From positions 112 through 64,111 of the forward strand of contig JBDRHA010000008.1 of assembly GCA_043817235.1 (NCBI GenBank): a stretch of 64,000 bases of DNA. Direction: 5' to 3'. The notes beneath the pieces were generated by a model. The model was not told the DNA's origin, made no database searches, and saw only the letters and a list, made by a program, of their open reading frames with translations. Shown here piece after piece: positions 1-64,000 of this stretch. The DNA comes from Candidatus Shapirobacteria bacterium. Its GTDB lineage: Bacteria; Patescibacteriota; Microgenomatia; UBA12405; BS750m-G30. Position 1 is the first letter of the stretch. The number at the start of each line of letters is the position of its first letter. The position numbers and the translations under genes were made by a program.

Positions 1-27
1 AAAATACCAAGTTTATCTAATTTTATT

Positions 28-876
28 ATGAAAGCAACCCAACTATACCAACATCTTGAGAAAGATTTTATCACTCCTGAAATGAGTGATGAATGGGCAC
101 AGTATATGGATTCTGTTGCCGATTTTCTTAGTGATAACTTTAAGAAAAGATCCATAGGATTAGTTTGCGATTTTACAACAGAAATCAATAAAGTATATAC
201 TGCTGTTTTTCCATCAAGAGAAGTTATGCAAAAAATCTTAGATGATGGAACTCAAGATGCTATGCTTTTTGTTCATCACCCATCGATATGGGATATTAGG
301 AAAGCTCCAGAAGTTTTTCAGCAAATGAATAGAGATTTATTGCAACAATTCAAAGATAGAAGAATATCCATTTATAACCTTCATGTTCCTTTGGATAATT
401 TTGGCGAATACTCGACAAGCGTATCATTTGCAAATGCACTTGGAATAAAGCCTCAAAAATCATTTGCACCATATTTTGGAGCTTTAGCCGGTGTGTTTGG
501 AAAAACAGATTTAACAACAATTCAAGAATTAAGAAAAGTCTTTGAAAAATCTGTAGGACACAAGGTTAGTTTATATAACTATGGCAATAATAAAATCAAG
601 GATGGAATTGTTGCGGTTGTAGCCGGTGGCGGATTAGATGAAACAATAGAGGAGATTGCTCAAAATAAGGTGAATACATTCATCACAGGAATCTCAGTAA
701 AAAACGACCACTCAAGAAAAGCACATGATTTTGCAGAGAAACATAAAATAAATATTCTAGGAGGAACACATTACTCAACGGAAAAATTTGCTTGTATTAA
801 AATATGCGAATATTTTAATAAATTTGGGTTGCCTTCTGAATTTCTTGAAGATAAACCTGTAATGGAGGATGAATAA
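28..876 (+). CDS. Nif3-family (YqfO/YbgI-like) dinuclear-metal protein
   Basis: 282-aa ORF; LFVHHPSIWD segment and glycine-rich AVVAGGG region typical of NIF3 proteins; TAA stop. Confidence 0.6.
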   Translation: MKATQLYQHLEKDFITPEMSDEWAQYMDSVADFLSDNFKKRSIGLVCDFTTEINKVYTAVFPSREVMQKILDDGTQDAMLFVHHPSIWDIRKAPEVFQQMNRDLLQQFKDRRISIYNLHVPLDNFGEYSTSVSFANALGIKPQKSFAPYFGALAGVFGKTDLTTIQELRKVFEKSVGHKVSLYNYGNNKIKDGIVAVVAGGGLDETIEEIAQNKVNTFITGISVKNDHSRKAHDFAEKHKINILGGTHYSTEKFACIKICEYFNKFGLPSEFLEDKPVMEDE

Positions 877-881
877 AATTT

Positions 882-1057
882 GCCACTTAGCGACTTTCTC
901 CCTTCGGTCGAACCACGCTGCGCTCTCCTCCTTTCAGTCGTCGGGGCGTATAACAAGGGATATACAGTTCAGCCCTCAGCTCGGGCTTCACCCAAATTTT
1001 TCTTCCACTTCGTTCCAGAAAAACTTCGTATATCCCTAACGTTATACGAAATCGTTG
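882..1057. repeat. Intergenic palindromic repeat element, copy 1 (family shared with 3390-3538 and 1393-1450)
   Basis: Internal inverted repeat cgtataacaagggatatacag / cgtatatccctaacgttatacg around a ~60-nt loop; shares tcgtcggNNcgtataaca, aacgtta and gataaaatt blocks with copy 2; flanked by 9-nt ataaaattt direct repeats. Confidence 0.4.
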
Positions 1058-1071
1058 ATAAAATTTAATCA

Positions 1072-1392
1072 ATGGAAAAACTAAGATTTTCAGATCCGTT
1101 GCCTAATTTGGTTTTGGAAGGTTCGAAGAACACGACCTGGAGAATGGATGATGAGAAGAATATCGAAGTTGGTGACTTATTGTCTTTTTGTCGTGTCAAC
1201 GGAGAAGAATTTGCGAAAGCGGAGCTTTTTGGAGTGAAAGAAACGACTTTTGGGCAATTGACGGAAGAAGACAAGAGTGGCCATGAGCCATTTTCGAGTG
1301 ACCGGGAAATGTATGAGACTTGCTCTGGGTATTATGAAAAAAAGGTGACGCCCAAAACCAAATTAAAAGTAATTAAATTTAGACTTATTTAA
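1072..1392 (+). CDS. ASCH-domain protein
   Basis: 106-aa ORF; size and hydrophobic/charged pattern of ASCH (ASC-1 homology) RNA-binding-like domain. Confidence 0.5.
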   Translation: MEKLRFSDPLPNLVLEGSKNTTWRMDDEKNIEVGDLLSFCRVNGEEFAKAELFGVKETTFGQLTEEDKSGHEPFSSDREMYETCSGYYEKKVTPKTKLKVIKFRLI

Positions 1393-1496
1393 TTCGATCA
1401 ACGACATCGCATAACACGGGCTATGCGGCAAATTAAAGTAAATTTTCCCAAATTAGCTGATTTTTCTTTTTTTACTCCATGTGCTAGAATCTAACC

Positions 1497-1790
1497 ATGA
1501 CAACCCAAGATATTAGTTCGAAGATTGTTCCTGTTTTAAAGTCCCAAGGAGTGCTCAAGGCGGCTCTTTTTGGTTCGGTGGCTAGGGGCGAATCGAAAAA
1601 GGGTAGCGACGTTGATTTATTGGTTGACCTTGCTAATGACAAAAATTTACTTGATTTAGTAGGCCTTAAGCTTGAACTGGAGGATGTTTTAAAAACAAAA
1701 GTTGATGTGTTGACCTATGATGCCATTTATCCCCCTCTTAAAGATATCATTTTAAATGAACAGCAGGTTATTTATGAAAAAAGATCCTAA
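1497..1790 (+). CDS. mntA: MntA-like nucleotidyltransferase (antitoxin of HepT/MntA pair)
   Basis: 97-aa ORF with GSVARGESKKGSDVDLLVD minimal nucleotidyltransferase motif (GS...DxD). Confidence 0.7.
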   Translation: MTTQDISSKIVPVLKSQGVLKAALFGSVARGESKKGSDVDLLVDLANDKNLLDLVGLKLELEDVLKTKVDVLTYDAIYPPLKDIILNEQQVIYEKRS

Positions 1791-2118
1791 AATTTTTCTT
1801 AATCATATTTTGGAAAGCATTGAAGAAATTGAAAAAAATGTGCAGCAACTTAAGGAAGATGACTTTTTGGTTAACACGACCATCTAAGATGCGGTTATTA
1901 GAAGACTGGAGATAATCGGGGAGGCAACAAAAAATTTACCCAAGTCTTTTAAAAGCAAACACCCAGGTATTGAGTGGAGAAAAATCGCCGGACTAAGAGA
2001 CGTAATTGTTCATGGCTACTTTCGTCTTAGTTTGAAATTAGTTTGGAAGATAACTCAAAATACGAAATTTCTAATTCTCCTCTTAGATAGAAAAGGGCTT
2101 GACTTTAGAATAATATGA
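1774..2118 (+). pseudogene. hepT: HepT-like HEPN toxin (DUF86) interrupted by an in-frame TAA at 1885-1887
   Basis: Frame overlaps mntA by 17 nt; translation MKKDPKIFLNHILESIEEIEKNVQQLKEDDFLVNTTI*DAVIRRLEIIGEATKNL...RDVIVHGYF with HEPN Rx4-6H motif; single nonsense codon, remainder of frame open to TGA at 2116-2118. Confidence 0.65.
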
Positions 2119-2169
2119 AGGGGCAAATAAATAGAAATTCTTTTAAATCTCTTAATTTACTTTAACTAT

Positions 2170-2631
2170 ATGGAACAAGATTTAAAACAATTGTTAGAAG
2201 ATTGGCAGGCAATGCGTCAATTAACGCTTGATTTATTAGATGAACTTCCAGAAGAACATCTCTCTTTTGCTGTTGGCAAAAATATGGGAACTATTGGAAA
2301 ACAATACCGCCATATTGGAGATGTTCAAATCTGCTATAGTAATGCAATTAAAACAGGCAAAATTAGTTTTAGCGATTATAAAAGAGATTATTCTCTTGAA
2401 AATTCAAAAGAGAAATTGAAAGATTTTTTGCAAGGAGTAAATGAAGAAATGCTAAAACAAATTGAAGAAAATCCTAATGCCAAAATAGATTGGCTTGGAG
2501 AATCTTTAGATTTAAGTCAGCATCTCAAGGCATTAATTGAGCATGAAATTCTTCATCATGGCGAATTAGTAGTTTATGTAAGAACATTAGGTATAAAATT
2601 TCCTAAAAGTTGGGAACTATGGGGACTATAA
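2170..2631 (+). CDS. DinB/YfiT-like (DinB_2 superfamily) putative metal-dependent hydrolase
   Basis: 153 aa; HIGD and HEILHHGEL histidine motifs characteristic of the four-helix DinB/YfiT fold. Confidence 0.55.
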   Translation: MEQDLKQLLEDWQAMRQLTLDLLDELPEEHLSFAVGKNMGTIGKQYRHIGDVQICYSNAIKTGKISFSDYKRDYSLENSKEKLKDFLQGVNEEMLKQIEENPNAKIDWLGESLDLSQHLKALIEHEILHHGELVVYVRTLGIKFPKSWELWGL

Positions 2632-3335
2632 ATATAATTGAGGAAATTCGCCAAGAGATTAAAAGATTGGTAAGAAATCCAGATAATGTTAAAGATTATT
2701 CTCGTTTTCACAAAGACGGAAAGAAACATATTGGTTTAGCATCCAACATTACGAGAAAACTGTATGCTGAAAAATTTAAGCAAGTAAAACATTTAGACAA
2801 AAAAGAAATTTTTGATCTTTGTGAAAAACTACTGGAATGTGGGGGCGGTTCTTGTCGCGGAATGGCATTTGATTGGGCTTTCAAAATTAGAAAACAATAC
2901 GCCAAAGAAGATTTTACAATTTTTGAAAAATGGCTGGATAAATATGTTGATACTTGGGGAAGCTGTGATGATTTTTGTACTCATGCTCTTGGTTATCATC
3001 TTTTTGTTTTCCCCGAATCAATTCCAAAAATTCACCAATGGACAAAATCAAAAAACAAATGGAAAAGAAGAGCTTCCGCTGTGATTTTTATTTATCCAGC
3101 AAGAAAAAACAAATATTTAGATGAAGTTCTTAAAATTGCAAAATCCTTATTTTTAGACGAGGAAGATTTAGTTCAAAAAGCGTATGGTTGGATGCTAAAA
3201 GAAGCATCAAATACCAATCAAAAAATGATAGTTGATTTTGTAATGAAACATAAATCAAGCATGCCAAGAACCGCATTAAGATATGCTATTGAAAAAATGC
3301 CTGCCAATCTTAAGAAACAAGCAATGATAAAATAG
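2610..3335 (+). CDS. DNA alkylation repair protein (AlkD-like HEAT-repeat glycosylase family)
   Basis: 241 aa; YAEKFKQ, WLDKYVDTWGSCDDF, KAYGWMLKE blocks resemble the DNA_alkylation repair domain; start may be a downstream ATG. Confidence 0.65.
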   Translation: MGTMGTINIIEEIRQEIKRLVRNPDNVKDYSRFHKDGKKHIGLASNITRKLYAEKFKQVKHLDKKEIFDLCEKLLECGGGSCRGMAFDWAFKIRKQYAKEDFTIFEKWLDKYVDTWGSCDDFCTHALGYHLFVFPESIPKIHQWTKSKNKWKRRASAVIFIYPARKNKYLDEVLKIAKSLFLDEEDLVQKAYGWMLKEASNTNQKMIVDFVMKHKSSMPRTALRYAIEKMPANLKKQAMIK

Positions 3336-3389
3336 AAAAAGCTAAGCCCTTTAAGATTTGATGATAACGGAGAATTAGAAACTCAAGCC

Positions 3390-3538
3390 ACATTGCATTC
3401 TTTTCACTTCATTCGTCGGATCGTATAACACAGTATATGCGGTTCCCCCCGCCGAGGAAGGTTCACCCATATCCCGTCGAAATTTGATAAAATTAACATG
3501 GTGTCGACGGGACATCAGATATACGCAAACGTTAGGCA
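3390..3538. repeat. Intergenic palindromic repeat element, copy 2
   Basis: 149 bp bounded by 11-nt direct repeats aaactcaagcc (3379-3389 and 3539-3549); shares sequence blocks with 882-1057. Confidence 0.4.
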
Positions 3539-3590
3539 AAACTCAAGCCTGAATTATTGTATAATTTATCTAGTTTGACAAATTAATACT

Positions 3591-4088
3591 ATGAATACAT
3601 ATAAAAACTATATTTTAATCAGTACCATGCTTATAGTCCTTGCCGTTGGAGTTTTTTATATTTTTCAAAACCTAAATCAAGGAAAAAAAATACTTGAAGT
3701 GCAGTTGGAAGTGTCAGCACCATTTTCGACGGCAACACTTTTAGCGAGCAGCCAAGGCACTATTAGTTATGAAGCAGAGGCTCCAAGAGTAAACGTCGAA
3801 AAACAAGTTGATTCAGAAAAGATAGCAGAGGAGCAATTTGAAGAGCTTGTTGATTTGATTATTCAAAATAATTTCTGGTCATTTAATGAAGAATATTTTG
3901 AAGATAATTTAATGGATGCTACCACTTACACGCTAAGCGTCAAATCAGTTTCTAATTGCCAGCCTGAATTAGCTGATGCTAGAGTTTATTCAGTAAGTTG
4001 TTACGGAGATTGCCCTGAAAAAATTATTGAAATTATTAACAATATTAAAGATTTGTGGGGTAAAGAAATATTACAAGTGGGAATATAA
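3591..4088 (+). CDS. Hypothetical N-terminally membrane-anchored protein
   Basis: 165-aa ORF with one N-terminal TM helix, acidic soluble domain with Cys pair; no recognisable family. Confidence 0.35.
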   Translation: MNTYKNYILISTMLIVLAVGVFYIFQNLNQGKKILEVQLEVSAPFSTATLLASSQGTISYEAEAPRVNVEKQVDSEKIAEEQFEELVDLIIQNNFWSFNEEYFEDNLMDATTYTLSVKSVSNCQPELADARVYSVSCYGDCPEKIIEIINNIKDLWGKEILQVGI

Positions 4089-4104
4089 CGATGGGTTTGT
4101 AACC

Positions 4105-4422
4105 ATGTTGCTTCCGTCTCATATTTTATCAAGCGTATTTATTTTAAGAACTTTATCAGTTTCATCTCTGTCCATCATGTACAATTTTGAAACTATAACT
4201 CTCTCAATCGCCTTTCAGATGCTTCCAGATCTAGATATTTTCTGGGCTAAAAAGCTTAATTCCCACCACGTTACTTATTTTCATTCTCCGCTTTTTTGGG
4301 TTACTACTTTCATAGTTTTTTATATTATTAATTCTATATTCAACTTATTCGGAAATTGGCTCCTCTATTTATATATTGTTCAAATAATCTTGCATTTATT
4401 TTTTGACTTTACCACTGGTTGA
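4105..4422 (+). CDS. DUF457/YdjM-like membrane-bound metal-dependent hydrolase (possible internal TGA, see findings)
   Basis: Start moved to internal Met after overlap with upstream ORF; multi-TM with LPDLDIF...H...HSPLFW motifs reminiscent of YdjM family; frame stays open past the TGA at 4420-4422. Confidence 0.3.
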   Translation: MLLPSHILSSVFILRTLSVSSLSIMYNFETITLSIAFQMLPDLDIFWAKKLNSHHVTYFHSPLFWVTTFIVFYIINSIFNLFGNWLLYLYIVQIILHLFFDFTTG

Positions 4423-4547
4423 ACTGCCGGTATCCCGCTTTTTTATCCGTTTGCGAAAAAAGAATTTAGTTTTTTACCACTAAACAAAATGCAAGGCGAC
4501 TTTCACCTTTTTGGGCAGCAATATCGGAATAAATCTCAGGCCTCATT

Positions 4548-4624
4548 TGGTGTCCCCGGAGAGAGTCGAACTCCCGACCTTTCGCTTAGAAGGCGAACGC
4601 TCTATCCGCCTGAGCTACGGGGAC
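4548..4624 (-). tRNA. tRNA-Arg (anticodon TCT), CCA encoded
   Basis: Reverse complement folds as cloverleaf: acceptor gtccccg/cggggac, anticodon stem ttcgc/gcgaa, loop cttctaa, T-loop ttcgact; 77 nt. Confidence 0.85.
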
Positions 4625-4699
4625 TCATGTATATTTTATCAAAACGGGAAAGAACTCCCGACCTAAAGAAACTTTTCACTTATATTTTTTAACTGATTT

Positions 4700-4775
4700 T
4701 GGGGTGGCTGAGGGGATTTGAACCCCCAACTTTCCGCTCCACAAGCGGACGCTCTGCCGTTGAGCTACAGCCACC
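4700..4775 (-). tRNA. tRNA-His (anticodon GTG) with encoded G-1 and discriminator C, CCA encoded
   Basis: Reverse complement g-gtggctg...tccgc-ttgtgga-gcgga...ggggg-ttcaaat-cccct-cagccac-c-cca. Confidence 0.85.
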
Positions 4776-4789
4776 ATATAATTACTTTG

Positions 4790-4863
4790 TCGGAGCGGCG
4801 GGACTTGAACCCGCGACCTCTGCGTCCCAAACGCAGCGCGCTAATCCACTGCGCCACGCTCCG
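4790..4863 (-). tRNA. tRNA-Pro (anticodon TGG), no encoded CCA
   Basis: Reverse complement: acceptor cggagcg/cgctccg, anticodon stem ctgcg/cgcag with loop tttggga, T-arm gcggg-ttcaagt-cccgc. Confidence 0.8.
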
Positions 4864-4883
4864 ATATACCACGTTGTCTCCCG

Positions 4884-4972
4884 TGGTGCCGAAGGTGGGA
4901 TTTGAACCCACACGAACGATAATGTCCACACGCTCCTGAAGCGTGCCTGTCTGCCAATTTCAGCACTTCGGC
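4884..4972 (-). tRNA. tRNA-Leu (anticodon CAG), type II with long variable arm, CCA encoded
   Basis: Reverse complement: acceptor gccgaag/cttcggc, anticodon stem cacgc/gcgtg with loop ttcagga, 17-nt variable arm, T-arm gtggg-ttcaaat-cccac; 89 nt. Confidence 0.8.
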
Positions 4973-5138
4973 TAAATTCTTGTCATTGCGAGTCCCTCGA
5001 CGTCACGTCGGGGGGCGCGGCAATCTCGAACGGGATTGCATTCCGTCTGGGATTGCTTCACTGCGTTCGCAATGACAAAGCAGATTGTCACTCACAGTGA
5101 CATGAACTATTATATCTAATTTAGGCGCTGACCTAAAG

Positions 5139-6494
5139 TCAATTAAGCTCTATGGCATTTGGCCGACAGATTTGGTAGGTAGTGGGGTGAAAAAGAAAGA
5201 TTGCCGGCAACTCTTCCAGCAAATATCTTTGAAAGTCGTGATAAATATTTTTCCGCTCGTCTTTGTTTAGGGTTGCTCGCCCATCTTCCAAAAGTTTATC
5301 TATTCTGGGGTTGCTAAAGCCGGTAATATTGCCGGCTTCATTGCTATGCCAAAATGGATATTGGTCGGGATCTGAAGGAATTAAGCCGTAACCCAGAATA
5401 ATATCAAAGTTTTCTTTATCAGAAATATAAGGAGAAATAAGTAAATTAACTTTTATCCCCAGCTCTTTTTCCCAATTATCTTTAATTTTTTCGGCCCAGT
5501 CGGCCAAATCATAAGTGGTGGTTACCTGAAGCTCCAAGCTGGTTAGTTCTAGTTCTTTTAGCAAAGTTCTTGCCCGGTCAGGGTCAAAAGGATAGGTTTT
5601 TACGTTTGGATTATAAGCCCACGATAAGGGAGAAATTGGGCCAAAGGCCCTTGCTCCCTCTTCCGGCTTTTGAAAAGCATAGGCCAAGGCTTGCCGGACG
5701 CTTTTATCGGAAAAAGGCTCTTTTCGGGTGTTAAAAAATAAAGCCACGTAGCGAGAAGCACTTTCTTTGACAGGAGTAATCCGCAAATTTTCCCAGCTTC
5801 TTAGGAGCTCTATGGAGTCTAGATCGCGAACACAGTCAACCTCTCCCAGTTTAAAGGCGGCAACGAGGCTTTCTTGATCAGGATAAAAACGAAAAGTAAT
5901 TTTTTTGGGGTCCAGTCCGTGCCGGCTCGCTTTTAGAGAAAGATAAGAAATATAGCCGGCACTGGAAAATACTTTTTCAATTTGGTAGTCGCCCAATCCG
6001 ATTAACCCCTTTTTGAGAAGGGGGTTGGCTACTAGGCTAGGTAAGGGCGAAAATGGTTTTTCAATGCTAACTAAAATGGAATAGCCGTCTGGATATTCAA
6101 CGCTAGCCGCTTCAATATCCAGCTGAATATCTTTGCTAAGAAGAGGTGAACCGTCTTGCCAATGAAGAAGAGGATCAAGGTGAAAGAGATACTGTTTTCC
6201 TTGCTCCTTTACTTCCCAAGAGAGAGCTGCTCCTTTTTGGGGAGTGTTATTGGTGGAAAGTTTTGTTAGGCCAAAGGATGTTAGTTCGGCGACTTCCTTG
6301 GGAAGGCGCCCGATTCTGTATTTCCCTAATATGCCCACTGAAACCTGCGAAGGCAAAAAATTTCTTAACAAGGCCTCAAGCTGGCTTCGCAATAAAAAGA
6401 AGCCAATTCCCAAAAAGATTCCTACTCCAAAAATAAATAAATTTCTTTGAAGGAAAATAACAGCGATCTTTGTTTTTCGGAAAACAAAAAACAT
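5139..6494 (-). CDS. ABC transporter substrate-binding protein, family 5 (OppA/DppA-like)
   Basis: 451 aa; N-terminal TM/signal anchor; internal blocks (FGPISPLSWAYNPNV, PFDPDRARTLLKE) typical of SBP_bac_5. Confidence 0.65.
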   Translation of the reverse strand: MFFVFRKTKIAVIFLQRNLFIFGVGIFLGIGFFLLRSQLEALLRNFLPSQVSVGILGKYRIGRLPKEVAELTSFGLTKLSTNNTPQKGAALSWEVKEQGKQYLFHLDPLLHWQDGSPLLSKDIQLDIEAASVEYPDGYSILVSIEKPFSPLPSLVANPLLKKGLIGLGDYQIEKVFSSAGYISYLSLKASRHGLDPKKITFRFYPDQESLVAAFKLGEVDCVRDLDSIELLRSWENLRITPVKESASRYVALFFNTRKEPFSDKSVRQALAYAFQKPEEGARAFGPISPLSWAYNPNVKTYPFDPDRARTLLKELELTSLELQVTTTYDLADWAEKIKDNWEKELGIKVNLLISPYISDKENFDIILGYGLIPSDPDQYPFWHSNEAGNITGFSNPRIDKLLEDGRATLNKDERKNIYHDFQRYLLEELPAIFLFHPTTYQICRPNAIELN

Positions 6495-6497
6495 TTT

Positions 6498-6713
6498 TTA
6501 GTGGTTTTCTACCATTAATCTCAAGAAGGAGACAACGATGAAGCCAAAAATGCAAAACAAGGTGAGGTTAAAGGTAATTTTTTCCCAGCCGCGTCTTACA
6601 ATCTGAGGGGCAAAGAAGGACCGCTGGCTTCCCTGCTCATCTGCCGGTTGCTGCAAAATAATAAGGATAATGGTGCCAAGGGCTAAAATAATTTGGAGCC
6701 AAACGAGAATCAT
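6498..6713 (-). CDS. secG: Probable preprotein translocase subunit SecG
   Basis: 71 aa, two TM helices separated by Gly/Ser/Gln-rich loop (ILQQPADEQGSQRSFF), the typical SecG layout. Confidence 0.45.
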   Translation of the reverse strand: MILVWLQIILALGTIILIILQQPADEQGSQRSFFAPQIVRRGWEKITFNLTLFCIFGFIVVSFLRLMVENH

Positions 6714-7114
6714 TTTTTAATAATCCAACGAATAATGATAAGAACAAGATCTAAAATGAAAGAAAGCAAGACATAGGTGCCAAATAGAGAAAGATTAACA
6801 GGCGAAATGCTAAAACCATTGCTGGAGTAGCCCGCAAAATGAAAATTAGCGATTTGGAAACCCTCTACCAGATAAACCGCTAAAATTAAACCGGCAACAT
6901 TGATCACCCAGCGAAGCAAGCCAAGAGTTAATAAGTTTATTGGAAGAAGCAGCAGTTTGAGCAGAGGTTTTAAAAAAAGGGAAAAAATAGTTAAGACAAG
7001 GGTAGATAAAAACCAGGCTCTTAAGCCTGTGCTAAAATCAAGAGCACCAGTAAGCCAGGCAATGGCTTGAAGAGCAATAAGGTGAATAAACCACTCCCGA
7101 ATTATTTTTTTCAC
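6710..7114 (-). CDS. Four-TM small membrane protein (DUF360/phage-holin-4-like)
   Basis: 134 aa, four predicted TM segments; resembles the YvlD/holin-4 superfamily by size and topology only. Confidence 0.3.
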   Translation of the reverse strand: MKKIIREWFIHLIALQAIAWLTGALDFSTGLRAWFLSTLVLTIFSLFLKPLLKLLLLPINLLTLGLLRWVINVAGLILAVYLVEGFQIANFHFAGYSSNGFSISPVNLSLFGTYVLLSFILDLVLIIIRWIIKK

Positions 7115-7140
7115 TTCTTTTAAGATTAGAGTAACAAAAA

Positions 7141-8985
7141 TTAACTCCTTTTTGCAACTTTAGTGATTATTTTTACTAAGAAAAAAATAGTTAAACTTAG
7201 GATAATTAAGCTGATAAAAACAAGCATTATTAGGCGGATTGACTGCTCGCTAGGACTCAGCTCATGAAGGTAAAAGATTTTTGAATCAGTTAAGCTGGCT
7301 AGTTTTAAAGTCGCATTTAGCTTAGGATTGAGCAAAAATTGCTGCCAAAAGGGATGAGCAGAAGCAGAAATTTTTTTAGTAGCCAGTGGAGCCAAAAGAT
7401 CAATAGTTTGATCGTTGAGCTGAATTTTTTTGAGAGGAAAAAAGCTATTGTTCTTTAACAATAAATAAGATTGCTTATTTTCTCTAACTATCCGAAGATC
7501 AAGCTTTTCTAGTAATTCTTGATCTGGAGGAAAAGGAACTTCTTTATTGGCTAAAGATACTTGAATATTTTTGCTGGTTGATTCACTGCTTTGGGTATAA
7601 GATCCGGGCGGCGGCGGAAAATCGCTTTGGGTTCCATGAATCACGAAAGCAAGATGATTAAAATCAAAGTGATCAAAGTAGTCTACTCCGCCGGTAGTTT
7701 TTTCCCAAGTGGGGTCAACCTGGATCCATTGTAAACGAGAAAAATCCCAGTATTCCGGCCAGGCGTGGAGAACATCTTTTTTTAAAGAAACCGGCTTTAG
7801 TTTTGGATTAGTGGTGTAAGCAAATCCCTCAATCTCTCTTGCCGGAATTTTTGCGGCTCGAGAAAGGGTGACAAATAAATCAGTAAATTCGCTGCAAACT
7901 GCTTGGTTAGGATTAGCAAGCGCAAAAAGCGCGCCAGATCGCAATATCGCTCCTCCACTCAGGGCTTGATAATTATAGCTTAAGTGAGAAACAACATATT
8001 GATAAATTTTATCGGCTGTTTTTAAGGATTGAGCCAGGTCAGTTATTTTTGGTGAGGAAATTGGCCAATATTTCTGCTCTTTTAAAAATAGATCTAGCTT
8101 GTCAGTTAAGTTATAAGAATCAACTGCCTGAGGAATGGCAAAGACCTTTGCCTGGCCTTCCACCAAAACCGGCAGGGTGTTTTTGGCCTCAACCAAATAA
8201 ATCGCCAGCCAGTTGCCGTTTTCATCTACCTCCACTCTTTCGGGCAAGGGTCGCAGGTCAGTTAAAAGTGTTTCCTGATAGTTGGTAATGGGAGGGATGG
8301 CCACTGAAAATTGCCATGTTTGGTCGTCCGGATTTTCTAGCTGGTAAGAAAGAGAGAAGTTAAAGCTTTGAAAGTCTCCAAAAGAAAGAATAGCTGGCTG
8401 GCTGGCAGATGAGGAGTCAAGGCTAAATTTTGTTTTGGTTTCCAGGGTTTCGGCTTTAGCTATCTTAACTGAGCTATAAGCAAGCTTTCCAAATGAGTTG
8501 GGAACAGTGATTGTGGTGGTTAAAGAATCAACGCTTCCTAGGCTTGAAAAACCGGGAAGGCTCACCTCCCAGACTCGTCCCTTGCGTAAAGCTGGATCTT
8601 TAAGCTGATATTTAATATTAAAAACAAAACTTTTTCCCTTGCCTACTATTTCTTGGTTAAAGCTAAGCCCTATTTTTGTTTTTCCGTCTTCTTCGCTAAC
8701 TTGTTTTAAGATATCTCCCTGCTGATCCCAGGCGGAAATATTGCTCACCTTCTGACTGGTCTCAATGATGTATTCTTTAGGATAAATATTAGCCATGTTG
8801 TTGGTAAGGGAAATTTGCTGGGAAGCAGTGACGAGGCCGCGATTATCTATAGTATAATCAATTTGGTAGTTAGTGTTAAACTCATCAATGGCCTTTGCCG
8901 GGCGAGAAAATAACAAGAAAAAAAAGAGAATTAGGGCAAGCTTTTTCATAGCAATATAATAACAAAATAATGACCGGTTAAACAT
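7141..8985 (-). CDS. Secreted transglutaminase-like cysteine protease domain protein with C-terminal TM anchor
   Basis: 614 aa; signal peptide; core AVCSEFTDLFVTLSRAAKIPAREIEGFAY ... HAWPEYW ... D matches the transglutaminase Cys-His-Asp core. Confidence 0.65.
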   Translation of the reverse strand: MFNRSLFCYYIAMKKLALILFFFLLFSRPAKAIDEFNTNYQIDYTIDNRGLVTASQQISLTNNMANIYPKEYIIETSQKVSNISAWDQQGDILKQVSEEDGKTKIGLSFNQEIVGKGKSFVFNIKYQLKDPALRKGRVWEVSLPGFSSLGSVDSLTTTITVPNSFGKLAYSSVKIAKAETLETKTKFSLDSSSASQPAILSFGDFQSFNFSLSYQLENPDDQTWQFSVAIPPITNYQETLLTDLRPLPERVEVDENGNWLAIYLVEAKNTLPVLVEGQAKVFAIPQAVDSYNLTDKLDLFLKEQKYWPISSPKITDLAQSLKTADKIYQYVVSHLSYNYQALSGGAILRSGALFALANPNQAVCSEFTDLFVTLSRAAKIPAREIEGFAYTTNPKLKPVSLKKDVLHAWPEYWDFSRLQWIQVDPTWEKTTGGVDYFDHFDFNHLAFVIHGTQSDFPPPPGSYTQSSESTSKNIQVSLANKEVPFPPDQELLEKLDLRIVRENKQSYLLLKNNSFFPLKKIQLNDQTIDLLAPLATKKISASAHPFWQQFLLNPKLNATLKLASLTDSKIFYLHELSPSEQSIRLIMLVFISLIILSLTIFFLVKIITKVAKRS

Positions 8986-9027
8986 CTTCTTGACTTCGGG
9001 TTTTTTTCGTGTTTCAATAAATTTAAT

Positions 9028-9648
9028 ATGCCGCCTGTATTATATCGACGCCAGCGTCAAATTCTAGATTTTATTAACCAGTATGTGGAAAAATTTGGCT
9101 ACTCCCCCACTTTAGGCGAAATTAGAGAGGCCTTAGGTGTATCTTCTTTGTCTACAATTTGCGAGCACCTGGATACTTTAGAAAAGAAAAAGATGATTCG
9201 GCGCTATAAAGGAGCGGTTAGGGGGATTGAGGTGCTGGAAAATGACGTTTCTTTAGGTTTGGAAAAGGGAATAGAAGTCCCCATTCTCGGCTTTATTGCT
9301 GCCGGTGAGCCGATCGAACCCCATACTGACCCAAATGCTTCGGTTTTAGTTCCTCAACAAATGGTATCCGGCAAAAAGCGATCCTTTGTCCTTCAGGTAA
9401 AAGGAGAATCAATGATCGAAGAAGGAATTTTACCTGATGACTATATTATTGTTGAGGAAAGAAGTGATGCTCAAGACGGAGATGTGGTGGTGGCTATTTT
9501 AGAAAATGGTTTTGCCACTTTAAAGAAATTTTTCCGAGAAAAAGATAGATTTAGGCTAGAGCCGGCCAACTCTCAAATGAAGCCGATCTTTGCCAAAAAA
9601 CTTACTATTCAAGGCAAGGCTATAGGTATTATTAGGAATTTTAGTTAA
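9028..9648 (+). CDS. lexA: LexA repressor (SOS response)
   Basis: 206 aa; N-terminal wHTH; S24 peptidase domain with catalytic Ser (VKGESM) and Lys (ATLKK). Confidence 0.8.
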   Translation: MPPVLYRRQRQILDFINQYVEKFGYSPTLGEIREALGVSSLSTICEHLDTLEKKKMIRRYKGAVRGIEVLENDVSLGLEKGIEVPILGFIAAGEPIEPHTDPNASVLVPQQMVSGKKRSFVLQVKGESMIEEGILPDDYIIVEERSDAQDGDVVVAILENGFATLKKFFREKDRFRLEPANSQMKPIFAKKLTIQGKAIGIIRNFS

Positions 9649-9823
9649 GTATTTTTATATAAACATGACTATAGGATGTTATTGGTTAAAAAAGTTTATT
9701 TTGCGAGCGGGAAAACCTCGGAGCTTGCTCCGTGGATGAAAGCTATAATCCTCGCAAAGCGAGCAAAAGAAGAAGCTGCGCAAGCCAGCTGCGCAGAGAC
9801 TTCATTTTTGATAAAATAATTTT

Positions 9824-10525
9824 ATGAAACTTAAAACAGATGATTTGATAAAAATTACTTACTCTGCTGTTAAGTCTATTATCGAACCGGGGAAAAGCAA
9901 TTCTCCCTTGCCTAAAAAAGAATCCCCTAACCGCCCGGAAATCTATTTATTTAGACACGGAGAAAGCAAAGATAACTTTCTTAGAGTTTTTAGCGGTTGG
10001 CGTGACAGTAGGTTAACCACCTTAGGAAAAAAACAAGCTCAGGAGCTTGCTAGTAAGCTTAAAAACAAACAAATTGATGTTTGCATAACGTCATCTTTGT
10101 CGCGTTCAAAAGAAACGGCAAGAATTGCTTTAAAAAGCAAGAAAGTTAAATACGAAGTTGATGACCGAATAATTGAAAGAAATTATGGAGACTTAACCGG
10201 TAAAAATAAAGTGAAGTTAATGAAAAAAGATCTTATCGGGGCAGTAAAATACCGCCGTTTTTATGACTTTCCGCCACCCAATGGCGAGTCTTTAAAAGAC
10301 GTGCAAAAACGAGTTTTCCCTTTTTGCCAAGACCTAGTAAAAAGAATAAGAAAGACCGGCGAAAATATTGCTATTTCCGCCCATGGCAACTCTATGAAAA
10401 TTGCTCGTCTATATTTTGAAAAACTTTCAATAGGCGAAGTTCTTGTTCAAGAAAATCCTTTAGCCCGTGATTACGCCGAATATGTTGTTGCCCCAAAAAA
10501 GATTTTGGTTAAGCGGTCAGGGTAA
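9824..10525 (+). CDS. Histidine phosphatase family protein (phosphoglycerate-mutase-like)
   Basis: 233 aa; LFRHGESKDN (RHG catalytic motif) and SAHGNS second His motif. Confidence 0.65.
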   Translation: MKLKTDDLIKITYSAVKSIIEPGKSNSPLPKKESPNRPEIYLFRHGESKDNFLRVFSGWRDSRLTTLGKKQAQELASKLKNKQIDVCITSSLSRSKETARIALKSKKVKYEVDDRIIERNYGDLTGKNKVKLMKKDLIGAVKYRRFYDFPPPNGESLKDVQKRVFPFCQDLVKRIRKTGENIAISAHGNSMKIARLYFEKLSIGEVLVQENPLARDYAEYVVAPKKILVKRSG

Positions 10526-11564
10526 TTAGCCGATTATATTTAGCGACCCGCTCGCCTCGTGCCGGGGCGCCAAATTTAACAAAATCGGCTCCAATAAATA
10601 GGCTTAAATCAGCAATCCAAGAATCATTAGTCTCTACTCCGCGATGAGAAACAATTGTTTTTAAACCAAGCTTTTGGGCAGTTTTTGCCGCCAAAACAGC
10701 CCCGGAAACTGTCCCCTGCTGATTGGGCTTAATAATTACTGCGTTAAAAAGCTTATCTTTAGCTCCTTTAATTATTTTATTTTTGTCAGTTACCGTTAAA
10801 TCATCAGCAATAATTAATAAGCGAGGATTCTCTTTATTAATAATTTGATAAAAGTCTTTCCATTTTTGAATTTCAGATTCTGCAAAAGGATCCTCCACGC
10901 TAAAAATTCTATTGTGTCGCACAATATTTAATACAGATTTAACACTAGGCGGGCTTTCATTTCCAGCAATATCCAAAGCAATTTTTTTTGCTCCCGCTTT
11001 TTTCAAAACTTTTAGAATATCTTCATCTTTGAACTCTTTAGGAGAAAAGCCCCCTTCTGTTCCCACAGTTGCAAGAATATTATGATTTTTCAGATATTCG
11101 GAAATTTTTTGGTAAAAACTAATCCCCTTCTCTATTTTATCTACCACTATCATAAATTCCTGAATTGTTAATTTCGGATTACCATGTTTTTCTCCTTCAA
11201 AAATAAGCATCATGATCTTGGGCATTTTTGGATTTGGTATTTTAAAATAACCTGCAGCCTTGGCAAAAGCGACGGAAATGGCCAAAGTTGCGCTACTTGG
11301 CCAGGAAAGATTGCTTAAAAGAACTTTGTCTAATTTCTCTTGATTTAAATCCGTTAGTTTAAGAAGTTTATTTTTAATCTGGCTTTTAATTATAGCCGAA
11401 GCTTTTTCCCCACCAATATCGGCTTTTTCCTGGGTTCCGATCGAAATTCCCTGAGGGACAGAAGCGGTTGCCTCCCTCTGGCTATTTAAAGTTATTTTGA
11501 CCTCCACCGACCAACCACTTTCCGAATTAATAATTGGCTTGGTATCAAGATCCACTATTCTCAC
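10509..11564 (-). CDS. eno: Enolase (short, divergent)
   Basis: 351 aa; C-terminal signature IVSHRGVETNDSWIADLSL...KFGAPARGERVAKYNRL matches the enolase SHRSGETED/KTGAPARSER region; adjacent to ppsA. Confidence 0.7.
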   Translation of the reverse strand: MRIVDLDTKPIINSESGWSVEVKITLNSQREATASVPQGISIGTQEKADIGGEKASAIIKSQIKNKLLKLTDLNQEKLDKVLLSNLSWPSSATLAISVAFAKAAGYFKIPNPKMPKIMMLIFEGEKHGNPKLTIQEFMIVVDKIEKGISFYQKISEYLKNHNILATVGTEGGFSPKEFKDEDILKVLKKAGAKKIALDIAGNESPPSVKSVLNIVRHNRIFSVEDPFAESEIQKWKDFYQIINKENPRLLIIADDLTVTDKNKIIKGAKDKLFNAVIIKPNQQGTVSGAVLAAKTAQKLGLKTIVSHRGVETNDSWIADLSLFIGADFVKFGAPARGERVAKYNRLITLTA

Positions 11565-13834
11565 TTTTTACCCTTAAGAACCTTTTTTTCCGCTTCAATA
11601 ATAATCTCCCGAGTCCTATCAATGGCATCCGGACTCACCGAAACACTGGTAATGCCCCAAGAAACTAGTTTTTCTACCAACTGCGCATAGTTACTGGGAG
11701 CCTGCCCACAAATTGAACTAGTGATTTGGTGTTTTTTTGCTAATTTAATTACTTTCTTTAAAGACCAGAGCACGGCTGGATTTCGCTCGTCAAATTCAAA
11801 AGCGACTTCACTATTATCTCGATCCAGCCCTAAAAGGAGCATAGTGAGGTCATTAGAACCAATAGAAATCCCATCTATGCCTACTTTAGCAAATTCTTCA
11901 AAAATAATAATATTGGAGGGAATTTCTACCATCAGCCAAAGCTTAAAACTCGGAGAGCGGGAAAGACCGCAAGAAGCCATTATTCTTTTTACCTGCAAAA
12001 GCTCGCGGGGAGTACGCACAAAAGGAATCATCATCCAAAGGTTTTTATAGCCTAATTTATTTCTTACTCGTTTAATTGCCTCAAGCTCTAAAGCAAAAAC
12101 ATCCGGAGAAGTGATATATCTTATTGCTCCCCGAAAGCCAATCAACGGGTTCTCTTCTTCCGGTTCGTATTTCTCTCCGCCCAGCAAATGGCGATACTCG
12201 TTTGTTTTAAAATCTGTGGCCCTGTAAACTACCGGACGAGGAAAAAATGCTTTGCAAAACTTGGCTATCCCCTGGCTCATTTTTTGGATAAATATTTCCT
12301 GCTTGCCATCGGCGATTAACTTTTTAGGGTGAACGCCAATATTGGCAATCATAAACTCTGCCCGCAATAAGCCAACACCGTCAATTTTTCTTTTAGCTAT
12401 GTTTTTGGCCAAGCCCGGCTCAGCTAAATTAATATATATTCTCGTGGCTGTTTTTTTAAATTTCTCTTTCTTTTTGGATGTTTTTTCTCTTGCCAGCCTT
12501 TTGCTTCCACCCTCAAACACTTCTCCCGTGCTTCCATCTATAGAAATCAGCTGATTATTTTTCAAAACCTTAGTAGCAATTCTTGCTCCTACCACGCAGG
12601 GAGTAGCTAATTCCCGAGAAACAATAGCCGCGTGGGAAGTTTGCCCACCTTTATCGGTAATTATTCCGTTCACTTTTTGCATTGCCGGAACAAAATCCGG
12701 GCTGGTCATTGCTGTTACTAAAATTTCTCCAGTTTTTACCTGGCTAACATCCTTTGGATCTAATATTATTCTCACTTTTCCACTTGCCCTACCCGGCGAA
12801 GCTGGCTCTCCCTGAAGAATCAGCTTTTGTTTTTTAGCTTCTAAAACATTTTTTTCTTGTTTTTCTTTTACCGTAGTAATCGGCCTAGTTTGAACAATGT
12901 ATAATCTGTTCTTTTCTAGGGCCCACTCCACATCCTGGGGAAAAAAATAATGTTTTTGAATAGCCTCCCCTATCTTAGCCAATTCAATTATCTGAAGACT
13001 GTTTAATTTTTGCATTTTCTGTATCCCTCTGGGAACCTTGGCTCTGATTGTTTTTTCTCTTACCTTAAGAAGCTGCCAAGTTTGCTCCTCAATGGTTCTT
13101 TTAATTATTTTATGGAATTTTCTATCTACCTGATAAGAATCCGGAGTGATCTGGCCCTGAACAATAGTTTCTCCTAAACCCCAAACCGACTCAACAACAA
13201 TAATATTCTTATCGTTAGTGACCGGATCAGCAGTAAACATTACGCCCGAAACCTCTGATTGAATCATCTTTTGGACCGGAACGGCAATACCCACTTTAAG
13301 ATGATCAAAATTATTTTTAACGCGGTAAAAGATGGCTCTAGGAGTAAATAAAGAAGCCCAGCAGTCCCGAACTCGATTAATCACATTTGCCTCTCCTTTG
13401 ATATTAAGATAAGTTTCCTGCTGGCCGGCAAAAGAAGCCCCTGGCAAGTCTTCGGCTGTTGCCGAAGAGCGCACAGCTACATAAGGATTTTTCAAGCCTC
13501 CCCATTTGCCTAACTTTAAATATGCCCGCATAATCTCACCGGCAATTACTTGCGGTACAGGGGAATTTTTTATGAGTTCTTTAATGCTTCGGGAGTTCTT
13601 TTCTAGCTCTTCAATATTTTCAACATTTGTTGACTCCAGGATATTTTTTATCTTATCTTCAATTCCTGCATGTTCGAGAGAATCATAATAGGCTAGCACC
13701 GAAACCACAAATCCGGGCGGAACAGGGATGCCCATTTTAGTCATTTCCCCTAAATTAGCACCCTTGCCTCCTGCTAAATTAATATCATTCTTGTCAATCT
13801 CGTCAAACCATAAGACATATTTCTTCTTTTTCAC
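11561..13834 (-). CDS. ppsA: Phosphoenolpyruvate synthase (pyruvate, water dikinase)
   Basis: 757 aa; N-terminal LAGGKGANLGEM ATP-grasp motif; phosphohistidine motif GGQTSHAAIVSRELATPCVVG; C-terminal PEP-utilising TIM barrel. Confidence 0.85.
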   Translation of the reverse strand: MKKKKYVLWFDEIDKNDINLAGGKGANLGEMTKMGIPVPPGFVVSVLAYYDSLEHAGIEDKIKNILESTNVENIEELEKNSRSIKELIKNSPVPQVIAGEIMRAYLKLGKWGGLKNPYVAVRSSATAEDLPGASFAGQQETYLNIKGEANVINRVRDCWASLFTPRAIFYRVKNNFDHLKVGIAVPVQKMIQSEVSGVMFTADPVTNDKNIIVVESVWGLGETIVQGQITPDSYQVDRKFHKIIKRTIEEQTWQLLKVREKTIRAKVPRGIQKMQKLNSLQIIELAKIGEAIQKHYFFPQDVEWALEKNRLYIVQTRPITTVKEKQEKNVLEAKKQKLILQGEPASPGRASGKVRIILDPKDVSQVKTGEILVTAMTSPDFVPAMQKVNGIITDKGGQTSHAAIVSRELATPCVVGARIATKVLKNNQLISIDGSTGEVFEGGSKRLAREKTSKKKEKFKKTATRIYINLAEPGLAKNIAKRKIDGVGLLRAEFMIANIGVHPKKLIADGKQEIFIQKMSQGIAKFCKAFFPRPVVYRATDFKTNEYRHLLGGEKYEPEEENPLIGFRGAIRYITSPDVFALELEAIKRVRNKLGYKNLWMMIPFVRTPRELLQVKRIMASCGLSRSPSFKLWLMVEIPSNIIIFEEFAKVGIDGISIGSNDLTMLLLGLDRDNSEVAFEFDERNPAVLWSLKKVIKLAKKHQITSSICGQAPSNYAQLVEKLVSWGITSVSVSPDAIDRTREIIIEAEKKVLKGKK

Positions 13835-13843
13835 TGTTTCATT

Positions 13844-14527
13844 CTAAAGGCTTGCTAGTAAATTAACAAGAGGAATTTCTAACCCTGCCGAAAGCAAACC
13901 TTTTTTCTGTTTATATTCCAATTCAATTAATTTAATATAAATATCAATAGTCTTTTTACAAGAAAGCTTCTTTGCTTGGGTAACAAGCTTTGCCTTTTGC
14001 CAATCAGGAAAATTACTTTTAAAAGACATAGCTAAAATTAAATTATGAAAATGCTTTTTTAAAAAATAAAAAGATAGCTCTGTTGGTTGTAGCTCAGCTA
14101 ACTCTCGCCAAAAACCAAACAGCTGTTTCTGATTTTGAGGAAAAACGCTCTCTAAAAATTTAAAAGTTAACCTAGGAAGAGGAAATTTAAATTCTTGAGC
14201 TTGAGGGAAGAATTTTAAAATATTTCTGAACCTAGAAGTTAACTGATCATCCCAAAAAATAACATTAGCTTTTGACTTAAGAAGGATGTTAAAAAGCTCC
14301 TTTTCCTGATCTTTCTTAAATTTCCTTAGGTTTTCCACTAGAAAAAGCTCTTTTCTTTCGATAAAACTCAAATTTGCTTGTTTGGCTCTTAAATCAGAAC
14401 AGCTAAAACCCTTACAGGAAATGAGCACCATTTTCCCAGATGGATTTTGGGCCAAAAATGATTCTCTTGTGCTGTTTAACTTTTGGCGGCTGCCAAAAGT
14501 ATTGTCGCCATGGATATAGTAAACCAT
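13844..14527 (-). CDS. holA: DNA polymerase III delta subunit-like (HolA-like)
   Basis: 227 aa; N-terminus MVYYIHGDNTF resembles HolA start (YLLYGEE); helical C-terminal half; weak. Confidence 0.4.
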   Translation of the reverse strand: MVYYIHGDNTFGSRQKLNSTRESFLAQNPSGKMVLISCKGFSCSDLRAKQANLSFIERKELFLVENLRKFKKDQEKELFNILLKSKANVIFWDDQLTSRFRNILKFFPQAQEFKFPLPRLTFKFLESVFPQNQKQLFGFWRELAELQPTELSFYFLKKHFHNLILAMSFKSNFPDWQKAKLVTQAKKLSCKKTIDIYIKLIELEYKQKKGLLSAGLEIPLVNLLASL

Positions 14528-14530
14528 AAT

Positions 14531-14794
14531 TTACTCCACTTTAAATACCGTATCTCCTTCTTTTACCGACTCATCGATTTTTAAACCAAATTCATCCTCC
14601 TTTTTTACCGAGTCAACACTTTCATGTTCAATTTGCATTGACTTAATTTCCTGAAAAACCTCATTGCCTCTACCGGCTATTTTAATTTTATCCCCTGCCT
14701 GGAGCTTGCCAGCGTCCAGTTTAATTATAGCTACTTTTATTTTGTCAAAAAAATGCGTTACTTTACCTATTTCTTCTTCGGCCATCAGCCTCAC
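14531..14794 (-). CDS. Hypothetical small beta-barrel protein (EF-Tu/IF2 domain-2-like)
   Basis: 87 aa; pattern GDKIKIAGRG...DEFGLKID...EGDTVFK resembles translation-factor beta-barrel domains; function unknown. Confidence 0.3.
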   Translation of the reverse strand: MRLMAEEEIGKVTHFFDKIKVAIIKLDAGKLQAGDKIKIAGRGNEVFQEIKSMQIEHESVDSVKKEDEFGLKIDESVKEGDTVFKVE

Positions 14795-14803
14795 CCCCTT
14801 TCT

Positions 14804-15301
14804 TTAAGGACATATTTCATAAATTATTTTAGCATGACAAACAGCAATTCCTAAAGCATCGGCTACGTCGTCAAAATGGGTCTTTTTTTTATTTGGTGAG
14901 CGTATCGATAGTATTTTTCGAACTGCTTTTTTCATCTCTTCTTTTTTTGCCCGCCCATTTTTAGCAATCACTGATTTTATTTTGGGAGGTGAGTACTCTA
15001 CAATATTTATTTTCTTTTCTACGGCGGCCAAGCGAATTACTCCAATTGCCTCCGATACTCGCATCGCCGTTTTTTGATTATTATAAAAAAGAAGCTGCTC
15101 AATCGCCATTACTTCCGGCATTTGCTTTTCAAGCAATCCCGTCATTTGTTTATAAATGCTTTTTAACCGCTTATTTCTTTCTTGTTCTTTAGGGGTGCTG
15201 ATCCAGCCAAAATTAATAACTTTAAACTCCAGCTTGGGGCTTGCTTCTATAACTCCAAAACCTGTAGTTGCCGTTCCCGGGTCAATGCCTAATATTTTCA
15301 T
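14804..15301 (-). CDS. ruvC: Crossover junction endodeoxyribonuclease RuvC
   Basis: Start set at MKILGIDPGTATTGFGVIE (RuvC N-terminal catalytic Asp motif); the longer ORF to 15400 would overlap tRNA-Glu. Confidence 0.85.
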   Translation of the reverse strand: MKILGIDPGTATTGFGVIEASPKLEFKVINFGWISTPKEQERNKRLKSIYKQMTGLLEKQMPEVMAIEQLLFYNNQKTAMRVSEAIGVIRLAAVEKKINIVEYSPPKIKSVIAKNGRAKKEEMKKAVRKILSIRSPNKKKTHFDDVADALGIAVCHAKIIYEICP

Positions 15302-15369
15302 TAATTTAAAGTTTCTTTGTTTACCATTCCATTGTAGTATAATTACTTGAAGATCACAATGTTTTCGTT

Positions 15370-15446
15370 GCCGCCATCGTCTAGCGGCCCAGGACGCCAC
15401 CCTTTCAAGGTGGAGATCGGGGGTTCGAATCCCCCTGGCGGCACCA
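15370..15446 (+). tRNA. tRNA-Glu (anticodon TTC), CCA encoded
   Basis: gccgcca-tc-gtct...ccacc-ctttcaa-ggtgg...ggggg-ttcgaat-ccccc-tggcggc-a-cca; close to canonical bacterial tRNA-Glu. Confidence 0.85.
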
Positions 15447-15457
15447 GTCTTAAAAAA

Positions 15458-16375
15458 TCAAGAAAGCTGATTCTTTACTTCCAAAATACTCTCTTCTAGA
15501 GTTCTTATTTGAAGCTTTAAAGCCGTTTTAATTTTTTTATTAGATAAAGCAAGGTTTTGATGCCAAGGAAAAGAGCCAGAGGTTTGTTTTTTCCGATATT
15601 CAGCCAATGATCCCTTTTTTACCAAGTGAGGCTTAAAACCAAAAATTTTAGCAATTATTTTAGCCATTTTATACGGCGACTGAAAACTTGAGCCAACAAA
15701 ATGATATACCCCTATGGGTTTTTTTCTAATTATTTTGGGCAAAGCCAAAGCGATATCATCAATAAGGGTCGGGGTCGTAATCTGATCGCAAAACATCGGA
15801 TGCAAGCTTTCTTTTTCCAAAGCCTCAATTATTTTTCTGACCACGTCTTTTTTGCCTTTAAAAGAGCTTCTAAAAGGATAAGCGATTCTAAGAATTGTGC
15901 TCGAGGCAGAGCTTTTCAGAATCGCCACTTCTCCTAAATACTTAGTTCTCCCATACCAATCTATCGGCTTTGGCTGATCTTTTTCCGTGTGCGCCCCGCT
16001 TTTTTGGCCATCAAAAATATAGTCGGTAGAAAAGTATATCAGATGTTTTCTTAGATTTTTACAAGCCTGAGCAATATTTTTTGTTCCCAGAACATTGATT
16101 TGATAACATTTTCCCCTTTTATCACCGTTTTCCTTCCAAGCTGATTGAACATCAGTAAAGGCCGCTAAATGCAAAACAGTTTTTGCCTGGGGATATTTGC
16201 TTAAAAAAGAAAATACTTTTTCTTTGTTTTCAATGCCTAGTTGAGGACGGTGGGGAAAATTAATAAAATTATAGTCGGGAGACAAAAGCTCATTTATTCG
16301 GGAACCTATTAGCCCCGTTAACCCGGTAGTTAATATTAATTGCTTGTTCAGTATCAGCCCGATTTTATCTTCCAA
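15458..16375 (-). CDS. rmlD: dTDP-4-dehydrorhamnose reductase
   Basis: 305 aa; Rossmann N-terminus (LTTGLTGLIGSRI), WYGRTKYLGE catalytic YxxxK region typical of RmlD. Confidence 0.8.
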   Translation of the reverse strand: MEDKIGLILNKQLILTTGLTGLIGSRINELLSPDYNFINFPHRPQLGIENKEKVFSFLSKYPQAKTVLHLAAFTDVQSAWKENGDKRGKCYQINVLGTKNIAQACKNLRKHLIYFSTDYIFDGQKSGAHTEKDQPKPIDWYGRTKYLGEVAILKSSASSTILRIAYPFRSSFKGKKDVVRKIIEALEKESLHPMFCDQITTPTLIDDIALALPKIIRKKPIGVYHFVGSSFQSPYKMAKIIAKIFGFKPHLVKKGSLAEYRKKQTSGSFPWHQNLALSNKKIKTALKLQIRTLEESILEVKNQLS

Positions 16376-16896
16376 AAATCTTTTTCTGTGTAAAAATCAG
16401 GTGGAAGGCGGTATTCATCTGATCCGTCAAACCAATTATTAACAAGATAGGTCATGCTTGCAGTATTTTTATAAGGGTTGGCTAACCCATGAGCAACACC
16501 CCGGGGAACATAAACCAGATGAGCTCGGCCATTGCCCAAGCTAAGGCGCATTTTATTATTTTTGGTTTCAGACTCTTGGCGAAGATCCAAGAAGCCCACA
16601 ATCACTTGAAAAGATGGGTGAATAAACCATATCTCATCTTGCTTGAAATGCAAATGCCAGGCCTTTAAAGTGCCGGGAACAACCTCTCCATAATTAATTT
16701 GTCTAATTTCAAAACCTTTAAGTTCAGAGGGATTGGATACTTTGCAATTTTTCGCCCGGATAATTTCCGAAAAGACACCGTCTTCTCCAGTAAACCTTTT
16801 AATCTCTAAAACTAAAACGCCAGAAATCGTCTTTAAAAAAGAATAGTCCTGTTTAGTTAATAACTTTTTGACTTCCGAAGTTAATTTAACCATCAA
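16354..16896 (-). CDS. rmlC: dTDP-4-dehydrorhamnose 3,5-epimerase
   Basis: 180 aa cupin; RGVAHGLANP and WFDGSDEYRLPPDF motifs of RmlC; overlaps rmlD by 22 nt (operon). Confidence 0.8.
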   Translation of the reverse strand: MMVKLTSEVKKLLTKQDYSFLKTISGVLVLEIKRFTGEDGVFSEIIRAKNCKVSNPSELKGFEIRQINYGEVVPGTLKAWHLHFKQDEIWFIHPSFQVIVGFLDLRQESETKNNKMRLSLGNGRAHLVYVPRGVAHGLANPYKNTASMTYLVNNWFDGSDEYRLPPDFYTEKDFWKIKSG

Positions 16897-16902
16897 AATT
16901 AT

Positions 16903-17214
16903 TTACTTTTTTTTCTTACCTGTTTTCGATCTTAGATAATAAAGCTTTGATCTTTTAGGTTTTTTTCGGGAATGAGAAACTACTTTAAAATTCTTAATCT
17001 GAGGAGAATTAAGAGGCACTATTCTTTCTACCCCAATCCGGTCGGCTGCTATTTTCCTTAGAGTGAGCGTCCTGCTTTCTCCTCGACCCCTGATCTTGAT
17101 TATTTTACCGGCAAAAGGCTGAATACGCTCTTTGCCTTTTTCTTTTATTAAGTATCCAAGAGCGACTACATCTCCCACAAAAAATTCTGTTTCTTGCCAT
17201 TTTGCTCTATTCAT
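16903..17214 (-). CDS. rplS: 50S ribosomal protein L19
   Basis: 103 aa; FFVGDVVAL...GRGESRTLTLRK...GVERIVPLNSPQI...KLYYLR matches bL19. Confidence 0.85.
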   Translation of the reverse strand: MNRAKWQETEFFVGDVVALGYLIKEKGKERIQPFAGKIIKIRGRGESRTLTLRKIAADRIGVERIVPLNSPQIKNFKVVSHSRKKPKRSKLYYLRSKTGKKKK

Positions 17215-17260
17215 AATGCTTATATTATCATTAATATACTTATATTATCCTAAACAAGGT

Positions 17261-20200
17261 TCAATTTTCAATATGCGCTTCCGAACGAAGTATATTATTA
17301 ATCGTAGCCAACAGCTCCTTTGTCTTGTTTATCCCGCCATTCGCTTTTATTTTTTTTCCGTTTGGAAAAGCCAACCAACATTCAAAACTTCCCGGATTAT
17401 TTTTAAGAAGAGTGTTCAGGCGAACTAGTCCTTTGCTGCTAAGACCGGTTGGAATTTCGATAACCAGCTGGGTTTCGTTTGCACTAAAATCAGCCGGATC
17501 ACTTACTGATTCGGCGACTAAAGACAATCTGTCTTCGTTGTTTAATCCTCTTCTTCTTTCCAGTCTTCCCTCAATCAAAACTACTCCATTTTGGAGCAAA
17601 ACTGCTCCGCTCTCTTGATAAATGCCAGGAAAAATCACTGCTTCCAATTGACCCAAGTCATCATTAATGGTAATAAAAGCCATTTCCTGTTGATTTTTCT
17701 TGGTTAAAATAGTTCGAATACTAATAATTGTTCCTATTACTCTAATCCTATTTCCAATCTGCTCCTCTAAATCATTAAGTCTGTGGCTCGCTAAATTCTT
17801 AAATTTTGCCATTTCTTTAGCGCTTGGGTCTTGAGAAAGAAAAAAACCAAAAAGCTGTTTTTCAAATTCCAAAACCTCCTGAATCGAGAACTCCTCTATC
17901 TTAGGCAATTCAACTTTTAAACTGCTATTTTTATTATCAGAGGCAAATAAGCTTGTCTGTCCATCCGCTTTTCTTTTTTCTTCGTCTTCAGCCGCTTGGC
18001 GAATTTTATCTAATGAAAAAAGAATAGCCGCTTTTTTTCCAAACTGATCTACTGCTCCCGCTTTTATCAAGCTTTCTAAAACCTTTTTGTTTATTTTTTG
18101 GGTACTTGTCCTTTGGCAAAAATCAGCTAAGCTAGAAAACTCTCCCCCTTCTTGACGAACCCTTAAAATCTCTTCAATTGCCGCTGCCCCCACATTTTTA
18201 ATTGCTGAAAAGCCAAAACGAATCGCAAGATTATCTAAAGAGTCGGAATCTTTTTCTAAAGTAAATCCAGTTTGAGAAAGATTGATATCCGGCGGAAGTA
18301 CTTTTATTTTCATTCTCCAGCATTCCTTGATCGCCATCGGAATTTTAACTTCTTTTGACTGCTGACCTCCAGAAGCCGCTTCCGCTGTAAGCAAGGCGGC
18401 CATAAATTGGACCGGGTATTTAACCTTCACCCAAGCTGTTTGATATGCGATCATGGCATAAGAAACCGAATGAGCCTTATTAAAGCCATAGCCAGCAAAC
18501 CTTTCAATCAAAGACCAAACATTATCAATTATTTTCACCGAATAACCTCTTTTTTTGGCTCTTTGAGAAAATCTCTCTTTTTCCTTTTTCATGAGGTCAA
18601 TCTTTTTTTTACCTATTGCTCTTCTTAAAACATCTCCTTCGCCCAAAGTATAACCGGCCATAATTTGAGGAATTTCCATCACTTGCTCTTGATAAACAGC
18701 AATCCCATAGGTTTCAGCTAAAATCGGTTCTAGATCCGGATGAGGATAATTAATCGCTCGGGGATTATTTTTACCATTGATAAATTCATCAATAAATTGC
18801 ATTGGACCAGGGCGATAAAGGGCAACCATAGCGGAAATATCTCCAAAGCGCTCCGGCTTAAGCTTTTTGGCCACTCTTCTCATTCCCTCGCTCTCGAGCT
18901 GAAAAACACCGGTAGTTTCGCCAGCAGAAAGCATTTGGTAAACTTGTTGATCATCAAGCGGTATTTCGGATATATCCACCTTTAGGCCCAAGGTTGCTTT
19001 GATAAAGTTTCGAGCCTTTTCCAGAATCGTTAAATTTCTTAATCCTAGAAAATCCATCTTTAAAAGACCGATAGCTTTGTCGGAAACATTAAGGTCAAGG
19101 GCATACATATCGTATTGGGTAGCCACACCTTCTCCTTTTTTCGTTTCTCTTTGCAAAGGCGTATAGTGAACCATCGGCTCATCAGAAATTACCACTCCCG
19201 CCGCATGAGTAGAGGCATGCCGAGCTACACCCACTAGCCTGGAAGCTAAATCCAAAACTCGCTTAACATCGGGCTCGCCCTCATATGCTTCTTTTAAGCT
19301 TGGGTTCTCCTCAATCGCTTTAGAAATAGAAATTTTCTTTCCCGGCCGCACCAAAATCATTTTCGCTACCCGATCACCGACCGAATAAGAAAAGCCTAGG
19401 GCTCGGGTCACATCCCGAATAGCCATTTTTGCTTCCATCGTGCCAAAAGTAACAATTTGAGCTACCCTGCTTTCACCATATTTTTGCCGCACATAGTCAA
19501 TAACTTCATCTCTGCGATCGTCAGGAAAATCTAAGTCAATGTCCGGCGTAGATTGTCTTTCTGGGTTTAAAAATCGCTCAAAAGGAAGTTTGTGAAAAAT
19601 AGAATCAACTGATGTAATCCGTAAAATATAGGCAACAACAGACCCTGCAACGCTGCCTCTACCCGGGCCAACTCTAATTCCTTTCTTTTTTGCCCAATTA
19701 ACAAAGTCCTGGACAATTAAAAAATATTCACTATAGCCCATTTTAATAATCAGCTGCAGCTCATATTCAATTCTCTTTTTTACTTCCTTTTCAAGCTTTG
19801 GATAGCGAAAACGGGCATTGTCCCAAACTAGTTTTCTTAAAAAAGATTCAGCTGTCTCTTCCTTAGAAAGAGGGAATCTCGGATAAACTTTTTGACCGAT
19901 AGGGATTTCCAGGTTGCATTTTTCGGCAACTTCTGCTGTATTTTTAATCGCGTCCGGATAAAGAGAAAATAAACTGCTCATCTCCTGCCCGCTTCTTACG
20001 TAAAAGTCCGGTGAATCAAGCATGGATAAGCGTCCTGGGGTATCAATTGTTTTTTGAGTTTGAATAGCCAAAAGGACATCCTGCGCCTGAGCATCATCGG
20101 GCTCAATGTAGTGATTATCGTTAGTGGCAATTATTGGAATTCCCAGTTCACGCGAAAGGGTAATAATGCCCTTGTTGGCAACCTCTTGGTCTTTTATTTG

Positions 20201-20749
20201 AGGGTGAGGCATTACTTCCAAGTAAAAATCAGAGCCAAAAATATCTAAAAATGTTTTTGCTTTTTCTTTTGCCTTGTCATATTTCTTTTGAACTATTAAA
20301 GACGGAATAATTCCCTGCAAGCAAGCACTGCTGGCTACCAAGCCCTTGGAATATTCTTGAAGCAAATCAAAATCAGCCCTAGGCTTATAATAAAAACCCT
20401 CCAGGTGAGATTTAGTAACAATTTCCATTAAATTCCGATAGCCTTCAAAGTCTTTGGCCAGCAAAACCAGGTGGGACTGATCGCTATCCAGACCGACTTG
20501 CTTATCAAAGCGCGACCTTTGGGCCATATAAATTTCGCAGCCGATAATTGGCTTTAATCCGGCTTCTATACATGCATTATAAAATTTAATTGCTCCATAC
20601 ATTACGCCGTGATCAGTTAAGGCAATCGCTTTCATTCCCATATCCTTAGCTTTGCTGACCATGGGAGCAATCTTTGATAAACCGTCTAATAAAGAATATT
20701 CACTATGATTATGAAGATGAACGAATTCAGTTTTCTTTTTTTTAGCCAT
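17261..20749 (-). CDS. dnaE: DNA polymerase III alpha subunit
   Basis: 1162 aa; N-terminal PHP motif FVHLHNHSEYSLLDG; polymerase core and OB-fold regions. Confidence 0.9.
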   Translation of the reverse strand: MAKKKKTEFVHLHNHSEYSLLDGLSKIAPMVSKAKDMGMKAIALTDHGVMYGAIKFYNACIEAGLKPIIGCEIYMAQRSRFDKQVGLDSDQSHLVLLAKDFEGYRNLMEIVTKSHLEGFYYKPRADFDLLQEYSKGLVASSACLQGIIPSLIVQKKYDKAKEKAKTFLDIFGSDFYLEVMPHPQIKDQEVANKGIITLSRELGIPIIATNDNHYIEPDDAQAQDVLLAIQTQKTIDTPGRLSMLDSPDFYVRSGQEMSSLFSLYPDAIKNTAEVAEKCNLEIPIGQKVYPRFPLSKEETAESFLRKLVWDNARFRYPKLEKEVKKRIEYELQLIIKMGYSEYFLIVQDFVNWAKKKGIRVGPGRGSVAGSVVAYILRITSVDSIFHKLPFERFLNPERQSTPDIDLDFPDDRRDEVIDYVRQKYGESRVAQIVTFGTMEAKMAIRDVTRALGFSYSVGDRVAKMILVRPGKKISISKAIEENPSLKEAYEGEPDVKRVLDLASRLVGVARHASTHAAGVVISDEPMVHYTPLQRETKKGEGVATQYDMYALDLNVSDKAIGLLKMDFLGLRNLTILEKARNFIKATLGLKVDISEIPLDDQQVYQMLSAGETTGVFQLESEGMRRVAKKLKPERFGDISAMVALYRPGPMQFIDEFINGKNNPRAINYPHPDLEPILAETYGIAVYQEQVMEIPQIMAGYTLGEGDVLRRAIGKKKIDLMKKEKERFSQRAKKRGYSVKIIDNVWSLIERFAGYGFNKAHSVSYAMIAYQTAWVKVKYPVQFMAALLTAEAASGGQQSKEVKIPMAIKECWRMKIKVLPPDINLSQTGFTLEKDSDSLDNLAIRFGFSAIKNVGAAAIEEILRVRQEGGEFSSLADFCQRTSTQKINKKVLESLIKAGAVDQFGKKAAILFSLDKIRQAAEDEEKRKADGQTSLFASDNKNSSLKVELPKIEEFSIQEVLEFEKQLFGFFLSQDPSAKEMAKFKNLASHRLNDLEEQIGNRIRVIGTIISIRTILTKKNQQEMAFITINDDLGQLEAVIFPGIYQESGAVLLQNGVVLIEGRLERRRGLNNEDRLSLVAESVSDPADFSANETQLVIEIPTGLSSKGLVRLNTLLKNNPGSFECWLAFPNGKKIKANGGINKTKELLATINNILRSEAHIEN

Positions 20750-22062
20750 TACTTTTTAAGTTTTTCTTCAATTGCTTTAGAAATAAGCTTAGGATCTGCT
20801 TTTCCTTTGGCTTTAATTCGCACTTGCCCAATTAAAAACCCAATTACCTGAGCTTTCCCTTTTTGATAATCGCCTACTGCTTTTGGATTTTCTTTTAAAG
20901 TTTGCTTAACCAAATTCTTAATCTCTTTTTTACTAAGAGTAAATTTGCTTTGATCTTCTATTATTTTTTTAATTAAGCTCAAGGCGCTCTCTTTTCGCAA
21001 AGAAGGATTATTAACCAAACACTTAGCAATCACTTGAGCGCTAACTTTATTTTTTTTGCCTAAAATTAACGCGCTCTTGAATAGGTTAATTAGTTTCTTT
21101 TTTTTCGTTAATAAAGCAATAGAATTTGGATCAAGTCCAAGTTTAAACAAATACACCTCCTGATCCCAAGGCAGTCCTGAAATTCCTTTTTTGATTTTAT
21201 CTATTTCTTGATCTTGAAAAGAAAAGGGAGGAATGTCTGGCTCGGGAAAATAGCGATAGTCTTTGGCTACTTCTTTGCTCCTTTGAGAATAAGTTATTCC
21301 TTTTTTCAAATTAAAGCCACGGGTTTCCTGTTTCGGCTTTTTCCCCTTTTCTAAAAGATTAATTTGCCTATTAATCTCATAATTAATTGCTTTCTGAACA
21401 AATTTAAAGGAGTTAAGATTCTTTATTTCAACTTTATAATCAGGAAGCTCTTTTGTCTTGGAAACAGAGATATTCACCTCCAGCCTCATTGAGCCTTTTT
21501 CCATATCGCAGTCTGAAACATCAAGCCAGCGCAAAGTCTGCTGAAGTCTTTGCAAATAAAGCTTTGCCTCTAGTGCGGAAGTTAAAACCGGCTGGCTGAC
21601 AATTTCTACTAAAGGAACACCGCTCCGGTTAAAATCAATTAAGGTTTCTTGATTCTGATGAATTAGTTTTCCGGTATCTTCTTCAAGATGAATATTATCC
21701 AGGGCAATTCTTTTTATCTTTTCTTTAGCCAAAATAGGCACTGCCCCGCCAATTCCGATTGGTTTAAAATGCTGGCTGATTTGATAGCCCTTAGGAAGAT
21801 CTGGATAAAAATAGTTTTTCCGGTCAAACCAAAAGTGATTATTGATCTGAGAGTCAAAAGCCAAGGCAATAAGAAGCGTTTTCTCGATTGCTTTAAGATT
21901 AGGCACCGGAAGAGCCCCGGGCAAGCCTAGGCAAACCGGGCAAGTATGAGTATTCGGCTTTTGGCCAAAGTGTTTAGAGCGACAATGACAAAACATTTTC
22001 GCTTTAGTATTTAATTCAACATGAACTTCAAGACCGATGGTTGGCCGCCAGAATGACTTCAT
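20749..22062 (-). CDS. gatB: Asp/Glu-tRNA amidotransferase subunit B
   Basis: 437 aa; TIGLEVHVELNTKAKMFCHC N-terminal GatB signature; C-terminal YqeY-like tail. Confidence 0.9.
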   Translation of the reverse strand: MKSFWRPTIGLEVHVELNTKAKMFCHCRSKHFGQKPNTHTCPVCLGLPGALPVPNLKAIEKTLLIALAFDSQINNHFWFDRKNYFYPDLPKGYQISQHFKPIGIGGAVPILAKEKIKRIALDNIHLEEDTGKLIHQNQETLIDFNRSGVPLVEIVSQPVLTSALEAKLYLQRLQQTLRWLDVSDCDMEKGSMRLEVNISVSKTKELPDYKVEIKNLNSFKFVQKAINYEINRQINLLEKGKKPKQETRGFNLKKGITYSQRSKEVAKDYRYFPEPDIPPFSFQDQEIDKIKKGISGLPWDQEVYLFKLGLDPNSIALLTKKKKLINLFKSALILGKKNKVSAQVIAKCLVNNPSLRKESALSLIKKIIEDQSKFTLSKKEIKNLVKQTLKENPKAVGDYQKGKAQVIGFLIGQVRIKAKGKADPKLISKAIEEKLKK

Positions 22063-23269
22063 TTCCTCTTTTCAAAACAAAATAACCAATAATAAGCAAA
22101 CTAATTCCAATTACCGTCAAAAAACCCTTTACTGTCAGCAATTCGGAAATCATACCCGCAAAAATACCCGGCGGAATAGTTACTAAAGCGATTAAAAAGC
22201 TTAGGGTGCCAAATACTCTTCCCCGTTTTTCCCCAGGTGACTCTTCCTGAATAAAAGAGCGGATGGGAGCGTAAATAAAAGAAACCGATAAGCCAGCTAA
22301 AAAAGAAAGAGGTAAAGAAACAAGAGGCTGATTAGTTTTTAGCCGAGAAACAATAATAGAAAAGACCAGTATAATCAACCCTAAAGCAAGAAGCCCAAAG
22401 CCAATCCATTCCTTTTTCCGGTATCTATTCTGGCTTCCGGTAAGCAGGTAAGTGCCAAATAAAACTCCGCAAAGAACGGGTAAAACAACAATCCAGCTGG
22501 CGTCGTAAGGACCCAGGTGAAGGACTTGGCTGGAAAAACCGGGCAATATCAGCGCAAAAACAACTACAATTACCTGAAAAAGCAGGAGCAAACCAAAGCT
22601 ATAAATCATTAGCAGGTTATTGGCCAAAAACACATAGCCTTCTTTTATTTTAAGAAGAAAGTCATCAACCGCCTCCCGCCACCTTGGAAAACTGTTAGCG
22701 GGAATATCCGCAGGTAATAATCCGGCAAAAGTTGCCGCTAATAAAGTTAAAATTGCCGTCAAAAAGATTACAGCCAAGGGTGATAAAAAACTGGCCACCA
22801 GTCCGCTTAATATTGAACCGGAAACCAACGCACCCTGGTCGGCAAAAAAGAAAAGATTATTTACCAAAACAAAATCTTTTTTAGCTAAATAAGTAGGAAT
22901 TGACGCTTGCTCAGCCGGATCATTAAACTGATTAATAATTGAATAAACAAAAACAAGGGCATAAATTAAAAAATTTTTAGTGCCCAAAAAAGTTAAGCCA
23001 TAGCCAATAATTACTATTACCTGAAGGAGATTGGCAATGACTAAAATTTTTCTTTTGCTTAAGCTATCTACGGCCGCTCCGGAAAAAGGACCTAGAAACA
23101 GCAAGGGCAGAGCATAAATTGCCCAAAGCACGCCTAAAGCGACAGTCGATCCGGTAACTTCAAAAACACGGCCTAAGAGCACAAACAGGAGCAGATAATT
23201 GGCCAGCTGGGAACAGCTGTGACTTAGAGCTAAATTACGCAATTTTTTATTTTGAAATATTTTTTTCAT
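22028..23269 (-). CDS. MFS transporter
   Basis: 413 aa, ~12 TM helices, MFS-type loop motifs; sits between gatA and gatB, overlapping both. Confidence 0.7.
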   Translation of the reverse strand: MKKIFQNKKLRNLALSHSCSQLANYLLLFVLLGRVFEVTGSTVALGVLWAIYALPLLFLGPFSGAAVDSLSKRKILVIANLLQVIVIIGYGLTFLGTKNFLIYALVFVYSIINQFNDPAEQASIPTYLAKKDFVLVNNLFFFADQGALVSGSILSGLVASFLSPLAVIFLTAILTLLAATFAGLLPADIPANSFPRWREAVDDFLLKIKEGYVFLANNLLMIYSFGLLLLFQVIVVVFALILPGFSSQVLHLGPYDASWIVVLPVLCGVLFGTYLLTGSQNRYRKKEWIGFGLLALGLIILVFSIIVSRLKTNQPLVSLPLSFLAGLSVSFIYAPIRSFIQEESPGEKRGRVFGTLSFLIALVTIPPGIFAGMISELLTVKGFLTVIGISLLIIGYFVLKRGNEVILAANHRS

Positions 23270-24659
23270 AAAGGTACGCGACCTTAAGCATTATATCTTC
23301 TCTGAATTGCGGTGCAATAATTTGCAACCCAACCGGAAGCTTGTTTGCCCACCCAACATTAATACTTATTCCCGGCAACCCGGCCAAGGCGCTTGCCTCA
23401 ACCAGGATATCCTGCATCTCCCCAAAAAGCGGATTTTTAGCCGCCTCCCCAATTTTTAGGGCTGTGCTCGGCGAAGTTGGAGCGATAAGCAAGTCCACCT
23501 TTTTAAAAACCCGTTCAAAGTCTTTTAAAATAAGCTGCCGGGCTTTTTGGGCATAGCGATAATAGCGGTCATAGTAGCCGGCAGAAAGAACATGGCTGCC
23601 CACAAGAATCCTTCTTTTGGCCTCTTGCCCAAAATACTTCCGGCTTTTACCAAACCGAATGCCATCGTAGCGGGCTAAATTTGAAGAAACCTCCGCGCGC
23701 ATGATAATTGTGTAAACAGTCATCGCTAACCGCGGGTCAAGCAAGGAAACTTCTTTGACTTTAAATCCTGCTTTCTTAAAATTATTAATGGCCTCTTTTA
23801 TTACCAGTATTATTTTTTTATCCATTTCTGGTAAAAAATAATTGCGAGGCACTCCCAATACTAGCTCTTTTGGGCTGCCCTTTAAATTTTTCCGAAAATC
23901 AAAATAAGGGAAATCCGCGCTGGTAGCATCTTTTTGGTCCTTACCGGATAAAACATTTAATATTAAAGCCGCATCTTCAGCTGTTTTTGTTAAGGGGCCG
24001 GGAGAATCGGTAGAAGAAGCCATCGCCATTAAGCCCCAGCGGCTAACTCGTCCATAGCTCGGCTTTAAACCAACCACTCCGCACCAGGCCGCCGGCTGGC
24101 GAATAGAGCCAGCCGTTTCCGAACCAATCGCGGCCAAAACTTGATGGCTGGCTACCGCCGCCGCACTTCCACCGGAAGAGCCGCCGGGAGCTCGCTGCAG
24201 GTCATGTGGGTTTCTGGTAGCAAAAAAGTCTGAAGTTTCAGTAGAAGAGCCATGGGCCCAAGCATCCATATTTGTTTTTCCCAAAATAATACCGCCGGCA
24301 TTTTCAATCCTTTCCACTACAGTAGCGCTATAAGGAGGAACGTAATCACTTAAAACATTGGAACTTGCGGTTGTTTTTTTGCCTTTCGTGCAAAAATTAT
24401 CTTTAACGGCCAAGGGTATCCCCAAAAGAGGTTTTCGTATATAAATATTTTTATCTTTTTTTATTAATCTATCCTGTTTATCAGCTAACTCAAGTGATTC
24501 TTTTTCCCAAACTGAGATAAACGACTTAATTTTTTGATCAGTTTTTTTTATCTGAGCTAAGCAAGCCTTAACCAAATCGAAACAGCTAAATAGGCCCTCT
24601 CTTAAACTTTCGGAAGCCTCTTTAACGGTTAACTCATTTAGGCTTTTAGCATTGGTCAC
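23247..24659 (-). CDS. gatA: Glu/Asp-tRNA amidotransferase subunit A
   Basis: 470 aa; amidase signature GGSSGGSAAAVAS. Confidence 0.9.
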   Translation of the reverse strand: MTNAKSLNELTVKEASESLREGLFSCFDLVKACLAQIKKTDQKIKSFISVWEKESLELADKQDRLIKKDKNIYIRKPLLGIPLAVKDNFCTKGKKTTASSNVLSDYVPPYSATVVERIENAGGIILGKTNMDAWAHGSSTETSDFFATRNPHDLQRAPGGSSGGSAAAVASHQVLAAIGSETAGSIRQPAAWCGVVGLKPSYGRVSRWGLMAMASSTDSPGPLTKTAEDAALILNVLSGKDQKDATSADFPYFDFRKNLKGSPKELVLGVPRNYFLPEMDKKIILVIKEAINNFKKAGFKVKEVSLLDPRLAMTVYTIIMRAEVSSNLARYDGIRFGKSRKYFGQEAKRRILVGSHVLSAGYYDRYYRYAQKARQLILKDFERVFKKVDLLIAPTSPSTALKIGEAAKNPLFGEMQDILVEASALAGLPGISINVGWANKLPVGLQIIAPQFREDIMLKVAYLYEKNISK

Positions 24660-24662
24660 TTT

Positions 24663-24953
24663 TTATTCCCATTTTATTCTTGATGTTAAAAAGTATCCGT
24701 TTTTCTTTTTTGGAGCAGAGGCCAATGCTTGCTCTTGCATTAATCCCTCTTTAAGTATGTCTTCGTGATAAATATTTTCTAATCTAGTTACCTGAAAAAG
24801 AGGCCTTGTTTTGTCCACTTTTATTTTTTTAATAGCTTCCACCTGGTCAAGAGAATCAGCAATTTGCTTTTTGAAGATTTTTCTTTCTTCTTTAGATAAA
24901 GGCAAATTCCCCAGCTTTGCCAGGTAATCAATATTTATATCTTTTTTTTTCAT
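24663..24953 (-). CDS. gatC: Asp/Glu-tRNA amidotransferase subunit C
   Basis: 96 aa; position upstream of gatA and GatC-like helical sequence (IDYLAKLGNLPLSKEE). Confidence 0.7.
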   Translation of the reverse strand: MKKKDINIDYLAKLGNLPLSKEERKIFKKQIADSLDQVEAIKKIKVDKTRPLFQVTRLENIYHEDILKEGLMQEQALASAPKKKNGYFLTSRIKWE

Positions 24954-24964
24954 CTTAAAATCAT

Positions 24965-25759
24965 TTAAATTAATTTTTGCTGATGGCTCTTTTTGCTTTC
25001 ATTGCTGACTTCTTCTTTCTTGATATATTCTCGGTAAAGACAGTATTCGCAAGTATTGCCCCGAGAAGGAATACTCTCCCCTTCAAGGCAATCTTTAATT
25101 TTATTAATCGCTCCTTTTACCCAGGTATCATCACCTGCATGGCTGACCAAAGAGAGCTCAAACTCCAGCAAACCATCAAATTTAGACTTATTCCTGCCGG
25201 CATTAGCAAAAACAAAATAAGCCATATTGCTCACCTTAAACCCAAGGCGGCGAAATATCCATTGATAAATCTCCGCTTGTCTTTTGTACCCCTGCTTGTA
25301 TTCATCGTCAAGAGAAATTTCTTTATTAGTACTCGTCGACTTGTAGTCAACTACCAGAAGCTGTCCTTGTTTATTTACCCACAAGTCATCTATAATTCCA
25401 CAAATTTCCAGGTTCGTCCCCTGATCTAAAACCCTTGCCCCGGTAAAAGCAAACATATCGTCTCTCCATACAGGTAAATCCGGATGATTAAAAGGTATTG
25501 CCTGCACACTGTATTTTTTCATAAGCATATGGGCTTCGCCTTTTTTCCTTAATAAATCAAATTCGTTTTTCAGCAAAGAATCTACAGCCGAATTTAGGGT
25601 AAAAGCGGGCATGCTTGGGCGAGAAAGACCAAGTCGCCGATCCAGATAAAAACAGCGCGGACATTCTATAAATAGGTCTATCTTCGAGCGACTGATGCGA
25701 AAAGTATTTTTTGACCCTGGCACATACAAATTACTTTGTCTTTTTTGATATACACGCAT
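24965..25759 (-). CDS. PD-(D/E)XK nuclease family protein with Cys clusters (Cas4/RecB-nuclease-like)
   Basis: 264 aa; N-terminal CPRCFY, catalytic-like IIDDLW...LVVDYKST (D...D/ExK), C-terminal CEYC; no cas genes nearby. Confidence 0.5.
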   Translation of the reverse strand: MRVYQKRQSNLYVPGSKNTFRISRSKIDLFIECPRCFYLDRRLGLSRPSMPAFTLNSAVDSLLKNEFDLLRKKGEAHMLMKKYSVQAIPFNHPDLPVWRDDMFAFTGARVLDQGTNLEICGIIDDLWVNKQGQLLVVDYKSTSTNKEISLDDEYKQGYKRQAEIYQWIFRRLGFKVSNMAYFVFANAGRNKSKFDGLLEFELSLVSHAGDDTWVKGAINKIKDCLEGESIPSRGNTCEYCLYREYIKKEEVSNESKKSHQQKLI

Positions 25760-25763
25760 TAGT

Positions 25764-26177
25764 CTAGTTTATCACATAACAGCTCCTTATTTGATAAAGA
25801 AAATACAACCCAACACCGGTAAATATCAAGCTAAACAAAGACAATGAAAACAGACTAGCGAAAATTCCCACCAATCCAGAATAATAAAGCAGCTGCCAGC
25901 CTTTTCTGGTTTTGCTAAAAAGCCCGGGAAGAGCAATAGCTTCTAAAACTACTTGGCTAGCACCAAGCAGAAAAAACACAATCCCCGCCAAAGAAGAGGG
26001 AATTAATCCTGATATTAGCGAGCTAAAAATTCCGGGAATACTAAGAACAACAAAAAAAAGAATAATCCAGGCCAGATACTTCACGATTCCCTGACGAAAT
26101 TTTATAGATAGCTGAGGCGCTTTTTTTAAAAATAAATCATTGAAAAAGTTATCAAGTTTTTTTAACCAAATTTCCAA
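25764..26177 (-). CDS. Hypothetical membrane protein
   Basis: 137 aa, three to four TM helices, no recognisable motif. Confidence 0.3.
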   Translation of the reverse strand: MEIWLKKLDNFFNDLFLKKAPQLSIKFRQGIVKYLAWIILFFVVLSIPGIFSSLISGLIPSSLAGIVFFLLGASQVVLEAIALPGLFSKTRKGWQLLYYSGLVGIFASLFSLSLFSLIFTGVGLYFLYQIRSCYVIN

Positions 26178-26199
26178 CTTATTCTCACCTCCTTTAAGG

Positions 26200-27102
26200 T
26201 TAAATCATTTTCTTTAACTCGTTAATTCTATCATCCAGGGGCGGATGGGTGGAAAACAAGGTGGCCAATCGAGCCAAGGCGCTTGTTTTTGCACCAAAGG
26301 GGTTGACGATAAACAAATGAGCTGTAGCTGCATGAGCAGTTTTCAAGGATTGGGTTTGAAATTTTAGTTTTTTCAATGCAGAAATAAGTCCCCGGGGCTG
26401 TCGGGTTAATTTTGCCGCCTGGGCATCGGCCAAATACTCGCGCGATCGGGAAAGAGCCAGCTGAATTAGTTTACCGGCTAAAGGGGTTAAAATCAATCCT
26501 AAAAAACCAACTATCATAACTAAAGGGTTGCTTCTCTTGTCTTCTTTTGAAGATAAAGAGCTTGTGCGTAAAATCCAGTCGCTTAGCAAAGTAATAGTTC
26601 CCACCAAAACAGCCACAATAGTCATCAATCGAATATCATAGTCTAGAATATGAGAAAACTCATGAGCAACTACTCCTTCCAGCTCGGTTCTGTCTAAATT
26701 TTTAAGCAAACCGGTTGTGGCGCAAATTATAGCGTGATCTGGATCTCTTCCGGTCGCAAAAGCGTTCATATTGCCACTCTTTATCACATACAGGCTGGGC
26801 ATAGGAATTTGGGAGGCAATGCTTAGATTTTGGGCAACAGTGTAAAAGTCAAAATAATCCTCCTTTTTGGCTTTTTCTGCTCCGGATAGGGCTAAAACAA
26901 TTTTATCTCCCCACCAATAACTGCTAAAAGCCGACAACAAAGATAATGCTACTGCTGCACCAATTAGACTCATTTCTGTTTGTAGAATCTGGCCCAAGCC
27001 TAAGAAAAAAAGACTAAGAAAAGTTACAAATAAAAGCATTACCAGATAAGAGCGCCTTTTATTTCGCTCTACCTGCTCGTAAACATTCAAAATATTTTTC
27101 AT
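26200..27102 (-). CDS. htpX: Zinc metalloprotease HtpX (M48)
   Basis: 300 aa; HEFSH zinc motif, NAFATG, C-terminal THPPLDDRI. Confidence 0.8.
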   Translation of the reverse strand: MKNILNVYEQVERNKRRSYLVMLLFVTFLSLFFLGLGQILQTEMSLIGAAVALSLLSAFSSYWWGDKIVLALSGAEKAKKEDYFDFYTVAQNLSIASQIPMPSLYVIKSGNMNAFATGRDPDHAIICATTGLLKNLDRTELEGVVAHEFSHILDYDIRLMTIVAVLVGTITLLSDWILRTSSLSSKEDKRSNPLVMIVGFLGLILTPLAGKLIQLALSRSREYLADAQAAKLTRQPRGLISALKKLKFQTQSLKTAHAATAHLFIVNPFGAKTSALARLATLFSTHPPLDDRINELKKMI

Positions 27103-27114
27103 CTTTTGAAAGTA

Positions 27115-27687
27115 TTATATTTTAGGCGTTTTTAAATCTTCGGAGCTTACACTAATATGCGAACCGTCAAGAGGCGTAGAAAGTCCTTTCTCTTGTTTAA
27201 ATCCAAATATTTTAGCTATAAAATTACTAGGGACAGTAAGCACTTGTCGATTATAATCAGCTGATAAGTCAATTAAGGTTCGGCGAGCGTACATGATCTT
27301 ATCCGAAGTATCAGTTAGATTATCCATAAGCTTAACTATTGTGCCGGCGGCTTTTAGCTCGGGGTTGCTTTCAACCACTACCCTGACAGATCCTAAGGCT
27401 TTTTGCAAGGTTTCCTGAGCTTTAAAAATCTTTTTTGCTTCTCCGGATTCAGCCGCTTGATTTATTAAAGTTCGGGCATTGGCAATTGTTTTTAAAATTT
27501 CTTTTTCATGCTGAAGATATTTATCCGCCGCTTTGGCTAAATTAGGAATTAGCTCCGCCTGCCTTTTTAGCTGGTTGCCAATTTCTTGGATAGACGCCTT
27601 AATCCTGGTTTTAAGGGTAATAAAACGGTTATAGGTGCCAAAAACGTAGAAAATAACTACTGCTAAAATTATTAGTCCTATTATCAT
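27115..27687 (-). CDS. lemA: LemA family protein
   Basis: 190 aa; N-terminal TM then LemA-like helical domain; immediately upstream of htpX as is common. Confidence 0.75.
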   Translation of the reverse strand: MIIGLIILAVVIFYVFGTYNRFITLKTRIKASIQEIGNQLKRQAELIPNLAKAADKYLQHEKEILKTIANARTLINQAAESGEAKKIFKAQETLQKALGSVRVVVESNPELKAAGTIVKLMDNLTDTSDKIMYARRTLIDLSADYNRQVLTVPSNFIAKIFGFKQEKGLSTPLDGSHISVSSEDLKTPKI

Positions 27688-29483
27688 TTATCAATCACCC
27701 CCTTCTCTATTTTCATTATCTCACATAAGTCGGCAAAAGGATAGCAATTAACAATATCTGACTTTTTCGCCCAGCCTCTTTTAGCCACAATCACCCCGTA
27801 TTTCATAAAATCCATTTGGGTGACATGATGAGAGTCGGCGTTAATGATTAATTTTAGCCCCCGAGAAATTGCTTGGCGAACCAAGATATCAGGAAGATCT
27901 AGGCGGTTGGGCGAAGCGTTAATTTCTAAAATCTTATTTTCTTTTAAGCAGAAAGCATAAATTTCCTCCCAATCCGCTTCTATTTCCGACCGCTTATTTA
28001 GCATTCTTGTCGTCGGGTGGCCAAGAATTTTGACCTTAGGATGAGATAATCCCCTAACAATGCGCTTGGTCATTGTCTTTTTGTCTTGGTTAAAAACACT
28101 ATGGATCGAGGCAATTACATAGTCAAGATACAAAAAACCACTTTCAGGCAAAGCAAGCTGCCCATCCGGCCGAATATCTACTTCCAAGCCGTTTATAATT
28201 TCTATCTTAAGCTTTCTACCTATCGTTTTCCTAAGCTCTTCTATTTTTTTCTCTTTACTTTTAAGTAGTACTATTATCTGATTTTTGTTATGCTGACTTA
28301 AAGAAGGATTATGCTCTGTAAATCCTAAATAATGATAGCCAAGCTCTTTTCCTTTTTTAAGCATTTGAGCAAAACTGCTTTTCCCCAGATCGTGGCTTGG
28401 CTCTATTGGAAAACTAGAGTGAAGCTGAAGGTCGCCCTTTATGTCTTTAAGCTCTGCCAGCTTTGGCAAGCTTCCTTTTTGGGCTTGCTCAATTTCTCCC
28501 TGGTTTTCCCTTAATTCCGGGGGAATATAGTCCATCCCCAAAAACTGATAAAAATCTTTTTCTTTTTCAAAAGAATATTTTTTTCGCTTACGCGTATCCT
28601 TCATTCCGTGTTCGGATAAGCTAAAACCTTTTTCCAAAGCAATTTCCCGCAAACGAATGTTATGGTGCTTGGATCCGGTAAAGTGCTGGAGCAAAGATCC
28701 GTAAGCTTTCGGGTCTTGCACATAAGCATCAATTTGGTGCCCTGAGCTAAGCAAAAAAGAAATTTTTTTCCTGCCCGCTTCTAAAACTTTGCTTAACTTA
28801 GGATAAATTTCCAATTTTTTAATCACTGCTTGGGGATCGTTAGTTGCTATTGACAGGTCAATATCGCCAACAGTAGCGCTCCCCCGACGAATGCTTCCTA
28901 GTACATCAGCCCTAATTACTTTTTTGTCTTTTTGTAAAAATCTAATGATCTTTTCGGAAATTTCTAAGGCTTCTGACAAAAGCATTCTCTTTTCCTTTTT
29001 TTCCTGCCTTAAATAATCGCTAATTCCCGCCTTAATATCTGCTTCTGATTTTTTTCCAAAGCCCATTATTTGTCTAATTTTTCCTTTTTTGGCCGCCTTT
29101 AATGTTCTTCTTAAAGCATTTTTTCGGGCTTTAATCCCTAGTTCCTGGCAGAGCTTATAAGCGGTTTTGGGGCCGATGCCGTTCACTTTAATCAGCTCAA
29201 ACATCGCTAACGGAACTGCTTTTTGAATTTTTTCAAAGTGGTCAGATTTTCCTTTTTGGAAAACTTCACTTAAATATCCCGATATTTTTTCACCAATGCC
29301 AGAGATATTTTTTAATTCTCCTTTTTCCCAAAGGGTTTTTGCAGAAGCGGAAAGACTTTCTAAAGAATCGGCCGCTTGGTCATAAGCGGTGACGCGAAAA
29401 CGACTTTTTCCTTTAACTTCCAAGGCGGCAGAAACACTTTTCAAAAGCTCTGCCAATTCTTGGTTTGACCAGCTTTTTTTCAC
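27684..29483 (-). CDS. polX: DNA polymerase X family protein with C-terminal PHP domain
   Basis: 599 aa; HhH motifs (GIGEKI, GIGPKTA), GSIRRGSATVGDIDL nucleotidyltransferase motif, C-terminal PHP histidines. Confidence 0.8.
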   Translation of the reverse strand: MKKSWSNQELAELLKSVSAALEVKGKSRFRVTAYDQAADSLESLSASAKTLWEKGELKNISGIGEKISGYLSEVFQKGKSDHFEKIQKAVPLAMFELIKVNGIGPKTAYKLCQELGIKARKNALRRTLKAAKKGKIRQIMGFGKKSEADIKAGISDYLRQEKKEKRMLLSEALEISEKIIRFLQKDKKVIRADVLGSIRRGSATVGDIDLSIATNDPQAVIKKLEIYPKLSKVLEAGRKKISFLLSSGHQIDAYVQDPKAYGSLLQHFTGSKHHNIRLREIALEKGFSLSEHGMKDTRKRKKYSFEKEKDFYQFLGMDYIPPELRENQGEIEQAQKGSLPKLAELKDIKGDLQLHSSFPIEPSHDLGKSSFAQMLKKGKELGYHYLGFTEHNPSLSQHNKNQIIVLLKSKEKKIEELRKTIGRKLKIEIINGLEVDIRPDGQLALPESGFLYLDYVIASIHSVFNQDKKTMTKRIVRGLSHPKVKILGHPTTRMLNKRSEIEADWEEIYAFCLKENKILEINASPNRLDLPDILVRQAISRGLKLIINADSHHVTQMDFMKYGVIVAKRGWAKKSDIVNCYPFADLCEIMKIEKGVIDK

Positions 29484-29556
29484 AGCCTAATAATAGCACT
29501 TTTCCGTGCTTAAATATTGCTCATTATTTAAAAAGATGCTAATATCAAAACTACTC

Positions 29557-29660
29557 GGGGCTGTAGCCCCGCCTGCCAGCGCCTGAGGCGCAGCCGATGG
29601 CGGGCACGGTCAATTGGCTAGAGCAGTCCGACGTCTCGTCGGACAGGTTGCGGGCTTGGG
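29557..29660 (+). pseudogene. Degenerate partial copy of tRNA-Asp carrying a 42-nt GC-rich hairpin insertion
   Basis: ggggctgtagc + cccgcctgccagcgcctgaggcgcagccgatggcgggcacgg + tcaattggctagagca matches the intact tRNA-Asp 5' acceptor/D-arm; anticodon arm replaced by gtccgac-gtctc-gtcggac; similarity ends after the T-stem 5' half (aggttgcggg). Confidence 0.5.
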
Positions 29661-29666
29661 TTAATA

Positions 29667-29936
29667 ATGACAAAAGGATTTGTTTACATATTAAAGAGCA
29701 TTAAAAATTCTAGTTATTATATAGGAAGTACTAACAACCTTGAAAGAAGGATGGATGACCATAAACAGGGCAAAGCAAAGTATACTAAAAACATTAGACC
29801 TGTTGAATTAAAGTTTTTTCAAGAGTACCGTTCTTTATCAAAGGCGAGAAAAATAGAATATAGGCTTAAAAAGCTATCACGTAAAGATTTAATTGATAAT
29901 ATAATAAAAGACGGCTACATAAAAATGGGGCTGTAG
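29667..29936 (+). CDS. GIY-YIG nuclease family protein (stand-alone YhbQ/UPF0213-like)
   Basis: 89 aa; FVYILKS...YYIGSTNNLERRMDDHKQGK GIY-YIG core; stop codon TAG lies inside the first bases of tRNA-Asp. Confidence 0.65.
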   Translation: MTKGFVYILKSIKNSSYYIGSTNNLERRMDDHKQGKAKYTKNIRPVELKFFQEYRSLSKARKIEYRLKKLSRKDLIDNIIKDGYIKMGL

Positions 29937-30003
29937 CTCAATTGGCTAGAGCATCCGCCTGTCACGCGGAAGGTTGCGGGTTCGAGTCCCGTTAGCCCCG
30001 CCA
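29927..30003 (+). tRNA. tRNA-Asp (anticodon GTC), CCA encoded
   Basis: ggggctg-ta-gctc...tccgc-ctgtcac-gcgga-aggtt-gcggg-ttcgagt-cccgt-tagcccc-g-cca. Confidence 0.9.
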
Positions 30004-30172
30004 ATCGGAGCACCCTGGTGACCGTGATACCTCGAATATCCCAAAAATACCTTCAAAACCTCTAGTTTTTAATTTTAACATTCGTACCGCACGCTCACTG
30101 TCCGGTAAAATACCGTAAAATAGGACTTTTGGGTGAGTTATAAGGATATTTCCAATTGAAAAACCTCTTTGA

Positions 30173-30423
30173 ACATCAAAAGAATCTTTTAGGATTTCCC
30201 GTTTCCGAATGGAAAGGTTTCTGGAATGTCCTAGATGCTTCTATCTTGACCGAAAAATGGATTTAGATCGTCCGGTCTTCCTGGGTGGCCTCTAAACAGT
30301 GCTGTTGACCGCCTTCTTAAAAACGAGTTTGATTTACTTCGAAACGATGGGAAGCCTCATGCCTTAATGAAAGAATGCGGCATTGATCTAGTTCCTTTCT
30401 CACACCTTGATTTGTTAGAATGA
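30173..30423 (+). pseudogene. Frameshifted, truncated fragment of a paralogue of the PD-(D/E)XK nuclease at 24965-25759
   Basis: Translation TSKESFRISRFRMERFLECPRCFYLDRKMDLDRPVF then +2 shift LNSAVDRLLKNEFDLLRNDGKPHALMKECGIDLVPFSHLDLLE*; aligns with residues ~15-100 of the intact protein (FRISRSKIDLFIECPRCFYLDRRLGLSRP...LNSAVDSLLKNEFDLLRKKGEAHMLMK...IPFNHPDL). Confidence 0.6.
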
Positions 30424-30504
30424 AGAGATGATTATTATAAAATATGTAGGCGTATCGATTTTGTATAAACCAACCAATCTCGAACTTTGTGGAATTAATG
30501 AATT

Positions 30505-30975
30505 ATGACTTCATATAAACATACTCAAATTGGATATCTGATGCTAATTGTGATGCTGGCCGTGCTGATTCTTTTCGCATGGGCTTATATTACGGCTTCA
30601 GCCGAACCTCCCTCGTATTACTCTGGCACAAATTTTGCCGTTACTGCCTTAATGGTATTAATTCTATTTATTCTTGCATCGTTTACCACGCTGACAGTGT
30701 CAATTGATGAAAACTATCTTCGAATCAAATTTGGATATGGGCTTTTTAAGAAGAAATTTTTACTAAGTAAAATGGTTTCTGTAAAAACTGTAAAGAATCC
30801 TTGGTATTACGGCTGGGGAATTAGGTTGTGTTTATGGCCCACTATATGGATCTATAACGTTTCAGGTTTTGATGCGGTTGAAATAATGATGAAGAACGGA
30901 AGGACGTATCGCATAGGCACAGATAATCCAAAAAAACTTGAGATGTCAATTAAGCGGGTTATCTTTACTACCTAA
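30505..30975 (+). CDS. Membrane protein with bacterial PH-like (DUF304/bPH_2-like) domain
   Basis: 156 aa; two N-terminal TM helices followed by small beta-rich domain (LTVSIDENYLRIKFG...). Confidence 0.35.
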   Translation: MTSYKHTQIGYLMLIVMLAVLILFAWAYITASAEPPSYYSGTNFAVTALMVLILFILASFTTLTVSIDENYLRIKFGYGLFKKKFLLSKMVSVKTVKNPWYYGWGIRLCLWPTIWIYNVSGFDAVEIMMKNGRTYRIGTDNPKKLEMSIKRVIFTT

Positions 30976-30978
30976 CGC

Positions 30979-32994
30979 TTACGCTTCTGCAAATTGGCTA
31001 TTATAAAGTTCTGTATAAAAACCGTTAAGACTCAGTAATTTTTCGTGTGTTCCATGCTCTATCACATCTCCGTTTTTCATTACTAAAATTAAGTCTGCAT
31101 CCCGAATAGTCGAAAGCCGATGGGCAATTACAAAACTTGTCTTATCTTTCATAAGCATGTCCATGGCTTTTTGAATTAAAACTTCTGTTCGAGTATCTAC
31201 AGAACTTGTGGCTTCGTCCAGTATTAGCATTGGCCTTTTGGCTAACATCGCTCTTGCAATGGTAAGCAGTTGTTTTTCACCTTGGGAAATATTACCGGCT
31301 TCCTCGTTTATTTCCATATCATACCCATTAGGAAGTGACTTCACAAAGTGATCGACATGTGCTTCCTGTGCGGCAGTTATAAGGTCTTTTTCGGAAGCTT
31401 CCGGGTTCCCGTAAGTAATATTGTCTCGTATCGTACCTTTAAAAAGCCAGGTGTCCTGAAGAACCATCCCAAAAAGTTTTCTCACTTCAGACCTTTTCAT
31501 CTCTTTTATGTCAACGCCGTCTATCTTAATTAAGCCGCTACCAACTTCATAAAATCTCATTAAAAGATTAACTAACGTAGTCTTTCCCGCTCCGGTTGGA
31601 CCAACGATAGCAACTCTATGCCCTGGCTCAATTTTTATAGAAAGGTTTTTAATGACTTTCTGATCAGGATTATAACCAAAAACTACGTTTTTAAATTCTA
31701 TTTTTCCCTTAACTTTCGATAAAACGATTGATTTATTAGTTTCCTTTGACTCTTCTTCTTCAGCTAGAAATTCAAAAACCCTCTCAGCTGCAGCAGCCGT
31801 TGACTGCAACACATTTGCGATATTGGCGGTTTGAGTAATCGGCCGGTTAAACTGCTGAACGTATTGAATAAAAGCCTGAATATCTCCAATTTGTAATTTG
31901 CCATTAATAGCAAGCCAGCCTCCTACAACTGATACGCCTACGTAACCCAAATTACCAATAAATGTCATTAACGGGTGCATAAGACCCGATAGAAATTGGG
32001 ATTTCCAGGCACTTTGATAAAGTTTGGAATTGATCTTATCAAATTTTTTAATGGAATCTTTCTCTCCATTGAACACTTTGACAACTAAATGCCCGGAATA
32101 CATTTCTTCAACATGTCCGTTCATCAGACCAAGACTGGCTTGTTGATTTACGAACTGAATTTGGGAACGTTTCATAATTTGGGTAATTAAGAGAAAACTC
32201 AAGGGTAAAATAATAACTGTTACCAGGGTGAGAAGCGGACTTATCGAAAGCATCATAACAATAATACCAATAATCATAACAGCCGATGTTACAATTTGAG
32301 ACAGGCTTTGGTTTAATGTTTGGCTTACCGTGTCAACATCATTGGTGACCCTGCTTAAAACTTCTCCATATCTGTGTTTATCAAAGTAACTTAAGGGAAG
32401 TCTGTTAATTTTTTCCGAAAGATCCTTTCTGAATTGATAGGTTACTTTCTGGGTAATTCCTGTCATGATCCAGCCTTGAATATAGCCAAAAGCTGCACTT
32501 AGCAAATAGAGGCCGATAAGCAGAAGAATAATGTTTCGTATACTCTCAAAATGAAAGCTAGGACGTTTGGATAGATCAAGAGACTCTATTTTGGCAAAAG
32601 TTTCAGCGGGAATTTCATTAAGTAATTGCTGTGGAAGCTTCGTAATTAAATCTGTACCTTTTATTCCTGCAGGTAGCTCAATTTCAGCGGGGAGTTTGGA
32701 GATGACTTTGTCATAAGTTTGTATGTCAGTATAATCACTTACTATCTGGTTTGTAACCTGACCTAATATTTTTGGACTGACAATGGAGAAAATAGTACTG
32801 GCTATTACAAAAATTAATACCAATGACATTTTGGACCAAAAGGGTCGTAAATAACTTGCCAGTTTTTTTATTGTGCCCTTGAAATCTTTTGCCTTTTCAA
32901 CTGGCCCTCTTGCCATCATATTTCCTCTTCTGCCAAAAGGCATACCACCTGACTGGCCCTTTGAAGATTTGATTTTATCCTGATCTTTATTCAT
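30979..32994 (-). CDS. ABC exporter, fused permease/ATPase (heterodimer subunit)
   Basis: 671 aa; 6-TM domain then Walker A GPTGAGKTTLVNLL, signature ISQGEKQ, Walker B ILDEATSSVD. Confidence 0.85.
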   Translation of the reverse strand: MNKDQDKIKSSKGQSGGMPFGRRGNMMARGPVEKAKDFKGTIKKLASYLRPFWSKMSLVLIFVIASTIFSIVSPKILGQVTNQIVSDYTDIQTYDKVISKLPAEIELPAGIKGTDLITKLPQQLLNEIPAETFAKIESLDLSKRPSFHFESIRNIILLLIGLYLLSAAFGYIQGWIMTGITQKVTYQFRKDLSEKINRLPLSYFDKHRYGEVLSRVTNDVDTVSQTLNQSLSQIVTSAVMIIGIIVMMLSISPLLTLVTVIILPLSFLLITQIMKRSQIQFVNQQASLGLMNGHVEEMYSGHLVVKVFNGEKDSIKKFDKINSKLYQSAWKSQFLSGLMHPLMTFIGNLGYVGVSVVGGWLAINGKLQIGDIQAFIQYVQQFNRPITQTANIANVLQSTAAAAERVFEFLAEEEESKETNKSIVLSKVKGKIEFKNVVFGYNPDQKVIKNLSIKIEPGHRVAIVGPTGAGKTTLVNLLMRFYEVGSGLIKIDGVDIKEMKRSEVRKLFGMVLQDTWLFKGTIRDNITYGNPEASEKDLITAAQEAHVDHFVKSLPNGYDMEINEEAGNISQGEKQLLTIARAMLAKRPMLILDEATSSVDTRTEVLIQKAMDMLMKDKTSFVIAHRLSTIRDADLILVMKNGDVIEHGTHEKLLSLNGFYTELYNSQFAEA

Positions 32995-34733
32995 AATTTT
33001 TGTGACTTTAATTCCTCGTCAGAAAGTTGCGAGTATGCTATTTCCTTATAAATTTCATTTTGTTTAAGTAGTTGCCTGTGAGTCCCCTGGCCGACAATTT
33101 TTCCTTTATCCAAAACAATAATTTTGTCGACATTCATAATTGTGCTTATGCGCTGGCCAACCACCAACATGGTTTTATTCTTAATTTCTTTTGTTAATGC
33201 CTTGCGAAGTTGGGCATCTGTTTTATAATCTAGTGCAGAAAATGAATCGTCAAAAATATAAACTTTTGGCTTTACCGCAATTGCCCGGGCAATTGAGAGC
33301 CTTTGTTTTTGTCCTCCAGAAACATTAGAACCACCCTGAGATATTTTGCTGTCATATTTTTTATTAAGTCTATTTATGAACTCTGAAGCTTGGGCAATAC
33401 TAGCGGATCTTGCAATGTCTATATCCTTTGCATTTTTGTTTCCATAATTTATATTGCTTTTAACCGTTCCGGAAAACAACACTCCTTTTTGAGGAACATA
33501 ACCAATCTGGCTATATAAGTCATTAAGCTTTAAATCCCGTATATCAACTCCATCCAGAAGAATTTGACCTGCTGTTACGTCATAAAATCTAGGTATTAAA
33601 TTTATGAGAGTCGTCTTTCCGCTCCCAGTACTACCAATAAAAGCGGTTGTCTGCCCAGGCTCTGCAGAAAAGTTGATACCGGTTAAGATAGGCACGTCTG
33701 CATCAGGATATGTAAAAGTAACATCTTTAAATTCAATTCTACCTCTTCCCTTTGGATTCGGATTAGTTGGCTTTTTGGGGTCCTTAATTAAAGGGTCAGT
33801 TTCTAAAACCTCTGCTACCCTTTTACCAGATACAGACGCCCTTGGAATCATGATAAAAACTATCGAAATCATTAAAAATGACATAATAACTTGCATCGTA
33901 TATTGCATAAAGGCGAGCATGTTTCCAATTTGAATTGAACCACTGTCTATTAAATGTAATGAGAACCAGACGATAGCAACAACAGAAAGATTAAGTACTA
34001 GCAGCATCGTTGGCTGGAGAATAGACATTAACCTGTTTACAAATAAGTTAACTTTTGTTAATTCTTTATTTGTTTTTTCAAATTTCTCTTGTTCCTTGTG
34101 CTCATTATTGAAAGCCCTAACTATCCGCAAGCCCGATAAATTTTCCCGAGTCACCAGATTAAGTTTATCTATTAATTCTTGTACGAACTTAAATTTGGGA
34201 AGACCGAAAACAAAAAGTACTGCAATCATCCCCAAAAGTGTTAAGGTGGCAAGACCGATGATCCAACTCAAAGAAGGTGCTGTGATAAGAGCCTTCTGAA
34301 GCGCACCAATAGCCATAATGGGTGCCATGAGAACGAGCCTAAAAACCATAATTAAAACCATTTGTATTTGCTGGATATCGTTTGTGGATCTTGTAATAAG
34401 AGAGGCTGTGGAGAACTTGTTAAACTCTGAAATAGAGAAGCTTTCAACTTTAGTAAAAACTTGCTTCCTTACATCCCGAGAAAATCCTGTGGCAATACGG
34501 GAGGCTAAGTACCCAACGACAGCCGCAGACACAACCCCAACAAGGGTAATCAAGAGCATTAATCCACCATTGGTGTAAATTGCCTTTGTATTCTTAAGAA
34601 TTATTCCATCATTAACGATATTGGCCATATAGTCAGGTAAGGCTAGATTTGCTATTACTTGAAGATAGGTAAATACAGCCAATACCAGAATGAGCCAAAT
34701 ATAAGGCCTTAAGAATTTTATTAATTTTGTCAT
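32991..34733 (-). CDS. ABC exporter, fused permease/ATPase (heterodimer subunit)
   Basis: 580 aa; Walker A GSTGSGKTTLINLI, signature VSGGQKQRLSIARA, Walker B IFDDSFSALD; overlaps partner by 4 nt. Confidence 0.85.
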   Translation of the reverse strand: MTKLIKFLRPYIWLILVLAVFTYLQVIANLALPDYMANIVNDGIILKNTKAIYTNGGLMLLITLVGVVSAAVVGYLASRIATGFSRDVRKQVFTKVESFSISEFNKFSTASLITRSTNDIQQIQMVLIMVFRLVLMAPIMAIGALQKALITAPSLSWIIGLATLTLLGMIAVLFVFGLPKFKFVQELIDKLNLVTRENLSGLRIVRAFNNEHKEQEKFEKTNKELTKVNLFVNRLMSILQPTMLLVLNLSVVAIVWFSLHLIDSGSIQIGNMLAFMQYTMQVIMSFLMISIVFIMIPRASVSGKRVAEVLETDPLIKDPKKPTNPNPKGRGRIEFKDVTFTYPDADVPILTGINFSAEPGQTTAFIGSTGSGKTTLINLIPRFYDVTAGQILLDGVDIRDLKLNDLYSQIGYVPQKGVLFSGTVKSNINYGNKNAKDIDIARSASIAQASEFINRLNKKYDSKISQGGSNVSGGQKQRLSIARAIAVKPKVYIFDDSFSALDYKTDAQLRKALTKEIKNKTMLVVGQRISTIMNVDKIIVLDKGKIVGQGTHRQLLKQNEIYKEIAYSQLSDEELKSQKL

Positions 34734-34745
34734 TTTACTGCTTTC

Positions 34746-35966
34746 TCACTCATATCTTAATGCCTCAATTGGTAATAGTTTTGCTGCTCGTTGGGCCGGA
34801 TAATAACCAAATACAACTCCTACGACAGAAGAAACTCCGACGGCAAGAAGAATTGAGCTAAGAGAGACAACAAACGGGATATCTATAAGTCCAGAGATCA
34901 AAAATGACAAACCAATCCCTAGTGACATTCCGATTAAACCACCTACAAGAGTTAAAACAATTGCCTCGATTAAAAATTGTGTAAGAATGTCTCCATCTCT
35001 TGCTCCGATGGATTTTAAAAGGCCAATTTCTCGCGTTCGCTCAGTCACAGTCACAAGCATAATGTTCATAATGCCAATGCCACCAACTACAAGAGAAATT
35101 GCAGCAATTCCAGATAGCAATGCTGTCAAAAGTCCTGTCACCGACCCAACAGTATCCAATGCCTGTTGTGCACTGTTTACTGAAAAGTCATTATTCGCCC
35201 CCTCGATAATATCATGCTGATCTACCAACAAAGAAGTAATGTCATTAACTGTTTGATTTACCAGCTCTCCATTTTCAACTTGTATCAAAATCTGGGAAAC
35301 ATAATCTTGTCCAAGTAATATCTTCATGGCAGTATTTACCGGAATATAGACACCTTTGTTGGGGTTTGAGAAAGCACTACTATCCTTTTCTTGAAGCACT
35401 CCTATTACTCTAAAAGACTTGTTGTCAAGTTTTATAGATTCTCCAACAGGCTCAGCTTCTTCACCAAATAAATCAGCAACAACATCCGCTCCAATTACGG
35501 CAACACGAGAAAGACTGATTTCATCATCATTACTAAAAAACTCCCCTTGGTTAATCTCAAGTGATTGGATAGTTGAATAATCTGATCCAACACCTTGAAC
35601 TGTGGCATTTACGGTTTGTCCATTGGCACTTACCTGAAGCGGTTTCGAGGCTACTCCAGATACAGCTGAGATATTTTGCAATCTAGATTTGTCGGCAAGT
35701 GCTTCTACATCTTCAAGCTTGAGTGTGTCAGTCTGGTTTTGCCGTGGCCCCTGTCCACTTCCACTTGACCCCGGAAGTATAAATACTGTATTTGTTCCAA
35801 AAGAAGACAGCTGACCAGTAATGCTTGCTGTGGCTCCTTGCCCCAGCGAGATAATTAAAATAACAGAGGCAATACCAATAATTATTCCCAGCATAGTTAG
35901 TAGGGTACGAAGAATATTTCCTCTTAAAGCCCCAATTGCAGATGATATAAGTTCGTTGTAATTCAT
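34746..35966 (-). CDS. ABC transporter permease, FtsX/MacB-like
   Basis: 406 aa; N-terminal TM, large periplasmic domain, C-terminal 3-TM FtsX fold (TERTREIGLLKSIGARDGDILTQFLIEA). Confidence 0.8.
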   Translation of the reverse strand: MNYNELISSAIGALRGNILRTLLTMLGIIIGIASVILIISLGQGATASITGQLSSFGTNTVFILPGSSGSGQGPRQNQTDTLKLEDVEALADKSRLQNISAVSGVASKPLQVSANGQTVNATVQGVGSDYSTIQSLEINQGEFFSNDDEISLSRVAVIGADVVADLFGEEAEPVGESIKLDNKSFRVIGVLQEKDSSAFSNPNKGVYIPVNTAMKILLGQDYVSQILIQVENGELVNQTVNDITSLLVDQHDIIEGANNDFSVNSAQQALDTVGSVTGLLTALLSGIAAISLVVGGIGIMNIMLVTVTERTREIGLLKSIGARDGDILTQFLIEAIVLTLVGGLIGMSLGIGLSFLISGLIDIPFVVSLSSILLAVGVSSVVGVVFGYYPAQRAAKLLPIEALRYE

Positions 35967-35968
35967 GG

Positions 35969-36661
35969 TTAGTTAATAGTATCTGAAACAATCTCACCGT
36001 CTTTTAAGCGAATCGTGCGTTTTGCAAAGGCCGCGATATCGTCTTCGTGGGTAATAAGAACAATTGTGTGCCCCTTTTTATTAAGCTCACGGAAAAAAAC
36101 CATTATTTCGTGAGCTGTTTTGCTATCCAAATTTCCGGTTGGTTCATCAGCAAGGATGATAGCTGGGTTCATTACCAACGCCCGAGCAATAGCTACCCGT
36201 TGGATTTGACCACCGGAAATATGGTTAGAAAGATTGTCTGCTTTGTCGTCAATGCCAACTAACTCCAAACATTCCATCGCTCTTTTTTTCCGTCCCTCAA
36301 TATCTATACCGGCATACATCATCGGCCGTTCAACATTTTTAAAAACAGTGGTTCGCGGCAGTAAGTTAAAAGCTTGGAAAATAAAGCCAATTTCGTGGTT
36401 TCGGATATAGGCCAGATCATCACTATTGTAAGTGCTGATATCCTTGCCTTTTAAAAAATATTTACCACTCGTGGGAGTATCAAGCGCGCCTAGAATATGC
36501 ATTGTGGTTGACTTACCTGATCCCGAAGGACCCATAATCGCCACAAACTCGCCCTGATCAATATTAAGAGAGATTCCTTTTAATGCTCTGTAGGTGTCGT
36601 TTCCAACCCCATAATCTTTAACAATCTCTTTTAGTAAAATAACAGGTGTTCTTTTTTTCAT
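35969..36661 (-). CDS. ABC transporter ATP-binding protein (MacB/LolD-type)
   Basis: Start set at MKKRTPVILLKEIVKDYG to avoid overlap with adaptor gene; Walker A GPSGSGKST, signature ISGGQIQRVAIARAL, Walker B ILADEPTGNLD. Confidence 0.85.
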   Translation of the reverse strand: MKKRTPVILLKEIVKDYGVGNDTYRALKGISLNIDQGEFVAIMGPSGSGKSTTMHILGALDTPTSGKYFLKGKDISTYNSDDLAYIRNHEIGFIFQAFNLLPRTTVFKNVERPMMYAGIDIEGRKKRAMECLELVGIDDKADNLSNHISGGQIQRVAIARALVMNPAIILADEPTGNLDSKTAHEIMVFFRELNKKGHTIVLITHEDDIAAFAKRTIRLKDGEIVSDTIN

Positions 36662-36668
36662 ACATATT

Positions 36669-37871
36669 TTACCTACCAAACGGTCCTCCGCCATTAGCTT
36701 CAACAACTCCATTCTTAGCACCAGTTATTACTTCCATACCTTCTTCGACTCCACTTATTATCTGAGTTCTTTCGGGACTCTTAATTCCCACTTCAACTGG
36801 GATATATTTTGGCATGTCGGTTTGCGGGTCGATTACTTGTACTGCCTTGCCCCCTTGGTAGGGTTTAATTGCACTGTTTGGAACTATCAAGGCATTTTCA
36901 GCTTTATCGACTACAATATCTACATTTGCCGTCATCATAGAACGGATGGAGCTCTCGGGATCAATTATTTCAACCACAACCGTATAAGTGATAACTCCAT
37001 TAGCATTTATACCAATTGTGTCTACATGGGTTACCTTGCCTTGGAACTTTTTACCTGGAAAAGCGTCAAGGGTAAAAGTGGCAGACTGATCTACCTTTAC
37101 CTTAGGAATGTCAACCTCATTTAGCTCAAGAGTTACTGTATATCTTGAGAAGTTCCCAACCACCAAAACTGGGATTCCTCCTGTGCTGCTATTTCCAGCA
37201 ACTACATGGTCACCAGCCTTAGACAAAAAATTAGCCACAGTTCCACTTGCTGGAGCGCGGACTATGATATTTTGTGTTGCGAAGTAAGCTAGTTCGGCTG
37301 ATTTCAAGGAAGCTTCGGCAGCGGCAATGGCATCATATGCGGAGTCCCTTGCTGCTTGAGCTGTAGTTCTTAATGCTTTCTGTGCAAATGTCTCATCTGA
37401 GTCATGATCTTTTACATCGTCTTCCACTTTTTGCGCAGTTGCTTCGCGATCCCGATAGGTATTCAAGGCTTGATTATAGGCAGAAGAAGCACCTTGGTAT
37501 GTAGCGAAAGCCGCGGCTTTTTCTTGATCTGTAGCAGTACTCCTCACTTTAAAAAGATTCTGACCTGCCTTAACTTCTGCGCCATTTTCAATATATACAA
37601 CCTCTATAATTCCAGTTGAGCTTGAGTAAACATCAACTATACCAGAAGAGTTTACATTCCCAGTTTCGGATACAATTTGCTCAATATTCCTTCGTTCGAC
37701 TTTCTGAAAAAGATATTCCGGTTGATTGTTTGTATTTCCAATACGATTGAATGCAAAATAAGCAACTCCAAGAATCAAGGTGACAGTAATTATTTTTTTA
37801 ACTAGGCTAAGTTTCAAAAACCATTTTTTGACACGAAGAGCCCCACCTTTTATTTTTTTAAAGATTTTCAT
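36669..37871 (-). CDS. Efflux transporter periplasmic adaptor subunit (membrane fusion protein, HlyD/MacA-like)
   Basis: 400 aa; N-terminal TM anchor, coiled-coil region, beta-barrel/lipoyl-like segments typical of MFPs. Confidence 0.7.
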   Translation of the reverse strand: MKIFKKIKGGALRVKKWFLKLSLVKKIITVTLILGVAYFAFNRIGNTNNQPEYLFQKVERRNIEQIVSETGNVNSSGIVDVYSSSTGIIEVVYIENGAEVKAGQNLFKVRSTATDQEKAAAFATYQGASSAYNQALNTYRDREATAQKVEDDVKDHDSDETFAQKALRTTAQAARDSAYDAIAAAEASLKSAELAYFATQNIIVRAPASGTVANFLSKAGDHVVAGNSSTGGIPVLVVGNFSRYTVTLELNEVDIPKVKVDQSATFTLDAFPGKKFQGKVTHVDTIGINANGVITYTVVVEIIDPESSIRSMMTANVDIVVDKAENALIVPNSAIKPYQGGKAVQVIDPQTDMPKYIPVEVGIKSPERTQIISGVEEGMEVITGAKNGVVEANGGGPFGR

Positions 37872-37872
37872 T

Positions 37873-38367
37873 TTAATTTTCCTGCTCTTCCAGTGAGTGA
37901 AGTATTTTTTTGTGGATGCGTATTAGCTCTTTTAAGTCGCTTTCTGATATTAAGTCTAAAACCTTACCCATTTTGTGAAACATCCGCTTACGTGTCTCAA
38001 CTATCTCTGATCTGCCTTTATCAGTTAGATTAAGACGCACTATTCTACGATCGTTAACGTCGGGTTTTCTTGAAATCAGTTTGTTTTCGGTTAATCTGTC
38101 TGTAAATTGAGCAATAGATGAAGATGACATGTTTACAGCTTGAGCTAGCTCACTCACAGTTGAGTTTGGACTTTCGCTCAAATAAGATAATCCTTGCATT
38201 TGCAAAATTGTCGCAGCCTTATCTTCCAAGGAGCAGTTAACACTTCTTTCTGCAATGCGACTAATTTTGGTCACTGTTGCAAAAAATTCTTCGAATAATT
38301 CTTGTTTTATATTGTTCATAATTAACTTAGACATTAAGTATCTTAACATATAAGATATTGTTGTCAA
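37873..38367 (-). CDS. MarR-family transcriptional regulator
   Basis: 164 aa; wHTH with NDRRIVRLNLTDKGR recognition/wing motif; first gene of efflux operon. Confidence 0.7.
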   Translation of the reverse strand: MTTISYMLRYLMSKLIMNNIKQELFEEFFATVTKISRIAERSVNCSLEDKAATILQMQGLSYLSESPNSTVSELAQAVNMSSSSIAQFTDRLTENKLISRKPDVNDRRIVRLNLTDKGRSEIVETRKRMFHKMGKVLDLISESDLKELIRIHKKILHSLEEQEN

Positions 38368-38396
38368 TAGTTAATTTAATGTATTAATAATCCCCC

Positions 38397-38526
38397 TTTT
38401 TTATACTGTCTCATTTGTCTCACCGTGTCCATCCATAGCTTTAGCGAAGGAGGATTTAACCTCAGATGTGATATGCTTGGAGAAAGCAGTTATGAGCTCG
38501 AAAGGTTCTAGACCGGCCTGCTCAGC
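38397..38526 (+). repeat. Bipartite conserved element, copy A (tttttatactgtctcaYttgtctcac ... agttatgag...gaaaggtYctagaccgg..tgctcagc)
   Basis: 5' block (with TATACT -10-like hexamer and tandem tgtctcaYt direct repeat) and 3' block (ggtYctagacc hairpin) both near-identical to copy at 47925-48022; middle differs. Confidence 0.45.
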
Positions 38527-38697
38527 CAGTACGGGCACCTCTGCCGACCGAGGTACCTCAAATATCCCTTATTATCTTGTAAAACGCCCATTTTCAAAGC
38601 CGAGAATTCGAACCGCTTTTTACCCTCAAAAAAGCCCCGTTCGAATCCGACTTCTGCCATTGTTTTAACTTGCTTCCTGTGATATAATTCGTTCAGT

Positions 38698-39336
38698 ATG
38701 TTAGAGAATAGGACCAGGAAAAGAATTTTTGAAATGCTTAGCCAGGCAATAAGCAGCGGGGAAGTAATTTCTCTTCGGAATATTGGGGACGAGCTTGGCT
38801 TGGCTGCCAACACGATTCTTTATCACATCAAAAAGCTTGAAGAGAAAGGGCTTGTTATCAGAAATATTGATGGCAAGGTGATCCGCATCAATTCCCCGGA
38901 AGATAATTCTGCTATTGCCTTCTTGCCTCTCTTAGGAAATGCCGCCTGTGGGGAACCCCTGGGTTCAATCGTTGAAACCGAGACGATCCGTATGATCCCG
39001 GTACCACTTAACATTCTGGGAAGAAATTCCAAGCGCAACCTCTACATGATTGAAGCAGTTGGAGACAGTATGGCAGAAAAGATTGAAAACGGTGATTATG
39101 TTATTTTCGAGCCTAACCCCTCGCCTAATCCTGGGCAGATTGTTGTGGCCAGAACAAAAGATGGATTTACAATTAAAGTTTTTAAGAAAACAGCCTCTCA
39201 GTGTATTTTGAAACCATTAAATCCAAATTATCTCCCTCTGGTTTTTGACAAAAGTGAGATAGATGAATCTTTCAACATTGACGGTGTAGCTGTGGGGATT
39301 TTTAAACCGCAGGGAAATTTAGGAGGAGGCGGGTAA
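38698..39336 (+). CDS. LexA-like repressor paralogue (wHTH + S24 peptidase), island-associated
   Basis: 212 aa; S24 catalytic Ser in AVGDSM and Lys in FTIKVFKK; N-terminal wHTH (LGLAANTILYHIKKLEEKGLV). Confidence 0.6.
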   Translation: MLENRTRKRIFEMLSQAISSGEVISLRNIGDELGLAANTILYHIKKLEEKGLVIRNIDGKVIRINSPEDNSAIAFLPLLGNAACGEPLGSIVETETIRMIPVPLNILGRNSKRNLYMIEAVGDSMAEKIENGDYVIFEPNPSPNPGQIVVARTKDGFTIKVFKKTASQCILKPLNPNYLPLVFDKSEIDESFNIDGVAVGIFKPQGNLGGGG

Positions 39337-39480
39337 AAATGGCAAAAGTTATATGCCCATTGTTTCCTAATGGTATCAGCAACATAAGATACAGGCAAAT
39401 TAGAAACCCAAGGGATTTTATTCATGTTGCCTTTATTAAAAATTCTTTTGGAAAGAGGACAAGGAAGGGGATGTCGAAAA

Positions 39481-39675
39481 ATGAAACCTAGAAATACATA
39501 CAAGTATGACTTTAAGGTCGGAAACAAAATAATGCACAGCGGGATTACTAGGAACCTAGATAGGCGTGAATTGGATCATAAACAAAAGTGGCCCAAAGGT
39601 CATACTGTTCAGATTGGCCGAAGAACAACCGAAGAAGCTGCCAGAAAATGGGAGGAAACAAAACAGAAAAGTTAA
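39481..39675 (+). CDS. Small GIY-YIG-like protein (weak)
   Basis: 64 aa from MKPRNTYKYDFKVGNKIMHSGITRNLDRRELDHKQ; Y-x10-(H/Y)SG-x-T...R...H spacing resembles GIY-YIG core; purine-rich RBS upstream. Confidence 0.3.
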   Translation: MKPRNTYKYDFKVGNKIMHSGITRNLDRRELDHKQKWPKGHTVQIGRRTTEEAARKWEETKQKS

Positions 39676-39709
39676 AATAATGATTGAGAAACGAGCAAAA
39701 TGAAAGGAG

Positions 39710-40090
39710 GTGAAATTTATGAAAAAGCGCATATTTATTAGCTTTGACTATGACCATGACAAAAACTATCGCTATTTATTGGCAGCCTTAGCCAAGAATC
39801 CACGATCTGATATTGAGTTTGACGATCTAACGCCAGAAGAGATTCAAAGCTACGATATTGGTCGAATAAAGGCAGTCTTAACGAGGAAAATAAGACAAGC
39901 TACGCATACATTAGTAATCATTGGAAAGCATGCAAATAGTTATCACCCGGACAGAGATGAAATTGGAGATCGAAATTGGCAGTGGTGGGAAATTAATAAG
40001 AGCGATGAGGAAAGAAAAGGATTTATCGCCGTAAAGATAGATTCATCCAACGACTCGCCGGAACCTTTGTATGGGAAAGGCGCAACTTGA
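39710..40090 (+). CDS. TIR-like domain protein (DUF1863/ThsB-like)
   Basis: 126 aa; N-terminal KKRIFISFDYDHDKNY strand (compare ThsB-type R-V-F-F-S-F-H-Y-x-D), THTLVIIGKH block, WQWWEINKSDEERKGFIAVKID with conserved Glu in W-E-I; GGAGG RBS 8 nt upstream. Confidence 0.55.
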   Translation: MKFMKKRIFISFDYDHDKNYRYLLAALAKNPRSDIEFDDLTPEEIQSYDIGRIKAVLTRKIRQATHTLVIIGKHANSYHPDRDEIGDRNWQWWEINKSDEERKGFIAVKIDSSNDSPEPLYGKGAT

Positions 40091-40143
40091 GCAAAAACTT
40101 TTTCTGTTGATTCAATAGTAAATGCGATTGATAATGCTTAATT

Positions 40144-40797
40144 ATGGTAGCCACCGACGATACAAAACTTGAAATTCTGCACGATCACTATAAAGAAAGC
40201 TTCTCGTACATTCGTGGATGGGAAGAAAAACGTGATAGGCTTTTTATATTTGTGATTGCTATGATTGGTGTCTTATTTCTCGAGATACAGTATTCCGATC
40301 TTTTTTCAAGTATTTTGGGGAATATCAAATTGGAGTTTATAGAATTAAATATCGCCTTAATGCCTATTTCTGTTTTTTTGAGTCTTACATGGACTTATTT
40401 GTTTACGATTATATTGAAATATTGCCAACAGTCCATCCTTATTGAAAGACAATATAACTACCTGCATCACTTAGAGGGTAAAATATCCAAGTTTTTTGGC
40501 GGCCGGAACATTTACTGCCGTGAGAGCAGAGCGTACCTCAATAAGTATCCCCTCTTTTCGGAGTTAGCCTGGATTTATTATGGCTTTTTGTTTCCATCAA
40601 TAGCGATACTCTCAGTCTGGCTAGTTATTTATCTTGAGTGGAACAAAATTTCAGGGCCACTATATCACTTGGTCTATGATTCATTTTTGAGCATAGCAGT
40701 AATTACGTGTTTGATATTTTATAGATTTTATCCTTTAGGTAAAAAAATAGTACTGAAGGTGAAAGATAGAATTAATTTGGCTTTTCGGGCGAAATAG
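40144..40797 (+). CDS. Four-TM membrane protein adjacent to TIR-like gene (candidate effector; SLATT-like?)
   Basis: 217 aa; ~35-aa cytoplasmic N-terminus, TM1-TM2, ~50-aa basic loop, TM3-TM4; 53-nt gap after TIR-like gene, same strand. Confidence 0.4.
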   Translation: MVATDDTKLEILHDHYKESFSYIRGWEEKRDRLFIFVIAMIGVLFLEIQYSDLFSSILGNIKLEFIELNIALMPISVFLSLTWTYLFTIILKYCQQSILIERQYNYLHHLEGKISKFFGGRNIYCRESRAYLNKYPLFSELAWIYYGFLFPSIAILSVWLVIYLEWNKISGPLYHLVYDSFLSIAVITCLIFYRFYPLGKKIVLKVKDRINLAFRAK

Positions 40798-40878
40798 TTT
40801 GGCGCCTGCCGAACTTAACAATGAGCAATGTACGATAGAGAAATGGAGTTGTGAGGCCCAGATTAAAGTCTTGTGTAA

Positions 40879-42186
40879 TTACCTTATCGGAGCTGAGCAG
40901 ACTTCCTTGTCGTGGACATAAAGATGTTTGCCGAACACTTTAACGATTTCCCTTTTTTCTTCATCAGCACCATCCCTAAGGACATATTTGGCGTATTCCG
41001 TAAAAGAAACTTCCCCTGAGCCAGGATTAATGTCTTTGAGTAGTAGCACTTGTTCTCGGATTTTCCGATAGGTTTCTATTCCAATTTTAACTTTTGGAGT
41101 CAGCTTAATTTTTTGAGGGTGGTGCATGCTCATAAAATTGATATATCTGATTAGCGCTCCGATCAGTCGTTTTTCGTTGAGCATGGGTTCTTTACATCGT
41201 TTGTTTCTGGCTTTGGAGCATTGGTAGTAGACATGCCTTCTTGGATCACGATGTTTTCTTTTTCTGAATTTTTCTTCGCCGGTGACGGTAGCTCCGCAAC
41301 TGGCACATTTGAAAATGCTTCTAAAGAGTACGTTCCGACTACCCCATTTTGACTTTTTAGGAACCACCAACTTTCTTCTGGTTTCGTTAAATATCTTTTT
41401 GGTAATCAATGGTTTATGCCCACCCTTATACCAATTACCGCTGCCAATCGAGTATTCGAATTCACCATAATAAAACGGATCGCCAAGCATTCGGTAAACT
41501 TGGCTCAAAGTTAATGGCTTGCCGGATTTATTATTAAAACCAACCTTGTCAGCCCATTTTTTAATTTGCCTACCGCTTTCTCCATTTATTACCCTGCTAA
41601 ACATTTCGGTTATGTATTTACCTCTGTCTGGGTCAACAGCGATATCTTTCTTACCAGCAAATGAGCGGTTAATATAACCGATTGGCGATGGCCCTGGTCG
41701 CCAGCCCATTTCACACTTGGCTCGGATTCCTCTTTTGACATTTATTCCCCTGTTATCGTTTTCTAACTTCGCCTGACTACATAAAATCATTAGCAGAAAC
41801 TTTTCGTTGGGATTATTAGAGAAACTTTGAGAGAAAGTTCGTATCTGGAGTAGTTTTTCCTGATCCATCAAATCAACCAGCATTCCCAAATCGCCAGCAT
41901 TACGACTCAATCGATCCGGTGCCCAAGTTAAAATGCCGCTAAATTTCCCCTGAGCAACATCAGCCAGAAGCTTGTTAAAAACTGGTCGGGTACTGGAGAT
42001 CTTGGCCGAATGGCTTTCTTGATAAATCTCTAAGATTTCAAGGCTATCCCGTTTGGCCAGAGTTTTCATTTCCTTTATCTGTGATCCGATTGACATTGCT
42101 TGTCGTTCGTCTGACTCGCTAGACTTTCTGGCATAAAGGCAATAGTTGATCAAGTCGTTTTGGGTAGCGCTTTCTATCATCAACAC
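40879..42186 (-). CDS. Large serine recombinase (resolvase/invertase catalytic domain + recombinase + zinc-ribbon)
   Basis: 435 aa; catalytic CLYARKSSESDE (Y-x-R-x-S), recombinase-domain region, Cys cluster CASCGA...C...C. Confidence 0.8.
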   Translation of the reverse strand: MLMIESATQNDLINYCLYARKSSESDERQAMSIGSQIKEMKTLAKRDSLEILEIYQESHSAKISSTRPVFNKLLADVAQGKFSGILTWAPDRLSRNAGDLGMLVDLMDQEKLLQIRTFSQSFSNNPNEKFLLMILCSQAKLENDNRGINVKRGIRAKCEMGWRPGPSPIGYINRSFAGKKDIAVDPDRGKYITEMFSRVINGESGRQIKKWADKVGFNNKSGKPLTLSQVYRMLGDPFYYGEFEYSIGSGNWYKGGHKPLITKKIFNETRRKLVVPKKSKWGSRNVLFRSIFKCASCGATVTGEEKFRKRKHRDPRRHVYYQCSKARNKRCKEPMLNEKRLIGALIRYINFMSMHHPQKIKLTPKVKIGIETYRKIREQVLLLKDINPGSGEVSFTEYAKYVLRDGADEEKREIVKVFGKHLYVHDKEVCSAPIR

Positions 42187-42234
42187 AAGGAATGACGCAA
42201 AGGGAAGGCTAAGTCAAGGCCCAAACGATGAATT

Positions 42235-43305
42235 TTAAATCTTTGCTAGTTGCTTAAGGAGTTGCTCGAAAGCTTTGATAGAGTAGTCCTTTATTCGCCA
42301 TTTAGCCATTATACCGAAAGAGGTTTTCATTTTTTCTGAAATTTCAGCTTCGGGAATTACCTCTTTGATTATTTTTCTCGATTCTTGGTCAATGTTTTTA
42401 GTGCCCCAAAATTCCAATTTTGGACCTTGGTTACCAGCAACTATTGGAAAGGAAATTGTTATCTTGTCACCAATGCTTGTTGTCACATAAAAATTTAAGT
42501 TTCTGGGAGTTTTGACAACAGCAACATTTTTCACCTCTTTCCCCCTTTCCTTTAATTGGTTAAAAAAGATGATCAACTTTTTAATATTTTTTTCTTCAGC
42601 TAATCCCTGATATGCTTCTACAAAATCTTCATCTGTCGGAATACTTCGGGTTGATTTAACTCCAAGGTCCTTTTTAACTTCTGCGCCGAATAACTTCGGA
42701 ATCAGAATTTCAAAGCCTTTGTGTTTGTAAAATTCCAGCTCAACTGCGTAAACGGTAAACTCACTGTTGTTATTTAAGAAGATAATCAGATCCTTTAATT
42801 GAGGATGAAGATGATCCATGAGGACTACAAACTTAAAGTTGCCGTCACTCAGATTTCTTCTGGTGTTTTCCAAAAGGTTGTCGGTTTCGTCTTCTGAGAT
42901 ACCGAAAAACTCCCCCAGCCTTTGACTTAAGGTTTTATTAAAATCCTTATTGGTATTAAGACTAACTTGTTCGACGAAATCGGTAAAATCTCGGTAATTC
43001 GACCAAAGTGATGCTCCGTAATCCAGAACCTGCGCAACCACCATTCTTTTATCCGGATTTTTGTAAAGCTTCGTTTCAATTAGATAAATCTCCCCCTCTC
43101 TATCCACACCCAAAGCATCAATCGATCCACTTTTTGTTGTAAACTCACGAGCTAAGATTAAAAGTCTTATGTCTTCTTTAATATCATAAAGGGGAATACT
43201 TTCGGGATTGTCATAAATATACTGTTGAAGATGATCTTCAAGTTCAAAATTGCTCTTGTTTATTTTGATCGCGTTCTTGCCATTTTTTGAGACGATGATT
43301 GCCAT
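42235..43305 (-). CDS. Restriction-endonuclease-like (PD-(D/E)XK fold) protein, family unassigned (Shedu/DUF4263-like possible)
   Basis: 356 aa; N-terminal GSIDALGVDREGEIYLIETKLYKN ... QVLDY fits D-(x)n-E-x-K nuclease core. Confidence 0.35.
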   Translation of the reverse strand: MAIIVSKNGKNAIKINKSNFELEDHLQQYIYDNPESIPLYDIKEDIRLLILAREFTTKSGSIDALGVDREGEIYLIETKLYKNPDKRMVVAQVLDYGASLWSNYRDFTDFVEQVSLNTNKDFNKTLSQRLGEFFGISEDETDNLLENTRRNLSDGNFKFVVLMDHLHPQLKDLIIFLNNNSEFTVYAVELEFYKHKGFEILIPKLFGAEVKKDLGVKSTRSIPTDEDFVEAYQGLAEEKNIKKLIIFFNQLKERGKEVKNVAVVKTPRNLNFYVTTSIGDKITISFPIVAGNQGPKLEFWGTKNIDQESRKIIKEVIPEAEISEKMKTSFGIMAKWRIKDYSIKAFEQLLKQLAKI

Positions 43306-43481
43306 TTACCCTCCAGTTATTTTTAGCTGGAGGGTTTAAATGATAAAGGCTCCCCTCCAGCTGATGGTCCTTACGGAATCCACCCGCCAACCTTTCGATT
43401 GGTGACCTGCAGAAGGCAACACTGACGAGGAGCTCTCGTCCCTTCTGCAGGACTTTCTTGCCATGCCCCGATTATTCGGGG
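43306..43481 (-). promoter_or_regulatory. GC-rich structured 5' leader of the 42235-43305 gene with alternative RBS-sequestering helices
   Basis: On the minus-strand RNA: hairpin ccccgaauaaucgggg; long hairpin ccugcagaagg...ccuucugcagg; then cagcuggagggg / cccuccagcu / cuggaggg(uaa)AUG, where the middle segment can pair with either neighbour. Confidence 0.35.
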
Positions 43482-43617
43482 TTTAGGCAATATTTAATGG
43501 TAACGTTTTTTATTTTGATATTTTTAGTGATTTAATAAAGAAGCAAAACAACACAGATCTCCTGATTCCAGCCATAATCAATCTAAGGACCTCAGTTTAA
43601 TTAAGGCTAAATATTGC

Positions 43618-44160
43618 TTAAAGTTTTTTGTTCTTTTTAGCTTTATATAGACTCCACGCACTTAACACGGGGAAAATGATAATTTTGTTTCTTGCTATCA
43701 TATCTTCTATCTCTTTCTCAGAAAACCAAAAACTCTTAATACCCTCTTCTTCCGAATCCTTCCTTAAATAAGGAGCTTTTTCTAGATGCCTCCCCAGGTA
43801 AACAAAGACCATTGTGGCAGAACGTCGATTGTTTAGTAAAAACTTTCCCAAGAGTATTAATTTTTTGGCTCGTAGTCTAGCTTCCTCTGCAAGCTCGCGA
43901 TTAGCGCCAACTTCTGGACTTTCATTAACCTCAAGCGCTCCTCCAGGAAATTGATAAAGTTCTCGATCTTGAGGATAAGAATACTCTTTCTGCAAAAGAA
44001 TCTTTCTGTCTTTTCTGATAGCTATAACTAACGCTGTATCAGTCCTATGCTTAAATTTAAGATAGGTTGTCTTTGCACCACTCGGAAGTACAACTTCATC
44101 CTCAATCACAGTTAGTCGAGAATGAACAAGAGTTTCCTTAGATGAAATTTTTTTCCACAT
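43618..44160 (-). CDS. NUDIX hydrolase
   Basis: 180 aa; Nudix box GGALEVNESPEVGANRELAEEARL. Confidence 0.75.
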   Translation of the reverse strand: MWKKISSKETLVHSRLTVIEDEVVLPSGAKTTYLKFKHRTDTALVIAIRKDRKILLQKEYSYPQDRELYQFPGGALEVNESPEVGANRELAEEARLRAKKLILLGKFLLNNRRSATMVFVYLGRHLEKAPYLRKDSEEEGIKSFWFSEKEIEDMIARNKIIIFPVLSAWSLYKAKKNKKL

Positions 44161-44169
44161 AAACTGTGC

Positions 44170-45600
44170 TTAATATGACTGGGCAAAAAGCCATCGATAA
44201 TGACTTTTTTTACCACAATAAATACATTTACCTTTCTCTTTTTTAGAATCCAAGGGCAAACAGCGAATAGTGGCTTTAGTTTCTTTCTTGATTTTGGCTT
44301 CGCACTTTAAATCTTCACACCAGAAGGCTGAAAGAAAACCGCGGGTGGTGCTCATAATATCTTTAAATTCATTATAACTATCAATAACAGGAGTGTTTTG
44401 TCGAGTGAATTTTTTGTGCTTCTCAAAAAGATTATGTTGAATCTTGTCTAGGAGCTTTTGAATAGTAGATTCTAGCTCGGAAACAGGCACCTTAACTTTT
44501 TTGCAGGTATCTCGGCGAAATAAAGTGATTTCATTGGCATTGGCTTCCTTAGCACCAATTTCCAAACGGATAGGTACACCTTTTAGTTCCCATTTATTGA
44601 ACTTGAAACCGGCAGATTCGTCGTCAACCAAATCAATTTCAATTCTGAACTTATTTTTGAGTTGATCGAAGATTTTTTGAGCAAACTTGGTGGCAATTTC
44701 TTGACCAGGAATGGGAACGACAATAATTTGAATTGGAGCAATATTGGGAGGCAAAATCAAACCACTGTCGTCACCATGAACCATAATTAAACTACCAATG
44801 CTTCTAGTGCTAAAACCCCAGCTGTTTTGCCATGGATGAACCGTACTTTTGTTTTGGTCCTGAACAGTCCATCCAATGGCCTTAGAAAAATTTTGGCCTA
44901 AATCATGAGAAGTGCAGGCCTGAAGGGCCTTGCCATTAGGCATTAATAATTCAAGGGTATAGGTTTTATAAGCACCAGCGAATTTTTCCGATTCGCTTTT
45001 AATACCAGGAATGCCATAAGTTGCCATTAAATTATTATAAGTTTTTTGGTAAGCATTCAGTGCCCAAATAACCTGATCTAAACTTTCTTTATGAGTTAAG
45101 TGGGCACAATGGCCCTCTTGCCATAAAAATTCCGATGTTCTTAAAAATAAGTAGGTTCGTTTTTCCCAACGAACGACATTGCCCCACTGGTTAACCAAAA
45201 TTGGCAATTCTCTCCAGGAAGTAGTCCATTTTTTGTACATTTCGTACATTATGGCTTCAGAAGTGGGACGAATAATTAATTTTTCCTTGAGTTTTTTACC
45301 ACCAGCAATAGTTACAACCGCAAAAAGGGGGGCAAAACCCTCAACATGTTCTTTCTCTTTGTTAATAAAACTTTCAGGTATGAATATAGGGAAGTAGGCA
45401 TTCTTGACTCCTCTTTCCTTAATTAATTTATCTAAAAACTGCTGGATAGCTTCCCAAAGAGCGTAACCATAAGGACGAATGATCATGCAACCTTTAACTG
45501 GGGCATAATCAGCCAATTCGGCTTTTAAAATTACATCGTTGTACCATTCAGACAAATCAACAGATCGTTTTTTGAGAAGATTTTTTTCAAATTTTGTCAT
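44170..45600 (-). CDS. proS: Proline--tRNA ligase, archaeal/eukaryotic-type
   Basis: 476 aa; class II core motifs (RPTSEAIMYEMY, FLRTSEFLWQEGHCAH), C-terminal Cys-rich Zn domain; no bacterial-type insertion domain. Confidence 0.85.
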   Translation of the reverse strand: MTKFEKNLLKKRSVDLSEWYNDVILKAELADYAPVKGCMIIRPYGYALWEAIQQFLDKLIKERGVKNAYFPIFIPESFINKEKEHVEGFAPLFAVVTIAGGKKLKEKLIIRPTSEAIMYEMYKKWTTSWRELPILVNQWGNVVRWEKRTYLFLRTSEFLWQEGHCAHLTHKESLDQVIWALNAYQKTYNNLMATYGIPGIKSESEKFAGAYKTYTLELLMPNGKALQACTSHDLGQNFSKAIGWTVQDQNKSTVHPWQNSWGFSTRSIGSLIMVHGDDSGLILPPNIAPIQIIVVPIPGQEIATKFAQKIFDQLKNKFRIEIDLVDDESAGFKFNKWELKGVPIRLEIGAKEANANEITLFRRDTCKKVKVPVSELESTIQKLLDKIQHNLFEKHKKFTRQNTPVIDSYNEFKDIMSTTRGFLSAFWCEDLKCEAKIKKETKATIRCLPLDSKKEKGKCIYCGKKSHYRWLFAQSY

Positions 45601-45722
45601 ATTTTAATTGTAACATCTTCAGGCTGTGCGCGCCATTACAATACGGCAACTCAAAAATAGACTTGTGTTGCTCTGTTTTGTATAATGTTATAAATAAATT
45701 TATTATATTCAGAAAATAATTT

Positions 45723-46994
45723 ATGTATATCTTAGGCATACAGGGAAATTTTGGTAGACCAGAGCATGATCCTAGTGCGGTTTTAATATGTGACAATGAA
45801 TTAATAGCCGCAGTAGAAGAAGAAAGATTAATCAGATATAAGTGCGCATTTGGCGTAATGCCTGACAGAGCGATCAGATATTGCCTCAAAACAGCGGGTA
45901 TAACCATGAAGGACGTTGATGTTCTCGCTTTTCCGAGAAACACTTGGACCGGGCACGAAAATCGATTAAATTGGTATTCCGAATACAACTTTGGTTTTAG
46001 GCCAAAAAAAATTGAGTTTTTCGGTCATCATTTAGCCCATGCCGCTTCAACATACCACTACTCAGGTTATAAGAAATCTCTGATTCTTACAATTGATATG
46101 ACGGGTGACGGCATATCGTTGGCTGTTTTCAGAGCCAAGGGTAACAACATTCAATTAGTTCATGAAGTTCCTTTCCCTAATTCGCTGGGTATATTTATGG
46201 CATTAATTACCCAATATCTTGGGTTTAGAAGTAGTCAGGATGAAGGAAAGGTTATGGGCTTGGCTGCCCACGGAACCCCAAGCATCGATATGTCCCCTTT
46301 GCTAAAAATTACCAAAGATGGATATAAGTTTAACCCCAAAAGTTTACATCCGGAAGTATTTAAGAGATATCCAGAATTTCATATGAGACAGTTGCCTTTT
46401 TTCAGCAAGATGGTCGAGGGGGTTTTACCGAAAAGAAGATTGGCTAATGAGGAAATCCTAACAGAACATAAAAATATTGCTGCTAGTGCCCAAAAAATAG
46501 TTGAGGATGCGGTTTTTAAAATTATCGAATTATTTAAGAAAAGGAGTGATGAATATTTGTGCCTTGCCGGTGGAGTAACCCAAAACTCAGTATTAAATGG
46601 GAAAATTGTGAGCAGTAGATTATTTAAAGAGGTCTTTATTGCTCCAGCAGTTGGTGACGCAGGCAGCGCATTAGGTGCTGCAACTTTAGCACAAGTGCAA
46701 TCCGGTTTTAAGCCAAAGGTCATGAAATCATGTTACCTGGGCCCAAGTTATTCAAGTGAATATATTAAAAGTTATCTCGAGAAAAATCGTATTAAATATA
46801 AAGAATATCCGGATAGCGTCGACAAAGTGGCCAGTGATCTAGCCGAAGGGAAAATAGTTGCCTTGTTCCAGGGCCGTATGGAATTTGGGCCAAGAGCCTT
46901 GGGCAACAGATCACTACTGGCCAACCCAAAAACTAAAGGAATGAAATATAAAGTTAACATTATAAAAAATCGTGAACAATTTAGGCCCTACTGA
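45723..46994 (+). CDS. Carbamoyltransferase (NodU/CmcH family) N-terminal domain, C-terminally truncated
   Basis: 423 aa; Kae1/HypF-like fold motifs (MYILGIQGNFGRPEHDPSAVLI, FFGHHLAHAASTYHYSGY, AGGVTQNSVLNG); ends at NREQFRPY where full-length proteins continue FRPFAP... Confidence 0.6.
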   Translation: MYILGIQGNFGRPEHDPSAVLICDNELIAAVEEERLIRYKCAFGVMPDRAIRYCLKTAGITMKDVDVLAFPRNTWTGHENRLNWYSEYNFGFRPKKIEFFGHHLAHAASTYHYSGYKKSLILTIDMTGDGISLAVFRAKGNNIQLVHEVPFPNSLGIFMALITQYLGFRSSQDEGKVMGLAAHGTPSIDMSPLLKITKDGYKFNPKSLHPEVFKRYPEFHMRQLPFFSKMVEGVLPKRRLANEEILTEHKNIAASAQKIVEDAVFKIIELFKKRSDEYLCLAGGVTQNSVLNGKIVSSRLFKEVFIAPAVGDAGSALGAATLAQVQSGFKPKVMKSCYLGPSYSSEYIKSYLEKNRIKYKEYPDSVDKVASDLAEGKIVALFQGRMEFGPRALGNRSLLANPKTKGMKYKVNIIKNREQFRPY

Positions 46995-47801
46995 AAAATA
47001 CCGAGCATAATCTGCTATGGTTCTAACACTATCCGGAATTTCAATTTTCTTTACGGGCAACATTTTTTCATCAAGATTAATATTTTCTTTTTTAAAAACC
47101 GCCACATCTATGTGGGCCAAATACTGATGGTTTTTTGTAGTTACGTACTTACTCTCTCCATGTTTAGAATTCAAAACAAACTCATAAGCCGATAGCCCAC
47201 CAGCAAATCCGCCATCTGATCTAATTTTAAATACTTTTAAAGTCAGATCATCAAAGAATTTAATAAAAATGTCTGATATTTTCTTGTACTCTTTTTGAAA
47301 ACTGGACTCGTCAGCGTGAAAGGAATAGGAGTCCATCATGGTAAATTCTTTCAGCCTTAGTAGCCCACGAGTATGATATTCATTCCTAAACTTCTTTCCA
47401 AACTGGAAAAAATTAACTGGTAAATCGTTACGAGCAATATTGTAATTTCTAATTAAATTTAAATACATCTCTTCCGGAGAAGCTGCCAAATTATATCTAG
47501 AACCACCACGATCAATTAAATTAGTTACAAAAAAATCCCCTAAATAATTACGCCTACTTTCCTCCCAAAGATTATTTGAATGAAAAAGAGGAAGCATGGT
47601 TTCTTGTGCTCCAATTTTCCACATATATTCCCCCAATAACCTAGTTACATTATGGAACACAATCATGCCGAGAGGCAAAAAATAATACCTTCCGTTTCTA
47701 TATTTTTGTATAAAACAGCCATTTCTCAAAAACTTTTCAACTGATCCTAACGAAGATTTACTTTTTTTATTAGTTTTAAAAAATATTTTTGATAGCCTCA
47801 T
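46914..47801 (-). pseudogene. Bacterial-type proline--tRNA ligase N-terminal fragment (truncated after motif 2)
   Basis: 295 aa; LPVNFFQFGKKFRNEYHTRGLLRLKEFTMMDSYSFHADESS aligns with bacterial ProRS motif 2 region; lacks motif 3 and anticodon-binding domain; overlaps the truncated carbamoyltransferase by 81 nt. Confidence 0.6.
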
Positions 47802-47924
47802 TGATTTTACTTAATTCTATCATAGCTTTTAGTAATTATTTGGCCTTTAATGAAACATCTATGCCTTCGGCAATCTTGTCGAGATAGCTATAATTGAGAT
47901 TAATCACGCTGGTTATGAAATCTC

Positions 47925-48022
47925 TTTTTTATACTGTCTCACTTGTCTCACTTAGCCTCGAAATGATACACTAGAAATACTGAGTTATGAGGATAGAAAG
48001 GTCCTAGACCGGTATGCTCAGC
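47925..48022 (+). repeat. Bipartite conserved element, copy B
   Basis: ttttttatactgtctcacttgtctcac ... gagttatgaggatagaaaggtcctagaccggtatgctcagc; see copy A at 38397-38526. Confidence 0.45.
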
Positions 48023-48135
48023 TGAAAAGAAATATCTGCCTTTCATAAATTCTGCCCATAAGGAGGTGAATTAACATAGCAAAAAAACAAGAAAGCTCTC
48101 TGCCTAGAGAACAAATTATCAGTACTATTCTAGGA

Positions 48136-48636
48136 ATGGTGGTCGTAATCATTGTGGGCACTTTGGTTTATCGGTATTTTCAAAAGAATCAAGAGCAAGA
48201 ATCCATTACATCCGAAGATGCTAGCGAGCAAGAAGAGACAAGTTCGCCCGCATTAGAAAATTTACCCGCTACTTATACGGTCATAGCCGGAGACAATCTC
48301 TGGGAAATAGCGGAAAACTATTATCATTCAGGCTATAATTGGGTAGATATTGCAGAAGAAAACAGCTTAGCAAATCCCAATGGGCTGGAGATCGGACAGG
48401 AACTAATTATTCCAGATGTAGACCCCCGCCAGGTTACGGTAACTGCGGTTGCCGCCGGAGAAACGATTAGTCAAGGAACTTATACAGTTCAGGAAGGAGA
48501 TTGGCTGAGCAAGATTGCCCTGCGTGCTTATGGCGATATGTTTGCTTGGGAAAAAATTTATGAGGCAAACAAAAATACTATCGGACCCAATCCTAATCTA
48601 GTAGAGCCAGGTCAAGTCTTGACTATTCCGGAATAA
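48136..48636 (+). CDS. LysM-domain protein (two LysM repeats)
   Basis: 166 aa from the ATG; two LysM motifs (YTVIAGDNLWEIAENYY..., YTVQEGDWLSKIALRAYG...); frame open upstream to 48070 with strong SD aaggaggtg at 48060-48068, so a non-ATG start near 48076 is possible. Confidence 0.75.
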   Translation: MVVVIIVGTLVYRYFQKNQEQESITSEDASEQEETSSPALENLPATYTVIAGDNLWEIAENYYHSGYNWVDIAEENSLANPNGLEIGQELIIPDVDPRQVTVTAVAAGETISQGTYTVQEGDWLSKIALRAYGDMFAWEKIYEANKNTIGPNPNLVEPGQVLTIPE

Positions 48637-48654
48637 AATTAGAGAATATTTGGC

Positions 48655-48725
48655 GCGGGTGTGGTTCAGTGGTAGAATAGCTCCTTCCCAAGGAGCAGAC
48701 GGCAGTTCAATTCTGCTCACCCGCT
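48655..48725 (+). tRNA. tRNA-Gly (anticodon CCC), no encoded CCA
   Basis: gcgggtg-tg-gttc...gctcc-ttcccaa-ggagc-agac-ggcag-ttcaatt-ctgct-cacccgc-t; followed by GC-rich hairpins. Confidence 0.8.
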
Positions 48726-48860
48726 CATCTCGCCCACGGGGCGGATGAGCGAGGCTCGCCAAAGGCGGCCCGCTCCTTGAGTTTAAATGAAGGCTAGCAC
48801 TTATATTCTCCAAAGAGTGAGTATTTTTAAAAAAAAGTTGGCCATAAAATCACACTTAAT

Positions 48861-48883
48861 TCTGGCTTGAACCAGATTTTTTT
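48861..48883 (+). terminator. Putative rho-independent terminator
   Basis: tctgg-cttgaa-ccaga hairpin followed by ttttttt; downstream of LysM/tRNA-Gly transcription unit. Confidence 0.4.
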
Positions 48884-48939
48884 GTTTTTAGGAGTTAGCC
48901 TGGAAGTGGAAAATACTGGTAACGAGAGTCGAACCTAAA

Positions 48940-49737
48940 TCAATCTTTTTTCAATGTAGCGGATATTCTCCTTGCGAACCTAAGTAGTCTCTCTTGATAA
49001 TTCTTGTTTAACTTAAATATTTTAATAAAAAGTTCAAGACCTTCTCCCATATATTTAATTGAAGTTATTCCGGATTCCATTACATAACCTGGGACAGGAC
49101 CGCCTTTAAACATAAATAGCTTATTTGCATGATCAATGCCTGCAAAATATTCATTCAAACTATTAATATCTGAGTGCTCAAGAGAAGATGCTAGATTATA
49201 TATAAAGTCGTAGTCCCACTTTAAGCCAACGTCTTCTGCCATTTTCCATATCTTTTTACCAGACCAACTATATTTATCTGAAAACCTTCTTTCAATCTTC
49301 TTGTATGAGGAGTTAATTTCTTTCTCGTCAGTTAAAACTTTTAAAAAATGGCTTTTTTGTTCCGGGTATTTCTGCGCTATATCTAAAAATCTCTTTCTTA
49401 AAACCGTGTTGTAATGAATGAATCTTTTGGCCCTAGTCTTTGGCTTAGATTCAATTATCCATTTACAACTAATTAAATTATTCAACATACTTCGAACAAC
49501 AATCATTGCATCCATTCCATAGCTCTTTTTAACAAGTTCCAAAACTGCTTTGGTTGACGTATATAACTTAGTTACCTGTAAAAACAGCAGCGTTTTACCA
49601 TAGTCTTTCTTCCCAATCATAATTGAAGGCTCGTTCATTACTTCATCAGCGAATCTATTTATCCAATTAAGATGCCTTACGATTATCTTATGTTGATTTT
49701 TATCCATGCATCCCCGAAGGGCGATCCCTGTGGCCAA
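48940..49737 (-). CDS. Hypothetical alpha-helical protein
   Basis: 265-aa ORF (start probably at internal MDKNQHK); no recognisable motif. Confidence 0.3.
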   Translation of the reverse strand: MATGIALRGCMDKNQHKIIVRHLNWINRFADEVMNEPSIMIGKKDYGKTLLFLQVTKLYTSTKAVLELVKKSYGMDAMIVVRSMLNNLISCKWIIESKPKTRAKRFIHYNTVLRKRFLDIAQKYPEQKSHFLKVLTDEKEINSSYKKIERRFSDKYSWSGKKIWKMAEDVGLKWDYDFIYNLASSLEHSDINSLNEYFAGIDHANKLFMFKGGPVPGYVMESGITSIKYMGEGLELFIKIFKLNKNYQERLLRFARRISATLKKD

Positions 49738-49825
49738 GATGGATCATTTTCGTGTCATCGGTTTTCTAATGTTAAGCCAACTTCGCAATAGAAATCACCC
49801 GGTAAATTGAGTATACCACTGAAAA

Positions 49826-50341
49826 TTATTTCTTGACTTCATATCGAAGTTCAACAATTCCGTCAGTTATTTTTTCAGCACCAATAAATTCTAGCTTGAG
49901 TTCAAAATCATCGGGTTGAAAAACCGGAATGCCATTTCCCAAAATCGACGGATTAACATCAAGGATAACTTCGTCGATAAGATCTCTTTTGGCAAACTCG
50001 CTGTTAATTGTTGCTCCACCCGTGATTATGGCTTCTTTAAATCCAGTCCTCTCTAAGATTTCCAAAGCTTCTTCTGGGGAATGTGCTAACTCAAATCCTT
50101 CTTTCAGATCAATATTTGATCTAGAAATAATAATCTTTTTTGTTTTTTCTAAATCTTTTAAATAATTCCCGTCCCATTTGCTTACAGCCTCATATGTTTT
50201 TCTGCCCCACATAAAACACCCAATCCGTTTCGCTAACTTTACAAATTGAATCCAGTTCGTATGTGAAAGAAAATCCTCACTGCCAGTTTTTGAAGCAATA
50301 ATTCCATTTGCAGAAATGGCCATTGTAAGAATAACCTTCAT
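49826..50341 (-). CDS. Dihydrofolate reductase-like (RibD C-terminal domain) family protein
   Basis: 171 aa; MKVILTMAISANGIIA...ITGGATINSEF pattern of RibD_C/YwjB-like reductases. Confidence 0.65.
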   Translation of the reverse strand: MKVILTMAISANGIIASKTGSEDFLSHTNWIQFVKLAKRIGCFMWGRKTYEAVSKWDGNYLKDLEKTKKIIISRSNIDLKEGFELAHSPEEALEILERTGFKEAIITGGATINSEFAKRDLIDEVILDVNPSILGNGIPVFQPDDFELKLEFIGAEKITDGIVELRYEVKK

Positions 50342-50495
50342 ATCTTGATTTTATCAAAAATCTCCTTAAACAAACAGAAATCAACAGTCTTGATCTGTTT
50401 TTTAAACCTCGTTCAGACTTGGTTGTAGGGTGTGAATTGATATGGTAATCTAGTTTGGGTAGATTCGGACGAAACAATGACACTTTTACCTAACA

Positions 50496-51230
50496 ATGTA
50501 TAAAAAACGATTATCTTTAAAAGAAATTAGCTTTTATACGCTACTTCAAAGCGATCCGAATTTTTCTTACATTCTGTTCCCAAAGAAAATTGAAAATAAT
50601 ATTGGTTACTTTTCACTACTTCAGTCGGGAAATTTACTTGGTAAAGACAAAAAGTTTTATGTTTTAGCAATGCAGTCTATTGCCAAATTCCACCATTTCA
50701 TTAAGACCCAGACAACTTCTTTTATTGAAGATAATAGAGACTATTATGCCCGCTCTTTAGAAAATACTATCAATTACGCTTCTGATCAAAATATTACATT
50801 GCCAGCCCAACAGGTAAGCGAGCTTCAGGTTTCATTGAAACTAATCGAAAATAATTTTCAACTGATACATGATGACTTCTTGCCACAAAACGTGCTTGTT
50901 GATCATGAAGATGTAAAGATTATTGACTGGGAAGATATGCGATATGGCTTTGCAGAACACGATATAGGAAGATTTCTTGGAGACCTACATAGCAATAAGC
51001 CAAGATGGAACAAGAAGTATTACCCTTTAGGTTGGCATAGTTCACTACTCGATGCATATCTAGAACACAGGTTGCAATTAGACTCAGACTATGACATTCA
51101 ATTAGGAAGACGCTTAATTCACTTGGGAGAAATGTGGAATTATTTAGGGCCTATTGAAATGTGTCTAAAGCGAAAACAAATAAAGACAGATTGGTTCTTG
51201 GAAAATTTGAAAGCCCTGGGAAATAGTTGA
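50496..51230 (+). CDS. Aminoglycoside/choline-kinase-like phosphotransferase (APH family)
   Basis: 244 aa; Brenner motif LIHDDFLPQNVLVD and IIDWEDMRYGFAEHD (D-x-x-x-x-N ... D). Confidence 0.6.
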   Translation: MYKKRLSLKEISFYTLLQSDPNFSYILFPKKIENNIGYFSLLQSGNLLGKDKKFYVLAMQSIAKFHHFIKTQTTSFIEDNRDYYARSLENTINYASDQNITLPAQQVSELQVSLKLIENNFQLIHDDFLPQNVLVDHEDVKIIDWEDMRYGFAEHDIGRFLGDLHSNKPRWNKKYYPLGWHSSLLDAYLEHRLQLDSDYDIQLGRRLIHLGEMWNYLGPIEMCLKRKQIKTDWFLENLKALGNS

Positions 51231-51333
51231 TGCGGTTTTTGCTTAAGGTTTGCCAAAATACTTCTTTAATTAGTAAAATAGTGTGTCTTTTGATATCAAC
51301 ATGACTATAGGATGTTGGAGTTATTAAAAACTT

Positions 51334-53286
51334 TTAAAGAGCATACAATCTAGCTTCTATCCCGTTAGAAACAATTCTTGCCCTCTTTAATGGCGCCAGC
51401 TTCTGAAAATTTAAATTGTCTAGGCCGCTCTCTGGGTCTCTTGGGAATAAGCAAAGGAGACCTTTTTCAGCGCACAGTGTCTGAATATGTCCATCTTCCT
51501 CTAAAGCGTTCGCAGAACAAATCACCACTGCTCCTTTTTGCGGTAGGCTGCGAATATCTCCTTCTGAAGAAAACATAAAATTAGTCTCAAAAATAACAAG
51601 TCCTTTCTTGCAACGATTGTCTGAAGCTTTATCTAAGACTGATAGCTGAAAATCACCAACCCCCACTCCGGTGCCTGAAAATAAAACAGGTTTATCCGGA
51701 AATTTAACTTCGCAAGCTTGACAGAATGAGTCTTCTGGCAATTGCCTGACTTGGACTATACTCAATCCTAGATATTTATCTTGGGCAAATTCAATTTGAA
51801 CTGGACCTCCCCAAACTCTTTCCAAAATAGCAGAAATTCTGCTAACCCTAACAAGCAGGAATGGGTCCACTTTATTTCGATCGGGCAAGAAGTGAAATAT
51901 ATCTCTAAAAATAGGGTTAAGGCTATATCTCAAACCGAAAAAAAAGTCATTCTCGTCTCTTCTAGTATAATTTCGGCTTGTTCCGGTTACTATCTCCATT
52001 AGATTTGGAACTCCAGGAGTTACGGAATTTGCATATCCTTTTCTGGGTCTTTCGCAACTGTCATTCTTCTCAATATCCTCAGCAACATACTTTTGAACAA
52101 TAAGACCCATTTCTTCTGTGGAAATTCCATTTTCGGCACGATAATCCTTTGCCTTTTGACTTTTAACTGATTTATATACTTTTATTGCTGCTTGCTTAAA
52201 ATCTTCAAAAGTAGAACCGGCATGCACTACAACTGACTCATAAATTCCAGCTCCCGTTACTTTTTTTCCGTCTTCAGAACAAACAGCGCTGCTCCTTACA
52301 ATGTAATCAGCCGAAACCATGTTATCAGAAGATAAGCCTCTTCTCTTTGTCAAATTATTCGCCCAATTAAAAATCAAGCGTAATTGTTCATCAATATCTT
52401 TGCCTTCTTTCCAATTCTGGAAAACATAGACAGGCACAAGTCTAAAATCCGGCACACAAAACATTAATTCTAAAACATCACCTCCCATGTACTCTTTAAT
52501 CGACTCTACTAAATCATTAGCCATAACTAAATTAGCCGCTTTAGCCCCAAATTGCTCACGCAACTCGTCAAAAATTTTTTGGTCAATAGCTGGTAATTGT
52601 TCAAGTCTTAGTTCAAGCTGATATCTCCTTATCCCAGCTTCTGCTATTCTAGCAGCCCTTTGGATCCCGAAGGAACTGTAAACATAGTCACCTGAAATAA
52701 GCTCAACATCCACCAAATGGCTAACTAGATTCTCCCAGCTTTGCTCTACTAGCACCGATTCAATCTTGGAGCGAAACGAGAAAGAGAATTTATTAACATG
52801 CTCTAGCAATTTATGCCGAAGAGCTGTTGCTAAACGCGCCCTTTCCCTTAAATTCGGCTCAGACTGAACTTGAGTAACAAGCTCAGCTATTCGTCTTTCA
52901 TCTATTCTCACTTGAATATTATCGTAATACTCACGGGCAAGTTTATTCGGGTCTGGTTTTTCAGTATACAGCGACATACCGCCTAAATAATGAATGTGCT
53001 CAATAGTGGTGACTATTTCCAAAGCATGTTTTAGGCCAACCCGAATTTCTTCAGTATCTGCACTTTCCAAAGCTTGGTCAGCAATTAATTGCTCGAAATC
53101 TGCTTTTATATCCCAAGAACGAACCTGTAGCCGCCTAATACGATCATGAGGCAGATCCAGTAAACAGCTAATTGTTACCTCGAGCGAATCCAGAGAAGGA
53201 TCAGCCATTTGCCGATAAAAATTAAATAAATCACTGCTGGATTCCCAATTACTTAGAAAAAATTCTTTCTTTAATTCCGTACTCAT
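51334..53286 (-). CDS. PPDK_N-type ATP-grasp domain protein (PEP-synthase/rifampin-phosphotransferase-like N-terminal domain), function unknown
   Basis: 650 aa; FGAKAANLVMAND matches the G-x-K-a-a-N-L nucleotide-binding motif of PpsA/PPDK N-domain; no GGxTSHAAI phosphohistidine motif found; visibly higher GC than neighbours. Confidence 0.4.
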   Translation of the reverse strand: MSTELKKEFFLSNWESSSDLFNFYRQMADPSLDSLEVTISCLLDLPHDRIRRLQVRSWDIKADFEQLIADQALESADTEEIRVGLKHALEIVTTIEHIHYLGGMSLYTEKPDPNKLAREYYDNIQVRIDERRIAELVTQVQSEPNLRERARLATALRHKLLEHVNKFSFSFRSKIESVLVEQSWENLVSHLVDVELISGDYVYSSFGIQRAARIAEAGIRRYQLELRLEQLPAIDQKIFDELREQFGAKAANLVMANDLVESIKEYMGGDVLELMFCVPDFRLVPVYVFQNWKEGKDIDEQLRLIFNWANNLTKRRGLSSDNMVSADYIVRSSAVCSEDGKKVTGAGIYESVVVHAGSTFEDFKQAAIKVYKSVKSQKAKDYRAENGISTEEMGLIVQKYVAEDIEKNDSCERPRKGYANSVTPGVPNLMEIVTGTSRNYTRRDENDFFFGLRYSLNPIFRDIFHFLPDRNKVDPFLLVRVSRISAILERVWGGPVQIEFAQDKYLGLSIVQVRQLPEDSFCQACEVKFPDKPVLFSGTGVGVGDFQLSVLDKASDNRCKKGLVIFETNFMFSSEGDIRSLPQKGAVVICSANALEEDGHIQTLCAEKGLLCLFPRDPESGLDNLNFQKLAPLKRARIVSNGIEARLYAL

Positions 53287-53408
53287 GATTTAATATATTA
53301 ACGCAAATTATACTATAAGATTATTATCATATTAAAGCTATGGAATTTAAAATATTCTATAATTGTTTGCTAAAAGGATTTATTCCTTAGTAAAATAAGA
53401 TACCACTT

Positions 53409-53482
53409 GCCGGAGTAGCTCAGTTGGCTAGAGCACCCCACTCGTAACGGGGAGGTCGTGGGTTCAACTCCCACCTCTGGCT
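53409..53482 (+). tRNA. tRNA-Thr (anticodon CGT), no encoded CCA
   Basis: gccggag-ta-gctc-agttggcta-gagc...ctcgtaa anticodon loop...ggtc-gtggg-ttcaact-cccac-ctctggc-t. Confidence 0.8.
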
Positions 53483-53527
53483 CAATTTGCATTTTACCCT
53501 TTTGTTTTTTAAAATCATATACATTTA

Positions 53528-54262
53528 ATGAACAATAGATATTCGGGAAGAAGGTTTTCTGTTTCCAAAAATAATCTTAAAGATAAAAATAGCCAGCGGT
53601 TAGCTATTTTATTGGGCCTGACAACAGTATTGATTATTGTTGGCATTTTGCTCGGCGGCATTCCCCTTTTAATGGGCCTGGCCAACTTATTGGGCAACAT
53701 CAATAACAGTGATCAGGAAATCACTCAAGAAGATACGGTTCCTCCCGTCCCGCCCACATTTTTTGCCGTCACCGAAGCTACTAATAGCGCGATCCTAAAG
53801 CTAAGTGGCTCAAGTGAGCCCGAATCCAAAGTTGAAATCTATCTGAATAATAATCTTCTTCTTGCCACTCAGGCTGACGAGCAAGGCTTATTTAGCGTAG
53901 AAAAAGTAACTCTAGAAAAAGGAACAAACACCTTAACCGCCAAAGCCCTTGACGCTTCTGAAAATCAAAGCCAAAATTCCGAGGAAGCAAAAATTGTTTT
54001 TGATGATCAGCCGCCGCAGCTGGAAATTACTGCTCCGGAAGACAAAAGCACAGTTTATAGCCAAACAGTGGAAGTCAAAGGAATATCCGAGTCGGAAAAT
54101 ATTAAAATTACGGTAAATGACCGACTAGTTGTGATTGAAAAAGAGGGAGAGTTTACCTATCCTTATGAGCTAAGCCAGGGAGAGAATAAAATTACGGTTG
54201 TTGCCGAAGACCTGGCCGGAAACCAAACTGAAAAAGAGCTAACCGTCAACTACCAGCCCTAA
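53528..54262 (+). CDS. Membrane-anchored surface protein with Ig-like beta-sandwich repeats
   Basis: 244 aa; N-terminal TM, Pro-rich linker, two beta-rich repeats (KVEIYLNNN..., ENIKITVNDR...). Confidence 0.35.
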   Translation: MNNRYSGRRFSVSKNNLKDKNSQRLAILLGLTTVLIIVGILLGGIPLLMGLANLLGNINNSDQEITQEDTVPPVPPTFFAVTEATNSAILKLSGSSEPESKVEIYLNNNLLLATQADEQGLFSVEKVTLEKGTNTLTAKALDASENQSQNSEEAKIVFDDQPPQLEITAPEDKSTVYSQTVEVKGISESENIKITVNDRLVVIEKEGEFTYPYELSQGENKITVVAEDLAGNQTEKELTVNYQP

Positions 54263-55402
54263 AATAATCCAAAATTCTACTATTGCCCACGGGTAAAAAA
54301 GGGAATTATTAAAAAAACTGCTAATAATCCAGGAAACAAGGATAGCGCTTATTAGTAAATTTCTTTTTTTAATAACTTTTATCCAAAAATAAGAAAAAGC
54401 GGCAAAGCCCAGAACCCCGGTGGTCGCCAAAACAAAAAGTAAAGAATTATCAACGCCGGTTGACCCGTGGTCTTCTTGACTCTTGCTTTCCAAATAACCC
54501 GCTTCTTGCTGAGCAAAACGATAATTATTAAAACCCACGCCCAATAGAGGGTTTTTCTTAATAATTTGGAAAGAGTTTTTCCAGCTTTCTACCCTGGAAA
54601 ACCAGCTATCCTGCCTTTCCAATTTAGTGCCAATCCCTTCTTTACGAGGTAAAAAAAGCAAAGCCAAAACCAATAAAGAAACTGAGATTATAAATATCTT
54701 CCCGTTCTTTTTTACTAAAGCAATAAGCCCGATTGCTCCCAAAAAGGCCAAATAAGTGCTTCGGCTATAAGTTAATATTAAAGCCAAAAAAATAGGAGCA
54801 ATCCAAAAAATTATAATCTTTAAATCAAGCTTCGCTATTTTTTTCCAAAACAGAACCAGTATAAGAATTAAAGACCAAGCATAGATTAAGCCAGTAAAAC
54901 CCGGGTCAAAATAAGTTCCCACTATCCTGTATAAATGAGGATCCCAGCCAAATAGCTCCCATGAGCGAAAATCCGGGTAAACAAAATACTGAATTAATCC
55001 CATTACTGCCGTAATCCAACCTATTGTCAAAAGCAGTTTTAGCAGTTTATTTTTATTTTCTTTAGATAAATAAACAGCAGACAAGAAAATAAACAAATAA
55101 GCTAAATAGCGAACTAGATATAGGCTGCCCAAAATTGAATTTTTCACTCCCCAGCGACCAAGGTTTATCAGCAGAGAGGCAAAGCAAATAACTAGAAAAG
55201 GCAAAAAAATTTTAAAAATAGGAGAGTTGATTAATTTTCTAAAGCCTTGTTTTTTTAGTAAAACAAAGCTAAGGACTAAGATAAGCAAGTCATGAGCATA
55301 GATATGAACAAATGGCCAGCTTATTGGCAAGCGAGTCCACTGACCTAAAGGAAAAATCGCCAAAATAGCAATAAGAAGTAAGTTAATTTTTTTCATTGGC
55401 AA
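54239..55402 (-). CDS. O-antigen ligase/polymerase-like (Wzy_C family) membrane protein
   Basis: 387 aa, ~10 TM; periplasmic loop with YSRSTYLAFLGAIGL and HGSTGVDNSLLFVLATTGVLG resembling the O-antigen ligase motif. Confidence 0.55.
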   Translation of the reverse strand: MPMKKINLLLIAILAIFPLGQWTRLPISWPFVHIYAHDLLILVLSFVLLKKQGFRKLINSPIFKIFLPFLVICFASLLINLGRWGVKNSILGSLYLVRYLAYLFIFLSAVYLSKENKNKLLKLLLTIGWITAVMGLIQYFVYPDFRSWELFGWDPHLYRIVGTYFDPGFTGLIYAWSLILILVLFWKKIAKLDLKIIIFWIAPIFLALILTYSRSTYLAFLGAIGLIALVKKNGKIFIISVSLLVLALLFLPRKEGIGTKLERQDSWFSRVESWKNSFQIIKKNPLLGVGFNNYRFAQQEAGYLESKSQEDHGSTGVDNSLLFVLATTGVLGFAAFSYFWIKVIKKRNLLISAILVSWIISSFFNNSLFYPWAIVEFWIILGLVVDG

Positions 55403-56831
55403 CTTTATATAATTTTACTCCAGTTAAAGAATTTCCATAGATTAAAGGCAAGGACGCATATTTTTTTGGAAGCGGCGCATCATTGCCCAGCAATACATAA
55501 GTATATTCTTCTTGAGAACAAAAACTTGCCCAAGACTCGTGAGCAAAAGGAAAATCAACATAATAAAGATTATGAATTCCGTAAATTAATACCTGATCAT
55601 CTTTTGTAATATTTCTCTGAAAATAGCCATCAGTATCATAAAAATCGCCAAATCTAAAATTCAGATTTTGAGTTAAAAATTCAGATTTAGTTTCTCTTCC
55701 TAAGATGACCGGAAGAAACTTGACATTGCTCACCGATCTAATCCCCAAATGCAAAAGAGAAACAAAAAAGACTGAACTTATTAAAACTTTTTCCAGTTTT
55801 TCTTTTATTTTAATATCACAAAAAGGCAAACAAAATACACTTAGAATAAAAATTATTAAAGGAGGCGTAAAAGGCAGCAAGTAGCGAATAGAATGGGCTG
55901 GAGTAAAAAACCAATAAATAATTTGGAAAAAGGAAAGTAAAGAAATGATTTTTACTAATCTTGGTCTTTTTATTAGTCCAATCAAAGCTAGGGGCAAGAA
56001 TATAAGAAAAATTGGTGTAAACAAGCTGTCTGATAAGAAAGTAAACTCCCAAGGGATAAAAAATATTTTTAAAAAGCTTCTCTCAATAAGCGGGTAAGCT
56101 GACCGGGCATAGTCAGTAAATAAGGGGTAAAAGGGGTTACCAGTATATAAATAGGTGCGCAAATACCAAGGAAAAGAAACAAGAAGGGCAGGCAGAATAA
56201 TTTTTAACCAAGCAACTATTCCCCTTTTTAAGCTTTTTCCGGCAATAATTAAAATAATTAGATAAATAAATAAACTTCCCCAAGAAAGAAACTTAATAGA
56301 TAAAGAAAATCCAAGGGCAATACCCAAAGGATAAAGAAATATGTCTTTTCTCTTTTGAAACCAAAGAATAAAAAAATTTAACGCCAAAAGCTCAAAAAAA
56401 ACTACAGCCAAATCAACATAAGCAGTAATTGATAGCCAGCCGACAACCGGAGTAAGATAAAAAATCATTACGCCCAGTAAAGATATCTGAACTTCATAAA
56501 AGCGGCGCAAAACTTTATATAAAAGAAATGCACAGAGCAAGCCAAACGCCCAATGAATTATTTTGGCTAAAATCTCTCCCTGAAGAGCCAAGGCTCCGGT
56601 ATAAATTAGCTCCATTAGTCCCGGCTGTCCACTTGCATAAAGAAGACCGCCAGGGATAACCGGCATTTTCCCCCATAATAAATAAAGCTTAGGCAGAGTC
56701 AGATGATAAAACAAAGCGTCAAAGGAAAGCTCCGGACCCAAAGCTCCGATTAAATTAACTAAAGCTCCTATAATTATTAACGCCAGTGAAGCACCAGCCA
56801 TAAATATAAAACCAAAATAATAATTAGCCAA
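55383..56831 (-). CDS. GT39/GT83-like (ArnT/PMT-like) membrane glycosyltransferase
   Basis: 482 aa polytopic membrane protein; size, topology and neighbourhood (GT2 genes, O-antigen ligase) suggest family. Confidence 0.4.
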   Translation of the reverse strand: MANYYFGFIFMAGASLALIIIGALVNLIGALGPELSFDALFYHLTLPKLYLLWGKMPVIPGGLLYASGQPGLMELIYTGALALQGEILAKIIHWAFGLLCAFLLYKVLRRFYEVQISLLGVMIFYLTPVVGWLSITAYVDLAVVFFELLALNFFILWFQKRKDIFLYPLGIALGFSLSIKFLSWGSLFIYLIILIIAGKSLKRGIVAWLKIILPALLVSFPWYLRTYLYTGNPFYPLFTDYARSAYPLIERSFLKIFFIPWEFTFLSDSLFTPIFLIFLPLALIGLIKRPRLVKIISLLSFFQIIYWFFTPAHSIRYLLPFTPPLIIFILSVFCLPFCDIKIKEKLEKVLISSVFFVSLLHLGIRSVSNVKFLPVILGRETKSEFLTQNLNFRFGDFYDTDGYFQRNITKDDQVLIYGIHNLYYVDFPFAHESWASFCSQEEYTYVLLGNDAPLPKKYASLPLIYGNSLTGVKLYKVANEKN

Positions 56832-57622
56832 ATCAAATACAAGCTATAACCAGCCTTTTCCCAGAAAAAACTTTTCTTTTTGCTTGATTGCCAAAGCTTA
56901 GCACGTGTTAAAAAAGAATGAAAAGACATTGCCATTGCAAAAATAAAACCAGCTGTTTTGTCCCGAAAGCCCTGCAGCCAAAAGTAATTTTTTAAGAATT
57001 TTCCCAAAGGAAAAGCAATGATCATAGATAAAGAACTTTTTTCTCCTTTTTTGGCTAACTCCTGGGCTTTTAGGCCAGAATAAAAATTTATTTTAGCAAG
57101 CAAATCACTTAATTCTCTGTGAGGATAATGAAGAAGAGGATTTTGAAAAAACCCTGTTTTTCCTTTTACTATCCATTCTTCATGAACCCTGCCTTTCCAT
57201 TTGCCAGCAGATTTTTTGGCCAAGCGTAAAAGTTTTACATGGGCAGTCTCGCCAAAATTCAGTTTTTGGTTAAGAAAATAATCCTGGCGAAAAAAATAAA
57301 AACCCTTATTCTTCTCTTTATTAGCGTTTCTTAGATGTCGCACAATTTCTTGTGAGAGAGAGGGGGTAACTTTTTCATCAGCATCCAAAAAAAATACCCA
57401 TTCGTTTTTCGCTTTTGCTAAGCCAAAATTTCTTTGCGAGGAAAAATCTTGATTCAAGTGCTTTTTGTAAACAGCCGCTCCCCTGCTCCGGGCAATTTTT
57501 GCCGTGTTGTCGGTGGAATAATCATCAATAACAATGATCTCATCGCAAAACCTAAGCGATTCTAAACATTTTTTAATCCGTCCTTCCTCATCTTTCGCAA
57601 TCACCACCCCCGATATTTTCAT
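56777..57622 (-). CDS. Glycosyltransferase family 2 with C-terminal TM anchor
   Basis: 281 aa; ISGVVIAKDEE...IIVIDDYSTDNT...FLDADE (DxD). Confidence 0.75.
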   Translation of the reverse strand: MKISGVVIAKDEEGRIKKCLESLRFCDEIIVIDDYSTDNTAKIARSRGAAVYKKHLNQDFSSQRNFGLAKAKNEWVFFLDADEKVTPSLSQEIVRHLRNANKEKNKGFYFFRQDYFLNQKLNFGETAHVKLLRLAKKSAGKWKGRVHEEWIVKGKTGFFQNPLLHYPHRELSDLLAKINFYSGLKAQELAKKGEKSSLSMIIAFPLGKFLKNYFWLQGFRDKTAGFIFAMAMSFHSFLTRAKLWQSSKKKSFFWEKAGYSLYLIWLIIILVLYLWLVLHWR

Positions 57623-58491
57623 TTTTTAAATAAAAACTTATATATTCTTAGCAACATATTATCAATTGCAAATAGCAAGCTTAAGCCCTCCCCTCTCGCG
57701 CCAAACCATTTTTTTATAAAATGCTTTTTTGAATTATCCCACGCCTTTTGGTTTATTTTTCCTTTCTTGTTTCGATTGCTACCTCCATGAAAATGCTTAG
57801 CCTTAGCGTTAGCTACATAATATATCTTATAATTAAGATTGTTTGCCCTAATACAAAAATCATAATCCTCAAGATAAAGGAAATAATTTTCGTCAAATTT
57901 TCCAATTTTTAAAAAATCTTTTTTAGAAAACATCATTAAGTTACACGATACTCCAAAAACATTAATATTTTTTTTAGTTCTTAATAATCTTTCATTCCAA
58001 AAATTGTTTGAAAATTTATTTTTCGGAAATATTTTTTTTAATGACGTAAATTCAAAAGCCAAGGTTTTAAAATCAGGAGCGTTGACTACTGTTTTTAAGA
58101 TGTCCTTGTTCCTCCAAGACAAACTTCTCCCGCCAAGAATAATCTTTTCTTCCTCCATGTGATCAAAGTAAAAGCTATAGATATTTTTAATAAAGTTTCT
58201 GTCCAAAACAGTATCTGGATTAATTAAAATAATTAACTCGCTGGTTGCTTGCTTAATTGCAATATTCACAGCATTTGCAAACCCTATATTTTCCGATCCC
58301 TGGATATATTTTCTCTTTACTTTTCTTAATTTAATTGATTCTTTAGAAAAAATATTCCTTGGTGATATTGGAGAATTATTATCGTACAAAATTATTTCAT
58401 CGGGAGCATAGCTTTGATTAGATATTGATTTCAAACATTTTTCTAAAAAAATATTACTTTTGAAAGAAATTATTATTATCGACAAGCTCAT
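57619..58491 (-). CDS. Glycosyltransferase family 2
   Basis: 290 aa; LSIIIISFKS...ILYDNNSP...LINPDT motifs of GT2. Confidence 0.7.
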   Translation of the reverse strand: MSLSIIIISFKSNIFLEKCLKSISNQSYAPDEIILYDNNSPISPRNIFSKESIKLRKVKRKYIQGSENIGFANAVNIAIKQATSELIILINPDTVLDRNFIKNIYSFYFDHMEEEKIILGGRSLSWRNKDILKTVVNAPDFKTLAFEFTSLKKIFPKNKFSNNFWNERLLRTKKNINVFGVSCNLMMFSKKDFLKIGKFDENYFLYLEDYDFCIRANNLNYKIYYVANAKAKHFHGGSNRNKKGKINQKAWDNSKKHFIKKWFGARGEGLSLLFAIDNMLLRIYKFLFKK

Positions 58492-58544
58492 GACAACAGT
58501 TTAATTATTGACAAACTATTTTAACATCTTTATTTTTATGTTGG

Positions 58545-60992
58545 ATGAATAATAAAAAATTGAGACATGTGCTGTTTTTATTCCTCCTTCCGTTCTCTTT
58601 AGCTTTAAAGCCGAAAATTTCTTTTGCCCAAACCATTCTTTTCTACGACAATTTTGACTCAGCTAGGGAAAACTGGAAAATACAGAGTCAAAATTGGAAT
58701 GTAATAGACCTTTTGGGAAATGGCGTATTACAAACTAGTTTTTTTCCAACAGACACTCAGGCATTAATCTTCCCTGATAATCTAGATTCCCATAATTGGC
58801 AAAATTATTCCGTAGAGGCTTCCTTGTACAGCATTAATGGGGTAGATCAAATGGTATGGATACGAACACAAGAAAATAACGGCAGCTATAGTTACTATTC
58901 TGTTAACCTCAGAGCGAAAGGCTGGGTAGACTCCGACAACATAAGAGTAAAAAAGGTCATAGATGACTCTCATGTATGGCTAGATCAGCTTAATCCTCCT
59001 GAAATTGGCTGCAGCATAGAAAATGATTATTTTTACAACATAATATTTAGTGCAATTGAGGATAAAATATCTTTACAAATAAAATGCCCTTCTGATTCTG
59101 AGTATCGTTTAATTTATGAAAAAATAGACTCAGATCCAATAGTCAAAGGGGGGTTTGCATTGCAAGCCTGGAGTGGTCACTGGTATATGGGCGTAGAGAA
59201 AATTTTTGACAACATCAGAGTTTCAGGTTTTGACCAAACGGAAAAATCAATTATCATCCTTCCAGGATTGGGGGCGTCGTGGAACACGGAAGCAATTCTT
59301 CTGGACAAAGAAAAGCCACAAGGTCAATGGCAAATGACGCCTTTTGTAAATATTTATGACAACTTGGTGGGTTCTCTAGAAAACAATGGATACCAAATAG
59401 GAAACGATTTATTTATTTTTAACTACGACTGGAGACAACCAGTAAACCAAATAGCCCAAGATCTGGATGCTTATATTGACAATAATCTTAGTAATCAGGA
59501 AGTGGACTTAATCGGCCATAGCCTTGGAGGGTTAGTAGCCCGAGCTTGGTGGCAAGACAATAACGACGAACAAGTAGGCAAAATTATCACCTTGGGATCT
59601 CCCCATCAGGGAGTATTGCAAGCTTATGAAGCTTTAGCCGGCGGAAAAATCAGCTCTGATTTTTCCTGGGGCGCCGGAGCCTTAAATATTCTTTTAAATT
59701 TAAGATATCCTCACTATAAAACAACCGCCCAGATCCTCCAAAAAGAAGTACCAGTGTTATTTGACTTGATGCCGGTTTTTGACTTTCTTAAAAAAGGCAG
59801 AAATAACATACCTTGGGAAAACTTAAGCTTTACTAATAACTGGCTAAAAGACAGTAATGATTCTCTTGCTGATTTAGATAAGCTTAATTTCATTAGTGGC
59901 AATAACGGAAAGAACGTAAACGAGTTATTTTTAGTAAAGTCCCCTACTTTGATAGAAGACTTGCTTGGTCTTTGGCCCGATGGCGTTCCTTATCGTTATT
60001 ATCAAGGAGACGGCGACTCAACTGTACTTTTAAAAAGCACTTTCTTAGAACCAAAAAATTCTTCTGTTTATTCGCTTAATCATCGCCAAATTATTTCCGA
60101 TTCCTCTGCAATAGAAAAAATATTTGAGCTTCTTAATATAAGTCCCCAAACAATTATCCAAAACGAGCCTTATTCAATAGATAATACCTTAGTCTTTTTA
60201 ATTGCCTCACCGGCATATTTACAGATTACTTCTCCGGATAAAAAGATCTATTTATCCGATCCTCAAGGTTTCATTGTAATCCCTTCTCCCCTAGCTGGCG
60301 ACTACCAAGCGGAAATTACAGGCACCGGAAACGGCGAATATCATTTTCTAATTGGGCAACTATTTTCTGATCAGCTTTGGGATGAATATCAAGGAACAAT
60401 AGAAAACGGAAGCACAATAAATTATTTACTTAGCATAGACCCTAATAGCCCTCAAAAAAATCCGATCGCCAATCAGAAGGAAAACCAGCTGAATGCGGCT
60501 CTAATTGAAATTAAAAATCTTCAAGAAAAATCAGCAAGTAAGTTTTTAGGCAAAGCCCGAGCAGAAATAGAAAAGGCGATTAATAAATCCCAAGGAAAAA
60601 ATTGGGCCCAGGCTATTATAAGCGTAAAAAAAGCGATTAATTATTTGTTTTCCTTTCGCAAGGAGCAAGCTGATTTATATAGTTTAAAACAAAGTGAAAA
60701 ATCGCTTTACCTGCTTTCTCAAGCGCTTTCGGTTTTATTGAAAAACGAGAGAAAGATTAATCCTTCCACTGCTAAAAAGGACTATCTCCAGGCCCAAAAA
60801 CAACAGTCTTTGGGCTGGCAGAAAATTCGCTTACTGCAAAGAAGAAAAAGTTTAAATGATTTAACCTTGGTCGCTAATCAAACAGGCGCCAAATTCTTAG
60901 AAAAAGCTAAAGATTATTTGGCCAAAAAAGATTTGGAATCTTTGTCTGCCTTTTCCTTTACCTCTTCCCGCTTTTTTAGGGAATTTTACTAA
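58545..60992 (+). CDS. Secreted multidomain alpha/beta-hydrolase (lipase/esterase, GHSLGG nucleophile elbow) with N-terminal ConA-like lectin/glucanase-like domain
   Basis: 815 aa; signal peptide; DLIGHSLGGLVARAWW serine-hydrolase motif; N-terminal beta-sandwich domain; C-terminal helical tail. Confidence 0.55.
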   Translation: MNNKKLRHVLFLFLLPFSLALKPKISFAQTILFYDNFDSARENWKIQSQNWNVIDLLGNGVLQTSFFPTDTQALIFPDNLDSHNWQNYSVEASLYSINGVDQMVWIRTQENNGSYSYYSVNLRAKGWVDSDNIRVKKVIDDSHVWLDQLNPPEIGCSIENDYFYNIIFSAIEDKISLQIKCPSDSEYRLIYEKIDSDPIVKGGFALQAWSGHWYMGVEKIFDNIRVSGFDQTEKSIIILPGLGASWNTEAILLDKEKPQGQWQMTPFVNIYDNLVGSLENNGYQIGNDLFIFNYDWRQPVNQIAQDLDAYIDNNLSNQEVDLIGHSLGGLVARAWWQDNNDEQVGKIITLGSPHQGVLQAYEALAGGKISSDFSWGAGALNILLNLRYPHYKTTAQILQKEVPVLFDLMPVFDFLKKGRNNIPWENLSFTNNWLKDSNDSLADLDKLNFISGNNGKNVNELFLVKSPTLIEDLLGLWPDGVPYRYYQGDGDSTVLLKSTFLEPKNSSVYSLNHRQIISDSSAIEKIFELLNISPQTIIQNEPYSIDNTLVFLIASPAYLQITSPDKKIYLSDPQGFIVIPSPLAGDYQAEITGTGNGEYHFLIGQLFSDQLWDEYQGTIENGSTINYLLSIDPNSPQKNPIANQKENQLNAALIEIKNLQEKSASKFLGKARAEIEKAINKSQGKNWAQAIISVKKAINYLFSFRKEQADLYSLKQSEKSLYLLSQALSVLLKNERKINPSTAKKDYLQAQKQQSLGWQKIRLLQRRKSLNDLTLVANQTGAKFLEKAKDYLAKKDLESLSAFSFTSSRFFREFY

Positions 60993-61066
60993 AACCTGTC
61001 CAACTCTTTACGAAAAAACTCGGACTGACTTCAAAAGAATATTGTCATAGCTCCGTTATCCATAAA

Positions 61067-61828
61067 TTACTTTTTCTTACAAACAAAGATAAAACTGCAA
61101 GGCACTTTCTTTGCCTTTTGAATTGAATAGTGTCTTGTCGGGTCATTGTGGCCTCTACTCAAATTTTTTGGTTTCGGCTCGTGGTAGCCAGCAATCTCAA
61201 ATCCAGCATTTCGCAGGAGTTTAAACCAAGTAGAAGTTTTGCGATAAGTAATATTCGCTGTTGCCCCTTCTTTTTTCCAATTTTTTATCGCAAGCGAATT
61301 TTCCTTGTGGTAACCGTAAACGACAATAAATTTTTTATCTTCGTATTGAACATTAGTGAAAAAAGTATGATCCCAGCTCCAAACAAATAGTCCTCCAGGC
61401 TTCAGGTATGAGTAAATATTTTTTAGCGTCTTTTCTGGCTCTGGTGTCCAGCCGATAGCGTAAATAGAAAAAACAAAATCCACCGGATCAATATCAATTT
61501 TTTCTTCCATTGGGCCTTGGATTAGCTCGACTTTCCCTTGTTTTATTTCTTTTTGGTTGTGTGCAGTCGTTGCTTCGATCTGTTTTGCCGACACATCAAG
61601 TCCGTAAACTTTTTTCGCACCTCTTTCAGTTAAATATTTTATCGAACGACCGCTTCCACAACCAATTTCAAGAAAAGTTTTACTCTCAATTTCTGGAATA
61701 AGATTAAGGTCGTCGCCGATTCCAAATGGTCCCCAAACTGGCAATGCACTTGCGTTGACGAATAAATCGGCTACCTTGTCCCAAGTTTTTTGATTTTCGG
61801 AAATTATTTTCAGAGAAGAATCGTTCAT
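61067..61828 (-). CDS. Class I SAM-dependent methyltransferase
   Basis: 253 aa; motif I FLEIGCGSGRS, motif post-I YGLDVS. Confidence 0.75.
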   Translation of the reverse strand: MNDSSLKIISENQKTWDKVADLFVNASALPVWGPFGIGDDLNLIPEIESKTFLEIGCGSGRSIKYLTERGAKKVYGLDVSAKQIEATTAHNQKEIKQGKVELIQGPMEEKIDIDPVDFVFSIYAIGWTPEPEKTLKNIYSYLKPGGLFVWSWDHTFFTNVQYEDKKFIVVYGYHKENSLAIKNWKKEGATANITYRKTSTWFKLLRNAGFEIAGYHEPKPKNLSRGHNDPTRHYSIQKAKKVPCSFIFVCKKK

Positions 61829-61922
61829 AAGATTATTTTAAAAGCTCATTAGCCTAAACATCAAGGCATTTACTAAATGCACCTAGTATTGGTGCGTTTG
61901 TTTGACGAAATCCGAACCTTTT

Positions 61923-62041
61923 TTGAACGGAACTGACGGCGCGCTTCGCGCGCCAAACTGAACGCTCGGGCGGGCAAAAAGGAAGGGGGTTGGGGGGAAG
62001 GAATTTTTGCCTGCCCTCGCTTTCCGCCGCCGCCGAATTTC
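61923..62041. repeat. Left arm of long GC-rich inverted repeat (partner at 63882-64000)
   Basis: 119 bp, reverse complement of 63882-64000 with 3 mismatches; contains ggcgcgc-ttc-gcgcgcc hairpin and G-run ggaagggggttggggggaagg. Confidence 0.75.
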
Positions 62042-62069
62042 TTGCCAACAAAGTTGGCGCGCCGCTAAC

Positions 62070-62405
62070 TTATTGTAAACCAAACAATAATCTTACGCCA
62101 ACTCCAACAAAAATTGAAAACACGTTCGCTATCCCCGAAACAATCAGTGAACGCTTCCAGTTTAGGTTAAATGCTAATTTATACCAAATCATTTCTATTA
62201 GAAATACTCCAAACTCAACTGGAATATATGGTGCATTTTGCACACGCAAAAAATATATGACTAGAGGGTGAGTTAAAGAGTTGATAAGAAATATCGCAAC
62301 TATCCATTGCCAAATTTCCCTCGGGCGTTGTATCGCGAGAATGATTGCGATTTCCGAAATGATTGTCGTGGCGTACGCGAGCAAAATTGCATTTTCGATA
62401 AACAT
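62070..62405 (-). CDS. Small membrane protein (3-4 TM), unknown function
   Basis: 111-aa hydrophobic ORF within the IR-flanked cassette. Confidence 0.35.
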   Translation of the reverse strand: MFIENAILLAYATTIISEIAIILAIQRPREIWQWIVAIFLINSLTHPLVIYFLRVQNAPYIPVEFGVFLIEMIWYKLAFNLNWKRSLIVSGIANVFSIFVGVGVRLLFGLQ

Positions 62406-63553
62406 TATTTCTGGCGTTTTTTAAGTAAGAAGAAAATAATTATTCCGACAAGCGCAAGAATTGGTAAATAGACGTACACCCGCATTAACGGATTTTTAGA
62501 ATTAACAAGTAGATCAATTTTTTTCTCTGGTGTTGGCTCATCCAACGGCGTAGCTGTAGTTGAATTTTCAATGGTGGTAGTTACGGGAGTATTATTTACT
62601 GGTTCATTTGTGCTTATGAACGCAAGAATTTTTTTGATTAAAGAATCGTCTCTTTTCTGAATGGGCCCATAATCTCCGCTAATAGCCACAGCGTCTGGGT
62701 ACTTATTTATGACTTCTTGTGATAATCGGTCAATAGTGTTGAAATCTGTTTTATGAGAGTTAATAAATTCGCCGTAAGATGCTTTACATCCCATAAGTTC
62801 AATTGCTGAAAGTGGATCTAATTTTTTAGTTGCGTCAAAACTGAAATCCCTATTATTGCCGAGTTTCCAAATAATATTTTTTTCAGAAACATCGTTATAT
62901 TGAGTAACGCTGAGTTGATGTTCAACTCGGATACGAGTATCGCACGATTTAATTGTGCTTTCTAATTGTTTAGCAAGATTTGTATATAATGTTTTTATTT
63001 CAAGATAAGATTGGTCGTTTGATATTTTTTGTTCTTCCTCGGACATAGAAGAGATAAAGGCGGTTATGGGAATACCAAAATCATACTTGGTTGGGAAAAG
63101 ACTATTAGCAGTGATTCCTGTAAAATGAATGTCAGCTGATCGTGTAACGCCAAGCCCTCTATATTCATATGGCCACATTCTTACAATACTTTCACTCGCA
63201 GTAATGTCATCTGTTGGTTTGTATTTTGCGTAATCGCTATACTGCTGGCGTTCTTTGCCGTTTATTATTTGGACACGATAAAGATTTCCTCCCTCGTCAT
63301 CAATCTCATAACATTTTCCCTTTTCCAAAATAACCCACGGCTTACCGCGATTTTCACCCACTCGTTGAGAATAATCAAAAAGAAAGAAAAAATCGCTTTT
63401 TAAGTTTTCCGGATTTATAACGCTGAGACAAGTAATTTTATTGTCCTTTACCCAATAAGTGATATTTGGGCCTCCGTCGTCTGCCCTAACAATACTAACA
63501 ACTCCCAAACCCACCACTAACGAAATAATTACGCTTAAAAATATTTTTTTCAT
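62405..63553 (-). CDS. Secreted protein with C-terminal TM anchor, unknown function
   Basis: 382 aa; signal peptide, Thr/Pro-rich stalk and C-terminal TM plus basic tail (LLKKRQK). Confidence 0.4.
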   Translation of the reverse strand: MKKIFLSVIISLVVGLGVVSIVRADDGGPNITYWVKDNKITCLSVINPENLKSDFFFLFDYSQRVGENRGKPWVILEKGKCYEIDDEGGNLYRVQIINGKERQQYSDYAKYKPTDDITASESIVRMWPYEYRGLGVTRSADIHFTGITANSLFPTKYDFGIPITAFISSMSEEEQKISNDQSYLEIKTLYTNLAKQLESTIKSCDTRIRVEHQLSVTQYNDVSEKNIIWKLGNNRDFSFDATKKLDPLSAIELMGCKASYGEFINSHKTDFNTIDRLSQEVINKYPDAVAISGDYGPIQKRDDSLIKKILAFISTNEPVNNTPVTTTIENSTTATPLDEPTPEKKIDLLVNSKNPLMRVYVYLPILALVGIIIFFLLKKRQK

Positions 63554-63568
63554 ATATTTATTATAAAT

Positions 63569-63766
63569 TTATTTAATTAAATCATCAACGCTTACCTCAA
63601 GAGCATTTGCTATTTTCTTGAGTGTATCAAGCGTTGGATTTTGGTTTTTACCAGCTTCTATTTTAATAATTGTATTATTAGCGACATCGGCCAATCTCGC
63701 TAATTTTTCTTGAGAAAGCCCCTTGGCTTCCCTAAGTTTTCTAAGTGTTTTTGTAATATTTGACAT
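63569..63766 (-). CDS. XRE-family (Cro/CI-type) HTH transcriptional regulator
   Basis: 65 aa; LRKLREAKGLSQEKLARLADVANNTIIKIEAGK HTH_3 pattern. Confidence 0.75.
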   Translation of the reverse strand: MSNITKTLRKLREAKGLSQEKLARLADVANNTIIKIEAGKNQNPTLDTLKKIANALEVSVDDLIK

Positions 63767-63881
63767 ACTAATATCGTGATAGTAGAATTAAAATATAAGT
63801 GCTATTACCTTTCTATTACTTCAATGCTACACCAAAAATTAAAAATTGTAAACAGGCGGATCATTTAGCTAATCTAAATAC

Positions 63882-64000
63882 GAAATTCGGCGGCGGCGGA
63901 AAGCGAGAGCAGGCAAAAATTCCTTCCCCCCAACCCCCTTCCTTTTTGTCCGCCCGAGTGTTCAGTTTGGCGCGCGAAGCGCGCCGTCAGTTCCGTTCAA
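63882..64000. repeat. Right arm of long GC-rich inverted repeat (runs to window edge)
   Basis: Reverse complement of 61923-62041, 116/119 identical; may extend beyond the window. Confidence 0.75.

Follow-up and report, generated by a model that had tools for sequence, protein, structure and literature searches.

Thoeris systems with membrane effectors

The described systems closest to the locus reported here are Thoeris systems in which a ThsB-type TIR protein is paired with an effector that spans the membrane. In type II Thoeris, ThsB is coupled to a TM-Macro effector, a membrane-spanning killer switched on by the TIR signal, His-ADPR. Type V consists of ThsB and ThsF, a DUF2270 effector with three TM helices, and uses 3'cADPR; type VII consists of ThsB and ThsH, a SLATT effector with two TM helices, and uses canonical cADPR. 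The membrane effectors of CBASS (S-4TM, SLATT/2TM and Cap15-type) are also small multi-pass proteins, which act by abortive infection in response to a nucleotide second messenger; there the partner protein is a CD-NTase.

According to the accessible parts of a recent survey (Yirmiya et al., bioRxiv December 2025, 10.64898/2025.12.03.692087), membrane-only Thoeris effectors had by then been validated for types V, VII and X. Table S1 of this preprint also lists a putative Thoeris type designated '4TM'. For TIR cluster 2727267812, two effector labels are given, 'SLATT - Type VII' (validated) and '4TM' (predicted), and the authors keep '4TM' apart from 'SLATT'. The TIR clusters of the survey were chosen for their enrichment beside defence genes, TIR proteins fused to sensors were set aside, and the authors caution that the TIR of an unverified type might act as an effector that depletes NAD+. 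Within the accessible parts of the preprint, there is no description of the '4TM' effector family and no link between this family and fusions of TIR_2 with sensor domains.

The window locus and its TIR protein

The window analyzed here is a stretch of 64,000 nucleotides from a metagenome-assembled genome (MAG) of Candidatus Shapirobacteria (CPR). A preliminary description, made from the sequence alone, placed two open reading frames on the + strand, at 39710-40090 and 40144-40797, and proposed that they encode a ThsB-like TIR protein and a membrane partner forming an undescribed variant of Thoeris. Both reading frames are present at these positions on that strand. The features of the locus are as follows.

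39705..39709, + strand: Shine-Dalgarno-like GGAGG, 9 nt upstream of ATG 39719, read from the sequence
39719..40090, + strand: thsB-like gene in its current reading, encoding a truncated TIR-like protein of 123 aa (a start at GTG 39710 would give 126 aa)
40088..40090, + strand: premature TGA at a near-invariant Trp codon, which is TGG in the closest relative, L174
40091..40141, + strand: in-frame remnant of the TIR C-terminus, AKTFSVDSIVNAIDNA, with the original TAA stop at 40139-40141
40144..40797, + strand: gene for a 217-aa putative effector with four TM helices (4-TM protein), whose ATG lies 2 nt past the ancestral TIR stop

The first protein is a TIR of the ThsB/DUF1863 type, as had been proposed: in the Pfam scan it matches PF08937 (ThsB_TIR; E=1.1e-9, 39 bits, well above the cut-off of 21.2). 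Among the PADLOC models it matches ThsB1 (6.6e-8) and PDC-M50B (3.6e-8); a search of the literature found no paper naming PDC-M50. The true start of the gene is ATG 39719 instead of GTG 39710, from which it had been read, since this ATG follows the GGAGG sequence and both the homologues and the NCBI annotation begin at the equivalent Met. The putative catalytic Glu noted earlier in a W-W-E segment is that of W-Q-W-W-E, E94 when counted from the GTG and E91 when counted from the ATG. In the alignment with B. cereus ThsB (6LHY/9B7D) it falls on E85, the catalytic residue of that protein; across the TIR family this Glu is invariant, as are the WxxxE motif and many further TIR residues. An AlphaFold (AF2) model of the protein has a pLDDT of 86, and the structures retrieved with it by Foldseek include EcThsB (8wcf) and EcThsB2 (8v6t), with TM 0.70-0.72, as well as a B. 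cereus TIR (8fz9).

Although the TIR and its membrane partner had been regarded as an undescribed variant, the configuration is already known, being catalogued as a putative Thoeris type in the accessible Table S1 of Yirmiya et al., and the window pair is a member of their '4TM' class. The protein IMG 2689872493, which carries the '4TM' label, is 100% identical to the TIR of one of our loci (L026, an intact pair in Clostridium acetireducens DSM 10703), and the gene downstream of that TIR matches the HMM of the window's TM family with E=1e-35. Fifteen '4TM' TIRs taken from the table were checked; all 15 map best to loci with the same TM family downstream, and they score 108-188 bits against the HMM of the window's TIR family, versus 59-84 bits for two type VII TIRs. 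The window TIR belongs to the same sub-family as these entries and shares their 10-residue insertion before the W...E motif. The window copy differs from the '4TM' type of the table in its origin, a Candidatus Shapirobacteria MAG, and in the nonsense codon that interrupts the TIR.

A nonsense codon in the TIR gene

The 126-aa length first given for the TIR protein is a product of the TGA at 40088-40090. Homologues (n=479; 75-100% identity among the matches listed) are mostly 139-141 aa, and in a codon-by-codon comparison and an alignment, codon 124 is TGA in the window and TGG in L174. What had been taken for a 53-nt spacer between the two genes is, at 40091-40141, a coding remnant of the TIR C-terminus, in which 15/16 residues match the intact homologue P0082. 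The ancestral TIR gene thus ended at 40141, and the start codon of the TM gene lies so close to this end as to suggest that the two ancestral genes were translationally coupled. Recoding of TGA was considered and ruled out, because TGA terminates 12/41 long ORFs in the window and is therefore a genuine stop in this genome.

In the AF2 fold, the nonsense codon removes the last beta-alpha unit (strand 123-125 and helix 130-139), and it also uncouples the TIR from the TM gene. If the TGA does not stem from an error in the reads or the assembly, the copy in the window is for these reasons probably inactive or has been inactivated recently. As it stands, the window holds no intact system, its TIR gene being less than full length.

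The 4-TM protein

The second gene product contains four hydrophobic spans (residues 33-51, about 68-91, 144-162 and 176-198). Lys and Arg are enriched in the N-terminal head, the central loop and the C-terminal tail, a distribution that, by the positive-inside rule, implies an N-in/C-in topology. In the AF2 model (pLDDT 82, pTM 0.75) there are four long helices, and each half of the protein is laid out as a cytoplasmic helix, two TM helices and a cytoplasmic helix. The four spans seen in the preliminary description are therefore present, but the protein is not "bare" or almost wholly transmembrane: the cytoplasmic head, loop and tail make up ~45% of it, and conservation is highest in the head and central loop (1.96 and 2.22 bits/column, respectively, versus 0.80-1.08 in the outer loops). 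The least conserved regions are the outward-facing loops and the C-terminal tail. Two cytoplasmic motifs, LHDHYKESF..IR..E..R and ERQY.YLH.LE...Y.RE...Y..YP, are invariant or nearly so in the family, which comprises 799 representatives at 50% clustering. Among the matches listed, identity to the TM protein is 39-91%, versus at least 75% for the TIR. In comparisons with an 86.6%-identical relative, the TM gene has 35 synonymous and 24 non-synonymous codon differences, and the TIR gene 37 and 8, respectively.

The TM protein has no family in Pfam, PADLOC, NCBIfam or PHROG and no detectable relative of known function or structure; a role as a pore or in membrane disruption is thus suggested by topology and analogy. 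Among the longer members of the family, the only fused domain recognized is DUF7701 (P0071, P0073), and the extensions of P0201, P0216 and others are uninformative. Neither the window protein nor any of 109 divergent family members matches a Macro domain at E<=1. The window protein also has no match to DUF2270 (PF10028) at this threshold, and DUF2270 does not figure in the families that the 109 members match.

The suggestion that the partner might be SLATT-like does not hold. None of the 109 members matches the Pfam models SLATT_1-6, SLATT_fungal or DUF4231 at E<=1. For a profile-profile comparison with hhalign, which covered the DUF4231/SLATT_1 type, a profile was made from L034, a genuine type VII-like partner; against it the TM family reaches a probability of 0.2%, while the positive control reaches 100%. 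The separate halves of the TM protein score 0.3-0.4% against SLATT and 0.6% against each other. SLATT homology of the TM protein, halves included, was accordingly rejected on the HMM scans and this DUF4231/SLATT_1 comparison.

Comparison with validated systems

The window pair and type VII have TIRs that are 34% identical over their full length and that fall, in the accessible tables of Yirmiya et al., into the same cluster, 2727267812. Both effectors are small membrane proteins carrying cytoplasmic helices, and the presumed logic in both leads from a TIR-made signal to a breach of the membrane; however, the effector here is not detectably SLATT and has four TM helices instead of two. With type V, the pair shares a two-gene arrangement of a TIR and a small multi-pass membrane protein, as well as a predicted ligand pocket on a positively charged cytoplasmic face, but the effector family (no PF10028 match), the number of helices and the TIR clusters are different. 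The pair would resemble type II in having a membrane-spanning killer switched on by a TIR signal. Unlike the type II effector, the 4-TM protein has no Macro or other recognisable soluble ligand-binding domain; thus, any binding site must be built from its short cytoplasmic helices. The likeness to the CBASS membrane effectors lies in small size, multiple membrane passes, a presumed nucleotide second messenger and presumed abortive infection, but neither the S_4TM nor the SLATT models of Pfam show sequence similarity to the 4-TM protein, and a TIR stands in place of the CD-NTase.

Pairing, distribution and neighbours

The TIR and TM genes form a conserved, co-transcribed and near-obligate pair. 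Its recurrence in other genomes, which the preliminary description had proposed as a check, is evident from both sides: the small TIR gene lies directly upstream and on the same strand in 62/70 metagenome loci anchored on the TM gene (median gap 14.5 nt between aligned ends in these 62 loci), and the TM gene lies downstream in 22/22 genome loci with a close TIR homologue. The two genes are closely packed, with overlaps or gaps of 2-30 nt between them. The small TIR is missing from eight TM loci, and in seven of these the TM gene instead adjoins a TIR_2 domain in fusion with TPR, CSD+Jag_N, Dak2 or NACHT-TPR; an eighth fusion locus, found separately (L002), has a TIR_2-cyclase-kinase fusion beside the TM gene. 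Since these alternative TIR partners carry sensor modules, the TIR appears to be the sensing half of the pair, which varies, and the TM protein the constant half, or output. Two Flavobacterium loci have a TIR gene and no TM gene, and several decayed copies of the pair exist.

The pair is found in Patescibacteria, Bacillota, Bacteroidota, Chloroflexota, Gammaproteobacteria, Latescibacterota and other phyla. Protein identity is about 77-87% among CPR, Bacillota and Gammaproteobacteria, and the spread is sporadic and horizontal. Searches of annotated plasmids, phages and IMG/VR contigs gave no matches to the TM protein. On most of about ten long contigs, the pair adjoins R-M genes, SIR2_2+DUF87, IS elements, integrases or serine recombinases.

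Proposed function and alternative explanations

The best reading of the pair is a Thoeris-like signal-to-membrane mechanism, and we consider it rather probable, by analogy, that the two genes constitute a Thoeris-type abortive-infection cassette. Each of the steps that follow is drawn from the analogy with validated Thoeris types, from the making of a signal and its binding to the disruption of the membrane and the action against phage. Upon phage infection, the ThsB-like TIR would use its Glu to convert NAD+ to a diffusible, ADP-ribose-derived signal. Canonical cADPR is a candidate for this signal, given that the TIR lies in the same sequence cluster as the validated type VII TIRs. The 4-TM protein would then bind the signal on its cytoplasmic face, where the N-terminal helix and TM2-TM3 loop form a conserved surface rich in His, Tyr and Arg. 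Oligomerisation or opening of the 4-TM protein would breach the inner membrane and halt the infected cell ahead of the release of phage progeny.

The roles of the two proteins could also be reversed, a reading to which we give a modest chance. Here the 4-TM protein would be a membrane sensor or anchor that, in response to an event such as phage DNA injection or envelope stress, activates an NAD+-depleting TIR with no diffusible signal. Bacterial TIRs do serve as NADase effectors in CBASS, Pycsar, SPARTA and Avs, and the caution in the accessible parts of the preprint allows for this in the authors' own unverified types (10.64898/2025.12.03.692087). Furthermore, neither the Pfam scan nor the model of this small TIR reveals an obvious sensor domain of its own, and conservation is far higher in the TIR than in the TM protein, a difference that would fit a TM protein facing the phage. 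However, the alternative TIR partners of the TM family bear classic sensors (NACHT-TPR, TPR, CSD), conservation within the TM family is found on the cytoplasmic face instead of the outer loops, which is unexpected for an external sensor, and the TIR shares its preprint cluster with type VII, whose validated TIRs make a cADPR signal.

Other readings fit the data less well than the signal-to-membrane mechanism. If the 4-TM protein were an extremely diverged or duplicated SLATT, the pair would be a type VII Thoeris system, as the relatedness of the two TIRs and the SLATT-like layout of each half of the TM protein might suggest; given the failure of SLATT and DUF4231 profiles to detect the family and the separate labels in the accessible part of Table S1, this is improbable. 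We give a similarly low likelihood to a contact-dependent pair akin to a toxin-antitoxin module, in which the 4-TM protein, constitutively toxic to the membrane, is restrained by direct binding of the TIR-like protein, with no enzymatic signalling. The tight gene organisation, the mobility and patchy distribution of the pair and the occurrence of decayed copies are compatible with such a module, but the invariant WxxxE and other TIR residues, together with the very low ratio of non-synonymous to synonymous differences, argue for an enzymatic function of the TIR. In addition, the replacement of the small TIR by TIR_2-sensor fusions is hard to square with a specific antitoxin interface, and in the window it is the "antitoxin" that is truncated while the "toxin" ORF is intact. 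Least credible is a role outside defence, with the TIR-like protein as a metabolic enzyme resembling nucleoside 2-deoxyribosyltransferase (NDT) and the TM protein as a transporter or housekeeping membrane protein. An NDT structure (nucleoside 2'-deoxyribosyltransferase, 8pqq; E=2.9e-5) does top the Foldseek list of the TIR model, with other NDT and DNPH1 structures next. Nevertheless, the sequence family is ThsB_TIR and not NDT, the distribution across phyla is sporadic and horizontal, the neighbours are of the defence and mobile kinds listed above, and the TM family almost never occurs without an adjacent TIR gene.

Beyond the cassette itself, we tentatively raise the possibility, which we regard as the less likely outcome, that the 4-TM family is a new, non-SLATT effector class gated by a TIR-made molecule and also serving sensor-fused TIR_2 proteins. 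Were this so, TIR_2 fused to NACHT-TPR, TPR, CSD/Jag_N, Dak2 or cyclase-kinase would signal to a 4-TM effector, and some STAND-type and other sensor-fused bacterial TIRs would generate a signal for a separate effector, on which they act in trans. The usual assumption is that such sensor-fused proteins work as self-contained effectors that deplete NAD+; a 4-TM effector beside a sensor-fused TIR_2 poses a testable question, whether STAND-TIR proteins signal or just burn NAD+. If the 4-TM class is validated, it would represent a further Thoeris effector family and possibly a further signal-receptor pair, and TIR signalling cassettes with 75-95% protein identity would be seen to move between CPR/Patescibacteria and conventional bacteria. 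The window copy itself adds little, since the type is already catalogued and the copy is probably dead; the locus is a new, probably defective, member of a catalogued putative Thoeris type.

Other genes around the window pair

The preliminary description set the pair in an island together with a serine recombinase, a PD-(D/E)XK protein and a LexA-like S24 repressor. The pair does occur in defence and mobile contexts, but the 83-aa ORF, the PD-(D/E)XK protein and the NUDIX gene of the window do not travel with it; a larger conserved module was rejected, as these three are absent alongside the pair in all 173 loci. Around the serine recombinase island, a search for att-like repeats yielded short repeats at chance level and no tRNA gene adjoins the island, and scans for promoters and terminators gave no signal above chance. 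The S24 protein is LexA-like, as described, with 101 bits against the LexA equivalog (cut-off 111); given this score, it may be the host's own LexA instead of an island gene.

The two proteins

The two open reading frames named in the preliminary description are both present as described:

39719-40090, +: ThsB-like TIR gene
40144-40797, +: gene for the 217-aa 4-TM protein

The true start of the TIR gene is likely ATG 39719, which has a GGAGG 9 nt upstream. Its product matches Pfam PF08937 (ThsB_TIR) with 39 bits (E=1.1e-9; gathering score 21.2) and, in PADLOC, PDC-M50B (3.6e-8) and several ThsB1 models. In a weak but colinear alignment of the TIR-family profile with B. cereus ThsB (6LHY/9B7D), the Glu of an invariant W-Q-W-W-E motif falls on E85, the catalytic residue. 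The AlphaFold2 (AF2) model of an intact homologue, P0082, is confident (pLDDT 85.9, pTM 0.83), and its Foldseek matches include EcThsB (8wcf), EcThsB2 (8v6t, TM 0.70-0.72) and a B. cereus TIR (8fz9), together with SPARTA TIRs, STING TIRs and related nucleoside 2-deoxyribosyltransferases. Thus, the Pfam, PADLOC and Foldseek matches bear out the ThsB-type identity proposed for this protein. TIR homologues are 139-141 aa long. A phage protein family with unknown function, phrog_6988, matches P0082 over its full length (E=3.7e-28); close relatives of the small TIR are therefore encoded by phages. The phage, plasmid and IMG/VR collections yielded no 4-TM partner.

The 4-TM protein contains four hydrophobic spans, and the concentration of K/R residues in its N-terminal head (5), central loop (7) and C-terminal tail (7) implies a predicted N-in/C-in topology. 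Its AF2 model consists of four long helices (pLDDT 82.1, pTM 0.75). Relatives numbered 80 in a word-indexed search, and the full profile search gave 799 representatives at 50% clustering. Two segments vary little or not at all: the cytoplasmic helix at the N-terminus (LHDHYKESF..IR..E..R) and the loop that follows TM2 (ERQY.YLH.LE..IS...Y.RE...Y..YP). In a 109-sequence alignment, conservation is 1.96 bits per column in the cytoplasmic head and 2.22 in the central loop, compared with 1.08 and 0.80 in the outer loops. Conservation reaches at least 80% at 19 positions, 14 of them in the head or central loop. Searches of Pfam, PADLOC, NCBIfam and PHROG returned no matching family; the 4-TM protein represents a distinct conserved family. 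In two members of ~300 aa (P0071, P0073), the C-terminus holds a DUF7701 domain with unknown function (PF24792, E=3.8e-29).

A SLATT affiliation, suggested earlier for this protein, was rejected. The comparison profile was built from 35 homologues of a genuine DUF4231/SLATT_1 protein (E=3.2e-27), which is encoded upstream of a TIR relative (~40% identity) at a type VII-like locus, L034. With hhalign, the 4-TM family matched this profile at 0.2% probability, against 100% for the positive control. Each half of the protein gave 0.3-0.4%, and the halves matched each other at 0.6%. None of 109 divergent family members matched the SLATT/DUF4231 Pfam models at E<=1.

Pairing of the two genes

Homologous loci were fetched from GTDB species genomes (80, TIR-anchored) and metagenomes (80, TM-anchored), and all six frames were scored with HMMs of both families. 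A ThsB-like TIR gene lies directly upstream of the TM gene, on the same strand, at 62 of the 70 TM loci having at least 450 nt of upstream sequence; at these TM-anchored loci, a median of 14.5 nt separates the aligned ends. Conversely, the TM gene is present at all 22 TIR loci that score at least 150 bits and have room downstream. Hosts of the pair include Patescibacteria (Shapiro-, Paceibacterota, Levyibacteriota, Peribacteria) as well as Bacillota, Bacteroidota, Chloroflexota, Gammaproteobacteria, Latescibacterota, Methylomirabilota, Cloacimonadota and others. The homologues listed share 75-100% identity with the window TIR, which argues for its horizontal spread.

At six of the eight exceptions (L124, L131, L137, L142, L146, L151), the TM gene divergently adjoins a large TIR_2 fusion gene at ~300-400 nt, as it also does at L002. 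These partners have a canonical TIR_2 at the N-terminus, followed by TPR, CSD+Jag_N, Dak2 or cyclase-kinase modules. The L135 TM gene overlaps a TIR_2-NACHT-TPR gene at the latter's end, and at L133 the upstream sequence is too short to judge. The 4-TM family is thus almost never without an adjoining TIR gene. It is the TIR partner that varies and bears the sensor modules, an argument for the TM protein being the constant output.

The TM proteins of L135 (2981-10569), L002 (1876-5670) and the six divergent loci form a sub-clade paired with TIR_2 fusions, not with the small TIR. The fusion types are TIR_2-NACHT-TPR, TIR_2-TPR, TIR_2-CSD-Jag_N, TIR_2-Dak2 and TIR_2-cyclase-kinase-PASTA; at L135 two TIR_2-NACHT-TPR copies flank the TM gene. 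An upstream region common to these loci ends in a conserved '...GCCTATAATGCTGCAGGCTATTGAC...' element. In Flavobacterium (L030, L031 5995-6420), housekeeping genes flank a solitary 141-aa TIR belonging to the same sub-family as the small TIR (45% identity). No 4-TM gene follows it, and it represents an orphan or else a remnant.

Relation to Thoeris systems

A survey of ~600 million proteins (Yirmiya et al., 3 December 2025, bioRxiv 10.64898/2025.12.03.692087) annotated 29 putative Thoeris types. The types validated in this preprint are V (DUF2270, 3 TM; 3'cADPR), VI (DUF6650; 2'cADPR), VII (SLATT; cADPR), VIII, IX, X (ion channel) and XI. A category named '4TM' in its Table S1 holds 30 TIRs, all in TIR cluster 2727267812 and none chosen for experiments there. 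The same cluster contains type VII TIRs, including that of the validated B. licheniformis SCCB 37 system. Fifteen of the 30 '4TM' TIRs were compared with the window-family HMM and our locus set. All 15 score 108-188 bits, and their best-mapping loci carry the 4-TM family downstream. One, IMG 2689872493, matches the Clostridium acetireducens DSM 10703 TIR (L026) with 100% identity (136/136), and the gene after that TIR matches the TM HMM (E=1e-35). In contrast, two type VII TIRs reach 59-84 bits, and the loci to which they map lack the TM family. From these matches, the window pair belongs to the '4TM' candidate type, which had already been catalogued. The pair proposed earlier is therefore a real feature and its functional guess a reasonable one, but, given Table S1 and the hhalign result, it is neither undescribed nor a SLATT variant.

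Type VII invites comparison: its TIRs are in the same cluster, and one is 34% identical to the window-family TIR. However, the type VII TIR compared lacks the 10-residue insertion that precedes the W...E motif in the window family, and the type VII effector is a SLATT whereas the 4-TM protein shows no detectable SLATT similarity; consequently, the pair falls outside type VII.

The best-supported reading, and one we consider fairly probable, is a Thoeris-like signalling system. The TIR would be activated by infection and would make an NAD+-derived signal. By analogy, cADPR is a reasonable guess, since the cluster is shared with type VII and the TIRs are 34% identical. The 4-TM protein would bind the signal at its conserved cytoplasmic face and would then disrupt the membrane. 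The analysis shows the anatomy and the gene associations; we infer the signal, its binding, pore formation and defence.

For unverified types, the survey's authors allow that the roles may be reversed and the TIR be the effector, an NADase; set beside a constant TM protein and variable, sensor-bearing TIR partners, this reading seems unlikely. That the 4-TM protein is a cryptic SLATT would suit the cluster shared with type VII and is very improbable after the profile comparisons. To a toxin-antitoxin pair acting by contact we give similarly little credence. Least probable of all is a metabolic 2-deoxyribosyltransferase-like enzyme with a transporter, a reading that recalls the 2-deoxyribosyltransferases among the Foldseek matches, which also include EcThsB and EcThsB2. 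The remaining interest lies in a non-SLATT effector family and its pairing with sensor-fused TIR_2 proteins.

A premature stop in the window copy

The window TIR gene ends at a TGA (40088-40090), precisely at the position of a near-invariant Trp of the homologues. In the same frame, the following 51 nt retain the tail AKTFSVDSIVNAIDNA, which is conserved, and a TAA stop at 40139-40141. What had been described as a 53-nt spacer is therefore the tail of the TIR gene, whose ancestral stop lies 2 nt upstream of the TM gene ATG. This genome uses TGA as an ordinary stop codon, which terminates 12 of 41 long ORFs. In L174, a syntenic relative (86.6% nucleotide identity over 1945 nt), the corresponding codon is TGG. 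The two TIR genes differ by 37 synonymous and 8 non-synonymous codon changes; the 16 post-stop codons show 3 synonymous changes, 1 replacement and no frameshift. It follows that the nonsense change is either very recent or a read or assembly error. As placed on the P0082 model, the stop deletes strand 123-125 and helix 130-139, so the truncated product is probably unstable; it would presumably also abolish translational coupling from the TIR to the TM gene. The window copy is probably inactivated.

Other inactivated or broken copies occur. At L001 (4343-5988), a DDE_Tnp_1 transposase gene (4583-5704) separates TIR pieces 4343-4543 and 5749-5988, making this another inactivated copy. The TIR or TM gene is broken into two frames at L011 697-1292, L103 3751-4375, L118 1151-1503 and L143 113-648, which could be frameshifts or assembly sequencing errors. 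Together with the window's nonsense codon, these four suggest that the cassette decays frequently.

Genomic surroundings

Other genes in or beside the window's island are:

32991-38367, -: MarR-family regulator, MacB-type efflux cluster and a further ABC exporter gene
38698-39336, +: HTH-S24 protein, close to true LexA
39424-39675, +: 83-aa ORF with a GIY-YIG-like N-terminal pattern (YKYDFKVGNKIMHSGITRNLDRRELDH)
42235-43305, -: 356-aa PD-(D/E)XK-like protein with PADLOC PDC-S11 and PDC-S18 matches

Among the window's other island genes, only HTH-S24 repressors (L157, L163; directly upstream of the TIR) and large serine recombinases (L012/L109, L167/L168) recur at other loci. Neither the 83-aa ORF nor the PDC-S11-like protein nor the NUDIX gene accompanies the pair at any of 173 loci; thus, the module comprises two genes.

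Against the LexA equivalog, the S24 protein of the window reaches 101 bits (cut-off 111) and may therefore be the host's own LexA. The S24 homologues upstream of the TIR (L157 71-664, L163 4671-5279) are distant (27-29% identity) and hint that the cassette may occasionally be under SOS-type transcriptional control. The 356-aa protein, between the serine recombinase and the NUDIX gene, has PADLOC matches to two candidate single-gene systems, PDC-S11 (E=3.9e-15) and PDC-S18 (4e-9), and a weak NucS-like PD-(D/E)XK match (Pfam NucS_C 0.0055, NCBIfam NucS 2.7e-5). The 83-aa ORF has no match in Pfam, PADLOC, NCBIfam or PHROGs; its counterpart in L174, the closest syntenic relative, is a 64-aa ORF (553-747), with a second GIY-YIG-like ORF (132 aa) upstream. 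The MacB-type cluster (periplasmic adaptor, ABC ATPase, FtsX-like permease) and the adjoining MarR gene on the same strand look like ordinary housekeeping genes bordering the island's left side.

Neighbours of the pair at other loci
L167, L168: N6_N4 methyltransferase, ResIII/DEAD-YagJ protein, serine recombinase
L172, L173: methyltransferase and RE_CfrBI
L169: methyltransferase, SIR2_2 and DUF87 on one side; ResIII and YagJ on the other
L003, L166, L170, L171: IS elements or integrases
L001: DDE transposase, splitting the TIR gene

At L169 (1219-7769), two tRNA synthetase genes enclose a compact defence island: directly upstream of an intact pair is an HTH / DUF559-N6_N4 methyltransferase / SIR2_2 / DUF87 (HerA-like) set, and downstream of the pair are the ResIII and YagJ genes.

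Follow-up and report, generated by a model that had tools for sequence, protein, structure and literature searches.

A three-gene cassette between inverted repeats in Candidatus Shapirobacteria as part of a probable tRNA-targeting integrative islet

Introduction

Why should three genes in the AT-rich genome of a Candidatus Shapirobacteria bacterium lie between two long, GC-rich and nearly identical inverted repeats? The original prediction for this locus, made from the sequence alone, offered three readings of the repeats: recombination sites for phase variation, terminal repeats of a non-autonomous mobile cassette, or two copies of a structured RNA gene. The question reaches beyond this genome, as the Patescibacteria (CPR) have minimal genomes with few recognised mobile elements, and their acquisition of accessory and defence genes is poorly understood. 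We found nothing relevant in the Patescibacteria/CPR literature on inverted repeats, structured RNA or large serine recombinases (LSRs), and the cassette family reported here appears to be without previous description. Our study covers the window, the whole 64,000-nt stretch of contig JBDRHA010000008.1, together with related loci in public genomes and metagenomes. On our best reading, the segment is neither an expression switch nor a classical transposon nor a known RNA gene; we propose, with a probability of about 0.65, that positions 61890-64000 are the cassette module of a small integrative islet, mobilised by a recombinase, targeted to tRNA genes and common among Patescibacteria.

Results

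A repeat search of the window returned two inverted arms of 119 nt at 61923-62041 and 63882-64000, which are 97% complementary and separated by 1840 nt; direct comparison showed 3 mismatches between them, exactly as predicted. The GC content of the arms is 0.62 against 0.38 for the window, and blastn found no third arm copy in the 64 kb. The suspicion that the right arm might exceed 119 bp was also justified, the 119-nt repeat being contained in a conserved arm unit of ~176 nt that emerges from alignments of related arms. A profile built from 50 of these matches 61887-62061 (nhmmer, E=2.9e-45) and 63992-63876, and boundary alignment with related loci places the outer boundary of the left arm at a TGGTG motif at 61890. 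The left arm, distal to the XRE regulator gene of the cassette, is complete and occupies 61890-62065 on the plus strand. The XRE-proximal right arm runs on the minus strand from 63855 to 64000, where the window ends, and lacks its outer ~33 nt. The 64,673-nt source contig may itself end in the repeat, like many related contigs.

The XRE-distal arm has the order H-core-T. It starts with TGGTG, a core common to tRNA 3' ends, and finishes with the hairpin gccaac-aaa-gttggc followed by gcgccgc. The perfect GC hairpin and the G-run of the original description are both present on the plus strand, at 61938-61954 and 61981-62001 respectively. The former (ggcgcgc-ttc-gcgcgcc) is an optional element of the outer (H) part, found in some arm subtypes only; the latter, GGAAGGGGGTTGGGGGGAAGG, is the G-rich loop of a core hairpin at 61968-62016 (plus strand), whose stem gggcgggcaaaaa / tttttgcctgccc is defined by the sequence and by family alignments. 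The inner hairpin of the XRE-proximal arm is not of the distal type but reads atttag-attag-ctaaat, and because these inner ~24 nt differ between the arms the measured identity stops at 62041 and 63882. An additional closing stem (5' TGGCGGTG / 3' CGCCGCC) was considered and dropped, as arms of the TGGCTCC subtype cannot form it.

The arms enclose exactly three co-directional genes, all on the minus strand in the ORF listing, in agreement with the original prediction. The first (63569-63766, minus strand) encodes a 65-aa XRE-family helix-turn-helix regulator (HTH_3, E=4e-18), and the same or a near-identical XRE protein heads at least six different cargos. Next comes a gene (62405-63553, minus strand) for a 382-aa protein with an N-terminal signal or anchor and a C-terminal hydrophobic anchor. 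This protein has no Pfam family and no PADLOC family, and only 42 database relatives, all unnamed or annotated as 'hypothetical protein'; the few that carry an organism label come from CPR MAGs. The last ORF (62070-62405, minus strand) encodes a hydrophobic, membrane-type protein of 111 aa with no Pfam family, and it co-occurs with the 382-aa gene in relatives. A promoter-like site, TTTACA-17-TAGCAT, occupies 63824-63852 (minus strand) in the gap that separates the XRE gene from the arm; it is internal to the repeat-bounded segment and is kept in relatives, including L008 and L030. The XRE protein would presumably control the cargo operon from this site, just inside the proximal arm. A small HTH gene in first position is also found in restriction-modification controller (C-protein) operons, but most of the cargos in the family are not restriction-modification systems.

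The proposed search for further arm copies in related genomes was amply rewarded. The same arm is present at more than 200 public Patescibacteria loci; these were gathered by exact-match searches with arm motifs, and frequencies among them are hence not unbiased. The exact 21-mer loop occurs on more than 118 GTDB contigs and the outer arm of the window's subtype on more than 120 metagenome contigs; three arm motifs had no match in the IMG/VR viral contigs. In 44 inverted pairs the tails always point inward, the inner segment measures 1.3-4.5 kb (median 1.9 kb), and the repeats have a median length of 154 nt and a median identity of 99.3%. Some 40 of these pairs begin with a small XRE gene (65-73 aa) and two with TetR or ArsR; nearly all genes run in one direction, opposite-strand ORFs occurring in three pairs. 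The XRE gene and promoter are constant and the cargo is highly variable; its Pfam families include methyltransferases, the Tsp45I, ThaI and DpnI restriction enzymes, GmrSD, McrBC, serpins, bPH_2, transporters, ArsA and Ltp, among others. The G-rich loop is exact in 34 of 74 arms chosen without reference to it. Solo palindromic forms of the arm (H-core-H') also exist, at L024 and L002.

This breadth bears on the trivial explanation that the repeat is a fold-back or chimeric contig end. The right arm does sit at the end of the window, and possibly of the contig, and a related contig (L134) carries a suspicious perfect fold-back of 1.7 kb. However, the two arms differ at 3 positions and in their inner hairpins, an independent Logan contig reproduces 62021-63700 exactly, and the same architecture recurs in hundreds of independent assemblies, which makes an artefact extremely improbable.

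The window's own cassette is found at different insertion sites. The same three genes occur in L241, 95.5% identical over 2009 nt, between flanks that are unrelated and cannot be aligned. The cassette also lies beside tRNA-Ser in L243 and beside tRNA-Leu/TopA in L249, where the order is tRNA-Leu, an LSR remnant (82% identical to the LSR of the subtype), XRE, the 382-aa gene, arm and tRNA-Pro. The closest relatives (L241-L244) have no LSR within reach, and the window's copy may be an immobilised remnant.

A candidate enzyme for this mobility lies directly outside the arms of the relatives, where the outer flank is conserved and encodes a protein of ~500 aa with Resolvase, Recombinase and Zn_ribbon_recom domains; the nearest solved relatives of this LSR, by PDB sequence matches, are SPbeta SprA and the A118 integrase. 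Among testable cases, 22 of 28 XRE-side arms, including 16 of 18 in the window's own subtype, have an LSR that starts no more than 800 nt beyond the arm and points away from it; the same is true of 8 of 60 cargo-end arms. In the 22 linked cases the gene begins 140-340 nt from the arm; about one-fifth of the XRE-side arms in relatives are without an LSR. The window's end at 64000 cuts the XRE-side arm, so that neither a recombinase nor a tRNA is visible beside the cassette; the only LSR present (40879-42186) is 20 kb away and just 35% identical. The earlier remark that none of the proposed functions is explained by the annotated genes is true of the window only, and fails for the relatives, in which the recombinase stands just outside the XRE-side arm. 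Exact-protein look-ups meant to extend the window gave cassette-sized contigs only, and the window-specific junction pattern had no match in metagenome contigs.

The linkage extends to tRNA genes. Relatives have the LSR and a tRNA gene on opposite strands, with the LSR stop codon overlapping the tRNA's CCA end, and the 3' end of the LSR abuts or overlaps the tRNA 3' end at all 10 loci of one set and at 13 of 16 in another. The end of that same tRNA recurs in the opening 5-8 nt of each arm. The match is specific to the arm subtype: arms starting TGGCGG go with tRNA-Ser, those starting TGGCTCCG with tRNA-Asn, and those starting TGGTG, as in the window, with tRNAs ending in CACCA, of which TGGTG is the reverse complement. 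At eight loci the 62 nt preceding TGGTG are identical at two junctions, one between the LSR end and the tRNA and the other between the arm and 'U', the spacer that separates it from the LSR; past TGGTG the two sequences diverge into tRNA body and arm, respectively. The window's left junction has the same arm side as the U/arm junctions of these eight relatives.

Because the arm ends repeat the tRNA 3' end, the boundaries can be read as attL-, attR- and attP-like junctions. The attL form is host flank / TGGTG / arm, to which the window's junction at the complete distal arm (61890-62065, plus strand) corresponds; the attR form is LSR end / TGGTG / tRNA; and a third junction, U / TGGTG / arm, lies within the element as an intact, inverted copy of attP-like form. 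At one locus, L175, the LSR reads straight into a distal-type arm, a configuration that could be a circle junction or an alternative integration orientation, at a site disrupted by an insertion sequence. Beyond the arms there is also a conserved ORF, 'MVFFRNFEG', which we do not regard as a gene: it varies in frame, is short, and proved to be the inverted copy of the recombinase's last codons.

We also considered a tRNA-like fold for the reverse strand of the arm and dropped it, since the match is confined to the last 5-8 nt and a loose TTCGAA motif; neither ARAGORN nor Rfam called a tRNA there. P-type and B-type half-sites of LSRs differ in the distance of a motif from the core. A T-loop-like motif may similarly stand at a greater distance from the core in the arm than in the tRNA, by 4-5 nt, but on inspection by eye the offset is ambiguous, the arm containing two CGAA motifs.

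These junctions also weigh on the possibility that the cassette is a non-autonomous, MITE-flanked composite transposon whose arms serve as terminal inverted repeats for a DDE transposase encoded elsewhere. Inverted repeats beginning 5'-TG, the solo palindromic derivatives, rve/IS481-like transposase genes in or beside the arms of L048, L175, L223 and L253, and contigs that end in arms, as they do at repeats, would all suit such an element. The boundaries of four fully flanked pairs show no direct repeat, and hence no target-site duplication, the boundary run (TGGTG and its equivalents) belonging to the conserved element itself. The arm ends coincide with the tRNA-end core of the recombinase/tRNA junction, which cut-and-paste transposition would not create. 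Our search for a cognate transposase found none beyond these sporadic rve-type genes and fragments, which look like secondary insertions (the one in L175 splits U), and the gene consistently linked is a serine recombinase. We therefore regard a transposon as highly doubtful. Of the three original readings the mobile cassette comes closest, given the conserved boundaries, many unrelated loci and exchangeable cargo; the associated enzyme, however, is an LSR at a tRNA 3' end rather than a transposase, and there is no target-site duplication.

Could the arms instead be functional structures, either structured RNA copies or bidirectional terminator or insulator hairpins that isolate an acquired, possibly toxic operon? 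They are GC-rich hairpins in an AT-rich genome and lie exactly at both ends of the operon. Three different backbones contain the core hairpin, with stem changes that compensate each other. The inner hairpin likewise has compensated variants, namely GCCAGT/ACTGGC, GCCAAC/GTTGGC and ATTTCGC/GCGAAAT besides the ATTTAG/CTAAAT of the window. At one stem pair both sides are altered in 12 sequences, and 45 of 55 retain a U-G pair. Of the alignment cells 98% are paired, but two-sided change affects only 1 of 19 pairs, and the core stem, being all but invariant, is uninformative. The Rfam 15 covariance models gave no arm match at the gathering threshold in the window and 18 loci, and none that was credible even at E<=10, detecting tRNAs only. 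Folding energies were no better than those of shuffled sequences (z = +0.4 and -0.7), with no asymmetry between forward and reverse strands; the loop occurs in both orientations relative to the flanks, and a consensus scan found no intrinsic terminator in the arms. With no Rfam match, shuffled-like folding, no strand asymmetry and almost no covariation, the idea of two structured RNA gene copies is not supported, and we consider a primary role as functional structures rather unlikely, although such a role could hold alongside integration.

The orientation of the cassette is variable among assemblies. A TruB-side flank, 99.6% identical over 9.6 kb, joins the cargo-end arm in L241 and the XRE-side arm in L242. 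Among independent assemblies, L241, L254 and L256 have flank A at the cargo-end arm, and L243, L244 and L264 have flank B there, with short matches for the latter join in L253, L255 and L258. Inversion of the cassette thus probably happens, on the evidence of these contigs. The original call to look for both orientations is answered in part: both are assembled in relatives, but the exact repeat in the L241/L242 comparison (136 nt, one SNP and a further 33 nt) is longer than usual assembly k-mers, and an assembler's choice of path could produce the same picture.

It is here that a phase-variable switch must be judged, in which RecA or a serine recombinase would flip the 1.8-kb segment between the arms and toggle expression of the surface protein. 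Repeats that are long and 97-100% identical, a serine recombinase gene directly outside one arm in most relatives, the opposite joins of L241 and L242, and the further contigs behind each state are what such a switch would display. Yet the promoter and all genes are internal to the segment, with no reading across the arms, so that inversion alters no coding or promoter junction; the relatives are alike in this. Furthermore, orientation is strongly biased in recombinase-linked loci, where the XRE end faces the recombinase in 22 and exceptions are few (L184, with L134, L171 and L190 ambiguous). The internal promoter and genes and this bias leave the phase-variation reading without support, and we judge it unlikely.

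Discussion

Our analysis of the window and its relatives suggests a model for the integrative islet. A complete copy comprises, in order, a tRNA gene, the LSR, the spacer U of ~60-330 nt, an arm, the promoter-XRE-cargo operon, the inverted arm and host DNA. We propose that integration and excision of the islet are both the work of the LSR, with the CCA end of tRNA genes as the site, and that the ~176-nt arms consist of the P'-side of the attachment site together with GC-rich hairpins; the activity of the recombinase, an excised circle and a role for the hairpins are what we infer from this arrangement. Because the arms are kept nearly identical and are widely shared, they may double as homology handles, which would allow exchange of cargo and occasional inversion of the cassette through homologous recombination. 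For the window, the model predicts that the right arm is completed by ~33 nt beyond 64000 (...GGTTCGGATTTCGTCAAACAAACGCACCA), and that the recombinase gene lies ~150-350 nt past the same point or has been lost, as in some relatives.

Attachment sites of LSRs need only ~40-50 bp. The islet model leaves unexplained the ~130 nt of GC-rich hairpins, the invariant G-rich loop and the retention of an inverted attP-like copy, and it gives no reason for the near-identity of the two arms. A bolder proposal, which we put forward tentatively and hold to be possible rather than probable, is that the arms are functional modules, not passive scars, of an undescribed, phylum-wide cassette shuttle, in which a clade of LSRs integrates at the universal tRNA CCA end and the duplicated ~176-nt arms form an inverted attP-like docking site. 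The arms may then act in the choice of orientation, in the capture and exchange of cassettes, or in insulation. If this proposal were true, the shuttle would be a serine-recombinase counterpart of the integron for tiny genomes.

The integrative islet proposed here would be a compact and very widespread element, found at several hundred loci in many CPR lineages and in JGI, ENA and Logan assemblies, that moves regulator-led cassettes of restriction systems, serpins, transporters, resistance genes and unknown surface proteins. As simple sequence handles, the conserved arms allow metagenomes to be mined for cassette cargo, candidate new defence genes among it, and they also account for the breaks at such sites in assemblies of these genomes. 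The many natural pairs of recombinase and attachment site, with readable attP-, attL- and attR-like junctions, could also serve genome engineering.

Among known systems, the ssrA-specific genomic islands of Dehalococcoides, in which the serine recombinase gene dsiB always overlaps attL (McMurdie et al., 2011; PMC3146451), share several features with the islets. In both, a serine-recombinase integrase lies at the end of the element beside a tRNA or tRNA-like gene, the recombinase ORF reads at its 3' end into both attachment site and target gene, the far boundary is a repeat of the target's 3' end, and cargo is carried without transfer genes (IME/CIME type). The islets differ in their target, which is the extreme CCA end of ordinary tRNAs of many isoacceptors rather than the T-loop of tmRNA, in having a single recombinase instead of a six-gene integration module, and in their much smaller size of 3.5-7 kb. 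Neither the ~176-nt inverted GC-rich arms nor the internal inverted attP-like copy has been described for the ssrA islands. The tycheposons of Prochlorococcus, of which 27 of 937 use a large serine recombinase (Hackl et al., bioRxiv 10.1101/2020.12.28.424599), are likewise small shuttles that integrate at tRNA genes of streamlined genomes, are flanked by partial tRNAs and carry niche or defence cargo. Unlike the islets, they rely mostly on tyrosine recombinases, contain replication modules and inhabit a different host phylum; long inverted arms, the XRE-first layout and the GC-hairpin module have not been reported for them.

The phage LSRs (A118, SPbeta SprA, Bxb1 and phiC31) share the Resolvase, Recombinase and Zn ribbon domains with the islet enzymes, and their P-O-P', P-O-B' and B-O-P' logic is followed at the islet junctions. 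Similarity is low (E~1e-10), however, and the islets are without phage genes, have a shared core of 5-8 nt rather than 2 nt, and keep an intact attP-like copy when integrated. Serine recombinases were not known to target tRNA genes according to Islander 2014 (PMC4383910). The islet enzymes would add to the short list of those that do. The arrangement of a divergent recombinase gene adjacent to a site and then an exchangeable cassette, drawn from a very diverse pool of cargo and bounded by imperfect palindromes or hairpins, is reminiscent of integrons. The islet recombinase is nevertheless of the serine type and not a tyrosine recombinase such as IntI, the boundaries are inverted rather than direct, and there is a single cassette with its own regulator and promoter in place of an array of promoterless attC cassettes.

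In Hin/Gin/Cin switches and invertons, too, inverted repeats flank a segment with a serine recombinase alongside, and both orientations are assembled. The islet arms, though, are about six times longer than hix or gix, the recombinase is of the large (integrase) type, and no promoter or alternative coding end crosses the repeat. Finally, MITE composites, Correia and RPE elements and the GC clusters of yeast mitochondria resemble the arms as multi-copy, GC-rich hairpin repeats of AT-rich genomes with palindromic solo forms; the islets are set apart from them by the absence of a target-site duplication and cognate transposase, and by a tRNA-end core that is tied to a serine recombinase.

The repeat-bounded segment at the right end of the window is best supported, on the sequence evidence assembled here, as a recombinase-mobilised, tRNA-end-targeting integrative islet. 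The original prediction had offered several readings of its long inverted repeat; that of a mobile cassette boundary stands, inversion stays plausible, and an RNA gene is unsupported.

The inverted repeat and its family

The two arms (61923-62041 and 63882-64000) are inverted copies over 119 nt at 97-97.5% complementarity, with the three mismatches first counted, and lie 1840 nt apart. They are GC-rich in AT-rich DNA (62% GC against 38% for the window), and they contain both the perfect hairpin ggcgcgc-ttc-gcgcgcc and the run GGAAGGGGGTTGGGGGGAAGG. The suspicion that the repeat is longer was well placed: a profile of the arm family matches 61887-62061 (E=3e-45) and 63992-63876, past the limits of the repeat, and the true arms therefore exceed 119 nt. 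The right arm is truncated by the end of the window, and the source contig itself may terminate within the repeat; the innermost ~24 nt are unlike between the two arms, a difference that we regard as being by design. A blastn search found no third copy within the 64-kb window. An inverted repeat of this kind might be produced by misassembly, but an independent Logan contig reproduces 62021-63700 exactly, and the structure is therefore not an assembly artefact.

The search for further copies of the repeat unit was productive: among GTDB species representatives, exact copies of the 21-nt G-rich loop are carried by more than 118 contigs, almost all from Patescibacteria MAGs, often at contig ends and often as inverted pairs; it is absent from IMG/VR. 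Alignment of 50 copies defines a conserved unit of ~176 nt in three parts. The outer part starts with TGGCGGTG, TGGCTCC or TGGTGCG according to subtype and has a conserved ..CGAAC-TTTTTTGA motif; the core is a hairpin, gggcgggcaaaaa-[loop]-tttttgcccgccc; and the tail consists of ..CCGCCGCCGCCGAATTTCG, then a short hairpin, then GCGCCGCC. Conservation of the loop is no artefact of the search, because it is also kept in a second set of arms, retrieved from metagenome contigs through the outer 28 nt of the window's subtype, where 34 of 74 arms have the exact loop and the rest vary only in G-run length or at single bases. Arms of different elements diverge considerably; within a pair, identity has a median of 99.3% over a median of 154 nt, and the window's pair lies inside the range of the others.

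The 21-mer also matches Rhodocyclales/Betaproteobacteria contigs (L007, L013, L022, L032, L053, L058 and others among the fetched public loci), in a different, simpler hairpin (cccccttccccg-GGAAGGGGG...) unrelated to the Patescibacteria arms. GTDB 'binchicken' MAG contigs labelled 'uncultured Gammaproteobacteria' (L005, L026, L031, L039, L049, L051, L080, L081) hold typical CPR arms, XRE cassettes and AT-rich genes; their labels or binning look wrong. Solo palindromes (outer arm, core hairpin, inverted outer arm) lacking a cassette occur at L024 3305-3516, L002 7864-7997 and L077 1-161, one such form standing directly after a tRNA-Ser, and some arms have the core loop turned round with respect to the sequence beside it; deletion between hairpin stems could have produced these forms, or they may be MITE-like derivatives. 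The group of L195 (1830-2119), L128 and L225 shows occasional tandem partial arms, with core and tail duplicated beside a full arm, contigs with two recombinase/cassette units, and one arm pair in direct orientation, which together hint that several islets have accreted.

Folding of the arms

Had the arms been two copies of a structured RNA gene, as once considered, a family match or a preferred strand might be looked for; no Rfam model matches them, their folding energies are ordinary, and forward and reverse strands fold equally. For 55 arms, the core and tail helices are paired in 98% of cells, with only one pair changed on both sides and the core stem invariant. Compensated variants are found in the inner hairpin and, across backbones, in the core stem: the same apical hairpin recurs in two further backbones with compensating stem changes and the loop in opposite orientation. 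Such variants indicate selection for hairpin formation, which could act on DNA, RNA or a symmetric protein site. A serine integrase needs ~50 bp, and the arms hold ~130 nt of hairpins beyond that; they may serve as terminator, insulator or structural element, a role that would be additional to the islet model, not an alternative to it.

Cassettes between the arms

As first described, the window's arms enclose three co-directional genes, all on the minus strand. They specify an XRE/HTH_3 regulator (65 aa), a protein of 382 aa that is hydrophobic at both its N- and C-termini, and a hydrophobic protein of 111 aa. The latter two have no Pfam or PADLOC family, and none of their 42 relatives in total has a functional name or Pfam domain. 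A promoter-like site (TTTACA-17-TAGCAT) precedes the XRE gene inside the repeat-bounded segment. The XRE gene, promoter and adjoining arm are 86-90% identical in nucleotides between the window and L008, L029, L030, L050 and L066; despite this shared end, the cargo genes behind XRE differ among L008, L030, L050 and L066 (the pairs analysed of those five), and an identical XRE protein heads a sixth cargo in L120.

The fetched loci contain 44 inverted arm pairs, with tails facing inward in all 44 and 1.3-4.5 kb (median 1.9 kb) between them. The first gene encodes a 65-73-aa XRE protein in ~40 pairs and a TetR or ArsR regulator in two, and the genes are all co-directional in 41. The XRE gene adjoins the arm with the hairpin ATTTCGC-TTT-GCGAAAT, and the far arm has GCCAGT-GAA-ACTGGC or a compensated variant. 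Cargo families include N6/N4 and C5 methyltransferases, Tsp45I, ThaI and DpnI restriction enzymes, GmrSD, McrBC, serpins, bPH_2 proteins, HisRS-like proteins, solute symporters, ArsA, an Ltp-type lipoprotein, hydrolases and many unknowns; these units are general accessory-gene cassettes in which defence is strongly represented. Genes or fragments of rve/IS481-IS3-type transposases recur in or beside the arms and the spacer that separates the recombinase start from the proximal arm (L048 3050-4144, L175 3518-3721, L223 95-304, L253 2450-2854, L145 6737-7003), which suggests an IS family favouring the arm GC hairpins as targets; in L175 the spacer is split by a small insertion.

A large serine recombinase beside the XRE-side arm

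All-against-all comparison of flanks reveals a ~1.7-kb region immediately outside one arm that is conserved at 72-98% nucleotide identity at many loci. Its product, of ~500 aa, is a large serine recombinase (LSR) by its Resolvase, Recombinase and Zn_ribbon_recom domains; among proteins of solved structure, SPbeta SprA and the A118 integrase are the closest to it. The gene begins 140-340 nt beyond the arm and points outward from the cassette, divergently from XRE. For the window's own subtype, scanning metagenome contigs with the outer 28 nt of its arm gave 120 further loci; the LSR lies beside 16 of 18 XRE-side arms with enough flank (22 of 28 once GTDB loci are added), and beside only 8 of 60 arms facing cargo 3' ends.

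In L134 the recombinase gene stands on both sides of one cassette, within a 1717-nt inverted repeat of 99.9% identity (1-1717 and 4229-5945) that reflects either a genuine large duplication or a contig folded back on itself through the arms during assembly. The window itself encodes a different LSR with the same three domains (40879-42186, minus strand), 35% identical to the arm-linked enzymes. A LOOT RNA (Rfam RF03000, 76 bits; 43363-43489, minus strand) is directly upstream of this gene and a 356-aa ORF of no Pfam family (42235-43305), and the stretch 40879-43489 may represent a further recombinase-associated module that has an RNA of its own.

tRNA ends and attachment-site-like junctions

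At 10 of 10 GTDB and 13 of 16 metagenome loci, the LSR gene ends at the 3' end of an opposite-strand tRNA gene, its stop codon touching or overlapping that end. The arm opens with the reverse complement of this tRNA end, in bases that vary with the target: TGGCGG with tRNA-Ser (..CCGCCA), TGGCTCCG with tRNA-Asn (..CGGAGCCA), and TGGTG, the window's subtype, with various tRNAs ending in CACCA. The spacer repeats, in inverted orientation, the final ~20-50 codons of the LSR. At eight loci the 62 nt before TGGTG are identical at the LSR-end/tRNA and spacer/arm junctions; past TGGTG, the first runs on into the tRNA body and the second into the arm. The distal arm reads host flank-TGGTG-arm, exactly as the window's left junction does (61890). 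The sequence shared up to TGGTG thus yields attL-like (B-O-P') and attR-like (P-O-B') junctions in direct orientation, and integrated elements also hold an intact inverted attP-like copy (P-O-P') internally. Read from sequence, this pattern bears the hallmark of site-specific integration at the very 3' end of tRNA genes, where the predicted LSR would insert the islet.

None of the window's eight tRNA genes adjoins the cassette; four (Arg-tct, His, Pro, Leu-cag) lie within 425 nt at 4548-4972 on the minus strand. Between an arm and the real tRNA-Ser(gga), L243 has several fragments of tRNA-Ser 3' ends, in both orientations (2150-2580), which look like remnants of former attachment sites; 144 nt of this region are in inverted orientation with respect to the flank on the TruB side in L241.

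Mobility and orientation of the cassette

Dozens of 1.6-2.9-kb contigs, drawn from many samples, encode proteins 95-96% identical to the 382-aa protein; arm fragments bound most of these contigs, which shows that assemblers break at the arms. In L241 the whole unit, from arm to arm, is 95.5% identical to the window over 2009 nt, and its flank has no similarity to the window over 9.4 kb. L249 has a 90% identical copy in the order TopA, tRNA-Leu, C-terminal recombinase remnant (82% identical to the subtype enzyme), XRE, 382-aa gene, arm, tRNA-Pro. The window's cassette thus occupies several unrelated sites, and at least one relative, L249, keeps it joined to a recombinase and tRNA end.

The contigs L241 and L242, from sister JGI samples, share a 9.6-kb TruB-side flank (99.6% identity) and a 100% identical cassette; this flank meets the cargo-end arm in L241 and the XRE-end arm in L242. 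A T/C SNP 35 nt from the inner hairpin co-segregates with hairpin type, so any crossover fell within the outer ~136 nt of exact identity. Other independent contigs have the cargo-end arm next to the TruB flank (L254, L256) or next to a second flank by tRNA-Ser (L243, L244, L264 and short matches in three more). Each orientation has thus been assembled, as a check for inversion called for, which suggests that both exist; a 136-nt exact inverted repeat is longer than common assembly k-mers, and the difference between L241 and L242 may therefore be a choice of path by the assembler. The opposite joins of one flank would also fit an expression switch by phase variation, but promoter, regulator and cargo are all internal to the segment, nothing crosses the arms, and recombinase-linked loci are strongly biased to one orientation. 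A switch is thus not supported, and inversion looks like a by-product that the long identical arms would allow.

Comparison with known elements

This family of islets appears not to have been described before and to belong to a known general kind of element. We found no paper linking large serine recombinases with Patescibacteria, and in 2014, according to the authors of Islander, no serine recombinase was known to target a tRNA gene (PMC4383910). Tycheposons resemble the islets more loosely (bioRxiv 10.1101/2020.12.28.424599); the closest parallel described is provided by the ssrA islands of Dehalococcoides, whose serine recombinase, DsiB, has an ORF that runs into the attachment site, like that of the arm-linked LSR (PMC3146451).
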